Part shown: positions 1 through 64,000 of the stretch, in pieces | Layout of the letters: every line of letters starts with the position of its first letter | How positions within the stretch are numbered: the stretch's first letter is position 1 | Origin: an uncultured Spirochaetaceae bacterium | Lineage (GTDB): Bacteria > Myxococcota_A > UBA9160 > UBA4427 | Direction of reading: 5' to 3' | NCBI GenBank assembly: GCA_964435795.1 | Contig: CAYTAT010000003.1 | Coordinates: 128,981 to 192,980, forward strand | Length of the DNA: 64,000 nt | Program-made: the position numbers and the translations under genes | Notes under the pieces: generated by a model | What the model was told of the DNA's origin: nothing | The model's input: the letters and a program-made list of their open reading frames with translations, nothing else | Database searches by the model: none

Positions 1-434
1 ACCCGCCCCGGGATGTCCCCCCCGGCGGTCAACATGACCAGATCCGCGCCGCTCTCGGCTTTCAAGCGCCGCATCTCCTCGAGCGTCCCGGCCCGCAGAA
101 GTGGCGTATCCCCGTAGAGGACGAAGACATCGCCCTCGAAATCCTTCAAGGTGGTCCGGGCGGCCAACACGGCGTGTCCGGTCCCGAGTTGCTCGGCCTG
201 CACGACGAATTCGGCCTCCTCGCCGTAGGCCTCGCGAACGGCCTCCCCATCGCGACCCACGACGACGACCACGCGATCCGCCTTCAACTCCGACGCGACG
301 TTCCGGATATGGCCGAGCATCGGAACCCCACAGACTTCGTGCAGAACCTTGGCGCGCGCGGAGCGCATCCGTGTGCCTTTTCCGGCGGCCAGCACGACAA
401 CCGCGAGTCCATGAGCGACTCGGCTCCCCGCCAT
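1..434 (-). CDS. glmU: N-terminal (uridyltransferase) part of bifunctional GlmU; 3' end runs off the window
   Basis: Own translation of minus strand from ATG (432-434): MAGSRVAHGLAVVVLAAGKGTRMRSARAKVLHEVCGVPMLGH...EQLGTGHAV...VLYGDTPLL. LAAGKGTRM, QLGTGHA and YGDxPLL are GlmU-type nucleotidyltransferase motifs. Absent from ORF track because no stop lies inside the window. Confidence 0.7.
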   Translation of the reverse strand, partial: MAGSRVAHGLAVVVLAAGKGTRMRSARAKVLHEVCGVPMLGHIRNVASELKADRVVVVVGRDGEAVREAYGEEAEFVVQAEQLGTGHAVLAARTTLKDFEGDVFVLYGDTPLLRAGTLEEMRRLKAESGADLVMLTAGGDIPGR

Positions 435-547
435 CCAAGCGTCTCCCTTCGTATCGATCTCGAAGGGCGAAAAAATCTTTTCGCCCCTGATCTTCCTATC
501 GGAACTTCCGGTTCCCGAGAGAAGCGAGATTAACCCCGATATGCGAT

Positions 548-2371
548 TTGCAAACGCGACCCTCGATCAAAGCGCTGTTCCCCCTGGGAAATCAGTCGGC
601 CGCCCGGCGGATCGCTTGCCCAAACGGGGCTTGCCCCCTACGCTCACTTCTCCCTGAATCCCCCTCGACCCCAACCCCGGAGCCTGCCATTCAGGTCTTT
701 GGAAATACCCGCGGGCTGAAAGCTCGCCAGGTGCAATTGCTGGAGCGGATGTTCGCGCGAAGGCTTCCGGCCGATCGGCTCCTCGGCCAGGAATTCGCTC
801 GCCAACTCGCCCAGATCAGCCGCGAGATCCGGCGCCAGGTCGGAGTTCTCGCGGATCGGCGCGGCGACGTACAGCACGTGATGGTCGGCGACGCCCGGGC
901 CATCGAATTGCCCGATTGGGGCCGACTGCGGGCGGGGCGCGGGCGCCTCAGAGGGCTCCGTTGCATCCATACCCATCTCGCCGGCGAAGGACTGACCCGG
1001 GACGACCTGACGGATCTCGGGGTTCTGCGACTGGATGCGATGGTCAGCATCGGTGTTTCCGAGGAGGGACTGCCGGAACTGGCCCATACCGCGTTCCTGG
1101 CGCCCGCCAACGAAGACGGCCGCAGCACCATCCTGCTCGATCCGTGCCCGCCTGGAGAACTCGATCTCGACTTCGACCGCTATATCCGGGAACTCGAGAA
1201 TGAACTGTCCCGAGCCACCGGAGCGCATGAGGTCGGAGCCGACGAGCGCGCGCTGCTGGTCTCCGTCACCGCGGGCAGGGATCGGGAAACCCTCGAGATC
1301 CACCTCGCCGAACTCAAGGAATTGGCTCGGGCCGCGGGGGTCGAAGTGGCCGACGTCGTCACCCAGAGCCGCAACCGCCCGGATCCGAAGACCGTGGTCG
1401 GCGCGGGCAAGCTCTCCGACCTGATCATCCGCTGCTTTCAGCAGGATATCGACCTCGTGATCTTCGACCAGGATCTGCAGCCCGCCCAGGCTCGGAATCT
1501 CGCCGATCGCATGGAGTTGAGGGTGATCGATCGAACCCAGTTGATCCTGGACATCTTTGCCCAGCGCGCTTCCACGGCCGACGGGAAGCTCCAGATCGAA
1601 CTCGCACAACTCCGCTACCGCATGCCACGACTCGCCCAGCGCGCCGATCTTTCCCTCTCGCGACTGGCGGGGGGAATCGGCGGAAGAGGGCCCGGCGAAA
1701 GTCGATTGGAAAGCGACCGACGCCGGGTTCGCGACCGCATCACGCGACTCGAGCGCGACCTGAAGCGCCTCTCTTCCCAGCGCGAGGGCCGAAGACGCCG
1801 ACGCGACCGGCGCAGCGTACCCGTGCTTTCGATCGTGGGATATACCAACGCCGGCAAGAGCACGCTGCTCGGAGCTCTCACGCAATCCGCGGTCTTCGTC
1901 GAGGACAAGATGTTCGCGACCCTGGATCCGATTTCGAGACGCCTGCGATTTCCCCGGGAACGCGAGGTCATCATCACCGATACCGTGGGCTTCATTCGCG
2001 ATCTCCCCGGGGATCTGATGGCGGCCTTCCATGCCACCCTGGAGGAAATGCGGGACGCCAGCCTGCTCATCCACCTGGTGGATGCCGGGGCGCCCGACAT
2101 GGAGAGGCGCATCGAAGCCGTGAGAAGCGTCTTGGACGAAATCGGACTCGGCGAAAAGCCCGAATTGCTGGTTTTCAACAAGATCGATCGGATTCCTGCG
2201 GGGGACGAGAAGGCCCTCGAACGCCGTTATGGGGGCGTCAGCGTTTCGGCCCTGAAAAGTCGTGGCCTCAGCGAGTTGTTGGAAAATGCGGAGCAGGTAA
2301 TCTGGGGGCAGCAGCCGGCGGGACGGGACAGGCATTCCCTGCTGGGTGATGAGGCGCGAGGATCCAGCTGA
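548..2371 (+). CDS. hflX: GTPase HflX, long form with about 230-aa N-terminal extension
   Basis: ORF 548..2371. Shows IDRTQLILDIFAQRASTADGKLQIELAQLRY, G1 motif GYTNAGKSTL, FATLDP, DTVGFI and NKID. Start codon uncertain (TTG at 548 is only the longest option). Confidence 0.85.
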   Translation: MQTRPSIKALFPLGNQSAARRIACPNGACPLRSLLPESPSTPTPEPAIQVFGNTRGLKARQVQLLERMFARRLPADRLLGQEFARQLAQISREIRRQVGVLADRRGDVQHVMVGDARAIELPDWGRLRAGRGRLRGLRCIHTHLAGEGLTRDDLTDLGVLRLDAMVSIGVSEEGLPELAHTAFLAPANEDGRSTILLDPCPPGELDLDFDRYIRELENELSRATGAHEVGADERALLVSVTAGRDRETLEIHLAELKELARAAGVEVADVVTQSRNRPDPKTVVGAGKLSDLIIRCFQQDIDLVIFDQDLQPAQARNLADRMELRVIDRTQLILDIFAQRASTADGKLQIELAQLRYRMPRLAQRADLSLSRLAGGIGGRGPGESRLESDRRRVRDRITRLERDLKRLSSQREGRRRRRDRRSVPVLSIVGYTNAGKSTLLGALTQSAVFVEDKMFATLDPISRRLRFPREREVIITDTVGFIRDLPGDLMAAFHATLEEMRDASLLIHLVDAGAPDMERRIEAVRSVLDEIGLGEKPELLVFNKIDRIPAGDEKALERRYGGVSVSALKSRGLSELLENAEQVIWGQQPAGRDRHSLLGDEARGSS

Positions 2372-2408
2372 AGTTTCATCAGTGGGATTTTTTGGGGGGG
2401 CGGGATCG

Positions 2409-3422
2409 GTGAATCGAGTCGTACGAGCGAAAATCGTCGGAACGGGTATGTGCGTGCCGGATCGCGTCGTCAGCAACCACGAGTTGGCCGAGTTGATGGA
2501 CACCAGCGACGAGTGGATTCAACAGCGTACCGGCATCCGCGAGCGGCGCTTCATTTCGCCGGGCCAGATGCCGGCGGATCTCGCCCAAGCCGCCTGCGAG
2601 CAGGCCCTCGAATCGGCCCAACTCGAGGTCGCAGATATCGACTTCATCCTGCTGGCCACCCTTTCCGCACAGCATGAATTTCCCGGGACCTCCTTCTTTC
2701 TTCAACATCAGCTGAAGGCCGGGGAGATCCCCTGCATTGATCTGCGGGCCCAATGCAGCGGCTTTCTATACGCCCTGAATTTTGCCGATGGCCTGATCTG
2801 TTCGGGGAAATCAAAGCGAGTCCTGGTGGTGGGCTGCGAAGTCCAATCCACGGGAATCGATCTCAGTACCGAGGGACGCGACGTCGCCGTGCTCTTTGGA
2901 GACGGGGCGGGAGCGGTCGTCCTCGAAGCCAACGAGGAGGAGGAAAACTCCTCGGGAATTCTCGAGATCAAGCTGCACGCGGAAGGCGGACACGCGAAAA
3001 AACTCTGGATCGAAGCACCCTCTTCGGGTCATATGCCATGCCGACTCAGCACGCAGATGGTCGATGAGAAGCGCCACTTCCCGCATATGGAGGGAAGGCA
3101 GGTATTCAAACATGCCGTGACCCGAATGCCCCAGGTGCTCGGTGAGGCCCTGGCTTCGGCGAGCATCAAGATCGAAGACGTCGGACTCTTCCTCTTCCAC
3201 CAGGCCAATCTGCGCATCAACGAATTCGTGGCCCAGAAATTGGAGATCCCACCGGAAAAGATCTTCAGCAACATCGAGCGCTTCGGCAACTGCTCGGCGG
3301 CTTCGATCCCCATGCTTCTGGCTGAGGCGGATCGGGATGGACTCCTGGAGCCGGGCCAGATCGTCACGTTGACGGCGTTCGGATCGGGCTTCACATGGGG
3401 TAGTGCCGTCCTGCGCTGGTAG
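2409..3422 (+). CDS. fabH: 3-oxoacyl-ACP synthase III (KAS III)
   Basis: ORF 2346..3422. AKIVGTGMCVPDRVVSNHELAELMDTSDEWIQQRTGIRERRF and the C-terminal GFGSGFTWGSAVLRW are typical FabH. Start moved to in-frame GTG 2409 to avoid overlap with hflX. Confidence 0.85.
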   Translation: MNRVVRAKIVGTGMCVPDRVVSNHELAELMDTSDEWIQQRTGIRERRFISPGQMPADLAQAACEQALESAQLEVADIDFILLATLSAQHEFPGTSFFLQHQLKAGEIPCIDLRAQCSGFLYALNFADGLICSGKSKRVLVVGCEVQSTGIDLSTEGRDVAVLFGDGAGAVVLEANEEEENSSGILEIKLHAEGGHAKKLWIEAPSSGHMPCRLSTQMVDEKRHFPHMEGRQVFKHAVTRMPQVLGEALASASIKIEDVGLFLFHQANLRINEFVAQKLEIPPEKIFSNIERFGNCSAASIPMLLAEADRDGLLEPGQIVTLTAFGSGFTWGSAVLRW

Positions 3423-3524
3423 GCCGGGCTCAGGGACGGATAACGCATTGCGTCTAATCGGCACCCCCCGGGGTGCGCCGATAAGATACTGAAAAGATTT
3501 ACCTTAATCTTATCGGCCTGCCTA

Positions 3525-3553
3525 TTGACGCATTGACGCGTCGCGTCTATGCT
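3525..3553 (+). promoter_or_regulatory. sigma70-like promoter candidate upstream of phasin gene
   Basis: TTGACG (3525-3530), 17-nt spacer, TATGCT (3548-3553), about 100 nt upstream of the phasin ATG. Confidence 0.4.
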
Positions 3554-3655
3554 GCCCTGCGTCGTAGAGATTGAATCCCGCCTGCGATTCCGATCGAGAG
3601 TGGATTTGCATCTGCGATGAAGAGCAAACACGACAAATATCGAGAAGGAGACCCC

Positions 3656-4045
3656 ATGGCCACCAAGGGCAAGCAAGCAAATCTGGTCGACGAAGGCATC
3701 GATCGCATCCAATCCGCCGTCAAGAGCATCGAAGACGAGGTGCAGCGTGCGCAGAAGAAGCTTGAGCAGAACGCCCAGCGCTTCAGCGACCAGACGGATC
3801 GCAACCTCGAGAAACTCCGCGATCAGTTCGCCAAGAGTCCCCTCGGCAAGAGCACGGAATCCCTTCGCAGCAACATCAACGACCAGCTCGAAGAGGGGCT
3901 CGAAAGATTTCTGGGCACCTTCCAGATCGCCTCTCGCAACGAGATCGCCAAACTCGACCGCAAGCTCGGACGCATCAGTCGCCGTCTGACGGCTCTCGAC
4001 AAGGCGGTCCAGCAGAACGGAAGCACCGCACCATCTCCTGAGTAG
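3656..4045 (+). CDS. phasin-family / PHA-granule-associated coiled-coil protein
   Basis: ORF 3617..4045. AAGGAG lies 6 nt before ATG 3656. Charged coiled-coil sequence ending FQIASRNEIAKLDRKLGRISRRLTALDK resembles the C-terminal motif of TIGR01837-type phasins as I recall it. Confidence 0.5.
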   Translation: MATKGKQANLVDEGIDRIQSAVKSIEDEVQRAQKKLEQNAQRFSDQTDRNLEKLRDQFAKSPLGKSTESLRSNINDQLEEGLERFLGTFQIASRNEIAKLDRKLGRISRRLTALDKAVQQNGSTAPSPE

Positions 4046-4099
4046 ATCCATCCCCCCGGAGCCCCATCAGCAGGCTCCCCACTCCCATCCGTGAGAAGG

Positions 4100-4133
4100 G
4101 ACCCGGCAACCTCGTTGCCGGGTCTTTGCGTTT
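4100..4133 (+). terminator. intrinsic terminator after phasin gene
   Basis: Perfect 11-bp stem GACCCGGCAAC / GTTGCCGGGTC (4100-4110, 4114-4124) followed by TTTGCGTTT. Confidence 0.75.
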
Positions 4134-4181
4134 CACCAGGCCTCCTCCTACCCCCGAGCCGCCGGGAAACCGGACCGCCCT

Positions 4182-5474
4182 CTAGGACTGGCCCCAGTCG
4201 CGTTCGAGTCTCACGTCGAAACGATCCCGATAGAATTCCAGCGCGCGGCGGCGCTCCTCGGCAGCCAGGCCAAAATCTGCCAGGTCGTATCCGATTCGGC
4301 CGTGTTTTCCACGGGGATGTGCCCGCATGAAGGCCTGCATGGCCTCCCGGGAGCGAGGGCCAAGCTCCTGATCGGCCAGGCGGTAGATCCCCTCGACGGT
4401 CCCGAGATCGTCGGCCATGAATTCATCGAAGAGAATGTCCACGGACTGCCCTGCGGGCAACTCTTCCCGATCCTCGACGCAACTGCGCAACAGCTGCTCG
4501 ACCCGCTCGGCCCAATAGGCCGCTACGGACGCGGGCTCCACTGGATCCCGTGAAAGACGGGCGCTGTAGACCATCATGGTCAGAAAGGATGCCGTAATCG
4601 CAACCGGATCCCGATGGGTCAGGACGAAAGTCGCATCGGGAAAAACGCGTCTGAGCGGGCCGAATTGTTCGAGATGCTGGGGGGATTTGAGAATCCAGCG
4701 CTTTCCTCCCCGCAGAAATTGCAGAACCTGGAGAACGCGTTTCAGATAGGCGTAGAAGGCCGTCTGGTCGGTCGCGAGATAGTATTCCCGCCAGCTTTCG
4801 GAGAGGGCCAGGGTCTCGAAGAACATCGTAGAACCCGCGATGGCGAGCAGATGGATCTCCTCGTGAGCGTGGTCTGGCCACATATCGTGCATGCGTTTGA
4901 AGTGGGGCATCATGCGGTCGCGCATCTCGATGCCGACAGCCGATCGCTGCCAACGCGGGTCCACCTCGAAGTCCAGATCTCGTTCGGCGGGGGGGAGTAC
5001 GGGCTCCAGACTCTCCCACCAGGGCAGGTGGCGAAGCTGGGGATCGGCCGAGATCAGGTTATGGAGATGCGTCGTCCCCGTTCGAGGAAGTCCGGCGATG
5101 ATGATCGGTTTCTCGACCTCGATATTCGCGATCTCCGGATTCTCTTTCCACGCTTCCTCGATCAGAAGTCGATTCTTCAGGAATTGAGTCAGCTGATTCC
5201 AGACCGTGACCTCACCCATGGGAGAGAGCGCTGCCTCTCGCCTGGCCCCCTCGATGAAGATGCGCAGCGGTTCGCTGTAGATATCCTCTCCGAAATCATC
5301 GAGTCCGATTTCCGTGGCTGCCGCTTCGAGCGCGGCATCGAGTGACCATGGAATAGCGGCCGCCATCGGGGCCATCGCGGACATCATCTGACGAACATCA
5401 TCCGAAAATTCCGGGTTCGCAAAATCGGGGATTCGAATATCCGCCGGACGCTCTGGAGTCGTTTTTTCGGCCAT
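4182..5474 (-). CDS. sulfotransferase family protein
   Basis: ORF 4182..5474. The 5'-PSB-like loop IIIAGLPRTGTTHLHNLIS is typical of bacterial Sulfotransfer_3-type proteins. Confidence 0.8.
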   Translation of the reverse strand: MAEKTTPERPADIRIPDFANPEFSDDVRQMMSAMAPMAAAIPWSLDAALEAAATEIGLDDFGEDIYSEPLRIFIEGARREAALSPMGEVTVWNQLTQFLKNRLLIEEAWKENPEIANIEVEKPIIIAGLPRTGTTHLHNLISADPQLRHLPWWESLEPVLPPAERDLDFEVDPRWQRSAVGIEMRDRMMPHFKRMHDMWPDHAHEEIHLLAIAGSTMFFETLALSESWREYYLATDQTAFYAYLKRVLQVLQFLRGGKRWILKSPQHLEQFGPLRRVFPDATFVLTHRDPVAITASFLTMMVYSARLSRDPVEPASVAAYWAERVEQLLRSCVEDREELPAGQSVDILFDEFMADDLGTVEGIYRLADQELGPRSREAMQAFMRAHPRGKHGRIGYDLADFGLAAEERRRALEFYRDRFDVRLERDWGQS

Positions 5475-5477
5475 TGT

Positions 5478-5900
5478 CTAATCCGAAGCCTGCGAGTAGC
5501 CCAACTCGCCCAGAGCGGCCCGAAGCGTCTCGGCTTCAGCGGCCAGCACTTCGTTCGCGACCCCTGGATCGGCGTTGTGAAAGTCCAGATCCGTGGGGCC
5601 CCAGATCGGTGCCACGTGGATATGAACGTGGGGCACTTCGAGTCCCAATACGACCATGCCCACCTTTTCCGGCTGATAGGCCGCCTGAATCGCCCGGCCC
5701 ACCGATTGGGCCACGCTGAAGAGATGCGCGACGAGTTCGGGCTCGAGATCGAGCCAATGATCCACCTCCGCTCGAGGGACGACCAGGGTATGGCCCCGAT
5801 TCAGGGGCGCGATCGAAAGAAAGCCCACGGCGAGTTCATCTCGCCAGACGAAATGCCCGGGCAGAGAACCCTCGATGATCTGCGTAAAAACACTGGCCAT
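5478..5900 (-). CDS. HIT (histidine triad) family protein
   Basis: ORF 5478..6044 trimmed to ATG 5900 (MASVFTQIIEG...). Histidine triad HVHIHV is present. Confidence 0.85.
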   Translation of the reverse strand: MASVFTQIIEGSLPGHFVWRDELAVGFLSIAPLNRGHTLVVPRAEVDHWLDLEPELVAHLFSVAQSVGRAIQAAYQPEKVGMVVLGLEVPHVHIHVAPIWGPTDLDFHNADPGVANEVLAAEAETLRAALGELGYSQASD

Positions 5901-6242
5901 GCCTACCTCCAGAAGCGGGAAACGATCCAGACCATACCTCGCTCCAGAGGCGCTCGGACACTGCTCGGAAACCCGCCGGGAATCGCCCCGACCGGGCGGG
6001 ACATTCCGGCGCGAGAACGACCCGAGGAGCCGCGCCCAGCACAATTGGGTCGGATTTCGAATCTGGGATTCGCCTCGGATTCGAGCTAGGCTCGGCGACG
6101 ATCTGGATGGCCGAAACCCTTGCCCGAGCGCCGAAATATCGGAGCGCGCGAAGCCCCGCCTTTACGGGAAATCGGGGATTTCAGGCCCATGGGAGGCCCA
6201 TGGGAACGAGCCTCCGGACGAACAAGCAGAAGATGGGAGACA

Positions 6243-7430
6243 ATGATGGGTCGGAAAGTTTACGTGGTCGGTGTTGGCATGACGAAATTCGAGAAGCCCG
6301 GTGGCCGGGACTGGGATTATCCCGACATGGCGCGTGAGGCGGGAAACCGGGCGTTGGAAGACGCGGGCCTGACCCTCGCCGATATCGAGCAGGCGGCCGT
6401 CGGCTACTGCTACGGGGATTCGACGAGTGGGGAAAGGGCATTCTACGAATTGGGCCATTCCGGAATCCCGATCTACAACGTCAACAACAACTGCTCCACG
6501 GGTTCCACCGCACTCTTCATGGCCAAGCAATTCGTGGAGGGGGGGTTGGCCGACTGCGTGATGGCCCTCGGCTTTGAGAAGATGGAAAAGGGCTCCCTCG
6601 GCATCAAATATACCGATCGAACGATGGCCCTCGATAAACACGTGAAGATCATGGTCGACGAACGGGGCTTCGGAAAGGCACCCGTGGCGCCCCAGATGTT
6701 CGGCAATGCGGGCATCGAGCATAATGAGAAATATGGAACAACACCCGAACACTTCGCCAAGATCGCCTACAAGAATCACCTCCACTCGGTCAACAATCCC
6801 TATTCACAATTCAGGGACGAATACTCGCTGGAAGACATCAAGAATTCGCCCCAGATCTTTGGACCGCTCACGAAACTCCAATGCTGCCCGACCTCGGACG
6901 GCTCCGGAGCCGCCATCCTCGCCAGTGAGGAATTCGTCAAGAAGCAGGGCCTCGAAGATCAGGCCATCGAAATCGCCGGCATGGCGATGACGACCGATTT
7001 CGAGAGTTCCTATGGCGGAAGCATGATCAAGATGGTGGGACAGGATATGACCCGATCGGCTGCCGAGAAGGTCTACGAGGCGTCGGGACTGGGTCCGGAA
7101 GACGTCGACGTCGTGGAATTGCACGACTGCTTCTCCTGCAATGAATTGATCACCTACGAAGGGCTCGGACTCTGCGAAGAGGGCAAGGCCGGTGAGTTCA
7201 TCGATTCGGGAGCCCAGACCTATGGGGGAAAGGTGGTCGTCAATCCCTCGGGAGGATTGATCTCCAAGGGACATCCCCTCGGTGCGACGGGCCTCGCCCA
7301 ATGCGCCGAACTCAGCTGGCAATTGCGCGACAAGGCCGAGAAGCGCCAGGTGGACGGGGCAAAGGTCGGCCTGCAGCACAATCTCGGCCTGGGTGGGGCC
7401 GCGGTCGTCGCCCTCTACCGCAAGGGCTAG
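6243..7430 (+). CDS. thiolase-fold lipid-transfer protein (SCP-x type thiolase)
   Basis: ORF 6120..7430 trimmed to ATG 6243. [20 protein letters not shown]..., [12 protein letters not shown] and [17 protein letters not shown] match SCP2/SCPx-type thiolases. Confidence 0.8.
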
Positions 7431-7505
7431 GGGGCAGATAGTCTCTCCGGTCACTCATCCCCCAATCCGAAAGGATCCCGGGATGAGTGACCGCGCCGCA
7501 ACCCG

Positions 7506-8897
7506 ATGCGCGAAGACTCCGAAAAGCCCGGGCTTACACCGTTCCGCAAGGCCGTCTTCGGCCTGGGGGACCATTCCGTCAACATCGCGATTTCATCGCT
7601 CTCCCTGGTCTATTTCACCTTCCTGGTGACGGTAGCCGGACTCGATCCATGGCGGGCCGGCTTGATCGCCTGGTTGGCGCGCCTGGTGGATGGAATCACC
7701 GATCCCCTGATGGGAAGGATTTCCGACAGAACGCGCTGGCGACTGGGTCGACGCAGACCCTTCTTCCTGATGGGCATGATCCCCCTCGGAGTCTTCTTCT
7801 CCATGATGTGGATGACGCCTTTCCAGGATCAGGCGGCGATGTTCGTCTACTACCTCAGCGTCTATATCGGCCTCGCACTTTCCATCACGGTGGTATCGGT
7901 CCCCTATATGGCCTTGATCCCCGAAATGGCTTCCGACTATGACGAGCGAACCTCCCTCAATACCTACCGCTCGGCCGCGGCGGTCGGGGGCACAATGGTG
8001 GCGGCCGGGTTCTTCGGCTTCGTGCAATATTTCGGCGGCGGGAGCGAGGGCTTCGGCCTCACCGGCCTGTTGATCGGCATCTGGCTGGTCCTTCCCTGGC
8101 CCTTCGTCTTCCTGGTGAGTTTCGAAAAGAAAGGGACGGCCGCGCCCCCAACGAAGAATCTGCGAATTGCCGCAAAATCCCTTCTCCGACACGGAACCTA
8201 TCTGCGCCTCTGTTTCTTCTATGTCACCGGCCGAATTTCAATGGACCTGCTCGGGCTTTCAATTCCCCTCTTCATCACGATCTGGCTCGGTCGCCCCGAG
8301 GATGTGCATTGGGTTCTGCTCTCGATGCTGACCGTCGTCATCCTCTCCCTGCCCATCTGGCTACGCGTTGCGCGGAAGCGCGAAAAGCACCAGATCTTCG
8401 CAGCTGGATCCATCTGGCTCGCTTCATTCCTGATCGTGGCCGGCCTCGGAGACCCGACGTGGCCACGTTGGACCATCCTGATGCTTTCCGGAATTCTGGG
8501 GATCGGCTACGCGGTGGTGGACCTGATGCCCTGGGCCATGGTGGGCGAGGTGATCGACGAGAATGAATTCGAGTCGGGGGAACGGGCGGATGGAACCTAC
8601 AACGGCACCCTGACCTTTCTGCGCAAGGTGGGCGGAGCCAGCGCCTACATGCTGGCGGGATTCGCGCTTTCCTTCGCGGGCTACGAGCGGGCAGCGAGCG
8701 AGCAGAGCGAAGGGGTCATCCTGACGATTCGCCTCCTCGCCACTCTTTTGCCCGCGCTCTTCCTGCTCCTCGGGCTGCTGGCCGTTCGCGGCTATCCCCT
8801 CACGAGGGAGCGCCACCTGGAAATTCTGGAAGGACTCCGGGGTGGCCGCAGCGGGGAATCATTCGAAAGCGAACGCATCCGAATGCCCGGCGCCTGA
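7506..8897 (+). CDS. MFS transporter, GPH (glycoside-pentoside-hexuronide:cation symporter) type
   Basis: ORF 7506..8897. Multi-TM protein with DGITDPLMGRISDRTRWRLGRRRPF, the GPH family signature region. Confidence 0.75.
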   Translation: MREDSEKPGLTPFRKAVFGLGDHSVNIAISSLSLVYFTFLVTVAGLDPWRAGLIAWLARLVDGITDPLMGRISDRTRWRLGRRRPFFLMGMIPLGVFFSMMWMTPFQDQAAMFVYYLSVYIGLALSITVVSVPYMALIPEMASDYDERTSLNTYRSAAAVGGTMVAAGFFGFVQYFGGGSEGFGLTGLLIGIWLVLPWPFVFLVSFEKKGTAAPPTKNLRIAAKSLLRHGTYLRLCFFYVTGRISMDLLGLSIPLFITIWLGRPEDVHWVLLSMLTVVILSLPIWLRVARKREKHQIFAAGSIWLASFLIVAGLGDPTWPRWTILMLSGILGIGYAVVDLMPWAMVGEVIDENEFESGERADGTYNGTLTFLRKVGGASAYMLAGFALSFAGYERAASEQSEGVILTIRLLATLLPALFLLLGLLAVRGYPLTRERHLEILEGLRGGRSGESFESERIRMPGA

Positions 8898-8899
8898 CC

Positions 8900-10234
8900 T
8901 CAACCCGTGACGGCTTTCATCAGATTCACGAGGGTGGATGGAAGGGCGTGCCAGAGTACGAAAAAGAGTACGGGCGGGACCACCCAACGCAGCAGGAAAT
9001 ACCAGATCCGGAAGCCCCAGGAGGCCGTTCCCCCCCCTGCCGCCTCGCAGATGGGATCGTTCATCACCCAGCCGGTGAAGATCGCCAGGGCGAGACCTCC
9101 GGCCAGCAGGAAGAGATTGTTGGCCACCTGATCCATCAAGTCGAGGATGTTGATATTCCAGGCGGCGGCCCCCCCCAGCAGGATCACGAGAATTCCCATG
9201 CCAATGGCCGCTCGCGACCGCACCCAGCCGAGTCCATCCACGAGGGCCGATACCAGGACCTCGAAGAGCGAAAGGGCCGAGGTCAGGGCCCCGACGATCA
9301 GGGCGAGAAAGAAGAAGAAGGCGATGCCGCGGCCGGAGGCTCCCATCTCCGCGAAGGCCGTGGGCAGGGAAACGAAGAGGGCACCCAGGGTGCTCTCACT
9401 CACCTGCGCATGAATTCCCAGGGCAAAAATGATCGGGAAGACCATCAGGCCCGCCAGGAAGGCGACGGCGAAATCGGAGCCCGCAATCGCCAGCGAATGC
9501 TTCTGCAGCGGGGCGTCTTTGGGCAGATAGCTCGCAAAAGTCATCATGGCGCCCATTCCCAGGCTCAAGCTGAAGAAGGCCTGACCCGCGGCACTCACGA
9601 GCACATCCATGGAAAAGGCATTTGAGAAATCTGCATTGAGGTAGTAGTGATAGCCCGCCGAGGCCCCCTCAAGGGTCGCGGCGTAGATCGCGATGGCGCA
9701 TACCAGCAGCAATAGCAGCGGCATCGCCAACATGGAGACCCGCTCGATGCCAGCGCGAATACCACCGGCCACGATCAGGGCCGTGAGGGCCATGAAGAGA
9801 ATGTGGAAGAAGAATGCGTCTCCACCTTCACTGACAGCACTGAAATGTGCGCCGGGATCCGCGGGAAGACCGAATAGAAGTGCCTCACCCGCGTAGCGAA
9901 TGGTCCATCCCGCGATCACCGAATAGTAGGAGAGGATCAACAGACCGGTGAATACGAATACCGCTCCCAGGGCTTTCCACTTCTCGCCCCCATAATGGGC
10001 GAGGGCCAGGATCGGACTTCTGCGAGAACCCCGGCCGAGGGTCAACTCTGCGAGCAGGATGGGCAGGCCGATCACCACGGTGAAGAGGAGATAGAGCAGG
10101 ACAAAGGCGGCGCCCCCCTTCTCCGCCGTGAGGTAGGAGAAGCGCCACATATTTCCCAGGCCAACGGCGGATCCGACCGCGGCCGCGATGAATCCCAATG
10201 AACTATTCCACTCTTCGCGAGATCTGATTTCCAC
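8900..10234 (-). CDS. sodium-dependent transporter, NSS/SNF family
   Basis: ORF 8900..10234. N-terminal WNSSLGFIAAAVGSAVGLGNMWRFSYL is the NSS hallmark. Confidence 0.9.
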   Translation of the reverse strand: MEIRSREEWNSSLGFIAAAVGSAVGLGNMWRFSYLTAEKGGAAFVLLYLLFTVVIGLPILLAELTLGRGSRRSPILALAHYGGEKWKALGAVFVFTGLLILSYYSVIAGWTIRYAGEALLFGLPADPGAHFSAVSEGGDAFFFHILFMALTALIVAGGIRAGIERVSMLAMPLLLLLVCAIAIYAATLEGASAGYHYYLNADFSNAFSMDVLVSAAGQAFFSLSLGMGAMMTFASYLPKDAPLQKHSLAIAGSDFAVAFLAGLMVFPIIFALGIHAQVSESTLGALFVSLPTAFAEMGASGRGIAFFFFLALIVGALTSALSLFEVLVSALVDGLGWVRSRAAIGMGILVILLGGAAAWNINILDLMDQVANNLFLLAGGLALAIFTGWVMNDPICEAAGGGTASWGFRIWYFLLRWVVPPVLFFVLWHALPSTLVNLMKAVTG

Positions 10235-10344
10235 CTCACCTCCCGAACGCCCATTGATCGAAAACGATTCTCGTCGAGATTACGCCTCGACGGGCGCCCC
10301 CGCACGCGCCAAGATCCTTTCCGGGGCAATCCCCGGCCCAGCAC

Positions 10345-12312
10345 TTGGCAGAACCGCAACTCATCCGACGGAGAGGAAATTTGGCCGATCGCGAAGCACT
10401 CTCCCGGATTCTCGCTCGCATCGATGGCCGGGGCTACAAGGCCTACGGAGACATTCGTGGCGCCTTCGAATTCGACCGCTTCACCCTCTATGTCGACCGC
10501 GTCCAGGGAGACCCCTTCGCGGCGCCATCCAAGCTCAGACTTCGGATTCCGCGGGATGAAAGCGGCCTGCCCGCGGAATTGTCTCGGCAGGGAGTGCGCG
10601 AAAGGGCTCTCGCCGACTTCCTGGCACGGAGTTTCCGGGATGCGATCGAGAACTCGGGCAGGAGGAGAAGCGCAGCCAGGAGCGGGAGAAGGAGTACCGA
10701 GAGCGGAACTGGCGGGCGAGGCGAGCGAGGACGATCCGGACGTCGCACTCCCGCCCGGGAAAATTCGAGGGGAAGCGGAAAGAGCGGCCTGATCTTCATC
10801 GATGCCGGCCATCAGGAGGTTCTCGAGCGCTCGGCGATCAGGATCGAGGAAGCCTGGGTCGAAGCCCGGATCGAAGTGGGGTTGCCCGCGGCCGGAAGGC
10901 GGGTGCTGGGCCGAGAAGCCGATTCTCTTCTGACCGATGCGCTGCCGCGAATCGTCGAGGAAGCCCTGCTCTGGGACGAAGAGCGCGTGGAAGCAGCCCG
11001 CGGCCTGGTGGAATGCGTCGAGAACCAGGAATTCATCCGCGACCGTCTGCCCGCCCTGGGGCTCGTCGCCTTCGTGGCCGATGGATCGATCCTCCCCCGA
11101 ACGAGCGGAGCCAGTGAGAAACCCATGCAGGCGGATGAGGCCGTACCCTTTCGCTCACCGACTTCCCTTGCCGTGGAGATCGAAGTCCCGAATCCGCTCG
11201 ATGCGAGTGGCGGCCGGACGCTGCGCGGGATGGGGATTCCGACGGGCATCACCCTGATCGTGGGAGGGGGCTACCACGGGAAGTCGACGCTGCTCCGCGC
11301 ACTCGAATGCGGGGTCTACCCGCATATTCCCGGCGATGGACGGGAATACGTGGTAGCCCTGCCCGATCTGGTCAAGATTCGAGCCGAGGACGGTCGGTCG
11401 GTGACGGGAGTGGACATTCACGCCTTCATCGGCGCCCTGCCTGGATCCGGAAAAAATTTCAAAGCCGGGGGCGGGGGGCAGGGGCGGGAGCGAACCTTCT
11501 CGAGTCAGGACGCCAGCGGCTCGACGAGCCAGGCGGCCAATATCGCGGAGGCGATCGAATCCGGCGCCCGGGGCCTGCTTCTCGACGAGGATACCTCGGC
11601 GACCAATTTCATGCTTCGAGATGCCCGGATGCAGAGGCTCGTAGAGCGCGATTTCGAGCCGATCACCCCCTTCGTCGACCGCGTCCGGGAAATTTACGAG
11701 ATCTTCGGAATCTCCACGGTCCTCGTGATGGGCGGTTCGGGGGATTACTTCGACGTGGCGGATTGCGTCATCATGCTGCGCGACTACCGAGCCGAGGATG
11801 TCACCGCTCGGGCAAGAGAAATCGCGTTGGAGCAGGAGACGGGGCGCGACGCCGAGGAAAAAACCCCGCTGGAAGCGATCTCTCCGCGCCGCCCCCTCGC
11901 GGATTCCTTCGTGGCGTCGCGCGGCCGGAGAGCCGTGAGCATCTCGACCAGGAGCCGAGAACTCATCCGCTACGGCGAAGAAGACCTGGATCTCCGCTCC
12001 CTCAGCCAACTCCTGGATACCAGCCAGACCCGTGCGATCGGCCGAGCGATCCATTTCGCCAGCGAAAACCTGATGGGCGGACGGAATCGGGGCCTTCGGG
12101 ACGGCCGCCCCAGGCTCTCCGAAATCCTCGATGCCCTGGAGGCGATCCTGGACGAAGAAGGTCTCGACGCCCTCGCGGAGCCGACCCATCGCGAAGGGCG
12201 TGGAGGCCATCCCGGGAACCTGGCCCGCCCGCGCCGCCACGAAATCGCGGCGGCGATCAATCGTCTGCGCTCACTCAAGATCGACACGAGCAGCCTGGGG
12301 CCACTCGACTAG
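10345..12312 (+). CDS. ABC-class ATPase domain protein (PF09818-like)
   Basis: ORF 10345..12312. Shows LIVGGGYHGKSTLLRALECGVYPHIPGDGREYVV, ASGSTSQAANIAEAIE and LLLDEDTSATNFM. Alternative start is TTG 10381, preceded by GGAGAGG. Confidence 0.8.
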   Translation: MAEPQLIRRRGNLADREALSRILARIDGRGYKAYGDIRGAFEFDRFTLYVDRVQGDPFAAPSKLRLRIPRDESGLPAELSRQGVRERALADFLARSFRDAIENSGRRRSAARSGRRSTESGTGGRGERGRSGRRTPARENSRGSGKSGLIFIDAGHQEVLERSAIRIEEAWVEARIEVGLPAAGRRVLGREADSLLTDALPRIVEEALLWDEERVEAARGLVECVENQEFIRDRLPALGLVAFVADGSILPRTSGASEKPMQADEAVPFRSPTSLAVEIEVPNPLDASGGRTLRGMGIPTGITLIVGGGYHGKSTLLRALECGVYPHIPGDGREYVVALPDLVKIRAEDGRSVTGVDIHAFIGALPGSGKNFKAGGGGQGRERTFSSQDASGSTSQAANIAEAIESGARGLLLDEDTSATNFMLRDARMQRLVERDFEPITPFVDRVREIYEIFGISTVLVMGGSGDYFDVADCVIMLRDYRAEDVTARAREIALEQETGRDAEEKTPLEAISPRRPLADSFVASRGRRAVSISTRSRELIRYGEEDLDLRSLSQLLDTSQTRAIGRAIHFASENLMGGRNRGLRDGRPRLSEILDALEAILDEEGLDALAEPTHREGRGGHPGNLARPRRHEIAAAINRLRSLKIDTSSLGPLD

Positions 12313-12432
12313 CAGGGCCCGATCCCGCGCGGAGCCAAAGACATACTCCCTCGATCCACGACTGCTCCGACTGCGCTCACCCGGATGAAGAGAGGGATCG
12401 AATCCGATACCCGCGAAATCCGCCGCGAGCGA

Positions 12433-13509
12433 TTACCAATCCGCCAACTGTGCCGAGCGTTCGCGATGTTCGGAAGGCGAGCCCAGGAATGCCCGATCGA
12501 ACATGGCGCGCTTGAAAAAGATCTGGACATCGCACTCCCAGGTAAATCCGATCCCCCCGTGAATCTCCACGGCATCCCGGGCCACCTGCAGGAAGCGATC
12601 ACTGATATGGGCCTTGGCGATCGCGGCGATGCGCTCCGCCTCGTCGGGAACGTGGTCCTGGGCGTAGGCGGAGAACCAGTAGAGGCCCCGATTGGTTTCG
12701 ACATCGAGGGCCAGGTTCGCCAACTGATGTTTGAGGGCCTGAAAATGCCCGATGGCGACGCCGAATTGCTCCCGCGTCATGGCATATTCGACCGACATTT
12801 CCAGCAGTCGCTCGGAGCCCCCGAAGGCATCCGCGGCCAGCAGGACCAGGGCCACGTCCCGGACGCGGCGACCCGCCGCATCCCCTTCCCCGAGCATTTC
12901 GCAGGGCGTCCCCTCGAAGCTGAGCTTCCTGAAGCGACGAGTCAGATCGGCCCCATCCACCAACTCCATGCGAATGCCGGGCGCCCCCTTTTCCACGACG
13001 GCCAGGCGGCCCCCGGAGAGACCGACCACGATCAGGTCGGCCAACTCAGCCTGGGGGACGAATTCCTTCACGCCCTCGAGTTTCTCGGAGGCGGGCATGC
13101 ACCATTGGTCGGGCTGCCACTTTCCTCCGGCCTCGGCGAGGGCCACGCTCCCGATCAGATCTCCGCTGGCCAGGGCGGGCAGCCACTTTTCCTTCTGCTC
13201 GTCGCTACCCCCCGCCGTGATCGCCAGCGCGGCCAGTACATGGCCGAGGAAGGGACCCGGGGCTGCGTGATAGCCCAGGGTCTCCGCGACTACCGCCAGA
13301 TCCAGAACTTCGAGACCTGCCCCCCCGTAGCGCTCGGGGATGGCGAGACCCGCGATTCCCAATTCGACCAGATTCTTCCACAGCTTGGGGTCATGACCTG
13401 AATCCCCGTCGAAAATCGTTCTCAGATGGGTCAGGGGGCATTCGTTCTCGAGACATTGCCCCAGCATCTCCTGGAGCATCTCCTGCTCTTCGCTAAGGTC
13501 GAAATTCAA
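12433..13509 (-). CDS. acyl-CoA dehydrogenase family protein (shorter partner of a pair)
   Basis: ORF 12433..13509. MNFDLSEEQEML... and HGGIGFTWECDVQIFFKRA. TTG start overlaps the stop of the upstream ACAD gene. Confidence 0.8.
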   Translation of the reverse strand: MNFDLSEEQEMLQEMLGQCLENECPLTHLRTIFDGDSGHDPKLWKNLVELGIAGLAIPERYGGAGLEVLDLAVVAETLGYHAAPGPFLGHVLAALAITAGGSDEQKEKWLPALASGDLIGSVALAEAGGKWQPDQWCMPASEKLEGVKEFVPQAELADLIVVGLSGGRLAVVEKGAPGIRMELVDGADLTRRFRKLSFEGTPCEMLGEGDAAGRRVRDVALVLLAADAFGGSERLLEMSVEYAMTREQFGVAIGHFQALKHQLANLALDVETNRGLYWFSAYAQDHVPDEAERIAAIAKAHISDRFLQVARDAVEIHGGIGFTWECDVQIFFKRAMFDRAFLGSPSEHRERSAQLADW

Positions 13510-14717
13510 GGCTTCGAACTCCTATTTGCGGCGGAATCACGTGGGAGCCCAAGGCCCCGCTCGGCAATCACGTTGCGCTGGATATTCGCCGTGCCCCCGG
13601 CGATGGCGATGCCCAGGGAGTACATATAGCGACCGATCCAGCCCTGGGCGTCCGAGGCGGGCACTCCCAATTCCGCATTGCCCGCGGAGAGCAGGCCCGA
13701 ATCGCCCAGCAGATCCAGGGAAATCGCCGCGGCTTGATGTCCGATCTCAGTCGAAAAGAGTTTCATCATCATCGTGATCAGACCGGCCGCCTCCCCCTTG
13801 GCGTCCTTGGTGAGTTGGCGATAGCCGGAGTATTGATGGGCCCGCACATAGCCCTCCAAGCTTGCGAGCCGCTGTCGGAAGGCCGGATTTTCGATCGCGG
13901 GCCTCCCCTCCAATTCGGAGGTCTTCGCGAGTTTGACGAGAGACTTGAGGGCGGCGCGCGTCTGGGTCGCCGCACCGATCGAGTTGCGCTCATGCTTGAG
14001 AGTGGTCCGGGAGACGTTCCAGCCCTCGCCCCGCTCACCGACAATCCAATCCCTGGGAGTGCGGGCATCGTTGAAGAAGACCTCGTTGAAGTCGGCACTG
14101 CCCGTCATCATGCGCAGGGGGCGAATCTCGATACCGGGTTGCTTCATATCGAGGAGCAGATACGAGATACCGGCATGTTTCTCTTCTTCCGGCTCGGTTC
14201 GTATCAGGCAAAACATATAGTCCGCATGGTGGGCCCCACTCGTCCAGATCTTCTGGCCGTTGATCACCCACTCATCACCCTCGAGTTTGCCCTTCGTCTT
14301 GAGCGACGCCAGATCACTGCCGGAACCGGGTTCGCTATATCCCTGGCACCATGCGATTTCACCCGTGATCGTCGGCCTGACAAATTTCTCCTTCTGCCAC
14401 TCTTCGCCCCTTTCGAGCAGGGTGGGGACCAGCATCATGGTGCCGATCCCCCGGGCCTCGAGGGGAGCCCAGGAGCGGCTGAACTCTTCCCGGATGATCT
14501 GCGCCTTCAGGACATCGGGGGGCTGCTCCGATCCCCCGTATTGCTTGGGGATATTTCGGTAGAGATGGCCCCGCTCGATGGCTCGTGAACGGAAGAGAGC
14601 GGCCTGCTTCTCGTAGGGAAGATCCGCTTCCTCACCCTTCAGCGGCCAGCTCTCTGCCAAGAAGGCCTGCACTTCTTCGCGAAAGCCCTCCATCTCGCTG
14701 CCGTAGCTCAAGTCCAT
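13506..14717 (-). CDS. acyl-CoA dehydrogenase family protein
   Basis: ORF 13506..14732 trimmed to ATG 14717 (MDLSYGSEMEGFREEV), which has GGAG upstream. Shows ACAD-like GYSEPGSGSDLASL and GGTANIQRNVIAE. Confidence 0.85.
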   Translation of the reverse strand: MDLSYGSEMEGFREEVQAFLAESWPLKGEEADLPYEKQAALFRSRAIERGHLYRNIPKQYGGSEQPPDVLKAQIIREEFSRSWAPLEARGIGTMMLVPTLLERGEEWQKEKFVRPTITGEIAWCQGYSEPGSGSDLASLKTKGKLEGDEWVINGQKIWTSGAHHADYMFCLIRTEPEEEKHAGISYLLLDMKQPGIEIRPLRMMTGSADFNEVFFNDARTPRDWIVGERGEGWNVSRTTLKHERNSIGAATQTRAALKSLVKLAKTSELEGRPAIENPAFRQRLASLEGYVRAHQYSGYRQLTKDAKGEAAGLITMMMKLFSTEIGHQAAAISLDLLGDSGLLSAGNAELGVPASDAQGWIGRYMYSLGIAIAGGTANIQRNVIAERGLGLPRDSAANRSSKP

Positions 14718-14872
14718 GCTTCGCTCCCGCATCCGGTTGAAATCGATTTTGATCTCTGGAGATACGGACGATAGCGCTTGAAAACCCGTTGCGAAGCTCC
14801 GGAGGGGAAGCCGATCTCCTCCGGGCTGCGGCCATTTCGAGCGAAACGCGGCGGGGATCCCCGCAGAATTGA

Positions 14873-17752
14873 TCAGTCAAGATCCACGAATGCGTCCTTG
14901 ACAAGGGCTTTCTGCTCCGCGACATGCATGCGCATGGAACCCGTCGCGGGGCTCGCCGCAGGGGGGCGACCGGCGTAGCGGAGAGTCGCCCGGGCGGGGA
15001 GCATCTCTCCCAGAACTTCGTGCACGAAGGTCCAACCGCCCATATTTCGCGGCTCCTCCTGAACCCAGAATACTTCCGCCACTTTCGGATGGCGCTCCAA
15101 CAATGCACGAATCTCATTCCCGGGCCAGGGGTAGAGTTCCTCGATGCGCACCAGGCTCACCTTCTTCCTGGCGGCTTCATCGAGATACTCGGCTTCATCG
15201 CATAAATCGTAATGAACCTTGCCGAAGCTGAAGAGGATTCTTTCGACCGCCTGGGGATCGGAAGCGTTGAGAGGGTCATCGATCACGGGCTGAAAATGAC
15301 CCGATGTAAAATCTGCCAGGGGAGATGCGGCCCTTGGCGAACGCAGCAGACTCTTCGGTGTAAAGATCACCATGGGGGCCCGATAGGGGCGCAGCATCTG
15401 GCGGCGCAACACGTGAAAATATTGGGCTGCGGTGGTGCAGTTCACCACCTGAAGGGAATCCTCGGCACAGGTCTGCAGGAATCGCTCGATGCGCGCGCTC
15501 GAATGTTCTGGCCCCTGTCCCTCGTAGCCATGGGGAAGCAAGAGGACTAGACCGCTGATACGACCCCATTTGACGTGGGCCGAGGTGATGAATTGATCGA
15601 TCACGACCTGGGCCCCATTGGCGAAATCACCGAATTGGGCCTCCCAGAGGGTCAGCGTATCCGGCCGGACGAGGCTATAGCCGTATTCGAAACCCAGCAC
15701 CGCAGCTTCGGAGAGCAGGCTGTCCACGACTTCGAATCGCGCCTGGGGACCCGTGAGATTATCCAGGGGGACGTAGTCCTCGCCGCTTTCCTGGTCGACG
15801 AGAACGGCGTGGCGATGGCTGAAGGTTCCTCGCGAAGAATCCTGTCCCGAGAGCCGAATCGAAAGACCCTCCAGCAGAAGGCTGCCGAATGCCAGGGCCT
15901 CGGCGGTTCCCCAATCGATACCCGTACCCTCGCGGATCGACCTGCCCCGGCGACCGACCACCGCCTTCAGCTTGGGATGGATCTTGAAATAGGGGGGAAG
16001 GCTCGCCAGCCCACTCGCGACCTTTTCCAGCCGCTCGCTGGAAACCGCGGTTTCCACGACCGCCTCTGGAAGAGTTCGCGAGAAGCCCGCCCAGCGACCG
16101 CGAAGCTCGTAGGGCTCATCGGGACCGGGAGGGCGCGATTGAATCGAATCGTATGCCGAATTCAGATCGGCGCGGTGACGCTCCTGGATCGCCTTCGCTT
16201 CCGCCTCGGAGAGGATCCCCATCTCCTTGAGCCTTTCACCATAGAGTTGCCGCACGGGCGGGCGCTTGCGAATCTTCGTATAGAGCCGCGGTTGGGTAAA
16301 GCCGGGCTCATCACCCTCGTTATGCCCATGGCGCCTGTAGCAGACGAGATCGATCACCACATCATCGCCAAATCGCAGGCGGTAGTCCATCGCGAGGCGG
16401 ATGCAGTGTACGACCGCCTCGGGATCGTCGCCGTTGACGTGAAAAATCGGCACCTGGATCATCTTGGCGATATCACTGCAGTAGAGGGTAGAGCGCGCCT
16501 CGGATGCCGTGGTCGTGAACCCGATCTGGTTGTTGATGATGAGATGTAGCGTTCCGCCCGTCGAATAACCGGAGAGTTGGGAGAGGTTCAATGTCTCGGC
16601 CACCATTCCCTGGCCCGCGAAGGCGGCGTCGCCATGCAGGAGAAGGGGCAGGATCCTCTTTCCCTCCTGATCCCCGAGGAGTACCTGCTTGGCCCGAGCC
16701 CGCCCGACGGCCACGGGATTCACGGCCTCGAGGTGGGAGGGATTCGAGGTGAGTGTCAGATGCACCCGTTCCCCCGTCGAGACGAAACGATCCGTTGAAT
16801 AGCCCTTATGATATTTGACATCCCCAGAGCCGAAGGGGGAACTCACCAGCGGGTTATCCTGGAATTCGGCGAAGATCGCCTCATAGGGCTTGCCGAGCAC
16901 ATTGCCCAATACGTTCAAACGACCGCGATGGGACATGCCCAGGACGATCTCCCGGATCCCCAGACTCGGCGCCTGGCGGATCGCAGCGTCCAACATGGGG
17001 ACCGCGGCCTCGGCACCCTCCAGGGAAAAGCGCTTCTGGCCCATGAACCGGGTGTGAATGAATGTCTCGAAGAGCTCGGCGCGGGAGAGTTGATCAAAAA
17101 TTCGCAGGCGTTCTTCATCCTCGACCAGGGGGACGTTGCGGGTCTTTTCCATTCGCTCCTGGAGCCAACCCTTGCGGCCCGGATCCTGAACGTGGGTGTA
17201 CTCCGCACCGATCGTGCCGCAATAGGTCTTGCGAAGCCTCGCCAGGATCTCGCTCAGGGTCTGCACTCCCCCCCCCGGCAGATCCCCGGTAATGAACCCG
17301 GACTCCATATCCTCATGCCCCAAGCCGTAATGGGCGGGATCGAGTTCGGGGAAGTAGGTCGAATGCTCGCCGAGGGGATCCGTATTGGCGATGCGATGCC
17401 CCCTGGCCCGGTAGAAGTGGATCAGGCGCAGTACGCGCGCATAGCGATCGGCCGTCTGAAGACCCAGGACCGGATCCGAATCCAAGGGGGCCTGCCCGGA
17501 CTCATAGTGGCTGCGCCGGGACCCCGTCCCCTCGCCTGCGGGGCGAACAAAAGATTCCTGCACCGAGGCCCCGGAGAAGGACCGGCCCCGAAATTCCCCC
17601 TCCCAGCTGGCATCCACCGAGGAGGGATCGGCGCGATAGCGCTGCTGCAATTCCTCGACCACCCCGGCATTGATGCCATATTCGGGGTAGAAGGAGGAAT
17701 CGGGCTCGGGAACCTCCTCCTCCTGGCCGATTCCATCGCTGGCCGACGACAT
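14873..17752 (-). CDS. sucA: 2-oxoglutarate dehydrogenase E1 component
   Basis: ORF 14873..18013 trimmed to ATG 17752 (MSSASDG...). Shows GINAGVVEELQQRYRADPSSVDASW and RRHGHNEGDEPGFTQP. Confidence 0.9.
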   Translation of the reverse strand: MSSASDGIGQEEEVPEPDSSFYPEYGINAGVVEELQQRYRADPSSVDASWEGEFRGRSFSGASVQESFVRPAGEGTGSRRSHYESGQAPLDSDPVLGLQTADRYARVLRLIHFYRARGHRIANTDPLGEHSTYFPELDPAHYGLGHEDMESGFITGDLPGGGVQTLSEILARLRKTYCGTIGAEYTHVQDPGRKGWLQERMEKTRNVPLVEDEERLRIFDQLSRAELFETFIHTRFMGQKRFSLEGAEAAVPMLDAAIRQAPSLGIREIVLGMSHRGRLNVLGNVLGKPYEAIFAEFQDNPLVSSPFGSGDVKYHKGYSTDRFVSTGERVHLTLTSNPSHLEAVNPVAVGRARAKQVLLGDQEGKRILPLLLHGDAAFAGQGMVAETLNLSQLSGYSTGGTLHLIINNQIGFTTTASEARSTLYCSDIAKMIQVPIFHVNGDDPEAVVHCIRLAMDYRLRFGDDVVIDLVCYRRHGHNEGDEPGFTQPRLYTKIRKRPPVRQLYGERLKEMGILSEAEAKAIQERHRADLNSAYDSIQSRPPGPDEPYELRGRWAGFSRTLPEAVVETAVSSERLEKVASGLASLPPYFKIHPKLKAVVGRRGRSIREGTGIDWGTAEALAFGSLLLEGLSIRLSGQDSSRGTFSHRHAVLVDQESGEDYVPLDNLTGPQARFEVVDSLLSEAAVLGFEYGYSLVRPDTLTLWEAQFGDFANGAQVVIDQFITSAHVKWGRISGLVLLLPHGYEGQGPEHSSARIERFLQTCAEDSLQVVNCTTAAQYFHVLRRQMLRPYRAPMVIFTPKSLLRSPRAASPLADFTSGHFQPVIDDPLNASDPQAVERILFSFGKVHYDLCDEAEYLDEAARKKVSLVRIEELYPWPGNEIRALLERHPKVAEVFWVQEEPRNMGGWTFVHEVLGEMLPARATLRYAGRPPAASPATGSMRMHVAEQKALVKDAFVDLD

Positions 17753-17927
17753 GCGGTCCCCCGCCGGATCGCGGTCGGAATTTTCGCTCAAAACATTCCT
17801 CCTACCCGAAAAGTGGAGCTTCCGATACGGGGCGGCGCTCGCATCCGGATGATACCCCAGGCGCGGTCCCAGCCCGCGCTCCCCGGGACCACTTCCCGTG
17901 GAGGACGGCGGCGGGTAGTCTGACGGC

Positions 17928-18587
17928 ATGCGCCTCGGGAAACGGCTCTCCGCAGATTTTTTCGCAGCGCCCGCGCAGGTCGTGGCCCCGGCCCTGCTGG
18001 GCTGCATACTCATCCGGAGACTCGATGGCGCAGAAACCTTGGCGGGTCGGATCGTCGAAGTCGAGGCCTATCTCGGAGATGGCAGCGATCCGAGTTCCCA
18101 CTCCCACGCCGGAATCACGCCTCGCAATGCCAGTATGTTCGGTCCACCCGGACGCCTCTACGCGTACCGGAGCTACGGAATCCACATCTGCATCAACATC
18201 GTCTGCGAATCCGAGGGCCGAGGAGCGGCGATCCTGCTGCGCGCGGTCGAGCCCCTCCAGGGCATCGATACGATGCGACGTCGACGCGGACTCGAAGAGA
18301 ATGCCCGGGGGCCGCTGATCGCGAGCGGGCCCGGCCGCCTCGGCCAGGCCTTCGCCTTTGGGCTCGAGGACGATGGCAGCAGTGCGATCAGCGGAGCCGT
18401 CAGGATCCACGGACTTCCCCCGAATCGGCCCCCACCGGAAATCCGGGCGGGGCCGCGGGTGGGAATCTCCCGGGCCACGGAACTCCCCTACCGATTCTTC
18501 ACCGCAAACGATCCCTGGGTCAGCGGGAAACGCAACGGAGAGAGAATTCCTGCAATTCGACTTCAGGCGCAGAAATCCAGGACCTGA
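17928..18587 (+). CDS. mpg: DNA-3-methyladenine glycosylase (AAG/Mpg family)
   Basis: ORF 17928..18587. Shows GRIVEVEAYLG..DP.SHS, GPPGRLYAYRSYGIHICINIV and GAAILLRAVEP. Confidence 0.9.
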   Translation: MRLGKRLSADFFAAPAQVVAPALLGCILIRRLDGAETLAGRIVEVEAYLGDGSDPSSHSHAGITPRNASMFGPPGRLYAYRSYGIHICINIVCESEGRGAAILLRAVEPLQGIDTMRRRRGLEENARGPLIASGPGRLGQAFAFGLEDDGSSAISGAVRIHGLPPNRPPPEIRAGPRVGISRATELPYRFFTANDPWVSGKRNGERIPAIRLQAQKSRT

Positions 18588-19462
18588 GCAATGATGAGTT
18601 CGGGATCCACCATGGGGATGAGGTGACCGGCAGCCACATCGACGATTTCTGCTGCGCCCATTTTCGCCGCGAGTTCTTCGTAGACTTCGCGGGGGAAATT
18701 GCCCTGCTGGGCCCATAGAAGCAGTGCGGGCACCATGACTCGCGACGCCAGATCCAAGATTTCCAGAGAATCCGACGCCTCGAAAATCAGCGCCTCCACT
18801 TCTCCCGGGCATTTGAGCTCGACCTGACCATCCGGACGGTCGCGCAGGCCCTCCTCCACGTAGAGATCCAGCGCACGCGGCGTCCAATCCGCAAAGACGG
18901 GTTTCTCGGAGAAGAGCTGCCGGGCCAATTCCCGATCGGGCCAGATCTGTCGACGACGACGAGCACCTTCGATCAGGGGCGAGGGTTCTTCGCGGCGCAA
19001 CGCCTCCCACTCGGGAGAAATGATGACGGGATCCACCAGAACGATGCGCTCGTAGAGACCGGGCCGCCTCGCCTCAGCGGCCAGGGTGAGGGTGCCGCCG
19101 AATGAATGACCGAGTCCCAGGCCAATCCGCGACTCCCCCGTCTCCACCAGCAGTCTTTCGGCCACGGCCAGCAGATCGTCCGCCAGCACCCTCCATTGGA
19201 AGGCCTCGGAACGCAGACCCTCTCGCGGTAGCGAGGACTCCCCATGACCCCGGGCGTCCATCGCGACCACCCTGAAGCGATCGCGCAGACGTTCGGCGAT
19301 CGGCGCCCAGAGCGAGGCACAAAACCCATTGGCGTGGTGGAGCAGGGCCAGGGGTCCGTCCCCGCCCCAATCCTCCAATCCGATCTCGACGCCCGACTCA
19401 CTCAACTCAATGCGCCGGCGCACGACATCATCGGGAAGGGGAGAACGATCCCTCGTCACCAT
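18563..19462 (-). CDS. alpha/beta hydrolase fold protein
   Basis: ORF 18563..19462. Shows VVAMDARGHGES and the nucleophile elbow GLGHSFGG. Its 3' end overlaps mpg convergently by 25 nt. Confidence 0.8.
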   Translation of the reverse strand: MVTRDRSPLPDDVVRRRIELSESGVEIGLEDWGGDGPLALLHHANGFCASLWAPIAERLRDRFRVVAMDARGHGESSLPREGLRSEAFQWRVLADDLLAVAERLLVETGESRIGLGLGHSFGGTLTLAAEARRPGLYERIVLVDPVIISPEWEALRREEPSPLIEGARRRRQIWPDRELARQLFSEKPVFADWTPRALDLYVEEGLRDRPDGQVELKCPGEVEALIFEASDSLEILDLASRVMVPALLLWAQQGNFPREVYEELAAKMGAAEIVDVAAGHLIPMVDPELIIAQVLDFCA

Positions 19463-19524
19463 ATTGGATACTCCTCCTTGTGACGAGATCGAACCGCCCC
19501 GCCGCGACGCGTTATGCTGAGATC

Positions 19525-20163
19525 ATGTCGACCGCACAATTCAGCATGGACGACCACCTGCGCGGGCGCATACTAGCCAATTTTGCCAACTTCGAGCGCC
19601 ATTCGAAGGACGCCGAGGATCTCATCCGGGCCGCGGTGACCCTGCTGCTGATCGGCGACAATCGGGGAGAGGCCTGCTTCGTAATTACCCGCAGGGCCTC
19701 GGGACTGCGTGACCATCCCGGCCAGTGGGCGCTACCTGGAGGGCGTGCGAATCCCGGAGAGAGCGCCATCGAAGCGGCCCTGCGAGAAACTCGCGAGGAA
19801 ATCGGCCTCGAACTCGATACGAACACCGTAATCGGCCTGCTCGACGACTACCCCACCCGATCGGGTTTCCTGATCACCCCGGTCGTCGTCTGGGGCGGGA
19901 TCGAGCCGGACCTGATCGCAGATCCGAACGAGGTCGCCGAAATTTATTGCATTCCCCTGGCCGACCTCGAAAAACCCGATGTCCCGCGCCTGAGGACGAT
20001 TCCCGAGAGCGACCGGCCCGTGATCTCGATCCCGATCGAGACTTTGGGGGCCAACATCCACGCCCCCACGGCCGCCATCCTCTACCAACTGCGCGAGGTG
20101 GCCGTGCGGGGAAAGTCGACCCGGGTCGCTCACTTCGAAGAGCCGGTCTTCGCCTGGAAATAG
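19525..20163 (+). CDS. NUDIX hydrolase (CoA pyrophosphatase-like)
   Basis: ORF 19480..20163. Nudix box is GGRANPGESAIEAALRETREEIGL. Start taken at ATG 19525. Confidence 0.8.
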   Translation: MSTAQFSMDDHLRGRILANFANFERHSKDAEDLIRAAVTLLLIGDNRGEACFVITRRASGLRDHPGQWALPGGRANPGESAIEAALRETREEIGLELDTNTVIGLLDDYPTRSGFLITPVVVWGGIEPDLIADPNEVAEIYCIPLADLEKPDVPRLRTIPESDRPVISIPIETLGANIHAPTAAILYQLREVAVRGKSTRVAHFEEPVFAWK

Positions 20164-20362
20164 GAGCGCTATGCTGGGCGCCCGAGAATCCGAATCGGTT
20201 GCCACCCGTCGAGGTCTTCGAGAAGGGCGAACGATCCTCGAGCAGGTCAGGAGTCGGGCGGACTCCGGTCGGCCGCGAGCCCGATAGCCGACAGCCAACC
20301 CTTCGCAGCCAGAAAGGCCGGCGCGCGGGCGCACCAGCGCCAAAGCGCACCAGGCAAGGAAA

Positions 20363-21802
20363 TTGCCCGAACCCAACGATCCCAATGCTTCGAGCGCCGC
20401 TCCCCGCAGCCTCTTCTGGCGCTGGCGCCACCGCGACCATACCCGGGGCAGTCTCGTCGTCTCCCTGGTGACACTCGCCCTGCCCCTGGTGGCCACCAGC
20501 CTCTGCGGCGGTGTGCTCTTCCAACTCGTCGATCTGAAGCTGATCAGTGGCCTCGGAGATCAATCCGTCACCGCCGTGGTCGTCACCAACCAATCCCTGC
20601 GACAATTCTTCTTCATGCTCGTGATGGGCGCCAGCTTCGGCACCCAGGGCCTGGTCGCCCGCAATATCGGACAGAACAACCGGGACGGAGCCGACCACGT
20701 CGCCGGTCAGACCGTCCTGATGGGATTGCTGCTCTCGTCGGGGCTGGCCGTCATCGGCCTCGCCTTCCCCGCTCAACTGCTGGGCCTGATGAATGTCTCC
20801 GCGGAAGTACTCGCCATCGGCATCCCCTATGTGCGGCTCGTCTTTCTGCTCAACTTCGGCTTCGTCTTCGTCAACATCTTCAACGCCATCCTGAACGGAG
20901 CCGGCGATACGGCCACGCCCTTTCTGATCGCCGTGGTGCAGAGCCTGCTGGCCCTCTTCGGCGAGTGGTGCCTGATCTACGGAAATCTGGGCATGCCGGC
21001 CCTGGGAGTGAGCGGCGTGGCCCTGGGGGTCGGCGTGGGCCAGCTCGGCTCCATCTGCCTGATCAGCCGGGTTCTCTTCAGCGGGTCGAGTCGCGTGCAC
21101 GTGCGAACACGCCATATGCGTCCGGACCCCCGCATGATGAAGGAGATCCTGCTGATTTCCTGGCCCCCGGCGATCCAGATGCTCGGCACATTCCTGGTGA
21201 CGGTCTTCTTCATCCGGATCATGGGCGATTTCGGTGAAAAGGCTCAAACCGCCTACTCGATCGGCCTTCGCATGGGCATGCTGGGCCCCATGATTTCCTT
21301 CCCCCTCGCGGGTGCCGTCGCCACGCTGGTGGGTCAGGCCCTGGGATCCGACAATATTCCGAGGGCCTGGCGGGCCATCCGGGTGGGGATCCTGGTCCAC
21401 GGCACTCTGCTATGGGGCCTGGCGATCCTGCTCTACGTCTTCCGCGAGAACCTGCTCCATCTATTTACCCAGGATCCGGAAGTCATCGCCGTCGGCAGCC
21501 GAATGCTCGCCTGGCAAGCACTTTCCTTCGTATTCCTGGCCTTCCTCTTCGTCTTCTTTCGGGCCATGCAGGGCGCGGGAGATGTCGTGGTTCCGATGCT
21601 GATTTCGGTGTTGAACTCGGCCCTGCTGGCCCTGCCCCTGGGCATCTTTCTGGCCAAGAATTGGGGCATGGGACCCGAGGGACTCTTCATCGCGCAATTC
21701 GTCAGCGCCGTGACGAGCACCCTGCTGACCGGGGCCTGGGTGGCGACCGGGCGCTGGACCCGGGCTCATGCGGGCGCCCCCTTCATGGGAGCGGCCAGCT
21801 AG
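20363..21802 (+). CDS. MATE family efflux transporter
   Basis: ORF 20363..21802. 12-TM-like protein whose N-terminal LALPLVATSL...QLVDLKLISGLG pattern is typical of MATE. Confidence 0.85.
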   Translation: MPEPNDPNASSAAPRSLFWRWRHRDHTRGSLVVSLVTLALPLVATSLCGGVLFQLVDLKLISGLGDQSVTAVVVTNQSLRQFFFMLVMGASFGTQGLVARNIGQNNRDGADHVAGQTVLMGLLLSSGLAVIGLAFPAQLLGLMNVSAEVLAIGIPYVRLVFLLNFGFVFVNIFNAILNGAGDTATPFLIAVVQSLLALFGEWCLIYGNLGMPALGVSGVALGVGVGQLGSICLISRVLFSGSSRVHVRTRHMRPDPRMMKEILLISWPPAIQMLGTFLVTVFFIRIMGDFGEKAQTAYSIGLRMGMLGPMISFPLAGAVATLVGQALGSDNIPRAWRAIRVGILVHGTLLWGLAILLYVFRENLLHLFTQDPEVIAVGSRMLAWQALSFVFLAFLFVFFRAMQGAGDVVVPMLISVLNSALLALPLGIFLAKNWGMGPEGLFIAQFVSAVTSTLLTGAWVATGRWTRAHAGAPFMGAAS

Positions 21803-21943
21803 TCCCGATTCGTCCCACCCCGACGACTCGCCAGCGGACCCCGGAACTCGGGAGACCGCATCCCACCCCTTCGAGGAGGATCGACCCGGCTCCAGCGAGG
21901 CCGATACGCTGCGAGCGGATCCCGATTCCCTGGAGGAAGGGAG

Positions 21944-21972
21944 GGTTCCGATGTGTCTATCGCATCGGAACC
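21944..21972. terminator. hairpin in convergent intergenic region (MATE / SPFH); possible terminator
   Basis: 10-bp stem GGTTCCGATG / CATCGGAACC with a 9-nt loop. No clear T-tract. Confidence 0.3.
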
Positions 21973-22035
21973 GAGACGGCGCCTCCAGGGAGACGGACCT
22001 TCCCGAGATTCCCTTCCGCTGCTTCCGCCGAGGCC

Positions 22036-22917
22036 CTAGTTGTTTTCGCCGATGTGCAGAAGAGGCAGGGGTTGGCTGCTATTCGAATCCATGAAGTAGA
22101 GCTTGGAAGCCGGATCCTCCGACATCTTCTTCAGGGCTTCGAGAGCCTGGAGCTGGATATAGGCGGGGTTCTTCGCCACCGCGCGGTTGATCGCGGCGAT
22201 TTCGTAGGCCTTGGCGTCGGCGAGAATTTTCACCGTCTTGGCCTGCTCCTCCGCGGCCTGGCGCTTGGCTTCGGCCTCGGCCACCGCCTGTTGCTGCTCG
22301 GTTCGGAAGCGCTCCAGCTCCGCCTTCTCCCTTTCGACCGCCTGCTCCCGCTCCTTCTTCTGTTCAATCGCATTCGCGAGCACCGGGGGAAGATTGATGC
22401 CGCGGACGAGAACGGATTCGATGATGATTCCCTTCTTCCCAACGAATGCAGAAAGTCCCTCCTGAAGTCCAGCCGCCAGATGATCCCGCGTCTCCTCGAG
22501 GAAGAAGTCCTCGGCTCGTGCGATATTGGTACCCAATTCCCGCAGCAGGGAACGAACCTTCGGGATCATGTGGACCGCAATCACCTGGCTCTCATTGCCC
22601 GTATCCCGGAAGATCAACGGGGCCTTCGATGCGTCGAGGCGATACTGAATGCTGAGATCGATCTTGGTCAGGAGCTGATCCCGGGTCGGCACCTCGATCC
22701 CCGGCAGCTTCGTGGACTTCTGTCGCACGTCCATATCGTACCAGGCGAGGATCGGGTTCACGGGAAAATGTGGACCCTCCGGATAGGGATGGTCCTCTAC
22801 CTCACCAAAGAAAGTCGCCACGCCCACGTGTCCGGCTGGCACCTGATGGAAAAACTGCCGACCTGAAATCAGGACGGCGAGAACCACGACGAGTATGATC
22901 GTAGACTTGGGATTCAC
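22036..22917 (-). CDS. SPFH/Band 7 (prohibitin-like) membrane protein
   Basis: ORF 22036..22917. N-terminal TM, SPFH core and an Ala/Glu-rich coiled coil (EREKAELERFRTEQQQAVAEAEAKRQAAEEQAK). Confidence 0.85.
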   Translation of the reverse strand: MNPKSTIILVVVLAVLISGRQFFHQVPAGHVGVATFFGEVEDHPYPEGPHFPVNPILAWYDMDVRQKSTKLPGIEVPTRDQLLTKIDLSIQYRLDASKAPLIFRDTGNESQVIAVHMIPKVRSLLRELGTNIARAEDFFLEETRDHLAAGLQEGLSAFVGKKGIIIESVLVRGINLPPVLANAIEQKKEREQAVEREKAELERFRTEQQQAVAEAEAKRQAAEEQAKTVKILADAKAYEIAAINRAVAKNPAYIQLQALEALKKMSEDPASKLYFMDSNSSQPLPLLHIGENN

Positions 22918-23054
22918 GGTATTCTCCTAAATGGCTTGAGACCTGGCAGCCCGATCGGGCGGCTACCGGGCAGGGTAACGTGAGAGGACGGAAGGCGCCG
23001 CGTCGAACCCGGCCGGAAGGGCGGAATCGGGGCGGCGCACTGCGGCAAAGAGGC

Positions 23055-24197
23055 TCAACGGATCGCCTTGACGTCTCTCAGGGCCGAGATCCGCTCGGAG
23101 CTGAAACCCAGCTCGGTCAGGATTTCCGAGGTATGCTGCCCTTCAAAGGAAGGCGGACGCTGCAATTCCGGCGGGGTTCGGCTGAAGCGAGGGGCGGGAG
23201 CGGGCTGCACCACGCCCGCCACCTCGACAAAAGTGTCGCGCGCCTTCATATGAGGATGCTCGGGAGCCTCCTGCAGATCGAGAACCGGGGCAAAACAGAC
23301 ATCGGTACCCTCCATGATTTCCGACCATTCATCCCGGGTGCGCGTCCCGATGACCTCCGCTACGCGCCCCTTCAGATCCGCCCATTGCGTGCGATCCATC
23401 TGGGCCGGCAGATCCTCTTCGCCCAGACCCGTCTGTTCGAGGAGCAGCGCGTAAAATTGGGGTTCGATCGAACCCAGGGAAATGTATTTCCCATCACTCG
23501 TCTCGTAGACATCGTAGAAATGGGCTCCGGTATCGAGGATGTTGCTGCCGCGATCCGATTGCCAGACCCCCATGGCCTGCATGCTGTAGATCATGGCCAT
23601 CAGGGCCGAGGCACCGTCGACCATCGCGGCATCGACCACCTGGCCCTCGCCCGAGGTGGCGCGCTCCACCAGCGCACAGACGACTCCGTAGGCCAATAAC
23701 ATCCCGCCCCCACCGAAATCACCGATGAGATTCAGGGGGGGGACGGGGGCCTCTCCCCGGCGACCGATCGCGTGCAGAGCTCCCGTGAGCGCGATGTAGT
23801 TGATATCGTGGCCCGCCGCCTTCGCGAGGGGGCCCTCCTGGCCCCAGCCCGTCATGCGGCCAAAAATGATTCGTGGGTTGCGCTCCAGGCAGATGTCGGG
23901 TCCCAGGCCCAGCCTTTCCATCACCCCCGGCCGAAAGCCTTCGAGGATCACATCCGATTTTTCCAGCATCTGGAGCACGGTCTCGACGCCCTCGGCACTC
24001 TTGAGATTGACGGCCACGCTGCGTCGGCCCCGGGCGAGCACATCCTTGGGTGGATCATCGGGATCGCCTCCCCGCACCCGATCGGCCCGATCGATGCGAA
24101 TCACGTCGGCCCCCATATCGGAGAGCATCATCCCCGCAAAGGGTCCCGGGCCAATTCCGGCAACTTCGAGAATTCTAACTCCCTTGAGCGGTCCCAT
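23055..24197 (-). CDS. family III CoA-transferase (CaiB/BaiF; alpha-methylacyl-CoA racemase-like)
   Basis: ORF 23055..24281 trimmed to ATG 24197. MGPLKGVRILEVAGIGPGPFAGMMLSDMGADVIRIDR resembles the AMACR/CaiB N-terminus. Confidence 0.85.
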   Translation of the reverse strand: MGPLKGVRILEVAGIGPGPFAGMMLSDMGADVIRIDRADRVRGGDPDDPPKDVLARGRRSVAVNLKSAEGVETVLQMLEKSDVILEGFRPGVMERLGLGPDICLERNPRIIFGRMTGWGQEGPLAKAAGHDINYIALTGALHAIGRRGEAPVPPLNLIGDFGGGGMLLAYGVVCALVERATSGEGQVVDAAMVDGASALMAMIYSMQAMGVWQSDRGSNILDTGAHFYDVYETSDGKYISLGSIEPQFYALLLEQTGLGEEDLPAQMDRTQWADLKGRVAEVIGTRTRDEWSEIMEGTDVCFAPVLDLQEAPEHPHMKARDTFVEVAGVVQPAPAPRFSRTPPELQRPPSFEGQHTSEILTELGFSSERISALRDVKAIR

Positions 24198-24308
24198 CTT
24201 CCTGCCTCCCCAATATCCCAAATTCCTGCGCCGACAATCCCGATCCCCTTCTGCGGGTCGCCAGCATACACCAGCGGACACGGCCCGGGTTCCAATCGCG
24301 CAAGCGCT

Positions 24309-26360
24309 TCAGTAGAAATTACGATAGACGTGAAGGCTGCGCAGGACTCTCTTCACGTAGGCCCGGGTCTGCCCATAGGGGATGTCCTCGACCCAGACGT
24401 CGTCCTCGAGTTCTGCCGCGGCGCCTTCCAACCACGCGGCCACCGCCGTCGGACCCGCGTTATAGCTTCCGATCACCGCGGAGAGGCGGGTCGGGAAGAG
24501 GCCCGCGAGGCGGTCGAGATAGGCGGCGCCCAGGGCAATATTGGTCGCCGGGGAAAAGAGCGCTTCCGGATCCTCGAACTCGGCCAGGCCCGAGCGAGCC
24601 GCCGTACGCCGGGCGGTCTCCGGCATCAATTGGAGCAGGCCCCTGGCGCCCGCCGAGGACATCACCCGGGGCCGAAAACTGCTTTCCTCGCGCATGATCG
24701 CCCAGACCAGAGCGGCTTCCACGCGTCCCGTTGCGGGCAGGCTGGTCTCGACGAGTTCGCGGTAGGCGGGGGGCCAGCTCAGCCAGAAGAGCTTTTCGAA
24801 GCCCGAGCGAAGGCCCTTCCCGAGCAGGGGCGAATAGGCTTCGACCGCCAGCAGCTGGGCCCTATGGTAGTCGCCCGCACCGGCCAGCAGGCGCCCCAGC
24901 CGAATGCGATCGGTGAGACTGCGCGCCTCGGGCAGCAGGGGCCGGATCTCCTCGGCCGCCCGTTCCTGCAGGCCCGCTTCGAGTAGCAATGCAATCCGCT
25001 GCAGGCGATCCTCCGGAATCCGACCGCTCGCTTTCCCCGCCTTCAGCTCGGGATCGGCCGACGCGATCAGGTCGAACTCCCCCAGCCGCTGCTGGGCTCG
25101 CCAACCGTAGTAGGAGAGCTTCCAGCCTCCGGCCAGGGAGGCCAGTTCGCTGCGGGCCAGGCTCTGTTTCCCGGCGGCCTCGGCCGAACGCGCCGCCCAA
25201 TATCGCGGCCTCAAGCGCAGCAACTCATCCGCCTCGCGTTCCGACATCTTCTGGAAGGTGCTGCGGGCGAGCTCGAATTCGCCACGCCGCCAGGCCGACC
25301 AGCCAATTCTCCACAGAGCCCGCTGAGCCTGTTCCGGATCCAGGGAATGACTGGCCACCCGCTCGTAATGCAGCATCGCCCGGCGATCTGCGGCCCGATC
25401 CTCCAACAGGCTTCCGGCCAGATAGGCGGCCTCGATCGCGAGATCGTCCTCTCCGCCGGCGGCGAGTTCCTCGAAAATCTGGATGGCGATATCGATCCGG
25501 CCCCGGCGCGCTTGGGATCGAGCATTCCAGAAACGCGCCCTGGGCTCATCGCCCAGGGCCTCGAATTCCGCCTGGGCCCGGTCGTACTCGCGCAGACGGA
25601 AGAGGGCCGTCGCGAGTTGGAAACGCGCCTTTCGGGCATCGTCCCGGGCCAGCTCCCCCGCCAGGGCCTCGCGATAGACCGCGACCGCCTCCGCGCTGCG
25701 GCCCGAGGCGAAGAGTTCCCCCGCGACCGACAGCGCCTGCCCGGAAGTCCGAATTCCCGGTGGCAGCTCGGCGGGCAGGCTGGCTTCGGGAAAAGCCGAG
25801 CCCAGAAGGGTCTCGGGGGCGAGCGCCGGGTCGAGTTCTCCGCTCCTCTGCCGCGACCGGATGATCGATAGCCGAAGCGCCCGCCGCTCCTCGAGATCCA
25901 GGCTCTCCGCCAGCACCCGATGCCAGAGAACCCGGGCCTGCTCCTCCTCTCCCGTTTTTGCGAGGGCGTCGCCCTCGAGGCGAGTCAACTGGCGGGCCAG
26001 CTCCGAATCGCCCAGCCGACCCCGAGTCTTCGCCGCCAGCCGTGCGGCCTCGGCGGGCGAGCCGCGCCCCAACAGCAGCCGAACCCGCTCATGATCCGCA
26101 TAGTCGGAGAGCAATTCCTCGGCGACCACTCGCGGCAGGGCCTTCGCTGCCGCCTCAAGATCCGCCGCGTCGAGCGCCCGGGTGGCCTCGCCCAAAGCTC
26201 TTGCCGCGGCGATCTGGGATTCGCTCAACGCAATCCCGTGGCCCTGGGAAATGGAGGAGGGCAGCAGCCCGACCGCCGAGAGCGGTGGCGGCGACCCCAT
26301 TAGGAAGAGCAGCAGCCAAAGCCCGATCCGGCTCCTTCCCACGACACTCTGCACCCTCAT
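24309..26360 (-). CDS. soluble lytic murein transglycosylase (Slt70-like)
   Basis: ORF 24309..26495 trimmed to ATG 26360, which has a GGAGG upstream and a signal-peptide-like start. Helical-repeat N-domain, then the SLT catalytic motif MREESSFRPRVMSSAGARGLLQLMP. Confidence 0.85.
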   Translation of the reverse strand: MRVQSVVGRSRIGLWLLLFLMGSPPPLSAVGLLPSSISQGHGIALSESQIAAARALGEATRALDAADLEAAAKALPRVVAEELLSDYADHERVRLLLGRGSPAEAARLAAKTRGRLGDSELARQLTRLEGDALAKTGEEEQARVLWHRVLAESLDLEERRALRLSIIRSRQRSGELDPALAPETLLGSAFPEASLPAELPPGIRTSGQALSVAGELFASGRSAEAVAVYREALAGELARDDARKARFQLATALFRLREYDRAQAEFEALGDEPRARFWNARSQARRGRIDIAIQIFEELAAGGEDDLAIEAAYLAGSLLEDRAADRRAMLHYERVASHSLDPEQAQRALWRIGWSAWRRGEFELARSTFQKMSEREADELLRLRPRYWAARSAEAAGKQSLARSELASLAGGWKLSYYGWRAQQRLGEFDLIASADPELKAGKASGRIPEDRLQRIALLLEAGLQERAAEEIRPLLPEARSLTDRIRLGRLLAGAGDYHRAQLLAVEAYSPLLGKGLRSGFEKLFWLSWPPAYRELVETSLPATGRVEAALVWAIMREESSFRPRVMSSAGARGLLQLMPETARRTAARSGLAEFEDPEALFSPATNIALGAAYLDRLAGLFPTRLSAVIGSYNAGPTAVAAWLEGAAAELEDDVWVEDIPYGQTRAYVKRVLRSLHVYRNFY

Positions 26361-26750
26361 CCCCTCCCCCCGAAAGAGAACCGAACCCACACTCCCCAGA
26401 CTACTGCGGGCGGAACGCCGCGCCAATCCAAAGGCTCGGAGTCGACTCCGGAACTGCCGCCGATAGGCGACTTTTCGTATGGAAACCGGCCGCAAGCCTG
26501 CGGTTTCCCCGCCGCGCGCGACCCTCGTTCACAGGCTCCGTATCGAGTGTGCCGGGAGACCGCAGAATTCCTCCTTTCGAGAAAAATCGCTACAACTCAC
26601 CCGAGCGTTCCCAGGTGGCTACCCTGGGGTGATGGATCGGCAGACACACCCGCCGCGAAAGCCTCCGATTCACACGACGATCGGAAATCGGATCCGGTGC
26701 GCGTGTCGCATGGGAGAGAATTTGCGGCGAACGGCGCATCGGAGGAGTCG

Positions 26751-27728
26751 ATGAAGACCGGCATCGTTGGTGCGGGAGCCGTGGGGCTGGCGCTCGGATC
26801 CTGCCTGCATGAAGTCGGCCAGCCCCCGCTTTTCGTCATCCGCGGGGGGACCGAACCGCATCCCCTCGAGACCCACGGATTGCGACGGACGGGGCTCTTC
26901 GGCGAAGTTGCCGTCGCCCCGGAAGAGTTGAAGGTCTGCCGATCGATCGGGGACCTCGTGAAACATGAACTCGATTTTCTCCTCATCTGTACCAAGACGA
27001 CCGCGAGCGCCGCGCTGGCCCGGGAGTTGGGAGCGATCTGGTCCGAGTTGCCGCGCAAGCCGCTGCTGGTCATTTGTCAGAACGGTTGGGGGACGGCCGA
27101 GCTCTTCGCGGAGAAAGTGCCTCGAGATCGGATCGCCAACGCCCGCATCATCACCGGTTTCCGACGCAGCGGGGGCCATTGCGTCGAAGTCACTGTGCAC
27201 GCCGACGCGATTCATGTCGGATCGCTCTTCGACTCCGAAACCGAAGATATCAGCCAACTCTGCAGCGCCATCTCGCGGGGCGGCATTCCCTGCAAACCCA
27301 GTACGCGAATCGAGGCCGACCTCTGGGCCAAGCTCCTCTACAACTGCCTGCTGAACCCCCTGGGCGCACTCGCCAACGTCCCCTATGGGCGCCTCGGCGA
27401 GGAAGCCGAGACGCGAGCCCTGATGGAAAACCTGGCCCGGGAAATTTTCGACGTACTCCGCGCGAGCGGATTCGAGACCCATTGGCCGAATGCGGATCGC
27501 TACCTCGAAAGCTTCTATGGAGAATTGCTGCCCGCCACGGCAGCGCATGAATCCTCCATGCTCCAGGACGTTCGAGCGGGACGCCGCACCGAGATTGATG
27601 CGCTCTGTGGCGCCGTCGTAAAATTGGGCCAACGCCATGGCGTACCCACCCCGGTCAACCACGCTCTGACCGTACTGATCCGTGCGACCGCCCTCGGGCC
27701 GGGAAATTCGCGTTCGAGGGCGAGCTGA
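26751..27728 (+). CDS. panE: 2-dehydropantoate 2-reductase (ApbA/PanE family)
   Basis: ORF 26547..27728 trimmed to ATG 26751. MKTGIVGAGAVGLALG Rossmann start and SSMLQDVRAGRRTEID motif. Confidence 0.8.
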   Translation: MKTGIVGAGAVGLALGSCLHEVGQPPLFVIRGGTEPHPLETHGLRRTGLFGEVAVAPEELKVCRSIGDLVKHELDFLLICTKTTASAALARELGAIWSELPRKPLLVICQNGWGTAELFAEKVPRDRIANARIITGFRRSGGHCVEVTVHADAIHVGSLFDSETEDISQLCSAISRGGIPCKPSTRIEADLWAKLLYNCLLNPLGALANVPYGRLGEEAETRALMENLAREIFDVLRASGFETHWPNADRYLESFYGELLPATAAHESSMLQDVRAGRRTEIDALCGAVVKLGQRHGVPTPVNHALTVLIRATALGPGNSRSRAS

Positions 27729-27754
27729 GGATCCCCCAATACCCTCTCCCGAAA

Positions 27755-28537
27755 CTACTCGCCCCTGAACCTCGGGCGACGTTTCTCCAGGAAGGCCCGT
27801 ACGCCCTCGCTATAATCCCGGCTTTCGTAACAGCGAACGATGGCCTCGGCAAGGCTTTCCCGATCGCGGTACTCGGGGGGAAGCGCAATCTGTCCCAGGG
27901 CGAGTTTCGCGCTCCGCAACGTGAGGGGGGCGTTTTCGGCGATTTCCAGGCCGATCTCCTTCACGTAGGCATCGAGTTCGGCCTTCGGGAGCACCCGATT
28001 CACGAGACCCATGGCCAGGGCTTCGTCGGCACTGAATCTTCGCGCCGTAAAGAAGATCTCTTTGGCGGCCGGCAACCCCACCACGCGCACCAGGGATTCG
28101 AGTCCGCCGACGCTATAGCCGAGGCCGAGACGCGCTGCGGGAATCGCGAAGACCGCGTCATCCGAGGCAAAACGAAGATCCGCAGTGAGGGCGATCGCAC
28201 AGCCCCCGCCGACGCAGAATCCATGGACCAGGCCGATCAGTGGTTTCTTCAGATCGGCCAGGGCCGCGAAGGCCAGGGCATTGCGCTCGTCGTATTCGAG
28301 GGCAGCCGGGCCGATACGCGTCCGTTCGAACTCAGAAATATCCGCTCCGGAGACGAAGGCCAGTTCGCCCACGCCGCGCATGATGACGACTCGGATTTCG
28401 GGATCTCCGGCGAGATCGTCGACGAGCGGAGGAATGGCATCCCACATCTCCTCGCTGATCGCATTCCGGCGCGCTTCATGGTCGAATAGAATCCAACCGA
28501 GGTTGCCCTCTTTCTCGATCCTGACTCTTCCCGGCAT
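27755..28537 (-). CDS. enoyl-CoA hydratase/isomerase (crotonase) family
   Basis: ORF 27755..28537. Shows RNAISEEMW, FVSGADISEF, HGFCVGGGCAIAL and EGVRAFLEKRRPRF. Confidence 0.9.
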   Translation of the reverse strand: MPGRVRIEKEGNLGWILFDHEARRNAISEEMWDAIPPLVDDLAGDPEIRVVIMRGVGELAFVSGADISEFERTRIGPAALEYDERNALAFAALADLKKPLIGLVHGFCVGGGCAIALTADLRFASDDAVFAIPAARLGLGYSVGGLESLVRVVGLPAAKEIFFTARRFSADEALAMGLVNRVLPKAELDAYVKEIGLEIAENAPLTLRSAKLALGQIALPPEYRDRESLAEAIVRCYESRDYSEGVRAFLEKRRPRFRGE

Positions 28538-28606
28538 GGGGGGAAGAGTAGCGTCGGCCCGGGAACGCGGCGAGGCGAGGCGCGCGGGCGGGGGGAGTGC
28601 GACCCT

Positions 28607-29137
28607 TCAGGATTCGAAATCCAGCTGAGCGGCCAATTCGAAAACATGCTCATCCTCCGCTCCCATCGCCCGCAGCGCCCCCGCCAATTCCCGCACATAT
28701 TCGAGGTTGGATCCCGAGGGCCCGTGGCTCTCCCTCACCTGCTCCGCGATGGCTTCAATCGGGGCCGGGCCGAGATAATTCGGATTCGTGACTGCGGCGA
28801 TATAGACCAATGCCCTGATCTCGTTGACCTCGGATACGAGTTGAACGTCGACCGACTCGCGGCTGAATCCCCCGCGCTCGCGACGATCCAGGTTGGCCAG
28901 GACACTGCGCCGCCGATTCTCTTCCACGCGGTAGGCCACACCCCAGCAGCGGGCATCGACTTCCTCGATCAGGGTCACGACTCGACCGGGGCGCCCGGGC
29001 AAGCCGCGGTGATCCGTCGAAGCCTGCCAGAAACGACGGGCGCGACTGTTGATAAAACCCTCCCGGCGTTCGCTGAATTCAAAATCGGGTCGCCAGATCA
29101 GGGATCCGTAGCCAAAGATCCAGAGTGCTTCCCCCAT
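28607..29137 (-). CDS. chaC: gamma-glutamylcyclotransferase, ChaC family
   Basis: ORF 28607..29155. Shows WIFGYGSLIWRPDF and RRFWQASTDHRGLPGRPGRVVTL. ATG 29137 with AGGA upstream is preferred over TTG 29155. Confidence 0.85.
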   Translation of the reverse strand: MGEALWIFGYGSLIWRPDFEFSERREGFINSRARRFWQASTDHRGLPGRPGRVVTLIEEVDARCWGVAYRVEENRRRSVLANLDRRERGGFSRESVDVQLVSEVNEIRALVYIAAVTNPNYLGPAPIEAIAEQVRESHGPSGSNLEYVRELAGALRAMGAEDEHVFELAAQLDFES

Positions 29138-29151
29138 CGAATCCTGAGACT

Positions 29152-30672
29152 TCAATCGATGCTATCCAGGGCGGCCAGCAGAGCCCTTGCCTTGTCGAGA
29201 CTCTCCGCATACTCGGCGACGGGATCCGAATCCGCGACTACGGCGCCCCCCACATGCAGACGAGCGCGATCCTTCTGCAAGAGAAGAGTCCGGATGACCA
29301 CCGACAGATCCATTCCCCCTCGCAGATCAAAATAGCCCAGGGCCCCCGAATAGATTCCCCGGCGCACTCCCTCGAGTTGGGCCAGCAGACGGGTTGCGGC
29401 GATCTTCGGGGCTCCCGTCATCGAACCCGGCGGGAAGGCCGCCCGAATCAAGTCCAGCGCGTCGCAATCCTCGCGCAACTGCCCCCGGATGGTGGAAACC
29501 ATCTGGAAGACGGAGGAGTACTCCTCGATCGCCATCAACTCCGAGACCTCGACGCTGCCAACCTCACAGACCCGGCCCAGATCATTTCGCACCAGGTCCA
29601 CGATCATCAGGTTCTCGGCGCGATCCTTCTCGGATGTCGCGAGGGCCCGGCGCAGATCCCGATCCTCCCCTGCCGTCGCGCCCCGCGGCCGCGTCCCCTT
29701 GATGGGCCGGCTCTCCACCTCTCCAGCGGGAGCCAGGCGCAGGAATCGCTCGGGGGAACTGCTCAGAACGACGCCATCGGGCAGGTCCATGAAACTGGCG
29801 AAAGGGGCGGGGGAGAGTCGTCGTAGCGCGCGATAGAGTTGCCACGAATCCCCCGCGTAGGGCAGGATCATCCGCTGGGTGAGGTTGGCTTCGTAGACGT
29901 TGCCCGCCGCGATCTGCCGCTTCAGATGCCGAATTCGCGCCAGGTAGCCGTCGCGGTCCAGGCTGACGGAGAGGTTCTCGGGTATGGGGGTGGCCAATAA
30001 TTGCCGTCGCCGCTCCAGATCGAGGCATCCCCGGGCATCCGATTCCGGGCTGTCGCCGGGCCCGCGCAGCGGCCGAAGTTCCTCCCCCAACTCGGCGACG
30101 GCCCGCCGGGCGCCCGCTTCGGCCTCCCCCTCGTCGGAACCGAAGCCGAGACCGAGGATGAAGCCTCGCCGGGTCTCGTGATCGAGCGCCACCAGGCGAT
30201 CGACGAAGAGCAGGGTGGCATCGGGAAAGTCCTGCCCATCCCGCTGCGGGAAGTCCAACTCTTCAATCTGGTCCGCCAGTTCGTAGCCGAGATAACCCAC
30301 GGCCCCGCCGACGAAGGGAAGCGGCGTGGGTGGAGAAGAGGCCTCCAGGGTGCGCGGGGAGAGGATCTCACCCAGCCACTCGAAAGGATCGGCCTCCTCG
30401 ACCCGAAAACCGGGAGAAAAACCCTTCCGGACGCCACGGCGACAATGGAGTTCGATGCGTCGCCCGACGATTCGAGCGATCAGGTAGGGATCCGCGCCCG
30501 CAAAGGAATAACGACCCAGCCGCCCCTGGGCCAGGGCGCTATCGAGCAGCCAGGGGCAGGGATGGGCCCTGAGCGCTTCACAAACGCCCAGCAGATCCTC
30601 TTGTACTGACGGCAACTCACGCCAGCGAAGGACGACCGCCTCCGAACTGCGAGCATGGGGGGGGCGAAGCAT
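29152..30672 (-). CDS. pabB: chorismate-binding enzyme, aminodeoxychorismate synthase component I-like
   Basis: ORF 29152..30774 trimmed to ATG 30672. Shows SSSPERFL, RPIKGTRPRG, AENLMIVDLVRNDLGRV and FPPGSMTGAPK. PabB versus TrpE cannot be settled by eye. Confidence 0.7.
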   Translation of the reverse strand: MLRPPHARSSEAVVLRWRELPSVQEDLLGVCEALRAHPCPWLLDSALAQGRLGRYSFAGADPYLIARIVGRRIELHCRRGVRKGFSPGFRVEEADPFEWLGEILSPRTLEASSPPTPLPFVGGAVGYLGYELADQIEELDFPQRDGQDFPDATLLFVDRLVALDHETRRGFILGLGFGSDEGEAEAGARRAVAELGEELRPLRGPGDSPESDARGCLDLERRRQLLATPIPENLSVSLDRDGYLARIRHLKRQIAAGNVYEANLTQRMILPYAGDSWQLYRALRRLSPAPFASFMDLPDGVVLSSSPERFLRLAPAGEVESRPIKGTRPRGATAGEDRDLRRALATSEKDRAENLMIVDLVRNDLGRVCEVGSVEVSELMAIEEYSSVFQMVSTIRGQLREDCDALDLIRAAFPPGSMTGAPKIAATRLLAQLEGVRRGIYSGALGYFDLRGGMDLSVVIRTLLLQKDRARLHVGGAVVADSDPVAEYAESLDKARALLAALDSID

Positions 30673-30846
30673 GGGGCTCTCCACGGGAAGCGGCGAATCT
30701 ACCCCAGCGTCCGCGGAGCCGCTGCCTTCCCCCGAAATCCGGCGAAGGGGGCAGAACGATCCAAGAAAGTCCACCTCCCCGGGGATTTTCCCGACCCATG
30801 CGGGCTAAGCTCAGCCCGAACTCTACACTCTTCGACAGGAGCCCCA

Positions 30847-31857
30847 ATGTCGGAACTTCCCCCGGCCCAGCGCGTGCAACTCGCGGCCTCTCGAAACTCC
30901 GAGGGCGATGAAGAAAGGCCCATCACTCTCTCGGTCCACGAGGGAGGCAGCGGCCCCGCCGTCGTTCTATGTCATGGTTTTCCCGAACTCGCATACTCGT
31001 GGCGGCATCAATACGCTCCCCTCGTCGATGCCGGCTTTCGCGTCCTGATCCCGGATCAACGCGGCTACGGCGAAAGCGACTGCCCCGAGGGCAGCGCGGC
31101 CTACGACATCGAACACCTCACGACGGATCTGGTTCATCTCCTCGATGCGCTGGAAATCGAGAGGGCCGTCTTCGTCGGGCATGACTGGGGGGGATTCGTC
31201 GCCTGGGCGATGCCGATCCTGCACCCGGGGCGAACGGCGGGGGTCATCGGCGTCAACACCCCCTATACGGCCCGTTCCCCTATTCCGCCCACCGAGGTCT
31301 TCTCCCTGGCCGTCGGCGGGGAAGCGGAGAAGATGTACATCCTCTGGTTCCAGGAAGAGGGCGTGGCGGAGAAAGTTCTCGACCGGGAGCCCGGGCTCGT
31401 CTTCGAGAAGCTCATGCGCAGGCCGCCCTCCCCCGCCGAGCGAGAGGCCCGCATGGCGGAAATGGCCGGGGATATGAATCCCTTCCGACGCCTGGAAGAA
31501 ATTCCGGAAGCCGGGGCAGCGCTCCTCAATGCGGAGGAACTCGCCCGCTACCGGGAACCCTTCGCGCGGACCGGCTTTCGCGGCGGGGTGTCGTGGTATC
31601 GGAATTTCGATCGCAATTGGCAGCGGCATCCGGAGATCGGAGTGCAGAAGATCGACCATCCCGCCCTCATGATCACCGCCGAGTGGGATATGGCGCTTCA
31701 GCCCGCAATGGCGGAGGATATGCCGACCCGCTGCAACGATCTCGAGACCGTCATGATCCCGGAATGTGGACATTGGACTCAACAGGAAAAACCCGAAGAA
31801 CTCAATGCAATCATGTTGGGATGGCTCCGGCGGCGTTTTCTCCAGGGAGCGTCCTGA
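30847..31857 (+). CDS. alpha/beta hydrolase, epoxide hydrolase-like
   Basis: ORF 30655..31857 trimmed to ATG 30847. Shows LCHGFPELAYSWRHQ, PDQRGYGESD and FVGHDWGG. Confidence 0.8.
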   Translation: MSELPPAQRVQLAASRNSEGDEERPITLSVHEGGSGPAVVLCHGFPELAYSWRHQYAPLVDAGFRVLIPDQRGYGESDCPEGSAAYDIEHLTTDLVHLLDALEIERAVFVGHDWGGFVAWAMPILHPGRTAGVIGVNTPYTARSPIPPTEVFSLAVGGEAEKMYILWFQEEGVAEKVLDREPGLVFEKLMRRPPSPAEREARMAEMAGDMNPFRRLEEIPEAGAALLNAEELARYREPFARTGFRGGVSWYRNFDRNWQRHPEIGVQKIDHPALMITAEWDMALQPAMAEDMPTRCNDLETVMIPECGHWTQQEKPEELNAIMLGWLRRRFLQGAS

Positions 31858-31918
31858 GGCCGCGGAAATCCGGAGCGGACGCGGAACATTCGGAATCCAT
31901 CCGGGTTAAGCTCAGCGC

Positions 31919-32773
31919 ATGAAGAAGATCTGCGTCTACCACGCCGGCTGCCCCGATGGATTCGGAGCCGCCTGGGCGACCTGGCGGGCCTGGCAGGGTG
32001 AGGGCGAATTCATCGCGCGAGGGCATTACGACCGCATGCGGGCGAAGCGCGTCGAGGATGCACTGCTCGTATTCGTGGATATCGCCCCCCATCCAGATGA
32101 ACTGAGAGAATTGGCGGACCATGCGGATCGCGTCGTCGTTCTCGATCATCACGTCACCAACCAGCAGAAGATCGAGACCGATCCGGAACTCCTGAATGCA
32201 CTGGCCGCGGAGGGACATCGGGTCCACTTCGACATGAATCGTTCCGGGGCCGTCCTCGCATGGCAGCATCATTTCGGTTCTGAAGACATACCGGCCCTGC
32301 TGCGTTACGTCGAAGATCAGGACATCTGGAATTGGGATCTGCCCGAATCCGAGGCGGTGAATGCCGCACTCTCCTCCTACCCGCATGAATTCGAACTCTG
32401 GAACGATCTGGCGGCGCGCGAAATTTCCAGCCTGATCGCCGAGGGTCAGCCCATCGTTCGCAACAACGCCATGGAGGTTTTGCGAGCCCTGCGCAAAGTA
32501 TCCACGATCTCGATCGGGGGGCGGCGGGTCGAAGCCGTCAACGCCCGGAGCCGCCGCAGTGCCATCGGCCACGCCCTCGCCGCACGCCGGACGTACGGCG
32601 ACGAGTGGGGCTGCGTCTACTACATCACGGGCAATAAGGTGGAGGCCACCCTCTACTCGATCGACGACTTCGACATCTCGAAGATCGCCCGGGAATGGGG
32701 AGGGGGCGGCCACCGAAATGCCGCGGGCTTCACCGTGCGGCTCAAGGACTGGGTGCGCGACTTCGTCTGCTGA
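31919..32773 (+). CDS. DHH/DHHA1 family phosphoesterase
   Basis: ORF 31919..32773. Shows HAGCPDG, VVLDHH (DHH motif) and the C-terminal GGGGHRNAAGF (DHHA1 motif). Confidence 0.7.
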   Translation: MKKICVYHAGCPDGFGAAWATWRAWQGEGEFIARGHYDRMRAKRVEDALLVFVDIAPHPDELRELADHADRVVVLDHHVTNQQKIETDPELLNALAAEGHRVHFDMNRSGAVLAWQHHFGSEDIPALLRYVEDQDIWNWDLPESEAVNAALSSYPHEFELWNDLAAREISSLIAEGQPIVRNNAMEVLRALRKVSTISIGGRRVEAVNARSRRSAIGHALAARRTYGDEWGCVYYITGNKVEATLYSIDDFDISKIAREWGGGGHRNAAGFTVRLKDWVRDFVC

Positions 32774-32829
32774 GAACGAGCACGGGGAGGATCCACGAAA
32801 CGGAATCCCGCTGGATCGGCTCCGGGATT

Positions 32830-33210
32830 ATGGGGGAGCAGGGCATGGGTCTCTCGGAAGCGGAGATCGCAGAACTCGAAGAGAATCTCGAGCGGCTGCG
32901 ACGAGAACTCGAACACAGTCTGGCGCAGAGTGCGGGGGCCGCGCGGCCCGTTGAATTGGATCAGCCCGCCATGGGAAGAGTCTCCCGCATGGATGCGATC
33001 CAGCAGCAGAAGATGCTCGAGGCGAATCGCATGGCGATGAAGACGAGGCTGCGGTTGATTCGGGCGGCCCTCACTCGCCTGACCGAGGGCGAGTATGGCG
33101 ATTGCATGGGCTGCGGAGAAGAGATGCACTTCTCGAGGCTCAAGGCTCGCCCCGAAAGTCTCTTTTGCGTGGCTTGCCAGACCCTTCGGGAAGGGGAAAC
33201 AACGCGCTGA
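32830..33210 (+). CDS. TraR/DksA family C4-type zinc-finger protein
   Basis: ORF 32695..33210 trimmed to ATG 32830. Coiled-coil N-part and C-terminal CMGCGEEM...LFCVACQ. Confidence 0.8.
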   Translation: MGEQGMGLSEAEIAELEENLERLRRELEHSLAQSAGAARPVELDQPAMGRVSRMDAIQQQKMLEANRMAMKTRLRLIRAALTRLTEGEYGDCMGCGEEMHFSRLKARPESLFCVACQTLREGETTR

Positions 33211-33241
33211 TCGATACGAGGCCGTCAATTGCCCGGATGGA

Positions 33242-33268
33242 GATGCGCCCGGAAGCCGTCGGCGCATC
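33242..33268. terminator. hairpin between convergent dksA-like and yfhL-like genes
   Basis: 8-bp stem GATGCGCC / GGCGCATC with additional inner pairs. No strong T-tract. Confidence 0.35.
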
Positions 33269-33291
33269 CCGGCATTGCGGACCGATTGACT

Positions 33292-33633
33292 TCAGACGTT
33301 CAGCATCAGACGACGCCACCACGGCAGCGAATCGACCCGAAATCGCGACGTCGCACCCGTCAGGACAGGACGAGCCTTGGCGCCGGCAGTGGAGTGCTCC
33401 AGTGCACGCTCGAAGAGAATCTCTTCCGTCTCGATCCTCAGAGGATCGAGGACGCAGCAGTTGTCGACGGGGCAGATCAGCTGGCATTGTGCCCGAGCAT
33501 GGTAGCCGACACATTCCGTACAAATAGTCGGATCGATCACGTAGCGTCCGCTACCCGGGTGGATGGCCCCTCCCGGGCATACGGATTCGCAGGCCCCGCA
33601 ATTGACGCATCGTTCATTGATCATGGTCGCCAT
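33292..33633 (-). CDS. YfhL-type 4Fe-4S dicluster ferredoxin
   Basis: ORF 33292..33633. Shows CVNCGACESVCP and CTECVGYHARAQCQLICPV. Confidence 0.8.
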   Translation of the reverse strand: MATMINERCVNCGACESVCPGGAIHPGSGRYVIDPTICTECVGYHARAQCQLICPVDNCCVLDPLRIETEEILFERALEHSTAGAKARPVLTGATSRFRVDSLPWWRRLMLNV

Positions 33634-33783
33634 GGAAGGCTCTCCTCAAAAGCGGCTGCCATCCGATCGGCATCGCGAAGGCTTCGCTGAAGTCGTCGCG
33701 TTCACTCCGCCGGGCCGATCTGATTAGAAAACAACAAAGGGCGGCAACCTGCCTCCGCCGTCTGGCCCATGCCGTAGAGTGGA

Positions 33784-33840
33784 ATCCCATGCTGGCCGCT
33801 CTCCGCCGGGTGACCCGGCGGAGAGCGGCCAGCATGGGAT
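33784..33840. repeat. 57-bp perfect palindrome (28-nt arms, 1-nt centre)
   Basis: ATCCCATGCTGGCCGCTCTCCGCCGGGT g ACCCGGCGGAGAGCGGCCAGCATGGGAT. It is also visible as two ORF-track entries on opposite strands that both start MLAALRRVTRRRAASMG. Confidence 0.95.
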
Positions 33841-34077
33841 CGAAATGTCGCCGCCGGGGGCGGAGAAAGACGAAAGTCCGGGGGCTGAATCAGGCCACCC
33901 GCAGGCGCAGTGCAAGAGGCGAAGGAACTCATAGGCCTCGCCTGGATAATGCAATCCTATGCTATTCTGGGCATTCGAAGCTGGAGATCAAGTAGCCGTG
34001 ATGAATTCTTCCTGGATACTGACTCTCAAAATCCACCGCTGGCGGGAGATGGAAAATTACCCGTCGCCCCCGCCCTG

Positions 34078-34746
34078 ATGACAACAGACCCCGAAAAGAA
34101 AGCCGGACGCCCGCGCGGAGAACAGATCGCCCTGCGCAAGCGCATGAAGGAACGCCTTCTCGAAGGCGCCCTAAATGCCGTGGCGGCCCGCGGTATCGGC
34201 AAGCTCACCATGGGCGATGTGAGCGAGTTTGCGGGTGTCTCCAGGGGAACGACCTATCGCTACTTCTCGAATGTCGAAGCAGTACTGATCGCACTCGGCC
34301 GCAGGGAAGCCGAACTTTTCGAGCAGCGGGTATGGGATGAACTCGGCGAGGCCCCCGGGCCGGGCGGCGACCGCCTCGGTCGGGTCCTGGACCTGATTGA
34401 TCGACTCGCACGGGATCATCCCCTGATTCGACGGCTTCCGGAAACGGATCCGGGCTTCGCTCTCGTCTCTCTTCGCGAGCGTTTCCCCGATATTCGCGAG
34501 ACCTTTCAGCGCCTCCTCGTACCTCAACTTCAGGGAACTGAGGTGGTCACGAAACTCGGCGTGGAGCCGGAACAGATCGCCAACTGGGCGGCCAGAATGA
34601 TGATCTCGATGTTCCTGATACCGGAATCGGATCCCCCCGACACGACGGACTCTCTTCGATCTGCCTACCGGGCACTGGCTGGAGAGGGGGCCGATCCGCA
34701 GGATCCGGAAGACTCTGGGGCCGAGGAGGAGCCGAGTACGTCTTGA
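34078..34746 (+). CDS. TetR/AcrR family transcriptional regulator
   Basis: ORF 33910..34746 trimmed to ATG 34078. HTH is LTMGDVSEFAGVSRGTTYRYF. Confidence 0.85.
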   Translation: MTTDPEKKAGRPRGEQIALRKRMKERLLEGALNAVAARGIGKLTMGDVSEFAGVSRGTTYRYFSNVEAVLIALGRREAELFEQRVWDELGEAPGPGGDRLGRVLDLIDRLARDHPLIRRLPETDPGFALVSLRERFPDIRETFQRLLVPQLQGTEVVTKLGVEPEQIANWAARMMISMFLIPESDPPDTTDSLRSAYRALAGEGADPQDPEDSGAEEEPSTS

Positions 34747-34754
34747 ACGCCGAC

Positions 34755-34976
34755 CTAGCTCTGCGACTCCCGATGCAGAGAAATCGCGTCTTCGGGGCAA
34801 TTCTCGGCCGCCCGGCGCACCTTTTTCTCCAAGGGGCCGCAAACCAGGGCCAACTTGACGACGCCGTGCCCCTGCTCATCCTCATCGAAAACGTCCGGGG
34901 CGAGTACATAGCAGCGCCCGTGCCCCACACAGGCATCACCGTCGTGCTCGACCTTCCAGTTTTCCTCGTCGGACAT
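34755..34976 (-). CDS. small ferredoxin, P450 redox partner type
   Basis: ORF 34755..34979. CVGHGRC...CP cluster motif. Its ATG overlaps the P450 stop (TGATG). Confidence 0.8.
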   Translation of the reverse strand: MSDEENWKVEHDGDACVGHGRCYVLAPDVFDEDEQGHGVVKLALVCGPLEKKVRRAAENCPEDAISLHRESQS

Positions 34977-36181
34977 CACTGCGATCCGTATTCGAATTCC
35001 AGCGGCAGGTAGGTGACTTCCCGAATGGCATGACTATAGCTGGGCTGCTCACCTTTTCGAATCGCGTAGTCGGGTATGCGCCGGTGAAATTCTTCGAGGG
35101 CCACGCGCAACTCCATGCGCGAGAGATGCGAGCCGAGGCAACGGTGGGGACCGCCGCCGAAGGCGACGTGTTTATTCGGTGTCCGCTGAAAATCCACCTC
35201 CTGGGCATTGGCAAATTGCTCGTCATCCGTATCCGCCGAACCGAGGACCAGGGTCACGGCCTCGCCCTGCTTCAATTCGACTCCACCGATCGTATAGTCC
35301 TCTTTCAGGATTCGGACGACCTGCACCACGGGGGTCTCCCAGCGCAGCATCTCTTCGATCGCCGACGGAAGCGCGGAGGGATCATCCACCAGCATTCTGC
35401 GCCGTTCGGGATGCTGGGCCAGATAAGAGAACATACAGCCCAGGGTGGATGTAACGGTGTCGAGCCCCCCCAGAAGAAAGAGGTAGCAGATGTCCAGAAT
35501 CTCCTCGCGATTCATCCGCTCTCCGGCCACCTCGGCCGTAATGAAGAGACTCAGAAGATTGTCACCAGGCGCTTTCTCGAGTTCGGTCAGAAATTTTTCG
35601 AAATAGGCGTAGATCTTCTCGCCGGTTTCGTTACGGATCTTCGCTTCCTCCTCGGAAGAGTCGGCGAGAGGGCGAATGATCGAATTCTTGAGGGTCAGGA
35701 AATACTCGAGATCCCCTTCAGGCAGACCCATGAGGCGCAGAAAGACGGTACTGGGGTAGGGGATCGCGAAAGCGCTATTGAACTCACATCCACCGTCATC
35801 GGCGAAGCGATCGATCAAATTGCGGGCGATCTCACGAACATCTTTCTCCATCTTGAGCACGTTCCGATTGGAGAAGAGCGGGTCGAGAAATTTGCGATAC
35901 TTCACCTGTTCGGGCGGGTCCACGTGCAGGGGGATCAGCGGCCGCTTGTTGCCGATCAATCCAACGGGCATGACGGCCGAAAAGATCTCCGGATGCCTCA
36001 ATGCGAAGATCACATCCTCATATCTCGAGAGGCAGACCGAGCCTCCCGGAATCGGTTTCCCCACTGGACATTGTTCTCGAATACGCTGGAAGGTCGGTTG
36101 GGGGTGCGCGGCAACCGCTGCGTCAAAGAAATTGATCTCACCCGATTCGACCTCGGGCAACGCATCGTTCTGAGAACTCAT
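34976..36181 (-). CDS. cytochrome P450
   Basis: ORF 34976..36265 trimmed to ATG 36181. Heme loop FGGGPHRCLGSHL, EMLRW (ExxR) and LLGGLDT I-helix. Confidence 0.9.
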   Translation of the reverse strand: MSSQNDALPEVESGEINFFDAAVAAHPQPTFQRIREQCPVGKPIPGGSVCLSRYEDVIFALRHPEIFSAVMPVGLIGNKRPLIPLHVDPPEQVKYRKFLDPLFSNRNVLKMEKDVREIARNLIDRFADDGGCEFNSAFAIPYPSTVFLRLMGLPEGDLEYFLTLKNSIIRPLADSSEEEAKIRNETGEKIYAYFEKFLTELEKAPGDNLLSLFITAEVAGERMNREEILDICYLFLLGGLDTVTSTLGCMFSYLAQHPERRRMLVDDPSALPSAIEEMLRWETPVVQVVRILKEDYTIGGVELKQGEAVTLVLGSADTDDEQFANAQEVDFQRTPNKHVAFGGGPHRCLGSHLSRMELRVALEEFHRRIPDYAIRKGEQPSYSHAIREVTYLPLEFEYGSQ

Positions 36182-36267
36182 ATTAGTCACTCCGATTCGA
36201 CCGGAAAAGCCCGACTCCCAAGTGTCACCGGATCCTGGAAGAAGTCCCCCCCCGGAAAAGAGCACCG

Positions 36268-36320
36268 AATGCGATCTGAAATGCGATCTGAAATGCGATC
36301 TGAAATGCGATCTGAAATGC
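36268..36320. repeat. tandem repeat, 12 bp x 4.4 (AATGCGATCTGA)
   Basis: Four perfect copies plus a 5-nt partial copy, abutting the LuxR stop codon and 87 nt upstream of the P450 ATG. Each full unit contains GATC. Confidence 0.95.
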
Positions 36321-36841
36321 TAGTCGAGGTAGCCGAGCCGAAAACCGAGCGCGACGAGTCCCGCGCGTGTCTTGACTCCCAACTTGATCCGCATCTTTTC
36401 AACGTGACTGCGCAGTGTAGATTCGCGGATTCCCAATTTTTCAGCTGCTGAGAAGGTCGCCCGGCCTTCCGCGAGGCATTGCAGCACCTCCCGCTCCCGG
36501 GGCGTCAGACGCTCGCCGCTCCCGGGGTGTTCCCCGACACCACGACCGAGTGCGCATACCACGACGCCGTTCACGGGAGTGCAGGAGAGCTGATGTCGCA
36601 CTCCGTCGAGCTTGAACTGACTATGGCGCGACCGATCCAGGCCGGCCCTCAACAATTTCCCCACGCAACCCGTCGCACAGGGAAGCCCCTTCGCGGTCGG
36701 CAGACCGCCAACCACATCCCAGCAACTCTGACCCCTCACCTCTCCCATCAGGCGCTGAGAACGAACGTTCTGGTTGATGACTCGCCCATCCTCCTGAGTG
36801 ATGAGAACGGCGGGGACATCGTCAGTTTGCATACTCTCCAT
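36320..36841 (-). CDS. LuxR-family regulator with PAS-like, Cys-rich N-terminal domain
   Basis: ORF 36320..36841. Strong GGAGGGAGAGG before the ATG. C-terminal LTPREREVLQCLAEGRATFSAAEKLGIRESTLRSHVEKMRIKLG. N-terminal AVLITQEDGRVINQNVRSQRLMG is PAS-like. Confidence 0.8.
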   Translation of the reverse strand: MESMQTDDVPAVLITQEDGRVINQNVRSQRLMGEVRGQSCWDVVGGLPTAKGLPCATGCVGKLLRAGLDRSRHSQFKLDGVRHQLSCTPVNGVVVCALGRGVGEHPGSGERLTPREREVLQCLAEGRATFSAAEKLGIRESTLRSHVEKMRIKLGVKTRAGLVALGFRLGYLD

Positions 36842-36916
36842 GGAATCCTCTCCCTCCAGTCAGTAGCTACCGAATCGGCGGAGTCAGCAGATCGCGACCA
36901 ACGAAGCCTACTATGG

Positions 36917-37357
36917 CTATCCAGTTCCCTCTAGCTCCGGCTGAGAAGCAGCCTCACGCATGACACTACAAAGATACTCGATTCTTTCCCGCCAGAGCCG
37001 CTCAAGGCTCGAACCCCAGGAGGGCCCGCTCAATTCGGAAAGAACCCCCAAAACCGACTCTGTCCAGAGATCATACATTTCGTCACTGACATCGAATTCC
37101 ACATGCTTGGCACCGAGCAGTTTCAGGTTGGACACGAGCCAGTCCGTTCCTTCGGAACACATGACCATGCCGGTCAACGTCTCGTGGAGCATATCCTCCT
37201 TGACCGCTCGGCAATGGGCCCCGAAGAGTCTTGCAATCCGGGTGTCACTCTGAAAAAAACGCTCGTAAATTCGTTCAGCGATTCGCGGTTCTCGTTCACT
37301 GAGAAGATTCCATTGCGCCGCAATGATTTCAGAGTCATCGCTATTCACCGAAGACAC
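36917..37357 (-). CDS. globin-like single-domain protein
   Basis: ORF 36917..37357. IYERFFQSDTRIARLF resembles the B/C/CD region with a CD Phe. LLGAKHVEFDVSDEMYDLWTESVLGVL resembles the F/G region with a proximal His. Fold not verified. Confidence 0.55.
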   Translation of the reverse strand: MSSVNSDDSEIIAAQWNLLSEREPRIAERIYERFFQSDTRIARLFGAHCRAVKEDMLHETLTGMVMCSEGTDWLVSNLKLLGAKHVEFDVSDEMYDLWTESVLGVLSELSGPSWGSSLERLWRERIEYLCSVMREAASQPELEGTG

Positions 37358-38443
37358 GAACCCGCCCCATTGATCCTCGGGCGGTCCGCATATTGGGAAT
37401 TATCAACGCCTTCCCACCCAAGTCTGTGAGATACTGTCAAAGCCTTCATCCCGAGGGTATTTCACCCGGAGAGTCCTCGGGATCCAGTGAACATCAGAAC
37501 TGGTTCCTAATCCCACTGACTACCCCGAATAGGGCCACCATACCACGAAATAGAACAAAAGAGACAAATTAACAGAAATCATCTCAAATAAATAATAACC
37601 CTATCGCGATTCCCCCTAGGGAAAACTCGGGAATCGGCGGCTGTGGGGAGAGCGGGATGAAGAAGGCGAGAGAGTCTGACGCAATCCGGCTTCGCTGCTG
37701 GCTGGGTCGGGCTCTGACGCCCCCCCGGCGAGGCATGATGGGTAATGAGCGAGTGTTTCACGTCAGTAGACCTGCTTCTGCCTTGAACGGGGCCCTCCCA
37801 CGCGACGGGTCTCGACGGCCTGGGGCTGTCATCGCCGACCCCCAAATGCCGACGAAAGCGGAAATTCAATCGGCACAAGCGCCGGCTGAGACGGCATCGA
37901 GCTTCGCCAGCGAAGAGTGTATGGGCGGGGGCTTCTGCGAGCGGGAAGTCGAAAAGGAGGGCCGGCGGAGGCCATGAGCATGCGGGAGCATCGGGGCCGA
38001 TGGAGCCGGTGTCGGACGGGGACCCCCTCACCCACACACCCTCACGCGTGGTGCGAAGCCCCGGGGCGGCCTTCGGCCCCTACATCCGCTCAACGGCCGA
38101 CGCAGGAGTTGCCCCGATCGAATAGGCTGGATGGAAGCTCCCGACAAGACGAAACTCTCCTCGGAAGTGGCTCGGCAGGACCGGGGCCGCGACCCCATTT
38201 TGACGAAGGTAGCTGGCATTCAGGATCGACTCGCAACCGGCGACGAACGCATAAAGCCCCTGAGGATCTCGCGAGATCCTGCTCCTGCGAGAACTTCGGT
38301 CTGTGCGGCCACGGCCCCCGGCGGAGGGTCCCCCGGTCGGCGAGTGGCGGCAAGATCCTTGAGTGGGGTATCACAATACGGCGTCGGTGAGATCCGCCAA
38401 CACTTTCCCCCAACGAGGCATCGCCCGGCAATAGGGCAACAGT

Positions 38444-39304
38444 ATGAATAATAGCTACAGCAGCGGGATGAGATTCGGCCCGTCCAGCACTCCTCAAGTG
38501 ATCCGAAACCTGCTGATCGCGAACCTGGCGGTCTTCGTCGGCCAGCTCGTAATCCCTCCCCTCAGTGACCTGGGAGTCGTGATTCCCGAACGGGTCTGGC
38601 TGCATCTCGAATTGTGGCGCCCCTTCACTTATCTATGGCTGCATAGCGTCGGTGGCCTGCCCCTGCACCTCGCCATCAATATGTTCATGCTCTGGATGTT
38701 CGGCTCGGAGCTCGCCCTCGACTGGGGCGAGAAACGCTTTCTTCGCTACTACCTCACTTGCGGTATCGGGGCGGGCTTCCTGATCGCCACCCTGCCCTTT
38801 CTGCCAATGCTGATCGGCTGGGGCGAGTGGACAACGCAGCTCGACCTCAGCACCCTCGGCGCATCGGGGGCGGTCATCGCCGTGGTGCTCGCCTACTCCC
38901 TCACATGGCCCTACCAGCGCATCCAACTCCTCTTTCCACCCATCGCCATCAAGGCGATCTGGCTGATTCCAATCATCCTCATCTTCGAATTCATGGGCGG
39001 TCGGGAGAACGTCTCCCATCTCGGCCATCTCGGAGGTCTGTTGATCGGATGGATCTACCTCATCCAGGAGGGCCGCACGCCCGGCATTCCCACCCCCAAC
39101 TCCCTCTGGCACGACTTTCGAGGTAGGAAGAACCAGAAATCGCAACTGGGCAAGAGCCTCCGCAAGCCACCGAGGGCCGTGCGACCTCCTCCAAAACGAT
39201 CGCTCAAGCGCCGTTACGAGCGCCGCACCATGCGCAAGAAGCTGCGTTCGCTTTCGGGTGAGGGAAGTCCGAAGTCGGAGAAGAACGAAGACGAGAAGAG
39301 CTGA
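38444..39304 (+). CDS. rhomboid family intramembrane serine protease
   Basis: ORF 38444..39304. Shows WRPFTYLWLH, GASGAVIAVV (catalytic Ser) and HLGGLLIG (catalytic His). Very basic C-terminal tail. Confidence 0.9.
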   Translation: MNNSYSSGMRFGPSSTPQVIRNLLIANLAVFVGQLVIPPLSDLGVVIPERVWLHLELWRPFTYLWLHSVGGLPLHLAINMFMLWMFGSELALDWGEKRFLRYYLTCGIGAGFLIATLPFLPMLIGWGEWTTQLDLSTLGASGAVIAVVLAYSLTWPYQRIQLLFPPIAIKAIWLIPIILIFEFMGGRENVSHLGHLGGLLIGWIYLIQEGRTPGIPTPNSLWHDFRGRKNQKSQLGKSLRKPPRAVRPPPKRSLKRRYERRTMRKKLRSLSGEGSPKSEKNEDEKS

Positions 39305-39608
39305 GAAGAGAAGAGCTGAGGCGCGGCAAAACTATGACTTTCGCTCTGGACTTTCCACGCGGAAAAGGCTCCGCCATATGGCCGAGGCAGGCGGTGGGGG
39401 GTGCCCGGTACGCTCTTCGGGGCTGTACGGAAAAACACTCGCTCGCAGGGATTCGAGGCGAGACATTGCCGCCACTCGTGTGGGCCAGAGCATGGAGGGG
39501 TGCCGCCCCGGCAGAGCTCTCAGCTCAGACACGGGCGAGCGAGCGGGAATGTGGCAGGGGTCCTGGAGCCGTGAACCGCGGCCCAACCCATCCGGGAGGT
39601 TCAGGGAT

Positions 39609-39818
39609 ATGCCGACTCATTTCGAGGTGATCGAGGATGACTGCATCGGTTGCGCTCTCTGTATTGAACGAGCCCCAGAGAACCTGGAGATCGTCCGGGA
39701 TGAGAGTATCGCGCACATCATCGCCCAGCCGTCGAATGACGAAGAGGTACTCGCTTGTATGGAGGCCGCCGAATATTGTCCCATGGGCGCACTCTCCGTC
39801 CGTAGCTCGAAATCCTGA
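39609..39818 (+). CDS. small single-cluster ferredoxin
   Basis: C-terminal 69 codons of ORF 39258..39818, from ATG 39609: MPTHFEVIEDDCIGCALCIERAP...EYCPMGAL. Confidence 0.65.
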   Translation: MPTHFEVIEDDCIGCALCIERAPENLEIVRDESIAHIIAQPSNDEEVLACMEAAEYCPMGALSVRSSKS

Positions 39819-40136
39819 GAACTCTCACGACTGCGGTTTCGCGCTGACAAAGGCCGGCCATCCGCCGATTCTCGCTGTCGGCCCAGGGGCGCAGAGAGTT
39901 CGGGGCGGCAGACCTCTGCGGGGAAGCCACCCAATGGCGCGCTCCGGAGAATCTGAGCGCAGCCGACCCGGAGCCCTCGGTGCGCACCCGCCCATCAAAT
40001 CCAGGATACCGCCTCGACTCGAGGAGAGCCCCCCGAAGCTCGGCCGGAGAGCGACCTTCGTTCGGCTTCGGAGGCCCGTGATGTATTGTATTTTGCCCCT
40101 CGATCCCGGGAATCAGAGCTTCAAGGGGGCGCGCCC

Positions 40137-40754
40137 ATGAGCGGAAGCAAGATCATTCCCTTCGATCAGAGTCGGCGGGTATTGCGCAGGGTCTTCCCGG
40201 GGAAGATCACCCTCGCCGTACTGATCTTCGCGATTTTCGACGCGATGATGCTCGTCGGCATGACGACCATCTTCCTGCTCACGCGGGCGGCGACGGGAGA
40301 GGCCTGGCCCCCGACGGGACAGCCCTGGTTCCCGCCGGATCAGATCGCAATCAATACGGGGGCCCTGCTCGCGAGCGGCCTGCTGGTCTTCCTGTCGGGC
40401 AGAGCCCGGAAGAAACGAGAGGCCCGCGCCGCGCCGCTGCTTTTCACGGCAATGCTGCTCGGAATCTTCTTCCTCTTCTTCCAGGCTGCCCTCTGGATCA
40501 TGCTCGCAAGCGAGGGACTGAACCTGACCTCGAGCCAGCACGGCATCTTCTTCTGCGTGCTTGCGGCATTCTACGCCGCCAATCTCCTGACCGCCCTGAT
40601 CTTCCTCTTCATCATCTGGTTGCGCCTGAAGCCCCTGGGCGACGAGAATGGCGAAGACCGTGGATTCCTCGACTCCAGTACCTTTTCGGCGGCACGCATC
40701 TTCTGGTACTTCGTTATGGCCATCTGGCCCATTCTCTGGCTCTTCTTATACTGA
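40137..40754 (+). CDS. heme-copper oxidase subunit III family protein (NorE-like)
   Basis: ORF 40086..40754 trimmed to ATG 40137. Five TM segments. FFLFFQAALW and IFWYFVMAIWPILWLFLY are CoxIII-like. Confidence 0.65.
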   Translation: MSGSKIIPFDQSRRVLRRVFPGKITLAVLIFAIFDAMMLVGMTTIFLLTRAATGEAWPPTGQPWFPPDQIAINTGALLASGLLVFLSGRARKKREARAAPLLFTAMLLGIFFLFFQAALWIMLASEGLNLTSSQHGIFFCVLAAFYAANLLTALIFLFIIWLRLKPLGDENGEDRGFLDSSTFSAARIFWYFVMAIWPILWLFLY

Positions 40755-40897
40755 TTCGAAGCCGCGGATGGAAGCCATCGGGAGAAATGCCCCGATTCCG
40801 GTGTCGATCTGCAGCGTGCAGAAGCTTCGAAGGGGAGACGGGGGCAGCGGGGGAGTGCGGATTTCGACGCCGTATCCGGGATGCCAACGCTTCTCGC

Positions 40898-41239
40898 CTA
40901 GACGTCTCGGTCGGGGATTCGGTCTTCTCCAACGCGATCTTCGTCGACCCCTTCCCCGGAACCCGTCCGGATGACTCTCAGGAACTTCCAGGTGTCGACA
41001 TATTGATATAGCCAGATGTCTTCATAGATCTGCCCACTGCCGGGCTTCTGATAGGAGACATGGCATCGGACACTTTCGGGAGAACCCTCCGACGCACCGG
41101 ATTCCACGATCCGATAGCTCGGATGCCGATTGGAGAAGTCCTCTCTCACCTGCCGATTGCATGGATCGCGCAGATAGACATAGCCGACCGCGATCACGAA
41201 AACGCTGAATAGCAGGGCATAGTATTTGAACATCGACAA
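40898..41239 (-). CDS. hypothetical membrane-anchored protein
   Basis: ORF 40898..41239. N-terminal TM helix YYALLFSVFVIAVGYVYL, then a small soluble part. No recognised family. Confidence 0.4.
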   Translation of the reverse strand: MSMFKYYALLFSVFVIAVGYVYLRDPCNRQVREDFSNRHPSYRIVESGASEGSPESVRCHVSYQKPGSGQIYEDIWLYQYVDTWKFLRVIRTGSGEGVDEDRVGEDRIPDRDV

Positions 41240-41448
41240 GGCTCGCTACGACAGCTCGTTAAGACAAGGGGTTCAAAGTTTTGGCGCCTCGGCCCTGAAC
41301 CGGTCGACGGAGTCGATTCACCTCTCCCGTCCCCATCCTTGCCCCATCCTTGGAAAAGCAATTCCATCGACTGGGGCCCCACACCGATCCGGATCAATGC
41401 CACGAGAAGGACCCGCAAAGATCGAGCGGTCGAGAGAGCTGAACACCG

Positions 41449-41475
41449 CTACGATTTCTACGATTTCTACGATTT
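41449..41475. repeat. tandem repeat, 9 bp x 3 (CTACGATTT)
   Basis: Three perfect copies in the intergenic region downstream of norB. Confidence 0.9.
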
Positions 41476-41536
41476 TATCCCGATATCAGTAGAGATCGCA
41501 ACTCGGAAACAATCCGAGAGGCACCCCCCCCCTTAC

Positions 41537-41580
41537 CGGCCTGATCTCCCTTTCTTTCTAGCGGGAGATCAGGCCGTTTT
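41537..41580 (+). terminator. intrinsic-terminator-like hairpin oriented for the plus strand
   Basis: Perfect 14-bp stem CGGCCTGATCTCCC / GGGAGATCAGGCCG, 12-nt loop, followed by TTTT on the plus strand. Lies 30 nt beyond the norB stop. Confidence 0.5.
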
Positions 41581-41608
41581 GCGAGGAGGGGGTTTCTTGG
41601 GAAGAATC

Positions 41609-43936
41609 TTACGCAGCCCAATCCTTTTCGTAGACCGTCCACTCGCCCTCTTCAGAATCGGCCTCTTCCTTGAGCTTGGTTCCACTCTTTACGATGAACC
41701 AGATCAAGGGCAGAACGCCGCCGACGATGAAGAGAGTTCCGCCGATCGCCCTGAAATAGGTCAGGGTCTTCCAGACCGTTCCCGTCAGGATTTCCTGGGA
41801 GCGGGCGTACCAGAGTCCGTCCTGCACCACGATCATCAACTGATACAAACCAACGGGGAAGAGATCGAGGAACATCATCAATGCCACTCCGCCATTCAGT
41901 GACCAGAAGGCCGTACGAACCAGCTTGGGATTCCAGGCTTCCTTGGAGATCAGATGCTGGATGCAGAAGAGCATGCCACCCAATGCGATATTCCCCTTGA
42001 CCCCGAACATCGCAGCATGGGCGTGATTACCGGTCATATAAGTCGCATGCTCGTAATAGTTCACGATGGGCAGATTGATCAGCGATCCGAATACTCCGGC
42101 TCCGAAGATATTCCAGAAGTTCACGGCCAGGACGAATAGCCAGACGCCTTCCATCACGAATAGCTGTCGACCCTGGACAAGATTCACATTCGCCCGGGAG
42201 GCCTCCGACTTCATGCGCCATGCATCGAGGGTCAGCAGGAGAAGAGGTAGAACCTGAAGCGTGGAGAAGACACCGCCTACGGCGATGATCCCCGTGGGCT
42301 TCGCGATCCAGTAGAAGTTATGCGAAATGCCAAGTGTGGCAGTCACGAGGAACATCATGACGGCGAGGAAGATCACCCGTTCGCACATCACGCGCGAAAT
42401 CAGGCCCATCTGGACGAGGATATAACCCACGATGACAGTCGTGAATACTTCAAAGGTCACCTCAACCCACATATGGACAACCATCCAGCGCCAATAGTCG
42501 GAAACCGCGAAATTCTGCTCCGGCGAAATCATCAGACCAAAGAAGAGAAACGCGACCATGATTCCACTTCCATAGAGGAGCCATGAAGGAACCGACCAGA
42601 TGTTCCGCGCGGTGAGCCACGGCCTGACCGCACGGTAGATGATGAAGATCCAGAGAGCGAATGAACTCAGCAGGGTGTACTGGAAGAATCGCCCGATCTC
42701 CATGAATTCCCAGCCCTGGCTTCCAAACCAATACGCGGTCGATCCGGTGATCATCCCCGTCTGCCCCGCGTAGATGCCAACCAAGGCACCCGCGCCGGTA
42801 ACCATGCAGATCGCGAATAGCGCGTTAATCAGGAATAGCTGTCCGTTCGGGACCTTGGAAATCCTCGGCAGGAAGAAAATCGTATAGCCCACCCAGGCCA
42901 TAAAGAACCAGTAGATCTGGAATATCGTGTGGTAGCTGCGCAGAACGGTGAAGGGAATGATCTCGCCCAGGGAAATCCCGAATGGACGAACGAAGTCCAT
43001 GGAAGCGAGCATACCCGCGAGCACCTGGCATCCGAAGAGGATGATCGAGAAGACGAAGAATTTATACGTCGCCCTCTGGGTCGCGCGCACGCGCCCCTCT
43101 TCAAGGTCATTCGTAGTAAGGGATGTGCCATCTCCTTCAAAGGCGTCCCCCTGTTGCTTGAATTGGCCGTATATATAGAGGACGGCAGCAATACCGAGAA
43201 ACAATCCAAAGATCGAGACGAAGCTCCAGAGCCACGTCTGGCCGGTGGCCGTATTGCCGGCGTCGGGATCGTAGGGCCAATTATGGGTATAGCTATAGTC
43301 CTGGTTCGGACGATTCGCAGCAGAGACCCAGGCCCCCCAGAAGAAGAAGGCGGTGAGGTCGCGGAGATCGGTAGGATCGGAGATGTATCCCGCTGGATCG
43401 AAGGCTTCCTCATACTCGGCATCATTGAACATGGCCGTGTAGTGGCTGATCAGGTTCTGAAAGGCCTGGATCTGCGCCTCATTGATAACGATCTTCTCGG
43501 CTTTCTCATCCCAGCCGTTGAAATGAAGTTCCCGGCGCACCCTCGCCGCGATCGCATCCCGATCGTATTGGGTGACATTCGAAGTGCTGGTGGACAACTC
43601 CTCTTCATAGAATTCCCGCATCGTCACGACAGTTCGGTGAAGGGCGTCAGCGGTAAAGTCGGGACCGCGTTCCGCACCGTCACCCCAGAACGACCCATAT
43701 CCCATCAGGCCCCTCAGATGAAATACTTCCTGCCCGTGCTTGATTTCTTCGCGGGTAATCACCACCTCTCCAGTAGTGGCCGACGTGAAGGCCTCAAGGG
43801 GAGGAGCTCCCGTATAGGTTTGGGTACCGAGATAGATCAGCCCGGTGATGCAGATCGCCGAAACGATCAGGAAATGCACCCACCAGGTCTGCTTGTCCTG
43901 CAGTATTTGTGCAACATTCCGGCCCTCATCACTCAT
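41609..43936 (-). CDS. norB: quinol-dependent nitric oxide reductase (qNOR, NorZ-type fused NorB)
   Basis: ORF 41609..43936, 775 aa. N-terminal TM plus periplasmic extension, then a heme-copper oxidase core with HNFYW and GNHAHAAMFGV. Confidence 0.9.
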   Translation of the reverse strand: MSDEGRNVAQILQDKQTWWVHFLIVSAICITGLIYLGTQTYTGAPPLEAFTSATTGEVVITREEIKHGQEVFHLRGLMGYGSFWGDGAERGPDFTADALHRTVVTMREFYEEELSTSTSNVTQYDRDAIAARVRRELHFNGWDEKAEKIVINEAQIQAFQNLISHYTAMFNDAEYEEAFDPAGYISDPTDLRDLTAFFFWGAWVSAANRPNQDYSYTHNWPYDPDAGNTATGQTWLWSFVSIFGLFLGIAAVLYIYGQFKQQGDAFEGDGTSLTTNDLEEGRVRATQRATYKFFVFSIILFGCQVLAGMLASMDFVRPFGISLGEIIPFTVLRSYHTIFQIYWFFMAWVGYTIFFLPRISKVPNGQLFLINALFAICMVTGAGALVGIYAGQTGMITGSTAYWFGSQGWEFMEIGRFFQYTLLSSFALWIFIIYRAVRPWLTARNIWSVPSWLLYGSGIMVAFLFFGLMISPEQNFAVSDYWRWMVVHMWVEVTFEVFTTVIVGYILVQMGLISRVMCERVIFLAVMMFLVTATLGISHNFYWIAKPTGIIAVGGVFSTLQVLPLLLLTLDAWRMKSEASRANVNLVQGRQLFVMEGVWLFVLAVNFWNIFGAGVFGSLINLPIVNYYEHATYMTGNHAHAAMFGVKGNIALGGMLFCIQHLISKEAWNPKLVRTAFWSLNGGVALMMFLDLFPVGLYQLMIVVQDGLWYARSQEILTGTVWKTLTYFRAIGGTLFIVGGVLPLIWFIVKSGTKLKEEADSEEGEWTVYEKDWAA

Positions 43937-44334
43937 GATCGGATTCCTTGCTATTCATGGGTTGGGTATTACTGGAGTAACAGATCTGTTTATCTAGTAT
44001 TTGATTTTACAACGATCCGAACCGACCCGGCCTCTGTCATACGACGGGAAGCCCCCGTTCAAGATCCGGAATCTGAAAAATTCACCAGTGGCCCCCGGAG
44101 GATGACGATCGGAGTGCCGCGGATGGATCGAACCGATCCACGGACACCATGCAGCCCTCTGCGGCCACTCCGATGGACGAAAAAGTCCTCCGGTGAGGAG
44201 GAATCCCCACCCCGCGCCTTCGAGACGCTAGTGCCCCTGGGGGATAGGCTTGGGCCTCCGGAGGGCAGGGCGAACCCCACGCCACCTGGACTTCTGCCGA
44301 AGCCAGGCCCTGCCCCGCACCCGCGCCGGGGAAG

Positions 44335-45297
44335 TCAGTTCGTCAGTCCGGCCTGCTGATACTTCGAAAGAGTTCTATCCGTGATCAATCCGACTCGCTC
44401 GAGTTGCGGGTAGGCGTAGTCGCGGAAGGGATTCGGCTGGGCCTTCACGAATTCCGGATCCCTCATCCTCGAGGCCGCCTCATCCGCCGCTCGAACGGGA
44501 TCAATGCCCAGATCCTCGTAGATCACCGCGATCGGATCGACGGGATTGCCTTCCCGCAGTTGGGGGGTGGTGGCCAACAATGTCATCGCCGTCCAGGCGA
44601 AGTCCTCCAGGCGATCCCGATCCTCTTCGTTCATCTTGGGGATCTCATCCTTCATGTAGATCAGCCCATAGGATACGTGCCGAGCCTCATCCTGTGCGGT
44701 CAGTTCGACCACCTTGCGGAAGACCTCATCATTCGTGAGTTTCATCATCGTCTTGAATGAGCCCATCGCCAGGCTTTCCGCGATGACCTGCATCCCGATA
44801 CATTTCATCTGCCAAAGATCCGCCGTAAGGACGGCGTCCAGCAGGGCCTTCAGCCCGGGCATGATCGGGTAGATTCGATCCAATCGCTGGATGTAGCGAT
44901 GAAAGACCTCGACATGACGAGCCTCATCGACGACCTGGGTGGATGCGTAGAGCTTTCCATCCATGTCGGGGACGACCTCCACCAATTGCCCGCAGATCAT
45001 CATCGCCCCCTGCTCTCCATGGAGAAAGGTAGAGAGAAGATGGGCCGACTTCCGCTTCGCGAGTTCGATCTGCTTCTCCCGCGGCAGAGCTTTCACAAAG
45101 TCGAAAGGCTCGGCATTCGGAGCACTCATATCGCCCACCTGGGTGGGATCGGTCTCGATCTCCCAGGGGATGTCCGTAGCGGCGTTCCACTGCTCTTTCT
45201 TCGCAACCTCGTAGAGATCTCGCAGCGGCTTGATATTCGTATCGTAATCGTAACGCCAGAGTGCCTTGACCGTGGTGTCAATCGTTTCAAAGTTCAT
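44335..45297 (-). CDS. ferritin-like diiron-carboxylate protein (R2/AurF/desaturase-like), function unknown
   Basis: ORF 44335..45297. Two DEARH motifs (VVDEARHVEVF, AQDEARHVSYG) plus upstream Glu positions (HGEQGA, IAESLA) give the E / ExxH / E / ExxH diiron pattern. Confidence 0.6.
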   Translation of the reverse strand: MNFETIDTTVKALWRYDYDTNIKPLRDLYEVAKKEQWNAATDIPWEIETDPTQVGDMSAPNAEPFDFVKALPREKQIELAKRKSAHLLSTFLHGEQGAMMICGQLVEVVPDMDGKLYASTQVVDEARHVEVFHRYIQRLDRIYPIMPGLKALLDAVLTADLWQMKCIGMQVIAESLAMGSFKTMMKLTNDEVFRKVVELTAQDEARHVSYGLIYMKDEIPKMNEEDRDRLEDFAWTAMTLLATTPQLREGNPVDPIAVIYEDLGIDPVRAADEAASRMRDPEFVKAQPNPFRDYAYPQLERVGLITDRTLSKYQQAGLTN

Positions 45298-45702
45298 CTG
45301 TCTATACTCTCCAATTCCTTCAGTCTATGCGGAACGCACAATAGAAGCGAAGCCCTCTACCGAAGCCCCCTCGTTTTCCTGAAGCGAGAAACATCCGGCA
45401 TTTTTTTGACTCTATACGCTCTCGGCCGCACGGCGCCTCGGCCATATGACGGGTTCGGAGTGCCCCGAATTCCCATTCCGAGACCCTCCAAACGCCTCGA
45501 TCCAACGCCGCCGCCGACGGATTTCGACGGATTCGCGGTCCGCAACGGGGAGGACCGCCCCATCCCGCTCGACGAGGCCAATCCCATCAAAGAGAAGTCG
45601 AGGGCCCGCACTTCGCCCGACTCGAAGTCAGGAGCCTCGGGGTCGATCCGACGCATGGGATGCCGCTCCGGGCCTGACTTCGATTCCCATATCGCGATGG
45701 GA

Positions 45703-46647
45703 TCAGTCGAGCAGCGGAGCGACCTGGCTGCCAAAAGCCCGCATCTGATCGAGAAGTTCCGCGAGTGAGCGGTTGCGAAAGCGAAGCTGCAGATGGTTGA
45801 CACCCATCGCGGCAAATTCGCGCAGGCTTTCGGCAATGAATTCGGGGCTTCCGCTGAGCACTTCGCCGTCGATCTCCCACATCGGCGTGCCGATGTAGAG
45901 GGGTTCCGTGATGGCGCCGATATCCAGGGGGTGATCGGCGAGAAAGCGGCTACGCGTCTCCGTCAGGATGGCGATATCCTGCCTCAATCCCCTTCGCCCC
46001 GCTCGCTGGGGAAGCCAGCCATCCCCGAGTTCTGCGGCTCGCCCCAGGGCAGCTCGCGAGGAACCGCCCACCCAGACCGGAATCCGGGACTGTCGTGGCC
46101 GGGGCGCCAGGCCCGCGTCGGAAACCGACCATCGTTCACCCCGATGGCTGGGAAACTCATGCTCGAATGCCTGACGAATCAGCGCAATAGCCTCGTTGGC
46201 ATCCCGCCCGCGACTCTGGAAATCCGCTCCCAGGAATTCGAACTCCCCCTGCAGATGCCCGACACCCACACCCAGGATCACGCGCCCCCCCGACAATTCA
46301 TCCAATGTCATGAATGCCTTCGCGGTGAGCAGGGGATGGCGGTGGGTCAGATTGTAGACGTGGGAGAGCAGGCGCACATTCCGGGTGATTCCGGCCAGAT
46401 AACCCAACGTGGCCACGGTATCGTACCAACGCGTTCTCATGCTCGATTGCCGTGATTTCGGAATCGCCGTGTGATCGCAAACCCCCAGGTAGAAGAAGCC
46501 ATTCGAATCCGCTTCCGAGGCGATCTCAGCCATGGCATCCGTGCCGGCAGACAACTCCCAGGGCTCGGCGTAGAGGCTGCTGATCGATTGGATCGGCAAC
46601 TGCATGCCGTAGACGATTCGCCCGGATGGAATGATCGAAGTATTCAT
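45703..46647 (-). CDS. LLM-class (luciferase-like) oxidoreductase, F420-dependent-type
   Basis: ORF 45703..46647. YGMQLPIQS...FFYLGVCDHTAIP and VILGVGVGH resemble the Rv2161c-type LLM family. Confidence 0.75.
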   Translation of the reverse strand: MNTSIIPSGRIVYGMQLPIQSISSLYAEPWELSAGTDAMAEIASEADSNGFFYLGVCDHTAIPKSRQSSMRTRWYDTVATLGYLAGITRNVRLLSHVYNLTHRHPLLTAKAFMTLDELSGGRVILGVGVGHLQGEFEFLGADFQSRGRDANEAIALIRQAFEHEFPSHRGERWSVSDAGLAPRPRQSRIPVWVGGSSRAALGRAAELGDGWLPQRAGRRGLRQDIAILTETRSRFLADHPLDIGAITEPLYIGTPMWEIDGEVLSGSPEFIAESLREFAAMGVNHLQLRFRNRSLAELLDQMRAFGSQVAPLLD

Positions 46648-46650
46648 ACT

Positions 46651-48126
46651 TCAGGAATCCGAGGGCCAGCCGATGAACTTGAGCTCCGTGTAGGCATGAA
46701 TGGCGTATAGACCGCCATCGCGTCCAATACCGCTCTGCTTATAACCGCCAAAGGGTGCATCGGGCCGTGGAGGACAACCATTGATCTGAACGGCTCCCGT
46801 CCGCAAGCGGCGTGCAACGCGTTCTGCACGTGCCCTGTCAAGGCTCCATACGTAGCCCGAAAGCCCGTAATCCGAAGCATTGGCCAGGGCGATCGCTTCC
46901 TCTTCATCCCGGAAGGGAATGGCGGTGATGACCGGACCAAAGATCTCCTCGCGTGCGACTTTCATCTCGTTGTCGGCATCGACGAAGAGCGTGGGCTCGA
47001 AATAATAGCCGCGCTCGGGCTGAGCGGGCCGCTTGCCCCCACAAGCCAATAGCGCACCTTCTTCGATCCCGGTGGCGACATGGCGCTCTACCTTGGCTCG
47101 CTGGGCCGCCGAAATCAGCGGCCCGACGACGACCCCCTGCTTGCGGGGATCGCCAATCTCGAGAGCGGCAGCGGCCTCGACCAGCTTCGAGCTGAACTCA
47201 CGGTAGATCGACTGCTCGACCAGCAAGCGGGTGGGCGCGGTACAGATCTGCCCCGAGTGGAACGTCCAGGGGCTGATGGAATTCCTCAGGGCTCGCTCCT
47301 GGTCGGAGTCGGCGAATACGAGATTCGCCGACTTGCCCCCGAGTTCCATCAGGCTGCGCTTCATCTGTGCGCCACAGGCCTGCTGAATATGACGGCCCAC
47401 GGCGGAACTGCCCGTGAAGGAGATCATGTCGACGTCGGGTGAGGCGACCAGCGCCTGACCGATATCCGCTTCCGAGCCACTCACGAAATTCAGGACCCCG
47501 GGGGGCAGGACGGAATCGAGGACGCGGCAGAATACGGCGACGGCCATCGGCGCGGCGGGTGGAGGTTTCACGACCACGGTATTTCCCAATGCCAACGCCG
47601 GGCCGACTTTCCCCGCACAATTGGCGAGTGGATTATTGAAGGGCGAAATGCATGCCACCACGCCCACCGGCTCCCGCAGCACCTCCCCCGCACCGCCCAC
47701 CCCCCGACCCGCTGCGCCAAGATCGATGTCGATGGGCTCCATGGGTGTCGTCATGGGAAGCCTCGCCAGGCTCGAATTGGTCTCGATCCGGGTGGCGGCC
47801 AGCTCGAGATGCAGATCTTTCGCAACCGCTTCGAGGGCGCCGGTCTCATCGATTGTAAGATCCAAGAGGCCGGGAATTTCCTCGCGAAATTTCTGTGCCG
47901 CTCGACACAATAGCGAGGCGCGCTCCTCTCCCTTCATGCGGGGCCATGGGCCCTGATCGAAAGCGCGCCGCGCGGCCCGGGCGGCTTCCTCGACCTCTTC
48001 TGTCGAACACTCTGCTGCGAAGCCCGCCACTTCCTCCGTCGCCGGATTGGTGATGGGGTAGTGACCATTGGCGGCCTCGCGCCAATGACCGTCGATCAGG
48101 ATCTTGTCAGAAGTCCTGGGGGACAT
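46651..48126 (-). CDS. NAD(P)-dependent aldehyde dehydrogenase
   Basis: ORF 46651..48126. Shows FTGSSAVGRHI, MELGGKSA, catalytic Cys in GQICTAP, and EEIFGPV. Confidence 0.9.
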   Translation of the reverse strand: MSPRTSDKILIDGHWREAANGHYPITNPATEEVAGFAAECSTEEVEEAARAARRAFDQGPWPRMKGEERASLLCRAAQKFREEIPGLLDLTIDETGALEAVAKDLHLELAATRIETNSSLARLPMTTPMEPIDIDLGAAGRGVGGAGEVLREPVGVVACISPFNNPLANCAGKVGPALALGNTVVVKPPPAAPMAVAVFCRVLDSVLPPGVLNFVSGSEADIGQALVASPDVDMISFTGSSAVGRHIQQACGAQMKRSLMELGGKSANLVFADSDQERALRNSISPWTFHSGQICTAPTRLLVEQSIYREFSSKLVEAAAALEIGDPRKQGVVVGPLISAAQRAKVERHVATGIEEGALLACGGKRPAQPERGYYFEPTLFVDADNEMKVAREEIFGPVITAIPFRDEEEAIALANASDYGLSGYVWSLDRARAERVARRLRTGAVQINGCPPRPDAPFGGYKQSGIGRDGGLYAIHAYTELKFIGWPSDS

Positions 48127-48291
48127 ATTCAGCCATCCGTATGCGTGAGTGGTTTGATAGAATAATCGTCGTGGAAGGAGCGGGCCTCGGCTCGTCGAGA
48201 AATGAATCCATGAGGAAGAGGCGTCCGGTTCTGAGTTCGATGGGATGAGCCTTCACTCGCAGCAATTGACACGACGATCGGGAGGAATTGC

Positions 48292-49440
48292 ATGAAGATA
48301 GAACATCCTTTCATTTCCTCGGATTCTCATGTAAATCCAGATCCGGCCATCTGGCGAGATCGGCTGCCCCGGAACCTGCGCAGCAGGGCTCCTCAAGTAG
48401 AGGACCGCGAAGACGGTCAATATGTGCTCTTCGAGGGTAGCGAACAGAAGATATCGGCCCTCTCGGATGCCGCGGGCAGAAAGCCCACGAAAATGAACGA
48501 TCCGGTCCGTAATGTCCGAAAGGAATTCAAGGCCGGCGGCTGGGACGCCGACGTGCGTCTCAGGGATATGGAGCGCGACAGCGTCGTGGCAGAAGTGCTC
48601 TATGGCGGCACCTATACTTTTCAGACCCCGGATCTTGACCTGCGCTTCGCACTCACCCGAGCCTATAACGATTGGCTCGCCGAACTCTGTGCCCACTGCC
48701 CCGAGCGCTTGATCGGCATTGCGGAAATCCCCAGCTGGGACATGGATCTGGCGATCTCAGAAGTCCTTCGCGCAAGGGAATTGGGCCATCGCGGCATATT
48801 GATCCCAGCGATTCCCACCCTCGAAGGGCCCTGGTCCACGCCTGCCGATCGGCCCTATACGGATCCCTTCTGGGAGCCGCTCTGGTCCGTCCTCGAGGAA
48901 ACGGAGATGTCGGCCAATATGCATCTCGGAACCCGTCCGATCACCCGGGGGCTGACGGAATCCAGCCTGCTGAGCCATATCGTATGCAATAAGGCGATGA
49001 TGGCGGAACCGATCACCAGCGTGATCTTCTCCGGCGCATTGGAGCGTCATCCCGGGCTGAAGCTGGTCTCCGTAGAGGGCGGAATCGGCTGGATGGCATT
49101 CGTGGTCGAATTCATGGATCGGATTTTTCAGCGCCATCGCGAATGGCAGAATTCTCCACTGAAGGAATTGCCGAGCCATTATTTCCATAGGCAGATCTAT
49201 GGAACCTTCATGGAGGATGTCGTGGGCCTGCGCGAGCGGGAGTTGATCGGCATAAAGAACATCATGTGGGCCAGCGACTACCCTCATGCCGACAGCACAT
49301 GGCCGAATTCCCGGAAATCTCTCGAGGAGCAGATGGAAGTGGCCGAGGTATCCGCTGAAGATGTCTATCGGATTGCCTTCGGCAACGCGGCGGATCTCTA
49401 TCGAATCAGTACCGATCTGATCTCATCAGCGGCGCAGTAG
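48292..49440 (+). CDS. amidohydrolase-2 family metal-dependent hydrolase/decarboxylase
   Basis: ORF 48292..49440. Shows ISSDSHVNPDPAIWRDRLP and MWASDYPHADS. Confidence 0.75.
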   Translation: MKIEHPFISSDSHVNPDPAIWRDRLPRNLRSRAPQVEDREDGQYVLFEGSEQKISALSDAAGRKPTKMNDPVRNVRKEFKAGGWDADVRLRDMERDSVVAEVLYGGTYTFQTPDLDLRFALTRAYNDWLAELCAHCPERLIGIAEIPSWDMDLAISEVLRARELGHRGILIPAIPTLEGPWSTPADRPYTDPFWEPLWSVLEETEMSANMHLGTRPITRGLTESSLLSHIVCNKAMMAEPITSVIFSGALERHPGLKLVSVEGGIGWMAFVVEFMDRIFQRHREWQNSPLKELPSHYFHRQIYGTFMEDVVGLRERELIGIKNIMWASDYPHADSTWPNSRKSLEEQMEVAEVSAEDVYRIAFGNAADLYRISTDLISSAAQ

Positions 49441-49442
49441 CG

Positions 49443-51197
49443 ATGTACGACCTGCTGATCATCAACGGTCTGGTCGTAGACGGTACCGGCCTGCCGCGTC
49501 GACGTGCCGATCTGGCAATCCGGAATGGACGCATCGTCGGCATGGGTCATTTCGATCGCGGGGAGGCCAGGGATGTCATCGATGCCGAGGGGCGAATCGT
49601 GGCTCCCGGCATCGTGGACCCCCATACGCATTACGATCCCCAGCTGACCTTCGAACCCTATGGCACCTCTTCCTGTTATCACGGTGTGACGACCGTGGCA
49701 GCGGGAAACTGCGGCTTCTCGATCGCGCCCACCCGCGCAGATGATCGCGAATTCATCACCCGGATCTTCGCACGCGTAGAAGACATGAGCCCTCGCTCGC
49801 TGCAGGGGATTCCCTGGGGATTCGAGAGCTTCCCCGAGTACCTGGACACACTCAGGGGGAAGATTGGCATCAACGCCGCATCCTATATCGGCCACTGCAA
49901 TATTCGGCGCTGGGTCATGGGTGAACACGCCTACGAGCGCGGGGCGACAGATGAAGAAATCGTGCAAATGCGCGACATGCTCCGAAAGGCGATGGAGGCG
50001 GGGGCAGCCGGACTCTCATCCACCCATGCACCGACACATCTGGACACCCTGGGGCGTCCCGTGCCGAGCCGTCTGTCTTCCAAGGAAGAACTCGCCAGCC
50101 TGGTGGCTGAAGTCGGAAGATATAATGCGGGCTCGATCTCCTATCTGCCCCATAGTGCCATCGGCGGCCTCGATGAAGAAGACGGCGACTTCCTGATTCA
50201 GTTGGCGTTGGGAAGCCGATTGCCCGTCATCATTCAGGGACTGGGTGCGCGCAGCAAGGTCGATGCCCCGACCGCCACCTGGGAGCTTTCGGAAATCTAC
50301 CTCGAGAAGGCGCGAGAGCAGGGTGCCGGGGTGTATTCGCTGCTGATGGCGGCGCCCTTCAATCGTCGTTTCAGCCTCGCCGAAGGCACCAGCCTCTATG
50401 AGGGCGTCTTCGAATTCGATCGCCTCTTCAGCGAAGCCCGGAGCGTGGAGGAACGGATCGCCATGCTGGGAGATTCGAATTACCGCGATGCCATCCGTCA
50501 CGCGGTCGAAAATCCCAATCGGGACGCTTCCCTGGGCTCGACCCTTCCTCCCCCCCATTTCGAAAGCCTCGAGGTTCATCGCTGCTCGCGCGAGGAAAAC
50601 AAGGTCTATATCGGGCGCTCACTCGCGGACGCGGCCCGGGAGCGAAAGCTGGCGCCAATGGACCTGATGCTCGAAATCGCCCTATCCGAGAACCTCGAGG
50701 TCGAATTCGCCTGGCGGACCGAGAGTGACGCCTGGCGAGAAGGCACGCTGAAAGCGTCCTTGCATCCGCATATGATCATTGGCACTTCGGATGGAGGAGC
50801 ACACCTCGGGCGAGACGATGGTTCGGCCTATAGCTCGTATTTCCTCGCCAATTGGGTGCGGGAATGGGGCAAATGGCCGCTGGAGGAGGCCATTCGGCAA
50901 CTCACTCAACGACCCGCCGCGCTCCTGGGCATCTGGGATCGCGGCCTGCTGCTGCCCGGATATGCCGCGGATCTCTTCATCTTCGATCCCGATACCATCG
51001 GGCCGGGAAGCAAGAATTTCGTGCATGACTTTCCCAACGGCGAGGGGCGCTGGACGACTCGGCCGGAGGGCATCCACGCCACCATCGTCAATGGGGTTCC
51101 GATCGTAATCGACGGGAATCTGCTCGAGGATTGCGGATTGCCGGGCCAGCTCGTGCGCCCCGGAATGCCCCGATCCACTCCCCACCCCCCGGACTGA
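49443..51197 (+). CDS. D-aminoacylase-type amidohydrolase (N-acyl-D-amino-acid deacylase family)
   Basis: ORF 49443..51197. Shows MYDLLIINGLVVDGTG, APGIVDPHTHYD and GTSDGGAH. Confidence 0.8.
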   Translation: MYDLLIINGLVVDGTGLPRRRADLAIRNGRIVGMGHFDRGEARDVIDAEGRIVAPGIVDPHTHYDPQLTFEPYGTSSCYHGVTTVAAGNCGFSIAPTRADDREFITRIFARVEDMSPRSLQGIPWGFESFPEYLDTLRGKIGINAASYIGHCNIRRWVMGEHAYERGATDEEIVQMRDMLRKAMEAGAAGLSSTHAPTHLDTLGRPVPSRLSSKEELASLVAEVGRYNAGSISYLPHSAIGGLDEEDGDFLIQLALGSRLPVIIQGLGARSKVDAPTATWELSEIYLEKAREQGAGVYSLLMAAPFNRRFSLAEGTSLYEGVFEFDRLFSEARSVEERIAMLGDSNYRDAIRHAVENPNRDASLGSTLPPPHFESLEVHRCSREENKVYIGRSLADAARERKLAPMDLMLEIALSENLEVEFAWRTESDAWREGTLKASLHPHMIIGTSDGGAHLGRDDGSAYSSYFLANWVREWGKWPLEEAIRQLTQRPAALLGIWDRGLLLPGYAADLFIFDPDTIGPGSKNFVHDFPNGEGRWTTRPEGIHATIVNGVPIVIDGNLLEDCGLPGQLVRPGMPRSTPHPPD

Positions 51198-51231
51198 AAG
51201 CCGATGAGGGGACGGGGCGGCGGCTCGACCC

Positions 51232-52032
51232 TCAATGCGGAATCGTCGCTCCCCCATTCGCACGCCAGATCTGGCCGGTGCAAAAACGCGAGGCATCCGA
51301 AGCCAGGTAGAGAACCAGCCAGGCCTGATCGATCGCTTCCCCCACGAGTCCCAGGGGCGATGCCTTCTGCATGCTCTCCACGAAAGCGTCGAGACGTTGT
51401 TGATCGATACTTCCGTCCGCCCGCTTCAGATGCCGCTGCGTGAACTCGGTCAGCGTAACACCCGGAGCCAAAGCGTTGACCCGAATTCCCTGGGCGCCGA
51501 CCTCGACGGCGAGGGTCTGGGTAAGCTGGGTCACGGCGGCTTTCGTCAGCGCGTAGAGCCCGTAATTGGGAACGGCCAGGTCGATCGCCCCCGAGGCAAC
51601 GTTGATGATGCTGCCGCCCCGCGAGCCCATCGCCGCGATGGCGGCCTGACAACCGAAGAGCGTTCCCTTGACGTTGATCCCCACCACGCGATCGAATTCG
51701 GCCTCATCCAATTCGCCCAATGGACCGTCCGTCGGAATCCCGGCCACATTGCATAGGATATCGAGCCCACCCCATTCCCCTACGGCGCACTCCACCAGGG
51801 CCTCGACTTCCGAGCGCTGGGAAATATCCGCTTTCATAGCCAGCGCATCGCCGCCCAGCGCCTGGATTCCGGCGGCAACTTCGCCAGCACCTGGGAGGTC
51901 CACATCCCCCAGGACGACCCGCGCACCGGCGCTTGCCAATACTTCGGCGACGGATCGCCCGATTCCGCTTGCCGCCCCGGTCACCACGGCGACACGAGCG
52001 TCGAGTCCAAAAGCCTCTCGAATATCATGCAC
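51232..52032 (-). CDS. SDR family oxidoreductase
   Basis: ORF 51232..52491 trimmed to GTG 52032, with GGAGG 6 nt upstream. Shows VTGAASGIGRS, NVASG and YALTKAA (YxxxK). Confidence 0.85.
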   Translation of the reverse strand: MHDIREAFGLDARVAVVTGAASGIGRSVAEVLASAGARVVLGDVDLPGAGEVAAGIQALGGDALAMKADISQRSEVEALVECAVGEWGGLDILCNVAGIPTDGPLGELDEAEFDRVVGINVKGTLFGCQAAIAAMGSRGGSIINVASGAIDLAVPNYGLYALTKAAVTQLTQTLAVEVGAQGIRVNALAPGVTLTEFTQRHLKRADGSIDQQRLDAFVESMQKASPLGLVGEAIDQAWLVLYLASDASRFCTGQIWRANGGATIPH

Positions 52033-52233
52033 GGGTGGCCTCCATTCCTTTGGCCGCAGCCTCGGTTCTTCCCCTTCCGAAGTTTCGCCCCCGGAAGATT
52101 CCCCGCTTCCTACGTTAGCCCGAGAGCTTCTCCGGGCCAGCGCCGAGGGAGTCGGAACTCCCGGCTGCTCGCGATCCCATCGGAATGCGAAGAAAGGCCG
52201 GGAATCGGGCTCAGGGCATGATAACTTTCGAGC

Positions 52234-53508
52234 ATGGTGGAAACCGAAAATAAAGGCGATCCTCGGCACGCCCTGGCCGGCACCGTAGGCAACATCCTGG
52301 AGTGGTATGATTTTGCGGTCTACGGCTTTCTGGCCCCGATCATCGGTCCGCTCTTCTTTCCGGAAGACGACACCATGGCGGGCCTGATCAAGACCTACGG
52401 GATTTTCGCCGCCGGCTATCTGATGCGCCCGGTTGGCGGGATCGTCTTCGGTCATGTGGGGGATCGCATGGGCCGGAAGAAGGCGCTCCAATTGTCGATC
52501 GCGATGATGGCCATCCCGACGGTTTTGGTGGGCCTGCTGCCGGTCTATGCACAGATCGGCCCCATGGCTGCATTGCTGCTGATCGTGCTTCGCCTGCTAC
52601 AGGGCATTTCTGTCGGCGGCGAACTGATCGGCTCCATGTCCTACCTGGTAGAAACGGCACCCCCCGGCCGTCGGGGATTGAACGGCAGCTGGTCGGTATG
52701 CGGTGGAGTGGCGGGAATCCTCCTGGGCTCCCTCGTTGCCACCCTGCTCAATAATCTGCTCAGCCCCTCGGCGATGAATGACTGGGGCTGGAGAGTGCCC
52801 TTTCTCTCTGGAGTCGTGATCTTTGCCATCGGCAGCTGGCTACGCCGTAGCCTGGTGGAGTCTCCCGACTTCACCGCCGCCAGCGCCGCCGGGAAGATCT
52901 CTGCGAATCCGCTTGCCAGCGTGCTGCGTGAGATGCCGATGCGCGTCCTGCATATGTCCAGCAGCATTCTCCTTTTTGCGACCAGCTTCTACGTGCTTTT
53001 CGTATGGATGCCCACCTACCTGACGGATATCGTCTCGCCAGCCGTAGATCACGCCCTGCTGGTGAACACCTTGTCGATGTGCCTGCTGCTGATTTTCATT
53101 CCGGCATCGGGCCATCTCTCGGATTCCCTGGGCCGCAAGAAAGTCATGCTCACGGCCAGTGCAGCCCTCGGACTGCTCGTCTATCCGCTTTTCATCATCC
53201 TCGACCAGGGCGTGATGCTCATGGCCCTGGGGATCCAGGCGATCTTCGCCGTGCTGGTGGGATCCATTCAGGGGCCCCTGCCCGCATTCCTGGTGGAGAG
53301 CTTCCCACCCCAGAGTCGCTATACGGCCATCGGTCTGAGCTACAACATCACCCTGGCGATCTTCGGCGGTACCGCACCCCTCCTCTGTACCTGGCTGATC
53401 CGCGAAACCGGAGACCTGGCCTCTCCTGCCCTTTACCTGGTCGTCCTGGCCGCGATCAGCATCCTCAGCATGGCACTCTTCAAGCCGGAGAAGAAAAGCG
53501 CCTGCTAG
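52234..53508 (+). CDS. MFS transporter, metabolite:H+ symporter (MHS) type
   Basis: ORF 52234..53508. Shows GNILEWYDFAVYGFLAPIIG and GHVGDRMGRKKAL. Confidence 0.85.
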   Translation: MVETENKGDPRHALAGTVGNILEWYDFAVYGFLAPIIGPLFFPEDDTMAGLIKTYGIFAAGYLMRPVGGIVFGHVGDRMGRKKALQLSIAMMAIPTVLVGLLPVYAQIGPMAALLLIVLRLLQGISVGGELIGSMSYLVETAPPGRRGLNGSWSVCGGVAGILLGSLVATLLNNLLSPSAMNDWGWRVPFLSGVVIFAIGSWLRRSLVESPDFTAASAAGKISANPLASVLREMPMRVLHMSSSILLFATSFYVLFVWMPTYLTDIVSPAVDHALLVNTLSMCLLLIFIPASGHLSDSLGRKKVMLTASAALGLLVYPLFIILDQGVMLMALGIQAIFAVLVGSIQGPLPAFLVESFPPQSRYTAIGLSYNITLAIFGGTAPLLCTWLIRETGDLASPALYLVVLAAISILSMALFKPEKKSAC

Positions 53509-53557
53509 CGCTTTAGCATGCGTCTCGATCCTCGACGGCGTGAATCCCCGAAGTGCC

Positions 53558-55114
53558 TCAGCAGTGGTTGGTCAATTTCCGCTGGTCCTTATGCCGAAGT
53601 TGCCTGGTATCGAAGCCATGGAGAGCGGAGAAATCCACTGCGTCGAGGAATTTAAAGGTCTCCCGGAATGAATCGAGCAGATGGTCGGCCATGACGCGGG
53701 TCAGGTTGCTCTTGACCACGATGCGAAACATCGTGCGATCTTCGCTCTCATCAGAAAAGAGGGGAATCGTCTCCTCGCTGATGGGATGGTTCAAGGACAT
53801 CTTGTAGCCGCCGACATACCAGTGGTGCTGGGAAAGCGCATTCTGCAGATCGATGTCGTCATAGGTGAAGCCGCAATCGGGATTCAACGCCGCGGCAACT
53901 ACGGGCAGTGCAGCATCGTCTCCGTGGTCGAGGAAGACGAAGCGCGGCTTGCCCTCGAAGGTCATTTTCTTCAGCCCATCCCGAATGTATTTGGCATTGC
54001 TCATCATATTGTCGCAAACCTGTTGATAGCCACTGAGCCCATAGCGCATCAGCTTGAAGTACTGCAGGTAGACCCCGCTGGCGGGGCGGGAAAAGTTGAG
54101 CGTATAGGATTCCGCATTGCCGCCGAGGTAGGTGACGGAAATCGCGACATGCTCGCTCAATCCTTTTCGCTCCCGCCAGACGACCCAACCCGTACCACAG
54201 CAGGATTCACCATATTTATGCCCGCTCGATGAGATCGAGAGCACGTTCTCCAGGCGAAAATCCCATGGCGGCAGATCCTGGAAGGGGGCGATGAAGCCCC
54301 CGGAAGCCCCATCCACATGGATACCGACCTGGAATCCCCGTTCGCGGTTGATCTCGGTCAGCACTTTGTCGACTTCCCAAACCGGGTCGTAGTGGCCGCC
54401 GTAGTGGTTGCCCATGATGCAGACCACGCCCAGGGTATGCTCGTCGACGGCTTCACGGATCTGCTCCGGGTCGAGGGTAAATCGATCCCGAGCCGGGAAG
54501 ATCAATCGGGGCTCGATATCCATATACTTGAAGAGCTTTTCCCAGGCCGCCTGAAAACAGGAGGAAATCACCAGGTTGGGGCGGATGGAGAGCACCTCTT
54601 CTTCGCTCTTGCCAGTGCGTTCCCCATACCACTTCCGCCAACGGAATTTGAGCGCCAGGCCCGAGAGAAGACAGGCTTCCGTCGAACCCACGGTACCAGC
54701 CCCCGCGAAGACTCCGTATTCATCAAAATCCTCGGGCTCCTGACAATGCCAGAGGCGAGCGATCATATTCACGACCGAATCGTGCATCTTATAGGATTGG
54801 GGGTAGACGGTCTGGTCGGCGAGGTTGACCCGCAACCCCATCAGCACCACATCCTCCTCCTCTTTTTCGAATTCGACGTTCACGTAGGAGGAGGTATTCA
54901 GTCTCTGGTCGAAATCCACACTATGATTGTCTGCGACCAGCGCCCGGGCGGAGTCGGCGGGCATCCCATTTCGGGGAATCATACCGGCCATCGTATTCGA
55001 CTCGGTCTGCGCCTTCGAGAAATAATAACTGCTCTCGCTCTCCTCCAATGCCCGCTGCAGTTGAGCGCGCAAACTATCGACTTCTGCCCTGAGCTTCTCG
55101 ACTTCGCTAGCCAT
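53558..55114 (-). CDS. glutamate decarboxylase-like PLP-dependent decarboxylase (group II)
   Basis: ORF 53558..55114. GTVGSTEACLLSGLALKFRWRKW and SISSSGHKYGESCCGTGWVVWR align by eye with E. coli GadB ([39 protein letters not shown]). Confidence 0.85.
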   Translation of the reverse strand: MASEVEKLRAEVDSLRAQLQRALEESESSYYFSKAQTESNTMAGMIPRNGMPADSARALVADNHSVDFDQRLNTSSYVNVEFEKEEEDVVLMGLRVNLADQTVYPQSYKMHDSVVNMIARLWHCQEPEDFDEYGVFAGAGTVGSTEACLLSGLALKFRWRKWYGERTGKSEEEVLSIRPNLVISSCFQAAWEKLFKYMDIEPRLIFPARDRFTLDPEQIREAVDEHTLGVVCIMGNHYGGHYDPVWEVDKVLTEINRERGFQVGIHVDGASGGFIAPFQDLPPWDFRLENVLSISSSGHKYGESCCGTGWVVWRERKGLSEHVAISVTYLGGNAESYTLNFSRPASGVYLQYFKLMRYGLSGYQQVCDNMMSNAKYIRDGLKKMTFEGKPRFVFLDHGDDAALPVVAAALNPDCGFTYDDIDLQNALSQHHWYVGGYKMSLNHPISEETIPLFSDESEDRTMFRIVVKSNLTRVMADHLLDSFRETFKFLDAVDFSALHGFDTRQLRHKDQRKLTNHC

Positions 55115-55490
55115 GGGTCCCCATCTCCTCTATCCGTGCATTCCTGGATTTCCGCCACGCCAGTGTCCACTGAGAACGCTCAGCGAATTCAGAGGATGCG
55201 GTCTTTTGGGGCCTCCGGGTACCCCGCTCATCGGGAAAGAGCCGGCCTTCGGGAACAATGAAACGCCGGGATCGGGGGGGGGCAATGGAATGGAGCCGAC
55301 ATCCGACCTCCCGCCCGACCCGGGGCTTCCACGTCGATCGGCCTCCCCTGGGGCCCAGCGGGGCCGGTCGGGACATCTCACGGGCTGAGCCGAGATCGAC
55401 GGATTTGCTGGGGAGGGGGTGGGACGCGAGGCGCCGCTCGCCCGGAGAGGGTGCGCATCCCCCATTTCCCCGACCCCATCACCCCCTTTC

Positions 55491-55560
55491 GCCAACCGCA
55501 TGCCCCTTGGCCAACCGCGCATGCCCCTTGGCCAACCGCGCATGCCCCTTGGCCAACCGC
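55491..55560. repeat. tandem repeat, 21 bp x 3.3 (GCCAACCGCGCATGCCCCTTG)
   Basis: Copies at 55491-55509 (19 nt, lacks GC), 55510-55530 and 55531-55551, plus a partial copy at 55552-55560. Unit junctions create TTGGCCAA and unit centres contain GCATGC. Confidence 0.95.
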
Positions 55561-55757
55561 AGCGGGGAGAAGGCAAAACCCACGTCGCGGGTAAAGAATC
55601 GCTCGGATCCGGATCCGCCAACTTGCGTCGAGAGGCTGACTCCAGGGCCTTTTCGGGTTAGCGTCAGATACAATCCCGTCGGCAATAGGGAGTGCTGCGC
55701 GAGCCGCACTGCTCCCTTGAGGCACACCCCTATTTCCGATCAAACCCGGGAGTTGCA

Positions 55758-57026
55758 ATGGGGGATGACCGAACGGTGATGACCATTCACGATGGACAGC
55801 CGGCAAGCGGAAGGTATAGGAGGGACTGGACGATTCCCTGTCTGGTCGCCCTCGCCCTCCTGCCGGGTTGCGAGTCGCCCGAGCCCAGGAAGAAGGAAGT
55901 TCCCGAAGTCGTCGTCGTCGATGTCGAGCAGAGGGATGTCCCGATTCACGCCGACTGGATCGGCACCACCGAAGGCTATAACAACGCCACCATCCGCCCC
56001 CAGGTCCGGGGATACCTGCTCGCGATCGACTACCCCCAGGGCACGTTGGTGAAATCCGGCCAATCACTCTTCCGGATCGATCCCCGGGAATTCCAGGCGC
56101 AAGTGAATAGTGCCAAGGGCCAGCTCGGTGAGGCCAAGGCGAATCTGGCCAAGAGCAAGACCCACGTCACGCGTTATAAGCCCCTGGCCAAAGAAGGGGC
56201 CATCAGCGAGCAGGAACTCGATGATGCGGTACAGAATATGCTCGCCGCCGAAGCCAGTCTCCTGACCGCCCAGGCGCACGTCGAGCAGGCGGAACTCAAC
56301 CTCGCCTGGACGACGATCGCTTCACCCATCCAGGGCGTGGCGGGCATCTCCAAGGCCCAGGTGGGCGATCTCGTGACACCCGAAACTCCGCTCGCCACTG
56401 TCTCCCAACTCGATCCCATCAAGGTCAATTTTCCGATCAGCGAGAAGGCCTACCTCGAGGTGGTCCGCAATACCGGCGGATCTTCGGCCGAGGGGCGCCT
56501 GGCTTCGGCCGGCCCCATCCTCGAACTCTTCCTGGCCGATGAATCCGCCTGGCCAGAACGAGGTACGCCCTTCGTGCTGGGAAGAAATGTCGATGCACGA
56601 ACGGGGACCATCGTGATCGAAGGACGCTTTCCGAACCCCCATAACGTCCTTCGGCCGGGGCAGTTCGCAAGAGTTCGGATTCACGTGGGCAACCGGGATA
56701 ACGCACTCCTCATCCCCCAACGAGCCGTCGAAGAAATCCAGGGGAAATTCCTGGTCGCCGTGGTCTCCCAGGAGGATGTCGTGGACGTTCGGGCGGTGGA
56801 GGTGGGAGATACGGTCGGAACGGATTGGATCATCAGCAAGGGAATCGAGGCCGGGGAGAGGGTCGTGGTCGAGGGACTCCAAAAAGTGCGAACGGGGATG
56901 AAGGTGAAAACCCGAACGAAGAAGAGCGATCCGGGGCAGAAAAAGTCCGCACCCGGCAGCCCGAACCCAGCCGGAGCATCGGATGCCCGGCCGAAATCCG
57001 CATCGCCTGAACCGAAGAAGAACTGA
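55758..57026 (+). CDS. RND efflux periplasmic adaptor (MFP) lipoprotein
   Basis: ORF 55692..57026 trimmed to ATG 55758, with GGGAG upstream. Lipobox LALLPGC. HlyD/AcrA-like IRPQVRGYL, coiled coil and beta-barrel segments. Confidence 0.9.
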   Translation: MGDDRTVMTIHDGQPASGRYRRDWTIPCLVALALLPGCESPEPRKKEVPEVVVVDVEQRDVPIHADWIGTTEGYNNATIRPQVRGYLLAIDYPQGTLVKSGQSLFRIDPREFQAQVNSAKGQLGEAKANLAKSKTHVTRYKPLAKEGAISEQELDDAVQNMLAAEASLLTAQAHVEQAELNLAWTTIASPIQGVAGISKAQVGDLVTPETPLATVSQLDPIKVNFPISEKAYLEVVRNTGGSSAEGRLASAGPILELFLADESAWPERGTPFVLGRNVDARTGTIVIEGRFPNPHNVLRPGQFARVRIHVGNRDNALLIPQRAVEEIQGKFLVAVVSQEDVVDVRAVEVGDTVGTDWIISKGIEAGERVVVEGLQKVRTGMKVKTRTKKSDPGQKKSAPGSPNPAGASDARPKSASPEPKKN

Positions 57027-57040
57027 TCGAAGCCGACTCC

Positions 57041-60000
57041 ATGTCCAGTTTTTTCATTCATCGCCCAATCGTTTCCATGGTGATCGCAATCATCATGGTG
57101 ATTCTGGGCGTCGTGGCCATGCTCGGCCTGCCGATCTCACAATTTCCGGATATCGCTCCGCCTCAGATCAGCATCAGTACGCTCTATGTCGGCGCCGATG
57201 CCCTGACGGTCCAGAACTCCGTTGCGACACCCATCGAAGAAAGCGTGAGCGGCGTCGAAGGCATGAACTACATGTATTCGATCAACGCCAACAACGGCAT
57301 GATGGTGCTGCAGGTCAACTTCGAGGTGGGGACCGACCCGAATAATGATCAGATCCTGACCCAGATGCGTTACTCGGAGTCCGAAGCCCAACTGCCCGCG
57401 GACGTGCGGAATTTCGGGGTGACGATTCGACAGGCCACGACCAGCCCGATGGCACTCTTTTCCCTCTACTCGCCCGACGGCACCTACGACGCCCTCTTCC
57501 TCTCCAATTATGCCTACATCAACATCATGGATGCGATGGCCCAGATCGACGGCATCGGCCAGGTCGAGATCTTCGGTGCCGGTGAGTACGCAATGCGCAT
57601 CTGGGTCGATCCGGATACCCTGGCGAATCTGGGCATCACCGTTCCCGAAATCGTGGCTGCCATACAGAGTCAGAATACGGTCAATCCCGCCGGCAAGGTA
57701 GGGGGTGAGCCAGTTCCCGCCGGACAGGAATTCACCTACTCGGTGAGGGCACAGGGGCGGCTGACCTCCCTCGAGGAATTCGAGAATATCATCGTCCGGG
57801 CGAGTTCCGATGGCTCCATCATTCGCGTAAAGGACGTCGCACGAGTGGAACTCGGTGCCCAGACCTACAACCTGATGGGCCACTTCAATGGCAAGCCCGC
57901 GGCGATTGTAGCCATCTACCAGCAGCCGGGATCAAATGCCCTGGCCACAATGGATTCCGCAAGCCAGTTGATGGAATCCTTGAAGAAGCGCTTTCCGGAG
58001 GGCCTCGAATACGTGGTCTCCCTCGACACCACCGAGGCCGTTCGCGAAGGGGTGAGGGAGATCATCGTGACCCTCTTCGAGGCCCTCGCCCTCGTCATCC
58101 TCGTGGTCTTTCTCTTTCTCCAGAGCTTCCGAGCAACCTTGATCCCGCTTCTCGCCGTCCCCGTTTCCCTGGTCGGAACCTTCATGCTCTTCCCCATACT
58201 GGACTTTTCCATCAACACTCTTTCCCTCTTCGGCCTCGTCCTCGCCATCGGGATCGTGGTCGACGACGCCATCGTGGTCGTGGAGGCCGTCGAGAACAAG
58301 ATCGAGAACGGCATGGCGCCCAAGGATGCAGCCGTTCAGGCGATGCGTGAAGTGACGTCTCCGATCATCGCCACCACCCTGATCCTGATGGCCGTATTCG
58401 TGCCCACGGCTTTCATCCCCGGCATCTCGGGGCGCCTCTTCCAACAATTCGCCGTCACCATCGCGGTCTCCGTTCTATTCTCCTCCATCAACGCGCTGAC
58501 CCTCAGCCCCGCCCTGGCGGGCCTGCTGCTGCGTCCGAGAACGAAGTCGAGCGGACCTCTGGCGCGCTTCTTTGCCGCCTTCAACCGCCTTTTCGATCGA
58601 GCCACCCAGGGCTACCTCAAGGGCTGTGGCTACCTGATCCGCAAGTCGGGCTTGTCGATGCTGGCATTGGTCGGGGTGGTCTTCATCGTGGGCTTCAGCG
58701 GAGAAAAACTTCCCTCGGGCTTCCTCCCCCAGGAGGATCAGGGTTACCTCTTCCTGAACCTGCAACTCCCATCGGCCGCTTCGATACAGCGCACCAACGC
58801 GGCCTGCGAGAAGATCGAGAAGATCCTCTCGGAAACTCCCGGGATCGAGAGCTACAACACGATCGTGGGGTTCAGCCTGCTCTCCGGAGTCCAGACGACG
58901 TATAACGGATTCTTCTTCGTCACCCTGAAACCCTGGGGAGAACGCGATCCCCTCGGCCTCAGCGCAAAAGTCATCACGCATCGGCTGAACCTGGAATTAT
59001 CCGAATTCGCCGAGGCCGAGGCCTTCACCTTCCCTCCCCCGGCAATTCCCGGCGTGGGGAGTTCGGGGGGGATCACGTTCATGCTGGAAGACCGCGATGC
59101 GCGGGGAGTGGAGTTTCTATCCGAGCAGACCCGACGCTTCCTCAAGGCGGCCCGCGAACGACCCGAACTGGCACGCGTCTCCACCACGGCTCTCTTCGAC
59201 GTCCCCCAGATCTACGCGGAAGTCAACCGGGAGATGGCCCTCAAACTGAACGTTCCCCTGGCCGGGGTCTACCAGACCATGCAGGCCTATATGGGTGGGA
59301 TCTTCGTCAACTACTTCAACCGTTTCGGACGCGTCTGGCAGGTCTACGTCCAGGCCGAGGGATCATTCCGGAACGACGTCGACAAACTCGGACGCTTCTA
59401 TGTCAAGAATGCCGACGGGGGAATGGTTCCACTATCTGGACTCACGACGAATAAGAGGGTTCACGGGCCCGAGTTCACCATGCGTTTCAACCAGCATGAA
59501 ACAGCCCAGTTGATGGTGATCCCCGCTCCCGGCCATAGCGGTGCCGAGGCCATGGAAATTCTCGAAGAGATCTTCGATGAGACCATGCCCGAGGGCATGG
59601 GATACGACTATATGGGAATGGCCTATCAGGCGAAGCAGGCCGCCGCGGGCGTTTCTCCCGCGGTCATCTTCGCATTCTCCCTGCTGATGGTCTTCCTCAT
59701 CCTGGCGGCCCAATACGAGAGCTGGGCGCTTCCATTCAGTGTCCTGCTCACGACCCCCATCGCCGTCATGGGGGCCTTCCTGGCGCTGATGGCCCGTTCC
59801 TTCGCAAGCGATGTCTACACCCAGATCGGCCTCGTCATGTTGATCGGCCTGTCCGCAAAGAATGCGATCCTGATCGTTGAATTCGCCCGAGCGCGAATGG
59901 CCGAGGGGGATGGAATCGAGGAGTCCGCCCTGCAGGCGGCCGGATCCCGACTGCGCCCGATCCTGATGACCGCCTTCGCATTCATCCTCGGAGTCATGCC

Positions 60001-60190
60001 CCTGGTGACCGCCAGCGGCTCGGGCGCCGTTTCGCGCCAGGTGCTGGGCACCGTCGTCCTCGGCGGAATGCTGGCCGCGACATGCATCTCGATCTTCGTC
60101 GTGCCCTCGACCTTCGCCGTGGTCGAGAAGCTGGCCCACCGCTTCTCATCTCGGAAGCAGGAGGGTACCGCTTCCGGAGGATCGGAGTGA
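57041..60190 (+). CDS. RND efflux permease (HAE1/AcrB family)
   Basis: ORF 57041..60190, 1049 aa. MSSFFIHRPIVSMVIAIIMV..., GIVVDDAIVVVE and LSAKNAILIVEFA. Confidence 0.95.
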   Translation: MSSFFIHRPIVSMVIAIIMVILGVVAMLGLPISQFPDIAPPQISISTLYVGADALTVQNSVATPIEESVSGVEGMNYMYSINANNGMMVLQVNFEVGTDPNNDQILTQMRYSESEAQLPADVRNFGVTIRQATTSPMALFSLYSPDGTYDALFLSNYAYINIMDAMAQIDGIGQVEIFGAGEYAMRIWVDPDTLANLGITVPEIVAAIQSQNTVNPAGKVGGEPVPAGQEFTYSVRAQGRLTSLEEFENIIVRASSDGSIIRVKDVARVELGAQTYNLMGHFNGKPAAIVAIYQQPGSNALATMDSASQLMESLKKRFPEGLEYVVSLDTTEAVREGVREIIVTLFEALALVILVVFLFLQSFRATLIPLLAVPVSLVGTFMLFPILDFSINTLSLFGLVLAIGIVVDDAIVVVEAVENKIENGMAPKDAAVQAMREVTSPIIATTLILMAVFVPTAFIPGISGRLFQQFAVTIAVSVLFSSINALTLSPALAGLLLRPRTKSSGPLARFFAAFNRLFDRATQGYLKGCGYLIRKSGLSMLALVGVVFIVGFSGEKLPSGFLPQEDQGYLFLNLQLPSAASIQRTNAACEKIEKILSETPGIESYNTIVGFSLLSGVQTTYNGFFFVTLKPWGERDPLGLSAKVITHRLNLELSEFAEAEAFTFPPPAIPGVGSSGGITFMLEDRDARGVEFLSEQTRRFLKAARERPELARVSTTALFDVPQIYAEVNREMALKLNVPLAGVYQTMQAYMGGIFVNYFNRFGRVWQVYVQAEGSFRNDVDKLGRFYVKNADGGMVPLSGLTTNKRVHGPEFTMRFNQHETAQLMVIPAPGHSGAEAMEILEEIFDETMPEGMGYDYMGMAYQAKQAAAGVSPAVIFAFSLLMVFLILAAQYESWALPFSVLLTTPIAVMGAFLALMARSFASDVYTQIGLVMLIGLSAKNAILIVEFARARMAEGDGIEESALQAAGSRLRPILMTAFAFILGVMPLVTASGSGAVSRQVLGTVVLGGMLAATCISIFVVPSTFAVVEKLAHRFSSRKQEGTASGGSE

Positions 60191-61629
60191 TGCGTCTCGT
60201 CGCCTTCGCGTGCGCGATCGTATGCTTCCAGGCCGGATGTGCGATCGGCCCCAGCTACAAGCGTCCGGAAGTCGCGCTTCCCGACTCCTATCGCGGCAAC
60301 CTCCAGACCGATGACGCCATGACCCTGGCCGATCTCCCCTGGTGGAAGGTCTTCGAAGATCCCGTTCTCGTCGACCTGATCTCCGAAGCCCTGAACAAGA
60401 ATCTCAACCTCGAAATCGCCGTCGCCCGCACCGAACAGGCCTATAGACAATCCAGGGCCGTCCGATCCGAATTCTACCCCCAGGTCTCCTTCGATGGTTC
60501 GGCGGGAAGAAGCCGCTCCCCGGTCGTGCCGCAACCCGGAACAAGCCTCACCTACACCAACTACGCGGGTGCCCTGAACGTCGCCTGGGAGGTGGATATC
60601 TGGGGCCGGATTCGACGGGCGAGCGAGTCTGCCCGCGCCCAACTCCTCGCCTCCGAGGATTTCCAACGGGGCATTCTTCTATCCGTCGTGGCGGATGTCG
60701 CCTCCCTCTATTTCGCACTCCTCGACCTGGACACCAGCCTCGCCGTAGCGAAAGAGGCCGTCTCCGCCTTCGACGATACCCTCGAACTCTTCACCCGGAA
60801 ATACGAAGGCGGAATCGCCTCCAAGCTGCAGGTCTCCCGAGCGGCCGCATCCAGGGCCCAGGCGACCGCCCTCGTTCCCGCGATTGAAATCCAGATCGCC
60901 GCCCTGGAAAATCAGCTCAGCGTGCTGCTCGGCCGCCTTCCGGGCAAGATTCCCCGCGGCGAGAGATTGAACGACCAGCCGCTGCCCCAATTGCCGGCCG
61001 GACTGCCCTCGGCCCTATTGGAGCGCCGTCCGGATATCCGCCGAGCCGAGCAGGACGTCATCGCATCGAATGCCGAGGTCGGCGTCGCGATGGGAAACTT
61101 TCTTCCTCGCGTCGGTCTCGTCAGCTTTTGGGGAGGCGCTTCCGAAGATCTCGAGGGCCTGGCGAGCGGGAGCACCAGCCTCTGGAATCTGGCCGGGGAG
61201 TTGTCGGGGCCACTCTTCAGGGGAGGCCTCCTCTACTCCCAATACAAGACCCGACAGGCGCTCTGGGAAGAAAGCCGGAGCGAATACGAACTCACCGCCT
61301 TGAATGCCTTCGCGGAGGTCTCCAGCCTGATCGTCGAGAATAGACTGCGAAAGAGCCAACGCGCGGCCCTGGAGACCGAAGTCAAGCAGCTGAGGGAATC
61401 CGTCAGGCTTTCCCTGATTCGCTACGACCAGGGTCTGGCCAACTACTTCGAAGTCCTCGAAGCCCAGCAGCAACTCTATCCCGCGGAAATCAACCTCTCG
61501 GAAGTCCGACTGGAAGAACAGCTCTCCATGGTCAAGCTCTATCGCGCACTCGGGGGGGGATGGAGTTTGGGGCTCGACTGGAGGGTCTCCGAGAATCCCG
61601 GATCCGAAAAACCGGGATCGACACCCTAG
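60190..61629 (+). CDS. RND efflux outer-membrane factor lipoprotein (NodT family)
   Basis: ORF 60082..61629 trimmed to ATG 60190, which overlaps the permease stop (GTGATG). Lipobox FQAGC, then GPSYKRPE. Confidence 0.9.
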   Translation: MRLVAFACAIVCFQAGCAIGPSYKRPEVALPDSYRGNLQTDDAMTLADLPWWKVFEDPVLVDLISEALNKNLNLEIAVARTEQAYRQSRAVRSEFYPQVSFDGSAGRSRSPVVPQPGTSLTYTNYAGALNVAWEVDIWGRIRRASESARAQLLASEDFQRGILLSVVADVASLYFALLDLDTSLAVAKEAVSAFDDTLELFTRKYEGGIASKLQVSRAAASRAQATALVPAIEIQIAALENQLSVLLGRLPGKIPRGERLNDQPLPQLPAGLPSALLERRPDIRRAEQDVIASNAEVGVAMGNFLPRVGLVSFWGGASEDLEGLASGSTSLWNLAGELSGPLFRGGLLYSQYKTRQALWEESRSEYELTALNAFAEVSSLIVENRLRKSQRAALETEVKQLRESVRLSLIRYDQGLANYFEVLEAQQQLYPAEINLSEVRLEEQLSMVKLYRALGGGWSLGLDWRVSENPGSEKPGSTP

Positions 61630-62001
61630 CGGGCTCGCACCCTGCTCCCATCCGGGCCTCGGATATCTCTTCGGGGAGAATGGGGAGGAAGATCCGTCTC
61701 CCCTTACCGCTCGCCAATTGGCCCGGTGCGAGAGAGGCCCGAGGATTGGCGGAAAAGCCTGCGGATTTCCGCTGCGGCCCCAGCACAATAAGCTGGAGCC
61801 GCAGCGGAAATAGCCGGATCCAGGGCTCGGAGTCCTGGCGTGAGACGGGCGAGGCAAGCATTTTCCTCGCATCCCCTGCCGGGAAATCCGGGCGATCATC
61901 GCGATCCCGGTTACCCTTGCCGACAGCCATCTGGAACGGGCAATCGTTCGGAACGCGAGCGAAATTCGAAACCAATCAACCATGGGCGGAAGAGTAAAGG
62001 G

Positions 62002-62955
62002 ATGTCGGCTATTGGCGAGCGGAATGAAGCCGGGAAACCCGTCGACTACATCGCCCTCACCCGGGCGACCTACGACGAACTCGGATTTCCCCCCTATCAA
62101 TGGGTGGAGAATAGGGAACCCCCGCCCTGGGCTCCGGTGGATGTCGCCCTCGAGGACGCCTCTCTATGTGTGATCGCGTCCGGGGGCATCTATCGCTGCG
62201 GCCAGCGCGCTTTCCACCATAAGGACGATGCCTCGTACCGGATCATCGACACCTCCACACCCCCGGACGAGCTGCGGGTCACGCATTTCGCCTACGACCT
62301 CAAGGACGCCCGGGAGGACCCCAACGTGGTCTTCCCCCTCGAACCCTTGAGGAAACTCGTCGCCGAGGGATGCCTGGGCTCCCTCACCTCCCAGGCCTTC
62401 ACTTTCATGGGCGGCATCTACTCGGCCCGCAAGGTGAGGGAAGAACTCGCGCCGGAACTCGTCGCCCAGGTCCGCGACCAGAGGGCGGACCTCGCGCTCC
62501 TCGTCCCCGTCTGACCGGTCTGCCATCAGTCGGTCGGACTGATTGCGAGGCAACTGGAAGCGGCGGGAATCCCGACTCTCTGCATGACGAGCGCCCTCTC
62601 GATCACGCGTTCCGTGGCCGCCCCGAGGGCCGCCTTCGTCGATTTCCCCCTGGGCCATACTGCGGGAAAGCCCCATCGACCCGAACTCCAGCGCGAACTC
62701 ATGGCCGAGGCTCTGGCGGCTTTTCACGAACTGCAATCCCCCGCTGAAATCCGATTTCTTTCTCAACGCTGGTCTCGGGATGAGAGCTGGCGACAGAATC
62801 CGATGGCGAATTCCGCTTCCGAAACAGAGCGGGCTGGAAGCGACTTCCGAACCCCGCGCCGGGATACGCCCCAATACCAGTATTCAGCCGACCGGGTCGA
62901 AGCGGAGAATCGACACCGCAGCGGGGGCTGCGGGACCTGTGTGGGGGCCGAATAG
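62002..62955 (+). CDS. GrdB/PrdB-family (PF07355-like) protein, predicted selenoprotein with TGA(Sec) at 62512-62514
   Basis: ORFs 61840..62514 and 62584..62955 share one frame, and the single TGA is the only stop between them. Read-through gives LLVPV-U-PVCHQSVGLIARQLEAAGIPTLCM...FPLGHTAGKP. ATG 62002 (MSAIGERNEAGKPVDY) is taken as the start. Confidence 0.65.
62522..62546 (+). promoter_or_regulatory. bacterial SECIS-like hairpin downstream of in-frame TGA
   Basis: Stem ATCAGTC / GACTGAT (62525-62531, 62537-62543), extended by GC / GC pairs across one C-T mismatch. Apical loop is GGTCG. The loop starts 18 nt after the TGA. Confidence 0.5.
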
Positions 62956-63197
62956 ACCCGTCGGTCGCTGAATTGGGAAGAGAGAGCTCCTCCACCTGCG
63001 GAGCGGGAATGCGGGCCCCTATCCATTGACCTGCCCTGACTTGACTTGCCCTGAATCCACAGGCCCGGAACGCCCTGGGAACCCCCTTGCGGGTGGGCCG
63101 ACCTATCTCCTGTATGCTCTTTTCACCGGCTTCAACTCCGCGGCAACTCCGCAACCGATGCGATCCGTGAGATCAGATCCGGTTGGGAAGGGTAGAC

Positions 63198-63689
63198 ATG
63201 GGATGGATCCTGAAATTCCTCGCCTTCATCGGGGTGGTCCTTGGCCTGATCGTTTTCGCAGCCCGTTTCCAGGACGGACCCCTCGGCCCGATCGCCGGTG
63301 GACCCCTGGAATCCGGCCCCAAGGTGGGATCGAAACGCGTCGATTTTTCCTTCGCGAAGAACATCGGAGAAATCGAGTTGCAACTCCTCGAACCGCCCCG
63401 ATCGCGCACGACTTGGGTCATCTACTACGAGGGCTCCCTCTTCGTGCCGGCGGGTTTCATGAACCTGCCCATCTGGAAGCAATGGCCCCATGAAGCCATG
63501 GTCGATGGCCGCGCGATCGCGAGGATCCAGGGCAAGCGCTACCCCTTTCAGATGGAAAGGGTGACGGACGTAAGACTCTGGGAGCAGATCGGTGCCCTCA
63601 CGACTCAGAAATACGACCTCCCGAAACCGGATAGCAGCCCGGGAGGAAGAGATCTCTTCTGGGTTTTCCGCCTCTCGCCCCGAAGCTAG
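63198..63689 (+). CDS. hypothetical membrane-anchored protein
   Basis: ORF 63183..63689. ATG 63198 gives MGWILKFLAFIGVVLGLIVFAA (TM helix), then a soluble domain. No family recognised. Confidence 0.45.
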   Translation: MGWILKFLAFIGVVLGLIVFAARFQDGPLGPIAGGPLESGPKVGSKRVDFSFAKNIGEIELQLLEPPRSRTTWVIYYEGSLFVPAGFMNLPIWKQWPHEAMVDGRAIARIQGKRYPFQMERVTDVRLWEQIGALTTQKYDLPKPDSSPGGRDLFWVFRLSPRS

Positions 63690-63838
63690 ACGCCGGCCTG
63701 GAGGCCACGCCACGCGTGCTCAGCGCGAAACGGCCTGCGGCCCGATCGCAGTTCGAGCGGCGACCGTCGGGAGCGCCCCTCCCCCACGCCATTGGCGGGG
63801 CGGGAGCGGACTCTCGCCCCGCCGATGAGCGCCGTGGA

Positions 63839-64000
63839 TCAGCGCCCCCGAAACTCCGGCTCGCGACGGCCCAGCAGGGCGGCGATACCCTCCCGCGAAT
63901 CCTCGGTCTCGGCCGAGCGCGATTGCACGTGGGCCTCGAAGCGGGCGGCGGCCCGGGGATCCCAATCGAGGCCGCGATAGATCGATTCCTTGGTCCAGCG
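63839..64000 (-). CDS. C-terminal end of an enoyl-CoA hydratase/isomerase family protein (5' part outside the window)
   Basis: Own translation of the minus strand: RWTKESIYRGLDWDPRAAARFEAHVQSRSAETEDSREGIAALLGRREPEFRGR*. EDSREGIAA..R.PEF is the crotonase C-terminal motif. Confidence 0.65.
   Translation of the reverse strand, partial: RWTKESIYRGLDWDPRAAARFEAHVQSRSAETEDSREGIAALLGRREPEFRGR

What the first reader, a model, noticed from the sequence alone, without database searches (positions are those of the whole stretch)
34755..37357. Same-strand module: globin-like protein, PAS/LuxR regulator, P450, ferredoxin
On the minus strand the order is:
- a 146-aa globin-like protein (37357 to 36917);
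- a 75-nt gap;
- a regulator with a PAS-like Cys-rich sensor domain and a LuxR HTH (36841 to 36320);
- a direct-repeat array;
- a P450 (36181 to 34976);
- its ferredoxin, overlapping by TGATG.

A TetR gene converges on the end. A stand-alone heme globin placed immediately upstream of a transcription factor suggests a two-protein O2/NO/CO sensor controlling a P450 monooxygenase. A quinol NO reductase locus lies about 5 kb away. I am not aware of a described globin/LuxR pair governing a P450 system, but this is an inference from gene order only.
Basis: inference. Interest (0 to 1): 0.65.

Follow-up and report, generated by a model that had tools for sequence, protein, structure and literature searches.

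The report
Globin–regulator–P450 module beside NO dismutase
The gene row is real and conserved, but the regulator seems to be a self-contained sensor from an undescribed family that normally sits beside putative nitric-oxide dismutase genes, and the globin looks like a helper of the P450/ferredoxin enzymes, not the regulator's sensor.

Summary
The 146-aa protein models as a globin and keeps His F8, Tyr B10 and Phe CD1. The regulator models as PAS plus LuxR HTH (like EL222 and VqmA) and has five conserved Cys.

The order globin–regulator–P450–ferredoxin, with a convergent TetR, recurs in about five other lineages of uncultured "Deltaproteobacteria"/Myxococcota.

The two-protein-sensor idea is poorly supported:
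- The regulator family mostly occurs without any globin.
- One lineage keeps globin–P450–ferredoxin–TetR with the regulator reduced to a 35-codon remnant.
- Another lineage has an Rrf2 regulator in its place.

Family members typically sit upstream of qNor-like genes. All 13 of these, including the window's at 41609-43936, carry the putative NO-dismutase (Nod) signature. An 18-bp palindrome, RTCSGTCAWWTGACSGAY, precedes these genes at class-II activator distance. The window has three operator-like sites around nod and none before the P450.

Best reading: a Cys-cofactor NO/redox sensor, with the globin as gas-handling cargo for the P450/ferredoxin pair. The most novel reading not excluded is that Nod-made O2 is relayed through the globin to the P450.

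The 12-nt repeat array varies between strains and is not conserved in other lineages.

The parts
36917..37357 (-). Single-domain globin, 146 aa, flavohaemoglobin-like (F-type). Tyr31 (B10), Phe45 (CD1) and His85 (F8) are invariant. The E7 position is Gln in most homologues and Lys53 here.
   Evidence: Pfam Globin; PDB sequence hits; AF2 and Foldseek; family alignment; best NCBIfam hit is the Hmp globin domain.
36320..36841 (-). One-component regulator. The N-terminal PAS-like domain spans residues 1-105 (36527-36841). C40, C55 and C87 are invariant; C59 and C96 are near-invariant. The C-terminal LuxR/GerE HTH spans residues 111-163.
36268..36320 (.). Perfect 12-nt tandem repeat (GCATTTCAGATC-type unit, 4.4 copies). 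It starts at the last base of the regulator's stop codon and is followed by a G8 run. Copy number is 2 in a 99%-identical assembly, and the G run is 9 there.
   Evidence: Absent from the homologous intergenic regions of L001/2/3/52/53.
34976..36181 (-). Class I cytochrome P450 monooxygenase, 401 aa. It has the I-helix GGLDT acid-alcohol pair, EEMLR (ExxR) and the Cys-ligand loop FGGGPHRCLG.
   Evidence: Orthologues score 725-770 bits in L002/3/6/46/52/53.
34755..34976 (-). Small single-cluster ferredoxin (Fer4_15/Fer4_13; CxxHxxC...CP motif), translationally coupled to the P450 through a TGATG overlap.
33949..34746 (+). Convergent TetR-family regulator, conserved with the P450-ferredoxin pair.
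33292..33633 (-). YfhL-type 2x[4Fe-4S] ferredoxin. It recurs next to the globin module and next to nod in related loci.
38444..39304 (+). Rhomboid protease gene, divergent from the globin. The synteny is conserved in L052, L053 and L054, and the gene lies downstream of the regulator in L015 and L019.
39369..39386 (+). Operator-like palindrome CTCCGCCATATGGCCGAG, followed by TACGCT 22 nt later. It lies 65 nt after the rhomboid stop, the same position as a strong site in L053 (24.4 bits).
39612..39818 (+). Second small ferredoxin (Fer4_13), followed by a COX3-like gene at 40086-40754.
41609..43936 (-). qNor-family protein with the putative NO-dismutase (Nod) signature. In G. stearothermophilus qNOR numbering: H560->N, E581->Q, and the quinol site H328->M, E332->R, D746->G.
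   Evidence: Criteria from PMC3413370.
44032..44049 (-). Degenerate operator-like site TCCCGTCGTATGACAGAG, with TGTAAAAT at the family-typical offset, about 95 nt upstream of the nod start codon.
44335..45297 (-). AurF-like di-iron oxygenase gene immediately upstream of nod on the same strand.
45437..45454 (-). Operator-like palindrome ACCCGTCATATGGCCGAG (minus-strand reading), followed by TATAGAGT at the typical offset, about 140 nt upstream of the AurF-like gene.

Best explanation
The locus is a conserved module. It holds a single-domain haem globin, a one-component regulator (Cys-rich PAS plus LuxR HTH), a class I P450 monooxygenase, its small ferredoxin, and a convergent TetR.

The regulator is a self-contained sensor. 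It belongs to a small, undescribed family whose members normally sit just upstream of putative NO-dismutase (nod) genes and other NO/haem-related genes. The family probably binds an 18-bp palindrome, RTCSGTCAWWTGACSGAY, centred near -42, as a dimeric class-II activator. It probably senses NO or redox/O2 through a cofactor held by its conserved cysteines, most likely an Fe-S cluster as in OrpR and NreB.

In this organism its likely targets are the nod neighbourhood (sites at 39369, 44032 and 45437). In relatives it probably also targets its own globin-regulator transcript. The P450-ferredoxin pair is probably controlled by TetR.

The globin is cargo, not the sensor. It is a gas-handling partner of the P450/ferredoxin pair, re-reduced by the ferredoxin. 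Most likely it scavenges NO as an NO dioxygenase, or it buffers O2, so that the NO-sensitive, O2-requiring P450 can work in a nitrosative, O2-poor setting.

Shown: the folds, the conserved residues, the gene orders, operator presence and geometry, and the Nod signature. Inferred: the cofactor, the signal, which protein binds the operator, and the globin's chemistry.
For: Folds.

Module conservation.

The regulator is independent of the globin:
- 34 genome loci hold a family member, and most have no globin.
- nod lies next to the regulator in 12 loci. NnrS, norBQD and HZS-alpha-like cytochromes are next to it in others.
- The Cys set is invariant across the family.
- The domain occurs almost only in 160-190-aa proteins; there are 62 representative clusters in 1.84 billion proteins.

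The globin is independent of the regulator:
- L046/47 hold only a regulator remnant.
- L044/45 have Rrf2 divergent from globin-Fdx-NnrS.
- L023 has P450-Fdx-globin.
- A Fer4_15 ferredoxin and a P450 lie within 3 kb of the globin in every context seen.

Operator:
- Strong sites (18.7-29.7 bits) occur in 17 genome loci plus L040, L043, L044 and L053, almost always beside the regulator gene. Shuffled 64-kb sequences reach at most 17.4 bits.
- Changes in the two half-sites are symmetric.
- A TAnnnT hexamer sits at a fixed 20-22-nt offset in about 20 of 24 sites.
- A site lies in front of the globin in L053 (17 of 18 bases match a nod operator) and in L001.

Nod signature: found in 13 of 13 neighbouring qNor-like genes.

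Precedents: Fe-S clusters in PAS domains (PMC8359166; PMC13478379). A split globin plus reductase operon under an NO sensor (PMC1274295).
Against: - No operator of family quality lies inside the window's own module. The best score there is 7.3 bits, in coding sequence. Control of the globin or of itself is therefore not shown for this organism.
- The three window sites are weak (13.0, 10.1 and 5.9 bits) and fall within the range of shuffled sequence. The relaxed pattern that makes two of them exact was written after seeing them.
Zn or disulfide chemistry is not excluded.
- The signal could be O2 or redox state, not NO.
- The Rrf2 proteins in L044 and L053 do not reach the NsrR cut-off.
- The tight globin-regulator coupling in L002 (TGATG) would also fit an interacting pair.
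- The globin-linked regulators form one clade, so part of the 'conservation' is shared descent.
Confidence: 0.5

Rival explanations
1. One reading: the globin is the gas-sensing subunit. It binds or modifies the PAS-LuxR protein, and the pair switches the P450 operon on or off in response to O2, NO or CO.
For: The globin and regulator are adjacent and in the same order in window, L001, L002/6, L003/53 and L052. In L002 the stop and start codons overlap as TGATG. The globin-linked regulators form a clade of their own.
Against: - Most family members have no globin.
- The regulator has its own invariant Cys set.
- The globin persists where the regulator is deleted (L046/47), replaced by Rrf2 (L044) or 4 kb away (L023).
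- No family operator lies before the P450. The conserved pre-P450 block survives loss of the regulator.
Confidence: 0.12
2. Intra-aerobic oxygen relay. Under anoxia with nitrite or NO, the neighbouring Nod-type enzyme dismutates NO to N2 and O2. The globin captures this O2 and hands it to the P450, and possibly to the AurF-like and luciferase-like oxygenases. The regulator senses NO and co-induces the set.
For: - nod carries the full Ettwig signature 4.3 kb from the globin, and again beside the globin-Fdx operon in L044.
- The regulator family is the nod-associated LuxR type noted in bioRxiv 10.1101/2023.11.21.568154.
- O2-dependent enzymes recur beside family members and operators: P450s (L007, L041, L044), Rieske oxygenases (L040, L052), luciferase-like enzymes (L024 and the window) and an AurF-like enzyme (window).
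- The P450 keeps its O2-activating Asp-Thr pair.
- There is precedent for Nod feeding monooxygenases in M. oxyfera and HdN1 (PMC3413370).
Against: NO dismutase activity of Nod proteins has never been shown biochemically (PMC3413370). There is no nitrite reductase in the window. Tyr B10 with Gln/Lys E7 fits NO dioxygenation as well as O2 storage. There is no direct evidence for a globin-P450 contact.
Confidence: 0.2
3. Two unrelated units that are neighbours by descent. Globin-regulator would be an NO-stress unit, with the globin acting as an NO dioxygenase under the regulator. P450-ferredoxin-TetR would be an ordinary substrate-induced catabolic unit with no functional tie to the globin.
For: - A separate conserved promoter-like block lies before the P450.
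- TetR is always present.
- Neighbours in relatives point to lipid or steroid catabolism: ChsH2/thiolase/ACAD in L002 and a KshA-like Rieske in L052.
- The module is confined to one clade.
Against: The globin stays with a Fer4_15 ferredoxin and a P450 in three rearranged architectures: L023 P450-Fdx-globin, L044 globin-Fdx plus a different P450, and L046 globin-P450-Fdx without the regulator. Such persistence is not expected of a chance neighbour.
Confidence: 0.15

Closest known systems
EL222 and VqmA (one-component PAS/LOV-LuxR transcription factors)
   Same: The same two-domain architecture and size class. They are the top structural matches to the AF2 model. Both bind DNA as dimers through a LuxR-type HTH.
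   Different: There is no sequence similarity in the sensor domain. The LOV flavin-Cys motif is absent. Five conserved Cys are present here instead. The genomic association is with nod, globin and P450 genes.
Fe-S-containing PAS sensors: OrpR ([4Fe-4S], C52/C61/C65) and NreB
   Same: Conserved Cys lie in the helical and inner-sheet part of a PAS domain, including a C-x3-C pair (C55-x3-C59 here, C61-x3-C65 in OrpR). Both sense redox state, O2 or small molecules.
   Different: The output domains differ: a sigma-54 AAA+ domain in OrpR and a histidine kinase in NreB. Homology of the PAS domains was not shown. The cofactor here is untested.
Known NO-responsive regulators (NsrR/Rrf2, NorR, DNR/NnrR, HcpR) and their core regulon
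   Same: The target set overlaps: NO reductase-family genes, nnrS and globins (PMC1274295). An Rrf2 protein takes the regulator's place in L044.
   Different: The fold and DNA motif are unrelated. None of those regulators is a PAS-LuxR protein.
DosR/DevR and LuxR/TraR-type activators
   Same: A NarL/LuxR HTH. An 18-20-bp palindromic operator with an A/T centre. A class-II position near -42, as for the lux and tra boxes (own knowledge; geometry).
   Different: There is no receiver domain and no acyl-homoserine-lactone domain. The half-site sequence is different.
Single-domain F-type bacterial globins (Vitreoscilla Hb, Campylobacter Cgb, Hell's Gate globin I) and flavohaemoglobin Hmp
   Same: The 3-on-3 globin fold with Tyr B10, Phe CD1, His F8 and a polar E7. 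An NO-dioxygenase role paired with a separate reductase is established for this class (PMC3820574 abstract).
   Different: The globin is encoded with a P450 and a small ferredoxin, not with a flavin reductase. E7 is Lys in the window protein. No biochemical data exist.
Class I P450 systems with a TetR repressor (P450cam/CamR, CYP125/KstR type)
   Same: A P450 with an adjacent ferredoxin and a TetR. The best PDB relatives are CYP101, CYP143, CYP125 and CYP142.
   Different: No ferredoxin reductase is in the locus. A globin and a PAS-LuxR gene precede the P450. The substrate is unknown.
Putative NO dismutase (Nod) loci of M. oxyfera, HdN1 and marine oxygen-deficient-zone bacteria
   Same: The window's qNor-like gene and 12 others next to the regulator family carry the Nod substitutions. 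LuxR-type neighbours of nod were already noted, and contig PBRC01000062 is L025.
   Different: That report left the LuxR link unexplained. It did not describe the Cys-PAS domain, the operator, or a globin/P450 module.

Membership tests
Globin superfamily (3-on-3, haem-binding) | Globin fold | tested here: met
   AF2 pLDDT 82. All 50 top PDB Foldseek hits shown are globins, best TM 0.76. Pfam Globin scores above the gathering cut-off.
Globin superfamily (3-on-3, haem-binding) | Proximal His F8, Phe CD1 and a distal B10/E7 pair | tested here: met
   H85, F45 and Y31 are invariant in 13 homologues and align to HGbI Tyr29 and the RHV His. E7 is Gln, Lys or Arg by helical register (inference).
Globin superfamily (3-on-3, haem-binding) | Haem actually bound | not testable with these tools
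   Needs expression and spectroscopy.
Globin-coupled sensors | Globin domain fused to a transmitter domain (MCP, GGDEF, kinase and the like) | tested here: not met
   The protein is 146 aa with a single domain. Homologues are 136-208 aa.
PAS-LuxR one-component regulators | N-terminal PAS fold and C-terminal LuxR/GerE HTH in one chain | tested here: met
LOV photoreceptors (EL222 type) | Flavin-binding GXNCRFLQ motif | tested here: not met
   The motif is absent from the alignment. There is no Pfam PAS or LOV hit.
Fe-S PAS sensors (NreB/OrpR type) | At least three conserved Cys within the PAS core | tested here: met
   C40, C55 and C87 are invariant. C59 and C96 are conserved in at least 90% of 47 sequences.
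Fe-S PAS sensors (NreB/OrpR type) | Cys residues clustered in space and an Fe-S cluster present | not testable with these tools
Spectroscopy is needed.
Two-component response regulators of the NarL/DosR type | Receiver domain with a phospho-acceptor Asp | tested here: not met
   There is no Response_reg hit. Only distant hits (E > 1e-6) carry PF00072.
Class I bacterial P450 monooxygenase | Cys-ligand loop FxxGxHxCxG, ExxR, and an I-helix acid-alcohol pair | tested here: met
   FGGGPHRCLG, EEMLR and GGLDT are in the translation. Pfam and PDB hits agree.
Class I bacterial P450 monooxygenase | Dedicated ferredoxin and ferredoxin reductase | tested here: inconclusive
   The ferredoxin is adjacent and translationally coupled. 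No reductase lies in the locus.
Putative NO dismutase (Nod) within the qNor family | One FeB His replaced by Asn, a catalytic-site Glu replaced by Gln, and the quinol-binding residues lost (Ettwig 2012) | tested here: met
   H560N, E581Q, H328M, E332R and D746G in the window protein and the same pattern in 12 relatives.
Putative NO dismutase (Nod) within the qNor family | Catalyses 2 NO -> N2 + O2 | not testable with these tools
   This has not been shown biochemically for any Nod (PMC3413370).
NsrR (Rrf2) regulon | An NsrR orthologue controls the genes | tested here: not met
   No Rrf2 gene is in the window module. The Rrf2 proteins of L044 and L053 reach only the superfamily cut-off.

The most novel reading that the evidence does not exclude
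The module is the oxygen-using end of an 'intra-aerobic' pathway. A previously uncharacterised Cys-PAS/LuxR sensor detects NO and switches on a putative NO dismutase. The O2 made from NO is caught by a dedicated globin and used by a P450 and other oxygenases in anoxic sediment or oxygen-deficient water. This would be the first regulator, operator and O2-carrier assigned to Nod.
Probability: 0.2. Interest if true: 0.9.

Novelty: new variant of a known kind. Interest (0 to 1): 0.7.

Why it matters
Whether Nod-type enzymes really make O2 from NO is a long-standing open question, and nothing is known about their regulation.

This work gives three testable handles:
- A small, well-defined regulator family with conserved cysteines.
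- A precise 18-bp operator with class-II geometry in front of nod genes in at least two bacterial classes.
- A conserved globin–P450–ferredoxin module, next to nod in the two lineages where enough flanking sequence is available (the window and L044).

If the globin serves the P450, that would be an unreported way for bacteria to keep an oxygenase working under nitrosative, low-oxygen conditions. This holds whether the globin removes NO or supplies O2. It would also explain how 'aerobic' catabolism of lipids or steroid-like compounds can persist in oxygen-deficient zones.

Even the conservative result changes how LuxR-type genes next to nod should be annotated: they would be a new one-component NO/redox sensor family.

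Tried and rejected
- **Repeat array as a binding site: rejected.** The 12-nt repeat is absent from the homologous intergenic regions of five other lineages. Its copy number differs (4 versus 2) between assemblies that are 99% identical. It looks like a slippage-prone minisatellite.
- **Family operator inside the module: not found.** The window, L002, L003, L006, L023, L041 and L046 have no site of family quality in the module. Only L053 (14.8 bits) and L001 (11.2 bits) have one, in front of the globin.
- **Relaxed pattern CSGYCAWWTGRCSG.** It gives 2 exact hits in the window against 0.07 expected. It was written after seeing those hits, so this is only suggestive. With one mismatch allowed the count is not significant.
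- **Metagenome scan for more globin loci.** It returned only two loci, one of them the same population as the window.
- **Sequence searches with the Cys-PAS domain.** No PDB sequence hit and no Pfam or NCBIfam hit.
- **Rfam on 32-46 kb.** Only spurious miRNA matches to a perfect hairpin.
- **Naming the Rrf2 proteins as NsrR: not justified.** They fall below the cut-off.
- **More distant globins (33-36% identity).** They lie in unrelated contexts, so the P450 link holds only for the clade with at least 48% identity.
- **Literature searches.** No described globin/LuxR/P450 system and no characterised nod regulator were found.
- **Other N-oxide genes.** No nitrite reductase or other N-oxide gene was found elsewhere in the window.
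- **Cys geometry.** Model coordinates could not be read.


Full report
**Observation**

On the minus strand the window encodes the following:
- a 146-aa protein at 37357-36917;
- a 75-nt gap;
- a 173-aa protein at 36841-36320;
- a 138-nt spacer;
- a 401-aa P450 at 36181-34976;
- a 73-aa ferredoxin at 34976-34755, whose ATG overlaps the P450 stop as TGATG.

A TetR gene on the plus strand ends at 34746. A perfect 12-nt tandem repeat (4.4 copies, 36268-36320) starts at the regulator's stop codon.

**The four proteins**

*Globin.* It passes the Pfam Globin cut-off only narrowly: 23.7 bits against 22. Other evidence is firmer. It matches solved globins by sequence (3wfw 2.7e-7, PA3967, Hell's Gate globin I). 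Its AlphaFold model (pLDDT 82) is all-helical. Every top Foldseek hit is a globin, the best being 3s1i at TM 0.76. In 13 homologues Tyr31 (B10), Phe45 (CD1) and His85 (F8) are invariant. By helical register, E7 is Gln in most homologues and Lys in the window protein (inference). The best NCBIfam match is the globin domain of NO-inducible flavohaemoprotein.

*Regulator.* It has a GerE/LuxR HTH at residues 111-163. Its N-terminal domain has no Pfam, NCBIfam or PDB sequence relative. The model (pLDDT 88) has PAS topology. Its best structural matches are the PAS/LOV-LuxR one-component factors EL222 and VqmA. Across 47 family members C40, C55 and C87 are invariant, and C59 and C96 are nearly so.

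*P450.* It has the usual Cys loop, ExxR and an Asp-Thr I-helix pair. It resembles CYP101, CYP143, CYP125 and CYP142.

*Ferredoxin.* It is of the CxxHxxC...CP single-cluster type.

**Is the arrangement conserved?**

Yes, within one clade. The order globin-regulator-P450(-ferredoxin, with convergent TetR) occurs in these loci:

| Locus | Notes |
|---|---|
| L001 | |
| L002 (= L005) | globin and regulator overlap as TGATG |
| L003 | |
| L006 | |
| L052 | a KshA-like Rieske oxygenase is added |
| L053 | |

Globin identity to the window protein is 56-65% in these loci, and regulator identity is 57-66%. A divergent rhomboid gene upstream is also conserved. In a quick neighbour-joining tree the globin-linked regulators form one clade, sister to P450-linked members that lack a globin.

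**The regulator does not need a globin**

A scan of one genome per species found 34 loci with full-length family members. Most have neither a globin nor the orthologous P450. Their neighbours are as follows:
- In 11 of these loci, plus L043, a roughly 790-aa qNor-like gene lies just downstream.
- Other loci carry NnrS (L009) or norB-norQ-norD with a Rieske oxygenase (L040).
- Large HZS-alpha-like cytochromes occur in L028, L033 and L040.
- Other P450s occur in L007 and L041, and a luciferase-like monooxygenase in L024.
- A conserved roughly 300-aa protein without any family assignment occurs in eight loci.

An exhaustive search with the Cys-PAS domain found only 62 representative clusters among 1.84 billion proteins. 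Nearly all are 160-190 aa long. The domain is therefore essentially confined to this architecture.

**The globin does not need the regulator**

- In L046/L047 (two samples) the order is globin-P450-ferredoxin with a convergent TetR. The 257-nt spacer still encodes the first 35 or so residues of the regulator (EIPAVLIAESDGAPVVQNTPARRLVGAGRG) and then breaks off. This is a secondary deletion.
- In L044/L045 a 48%-identical globin heads a globin-ferredoxin-NnrS operon, divergent from an Rrf2 regulator. A nod gene, a TetR and a different P450 lie alongside.
- In L023 the order is P450-ferredoxin-globin, with the regulator 4 kb away.

In every context of the clade with at least 48% identity, a Fer4_15 ferredoxin and a P450 lie within 3 kb of the globin. 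More distant globins (33-36% identity) sit elsewhere.

**An operator for the family**

The spacers between the regulator and the qNor-like gene share an 18-bp palindrome, RTCSGTCAWWTGACSGAY. I built a weight matrix from ten sites. It finds strong sites (18.7-29.7 bits) in 17 genome loci and in L040, L043, L044 and L053. These sites almost always lie beside the regulator gene. Shuffled 64-kb sequences reach at most 17.4 bits. Variants change both half-sites symmetrically, for example GTCCGTCA/TGACGGAC versus ATCGGTCA/TGACCGAT. This is what a dimeric binding protein would produce.

In about 20 of 24 sites a TAnnnT hexamer follows 20-22 nt after the palindrome. That places the palindrome's centre near -42. 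This is the class-II geometry known for LuxR and TraR boxes (own knowledge). That the adjacent LuxR-type protein binds this site is an inference.

Sites also precede other genes:
- the unknown 300-aa protein;
- the HZS-alpha-like genes;
- a yfhL-P450 operon in L044;
- the globin itself in L053 (17 of 18 bases identical to the L022 nod operator) and in L001. There the site abuts the ribosome-binding site, which would fit autorepression.

**The window itself**

No site of family quality lies in the globin-P450 module. Three operator-like sites with the right downstream hexamer surround the qNor-like gene:
- 39369-39386. This is 65 nt after the rhomboid stop, the same position as a 24.4-bit site in L053.
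- 44032-44049, upstream of the qNor-like gene, with TGTAAAAT at the typical offset.
- 45437-45454, upstream of an AurF-like oxygenase.

Their scores (10.1, 5.9 and 13.0 bits) are within the range of shuffled sequence, so they rest on position and geometry alone.

The spacer in front of the P450 holds a block conserved across lineages, including L046, which lacks the regulator. That points to TetR or promoter elements and not to the LuxR protein.

**The 'quinol NO reductase' is Nod-type**

I aligned the window protein to Geobacillus qNOR (3AYF). It has H560->N and E581->Q, and its quinol-site residues are changed: H328->M, E332->R and D746->G. H508, E512, E516 and H559 are kept. These are the substitutions that define putative NO dismutases (PMC3413370). 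All 12 qNor-like genes next to family members show the same pattern.

[quoted passage not shown] One of its contigs is my L025. I found no paper that describes the sensor domain, the operator, or a globin/P450 module.

**Mechanism**

I commit to the following, with confidence 0.5.
- The regulator is a self-contained one-component sensor. Its conserved cysteines hold a cofactor, most likely an Fe-S cluster. Precedents are OrpR (C52/C61-x3-C65, [4Fe-4S]) and NreB.
- It responds to NO or redox/O2 state and activates nod and associated genes from a class-II operator.
- The globin is cargo of the P450/ferredoxin unit. It is re-reduced by the ferredoxin and removes NO or buffers O2 for an NO-sensitive, O2-dependent P450. 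Split globin-plus-reductase NO detoxification units under NO sensors have been proposed before (PMC1274295; PMC3820574).
- TetR probably gives substrate control of the P450.

A more novel reading (0.2) is that Nod-made O2 is relayed by the globin to the P450 and to other oxygenases that recur near family members and operators.

A fourth reading (0.15) is that the globin-regulator unit and the P450 unit are unrelated neighbours.

**Limits**

- All relatives are metagenome-assembled, and the organism is uncultured.
- The cofactor, the signal, the identity of the operator-binding protein, haem binding and Nod activity are all untested.
- The tree is a quick distance tree.
- The Cys geometry could not be inspected.
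- L003/L053 and L002/L006 are near-duplicates, so the module is seen in about five independent lineages besides the three rearranged ones.

Noticed in passing
All 12 homologues next to the regulator family carry it too.
   Followed up: yes
window 36268-36320 and the G-run about 20 nt downstream on the minus strand (about 36236-36243): The 12-nt repeat has 4 copies here and in L054 and L056, but 2 copies in L055 (GCA_024711745.1). The neighbouring G-run is 8 versus 9. Either this is a hypervariable spacer upstream of the P450, or the assemblies collapsed it.
   Followed up: partly
window 33784-33840: A perfect 28-nt inverted repeat with a 1-nt loop lies between the YfhL-type ferredoxin and TetR. 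It produces spurious miRNA hits in Rfam on both strands. Its function is unknown; it could be a bidirectional terminator or a repeat element.
   Followed up: no
window 37358-38443: A gap of about 1.09 kb between the globin and the divergent rhomboid gene has only low-quality ORFs. None has a Pfam, NCBIfam or Rfam hit, and GC drops to 0.53. A weak operator-like site lies at 38084.
   Followed up: partly
L008:6750-7688, L027:6668-7693, L036:532-1497, L034:1871-2875, L035, L032, L026, L029: A highly conserved protein of about 300 aa (60% identity or more across classes, over 100 invariant positions) has no Pfam or NCBIfam assignment. It sits next to family regulators, with the operator directly upstream in at least four loci.
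   Followed up: partly
L040:8016-11585, L033:5990-9280, L028:8281-11721: Large proteins (1100-1190 aa) with a hydrazine-synthase-alpha middle domain and cytochrome c motifs follow the regulator in non-anammox bacteria. The operator lies immediately upstream of them.
   Followed up: no
window 44335-45297 (-) and 45703-46647 (-): An AurF-like di-iron oxygenase and a luciferase-like monooxygenase lie directly upstream of nod on the same strand. An operator-like site sits between them, and an aldehyde dehydrogenase lies beyond.
   Followed up: partly
L046:4782-5037 (= L047:6451-6706): A 35-codon remnant of the regulator gene lies between the globin and the P450. This is a natural deletion of the regulator, identical in two metagenomes.
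   Followed up: yes
L006:4207-4516: The globin reading frame is split into two overlapping fragments in this MAG. This is either a frameshift or an assembly error.
   Followed up: no
L048:4131-6461: A 776-aa Ser/Thr kinase-globin-alpha/beta-hydrolase fusion lies next to a distant (36% identity) single-domain globin, a sigma-54 activator and a haem-copper oxidase operon.
   Followed up: no
L044:5798 and L044:297: Strong family operators (27.4 and 22.7 bits) precede a yfhL-P450 operon and nod. No family regulator lies within the 8.4 kb shown. An Rrf2 gene sits between them.
   Followed up: partly

Follow-up and report, generated by a model that had tools for sequence, protein, structure and literature searches.

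A stand-alone PrdB-like protein of the GrdB/PrdB superfamily, very probably a selenoprotein, encoded across an in-frame UGA in an uncultured Spirochaetaceae bacterium

True PrdB, the protein for which the model TIGR04483 was built, belongs to anaerobic Clostridia (Clostridium sticklandii, Clostridioides difficile). PrdB has a U-x-x-C motif of which the Sec and Cys forms are both natural, and the motif of protein B is U-x-x-C-x-x-C (PMC13188914). Two systems related to protein B, the GrdHI betaine reductase and the FarEB fluoroacetate reductase, cleave C-N+ and C-F bonds independently of a pyruvoyl group, with no need for Schiff-base activation (PMC10838667). PrdB-like genes have also had a long presence in surveys of the oceans: the Sargasso Sea study of 2005 ranked "Proline reductase PrdB" (42 genes, UxxC motif) third among its selenoproteins by abundance, at a Sec:Cys ratio of 42:1 (PMC1088965), and the GOS analysis of 2008 counted 235 Sec and 110 Cys homologues of pfam07355 (PMC2398784). 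Marine "grdH-like" matches from Proteobacteria have already been noted (PMC5537630, PMC9321204), and reviews up to 2026 have only "D-proline reductase, TIGR04483" (PMC9312934, PMC13188914). In the literature on PrdB-like and PF07355 proteins, we found no paper that separates a stand-alone clade or discusses missing partners.

The gene considered here lies near the end of a 64,000-nucleotide stretch of DNA from an uncultured Spirochaetaceae bacterium (the window), and a preliminary description of that stretch had proposed that an in-frame TGA joins two ORFs into an orphan selenoprotein of the GrdB/PrdB family. Re-translation confirmed that one frame contains both ORFs, 61840..62514 and 62584..62955, with only this TGA between them, and that from the ATG at 62002 to the TAG at 62953-62955 there is a single frame in which it is the sole internal stop. 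The read-through peptide was as quoted (...RADLALLVPV-U-PVCHQSVGLIARQLEAAGIPTLCM...PLGHTAGKP...), as was the length of the coding stretch after the TGA, 146 codons. This is one gene (Table 1), and a scan of the window for other TGA-interrupted coding frames gave just adjacent same-frame genes. The expectation that ordinary gene callers would truncate or split it was borne out, since public calls use the same ATG and end their product at the TGA (170 aa), no gene is called for the second half in the public records of the window gene, and in one relative the two parts appear as independent calls, one of 179 aa and the other of 135 aa.

Table 1. Features of the selenoprotein locus, in window coordinates
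Feature	Position	Strand	Basis and remarks
20-nt inverted repeat, 95% complementary, 7-nt spacer	61765..61811	.	repeat search; within the 372-nt gap upstream of the gene
PrdB-like selenoprotein gene, complete	62002..62955	+	317 codons + TAG; GrdB/PrdB superfamily; translation and profile matches across the TGA
UGA codon 171, probable Sec; opens the U-P-V-C motif	62512..62514	+	TGA in 80/80 genomic and 60/77 metagenomic relatives
Cys174, partner Cys of U-x-x-C; first turn of predicted helix 173-187	62521..62523	+	invariant in full-length homologues; structural model
Putative bacterial SECIS hairpin	62522-62546	+	folding; covariation in 119 distinct Sec-type sequences; not kept in Cys-type genes
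C310-G-T-C313 motif, low-confidence tail	62929..62940	+	feature of a Sec-only sub-clade; candidate redox relay

Evidence on the TGA came from its relatives. One genome per GTDB species was scanned, at least 588 species were found to have a relative, and the best 80 loci were analysed; each of these 80 has PVCHQ directly after a TGA that occupies the very same column, and in every one the tblastn homology continues to the C-terminus, reaching residues ~297-317 and mostly 313-317. The best 80 loci span some ten phyla and come from Myxococcota, Acidimicrobiia, Binatia, Gammaproteobacteria, Acidobacteriota, Chloroflexota, Methylomirabilota, Entotheonella and others, the nearest being from Myxococcota at 63-73% identity, and full-length relatives overall are 40-73% identical to the window protein. 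A second sample, independent of the first, consisted of 77 loci on metagenome contigs and yielded 60 with TGA and 17 with Cys, although it had been seeded with Cys-type proteins. Database proteins fall into two populations, one of ~175 aa ending in ...LLVPV and the other of ~300 aa with Cys (39) or Thr (6) in the column, and an exhaustive search of representatives gave the same two-form pattern, most matches stopping at query residue 169-170. In all, 56 Cys-type and six Thr-type proteins or loci were collected, and the column holds Sec(TGA), Cys or Thr. A neighbour-joining tree and locus comparison indicated that the exchange among the three is recurrent within the family, and the Thr-type members imply that position 171 is dispensable in some lineages.

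A bacterial SECIS element is characterized by a stable stem-loop directly downstream, with a small apical loop that includes a guanosine (PMC1088965), and the hairpin after UGA-171 agrees with that definition in its position and its small G-containing loop. The SECIS-like hairpin that had been reported at the expected distance is present and, beyond that, covaries across relatives. It begins 11 nt from the UGA, with the loop at 17 nt, falls within 11 codons after UGA-171 and has a folding energy of -12.7 kcal/mol; its core stem pairs 62525-62531 with 62537-62543 (AUCAGUC/GACUGAU), outer pairs join 62522-62523 to 62545-62546, and the apical loop at 62532-62536, GGUCG, has G as its first base. 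Among 119 distinct Sec-type sequences, 97.9% of cells are paired, and three pairs have compensatory double changes: U-A/C-G (32), U-A/A-U (17) and G-C/A-U (5). The covariation score was reached by none of 500 shuffles, and 3' partners that had been slid out of register pair in at most 35%. In Cys-type genes, the mean falls to 65% of pairs and the energy of the imposed structure to -1.7 kcal/mol, versus -10.7 kcal/mol in Sec-type genes, and two near-orthologues from the same genomic context differ accordingly, the Sec-type L139 having the hairpin and the Cys-type L123 having none. Rfam gave no match in the window, a result of no bearing on the hairpin, as embedded bacterial SECIS elements fall outside its coverage.

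The constraint imposed by the hairpin has left its mark on the protein as well. Some of the compensatory changes recode the peptide while the helix is kept, QSVGL (CAGUCC...GGACUG) standing against QTVSL or QTVCL (CAGACC...GUCUG). Downstream of CHQ, Sec forms have a fixed peptide and Cys forms a variable one (ATAIV, TMSMI, SVCII and others), a pattern that is the footprint of a constraint on the RNA. The element also illustrates how a signal in the RNA can lock the protein sequence, here as S-V-G-L or T-V-S/C-L, where Cys forms are free to vary. On these comparative grounds, UGA-171 is predicted to be recoded by the embedded hairpin.

These data also bear on a more mundane explanation, i.e., that the TGA is a true stop, and that the locus comprises two small genes or a pseudogene, the TGA having arisen through nonsense mutation or an error in sequencing. 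The public calls that end at the TGA or split the halves would fit such a reading, as would the lower GC3 periodicity after the codon (0.67, versus 0.82 before it). The preliminary description had looked to a coding signal in 62515-62955, and there its expectation was answered in part: periodicity is weaker downstream, while dN/dS, from comparison with the Myxococcota orthologues, is ~0.1-0.2 there as in the first half (pN ~0.18-0.29 and pS ~0.53-0.76 in each). A true stop is difficult to reconcile with a downstream part under purifying selection, with a TGA kept in 80/80 and 60/77 independent relatives, with a covarying hairpin that follows the codon in TGA-bearing genes only, with Cys-type relatives that are single polypeptides, and with a 170-aa product recorded in identical form on 24 or more contigs of separate samples. 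We regard a true stop as extremely improbable. Nor is the codon reassigned in the host, since TGA is the usual stop for six of 12 neighbouring genes. Given the conservation of the TGA, the two protein populations, the purifying selection on both sides and the lack of reassignment, a reading of the TGA at 62512 as selenocysteine is very probable. ARAGORN identified no tRNA in the 64-kb window, and no sel genes were seen in its annotated part (~31-64 kb).

Membership of the GrdB/PrdB family, as originally proposed, was upheld by profile searches. PF07355 (GRDB) matched with 30.9 bits, above its gathering threshold of 22, and the best NCBIfam match was TIGR04483 PrdB (E = 1.3e-44, 152.4 bits), its alignment running across the TGA from residue 40 to 254 on model positions 17-231 of 238 and so including U171-P-V-C174. 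The subfamily model TIGR01918 gave 48 bits, under its cut-off of 65.45, and the GrdB, GrdF and GrdH models gave 43-54 bits against cut-offs of 602-800, matching at model positions ~220-425 only. Outside the TIGR04483 model there are two family-specific segments, an N-terminal extension (~25-40 residues) and, at the C-terminus, ~60 further residues that are conserved and have the pattern W..W..R.PR..PQYQ..DR (W257, W263, R286, P290, Q293, D297). All members tested, whether Sec-, Cys- or Thr-type, score 116-155 bits on TIGR04483, for which the equivalog cut-off is 300, and no curated NCBIfam model claims any of these three types at its cut-off. The product is thus a 317-residue, single-domain alpha/beta protein of a large stand-alone clade within the GrdB/PrdB (PF07355) superfamily.

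The neighbourhood of the gene offered few hints of a partner. Upstream is an RND efflux operon, with a membrane-fusion protein at 55692-57026, the pump at 57041-60190 and an outer-membrane factor that ends at 61629, 372 nt before the selenoprotein gene; the inverted repeat within that gap may mark a transcription boundary or serve as an operator, and neither a consensus sigma-70 promoter nor a T-rich terminator was found in 61500-63300. Downstream, at 63183-63689, is a gene for a membrane-anchored hypothetical protein with no Pfam match, and past the window end is a convergent enoyl-CoA hydratase gene. The surrounding 30 kb encode a P450 with ferredoxins, an AurF-like oxygenase, a luciferase-like monooxygenase, an aldehyde dehydrogenase and a NorB of the haem-copper oxidase family, and are unlike the gene set of a Stickland fermenter. 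The earlier remark that grdA/C/D/E, prdA and thioredoxin genes are absent held for the annotated ~31.6-64 kb and for the sequence just beyond the window end. To extend this to the family, ORFs within 5.5 kb were clustered at 80 genomic loci, and 84 further loci were considered; across these ~160 loci neither a Prd or Grd partner nor any other proved to be conserved. Without a linked PrdA, GrdA/C/D/E or thioredoxin system, the protein is stand-alone, as had been suggested. The commonest neighbour, enoyl-CoA hydratase (22/80), was rejected as a partner, since it comes from a very common family of paralogues and its distance and strand vary, and the recurrence of Nuo, glutamate synthase, MIOX and an ABC ATPase was put down to lineage synteny.

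It was necessary to ask whether the protein might nonetheless serve as PrdB in a true D-proline reductase, part of a Stickland metabolism whose PrdA gene lies in another region of the genome. The near-complete alignment to the model for D_pro_red_PrdB, the best curated match, is the chief point in favour, and several relatives carry the JGI label "D-proline reductase (dithiol) PrdB". Such an identity is countered by the score, half of what an equivalog requires in the window protein and no higher than 155 bits in any member tested; by the segments at both termini that the model does not cover; by the want of a PrdA-like or other conserved partner at the ~160 loci; and by the O2-dependent enzymes at the host locus and the occurrence of relatives in aerobic lineages. 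We therefore consider this very improbable: the nearest curated model is PrdB, yet the protein is not PrdB and not a D-proline reductase, because it falls below the equivalog cut-off, has no conserved partner and belongs to a host with O2-dependent enzymes.

How the stand-alone protein might work was approached through its predicted structure. AlphaFold2 modelled it with a pLDDT of 90.5 (91 for the Cys-type protein P0002) and placed U171 in a loop that joins strand 164-168 to helix 173-187; in the model, U171 and C174 are arranged in the way that is classic for U/C-x-x-C pairs with redox activity. The alignment of homologues has ~35 invariant polar or aromatic residues spread across the whole protein, including Y24, Y32, Y64, Q68, D76, R80, R92, H95, Y140 and S141 on the N-terminal side, and H175, Q176, R183, E186, R209, D214, W257, W263 and R286 from the Sec site on; these residues suggest a specific small-molecule pocket. 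No usable structural relative was found in the PDB by sequence, a Foldseek search of the PDB with the pLDDT-91 model gave no significant match (best E = 5.5e-3, TM <=0.3), and neither route produced a solved structure of any superfamily member.

Close to the C-terminus of the window protein is a second cysteine pair, in a tail with a pLDDT of ~58. Such a CxxC tail occurs in 77 of the 80 closest Sec-type relatives, and an initial impression of strict coupling between Sec and the tail (77/80 Sec-type versus 0/45 Cys/Thr-type) was overturned by the second sample, in which 15 of 59 complete metagenomic Sec-type genes have it and 44 do not. With that many Sec-type genes lacking it, the tail is not essential for Sec function. 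It was found in none of 62 Cys/Thr-type proteins and is a sub-clade trait confined to Sec forms; plausibly, it is a flexible redox relay.

A U-x-x-C at the N-terminus of a helix is an arrangement of the thioredoxin type too, and it might be supposed that the protein, while a real selenoprotein, houses a generic thiol-disulfide or peroxide centre, or a metal site made of U171, C174, C310 and C313, and cleaves no C-N or C-X bond. The T-P-V-C of Thr-type members does resemble the T-x-x-C/U motifs of peroxiredoxins (PMC1088965), and the second CxxC of the window clade and the missing substrate-activating partner could be accommodated in the same way. Set against this, the fold is not thioredoxin-like, nor did Foldseek match it significantly to any PDB entry, the invariant residues suggest a specific small-molecule pocket, most of the family is without the CxxC tail, and Cys-type genes are found in catabolic operons with CoA-transferases. 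A generic redox or metal-binding role seems to us quite unlikely.

Our preferred explanation, a SECIS-recoded Sec171 in a stand-alone PF07355 clade with reductive chemistry like that of PrdB and GrdB, is, taken as a whole, one that we hold with considerable confidence. The catalytic mechanism proposed for it is drawn wholly from the analogy with PrdB and GrdB. In a small substrate, an electrophilic carbon would come under attack from the selenolate, with reductive cleavage of a C-N or C-X bond; Cys174 would then resolve the selenoether to give a Se-S bond (selenenyl-sulfide), which a dithiol would re-reduce, possibly by way of the C310-x-x-C313 tail in this sub-clade. As no pyruvoyl-forming partner (PrdA or GrdE) is nearby, the substrate probably needs no Schiff-base activation, and the precedent of GrdI and FarE, together with the lack of a linked pyruvoyl proprotein, makes a substrate with an intrinsically good leaving group likely.

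Cys-type relatives provide a clue as to what that substrate might be. Their gene is often the second of a translationally coupled pair, after that of a family III CoA-transferase, and in three unrelated lineages (L087, L090, L093) it overlaps the CoA_transf_3 gene by 4-8 nt. A CoA-transferase is present at 10 of 21 Cys-type loci versus four of 60 Sec-type loci, and in one lineage an acyl-CoA dehydrogenase gene is directly upstream of Sec (L139, L147, L160) and Cys (L120, L123, L127, P0017) orthologues alike. The window gene itself has no adjoining CoA-transferase, its neighbours being the RND efflux operon and the membrane-anchored hypothetical gene, and in profile searches the coupled CoA-transferases reached no equivalog cut-off. 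The coupling and the adjacency in these relatives suggest that the substrate is a CoA thioester. One could go on to suppose that a family III (CaiB-like) CoA-transferase turns an alpha-substituted acid, such as a betaine or another whose leaving group is good, into its CoA ester, and that Sec/Cys171 then displaces that group at the alpha-carbon to leave an ordinary acyl-CoA, as in the conversion of betainyl-CoA to acetyl-CoA and trimethylamine. The fuller proposal, that the family is a pyruvoyl-independent, O2-tolerant reductase of CoA thioesters in aerobic bacteria, is speculative and on present indications rather unlikely; if true, it would make the family a single-polypeptide, O2-tolerant counterpart of the clostridial glycine, betaine and proline reductases, and would give one of the ocean's most abundant selenoprotein families a function.

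To a selenoprotein specialist the gene will not be a surprise, as it belongs to a kind already known as a selenoprotein. The description of it as an orphan thus stood with regard to its lack of partners and did not with regard to rarity or novelty, the family being present in at least 588 species genomes and very probably tallied already in metagenomic selenoproteomes. Its annotation is another matter, and is systematically wrong: every public call of the exact gene stops at codon 170, no NCBIfam model claims the family despite those species-level genomes, and a Sec-flagged model would mend thousands of annotations. The "proline reductase" label has persisted in surveys for some twenty years, though the family occurs in aerobes without PrdA. 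For biochemistry there are several handles, namely the coupling of Cys-type genes to CoA-transferases, the frequent exchange of Sec, Cys and Thr, and the Sec-only CxxC tail, and the window gene is a clean and well-supported entry point to an abundant family.

Comparison with the described systems brings out both the kinship and the distance. Like PrdB, the window protein has a single domain, aligned over nearly the entire model, with its Sec in a U-x-x-C motif; unlike PrdB, it has no PrdA, PrdC or other prd genes linked to it, reaches just half the equivalog cut-off, and has extra conserved segments at both ends that its family shares. Moreover, whereas PrdB is a protein of Stickland fermenters, the window family is found in aerobic or facultative Myxococcota, Acidimicrobiia, Binatia, Gammaproteobacteria and Acidobacteriota. 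To GrdB, GrdF and GrdH it is homologous in their C-terminal ~200 residues, which include the Sec site (model ~220-425 of 431-435), but those are two-domain proteins of ~430 residues, and the 317-residue window protein is without their N-terminal ~220; its U-P-V-C-H-Q-S also lacks the third Cys of the protein B motif, residue 177 being Ser, and no grdA, grdE/G/I, grdC/D or trxAB is near its gene. With GrdHI and FarEB it would share the chemical situation expected where there is no pyruvoyl partner, although those systems keep a GrdI or FarE subunit and pass their product to GrdA/GrdC, of which no equivalent is linked here. The ocean surveys offer a further parallel: they called their "PrdB" a proline reductase, drew no line between it and true PrdB and did not mention the missing PrdA, a treatment that differs from ours, and yet their entries share with the window clade the PF07355 domain, the U-x-x-C motif, an abundance in the oxic surface ocean and an excess of Sec over Cys. 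True PrdB belongs to anaerobic Clostridia, but marine MAGs (TMED72, Rhodospirillaceae), open-ocean ones among them, and contigs from TARA carry members of the present family; the "PrdB" entries of the Sargasso and GOS surveys are therefore very probably members of it. Matched by their published description rather than by accessions, those entries appear to be one and the same family as the protein encoded across the UGA at this locus.

The selenoprotein gene, which encodes the stand-alone PrdB-like protein, is directly preceded by a complete tripartite RND efflux operon (see the table), whose gene order was kept on several metagenome contigs from the same organism as the window. The outer-membrane gene of the operon is separated from the selenoprotein gene by 372 nt, and this gap contains an inverted repeat with 20-nt arms, 95% complementary and separated by a 7-nt spacer; no T-run was found at the repeat, which may serve as an operator or mark a terminator-like boundary. 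The ORF on the other side of the selenoprotein gene had no Pfam match. Its orthologues occupy the equivalent position in two Myxococcota relatives (L008 and L009; 57-63% identity), and a 37%-identical counterpart is placed upstream in a further locus, L012. The ORF product could be a lineage-specific partner, or its position could reflect mere synteny.

Selected features of the window and of loci with Cys-type relatives
Feature	Coordinates	Strand	Remarks
NorB-like haem-copper oxidase, fused cytochrome c domain	41609-43936	minus	L089 annotation
Tripartite RND efflux operon, complete	55692-61629	+	directly 5' of selenoprotein gene
Membrane-fusion protein gene, RND operon	55692-57026	+	
AcrB-type pump gene, RND operon	57041-60190	+	
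OEP-family outer-membrane factor gene, RND operon	end at 61629	+	
Inverted repeat	61765-61784 / 61792-61811		arms ATTTCCGCTGCGGCCCCAGC / GCTGGAGCCGCAGCGGAAAT
168-aa ORF	63183-63689	+	hydrophobic segment at N-terminus; just 3' of selenoprotein gene
CoA-transferase/PrdB-like overlap	L087 8001-8004; L090 6001-6004; L093 6001-6008		

For the region at ~31600-54000, gene annotation was taken from locus L089, and it revealed a cluster with many oxygen-dependent and redox enzymes. In addition to the NorB-like oxidase, these genes encode a COX3-like protein, a P450 and two small ferredoxins, an AurF-like di-iron oxygenase, a luciferase-like monooxygenase, an aldehyde dehydrogenase and two amidohydrolases, and an MFS transporter gene adjoins that of a PLP-dependent decarboxylase. 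The richness of the cluster in such enzymes suggests, from gene content, an aerobic and catabolically versatile host.

In three unrelated Cys-type loci (L087, L090 and L093) the PrdB-like gene is translationally coupled to a family III CoA-transferase gene upstream of it, whose stop lies within the 4-8 nt that the two genes share. The pair in L090 lies within a same-strand cluster of six genes that also encodes an APH-like kinase, an enolase-superfamily protein and a flavin N-monooxygenase-like protein. In L087 a nitroreductase-family gene is found 29 nt 3' of the PrdB-like gene.

Among the protein database matches, six full-length relatives (P0001, P0007, P0008, P0009, P0011 and P0014) had Thr in place of Sec or Cys (T-P-V-C-H-Q), and all six retained the invariant Cys174. 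In P0001, the SVGLIAR peptide typical for SECIS-bearing genes is still encoded, suggesting that Sec was lost recently. In one 195-aa database protein, P0036, the Sec column holds Trp, and the Sec-type peptide SVGLIAR comes next; the likeliest explanation is that a Sec-type gene was translated under a TGA=Trp genetic code, which would make the entry an annotation artefact.

A betaproteobacterial-type lineage (L092 2246-7799, with L120, L127, L139, L147 and L160) has the gene order IclR regulator, (split) acyl-CoA dehydrogenase and PrdB-like gene, and in L092 the glycine-cleavage genes gcvP/H/T are convergent and follow immediately. Since both Sec and Cys orthologues occur in this lineage, it offers a natural pair for testing the contribution of Sec.
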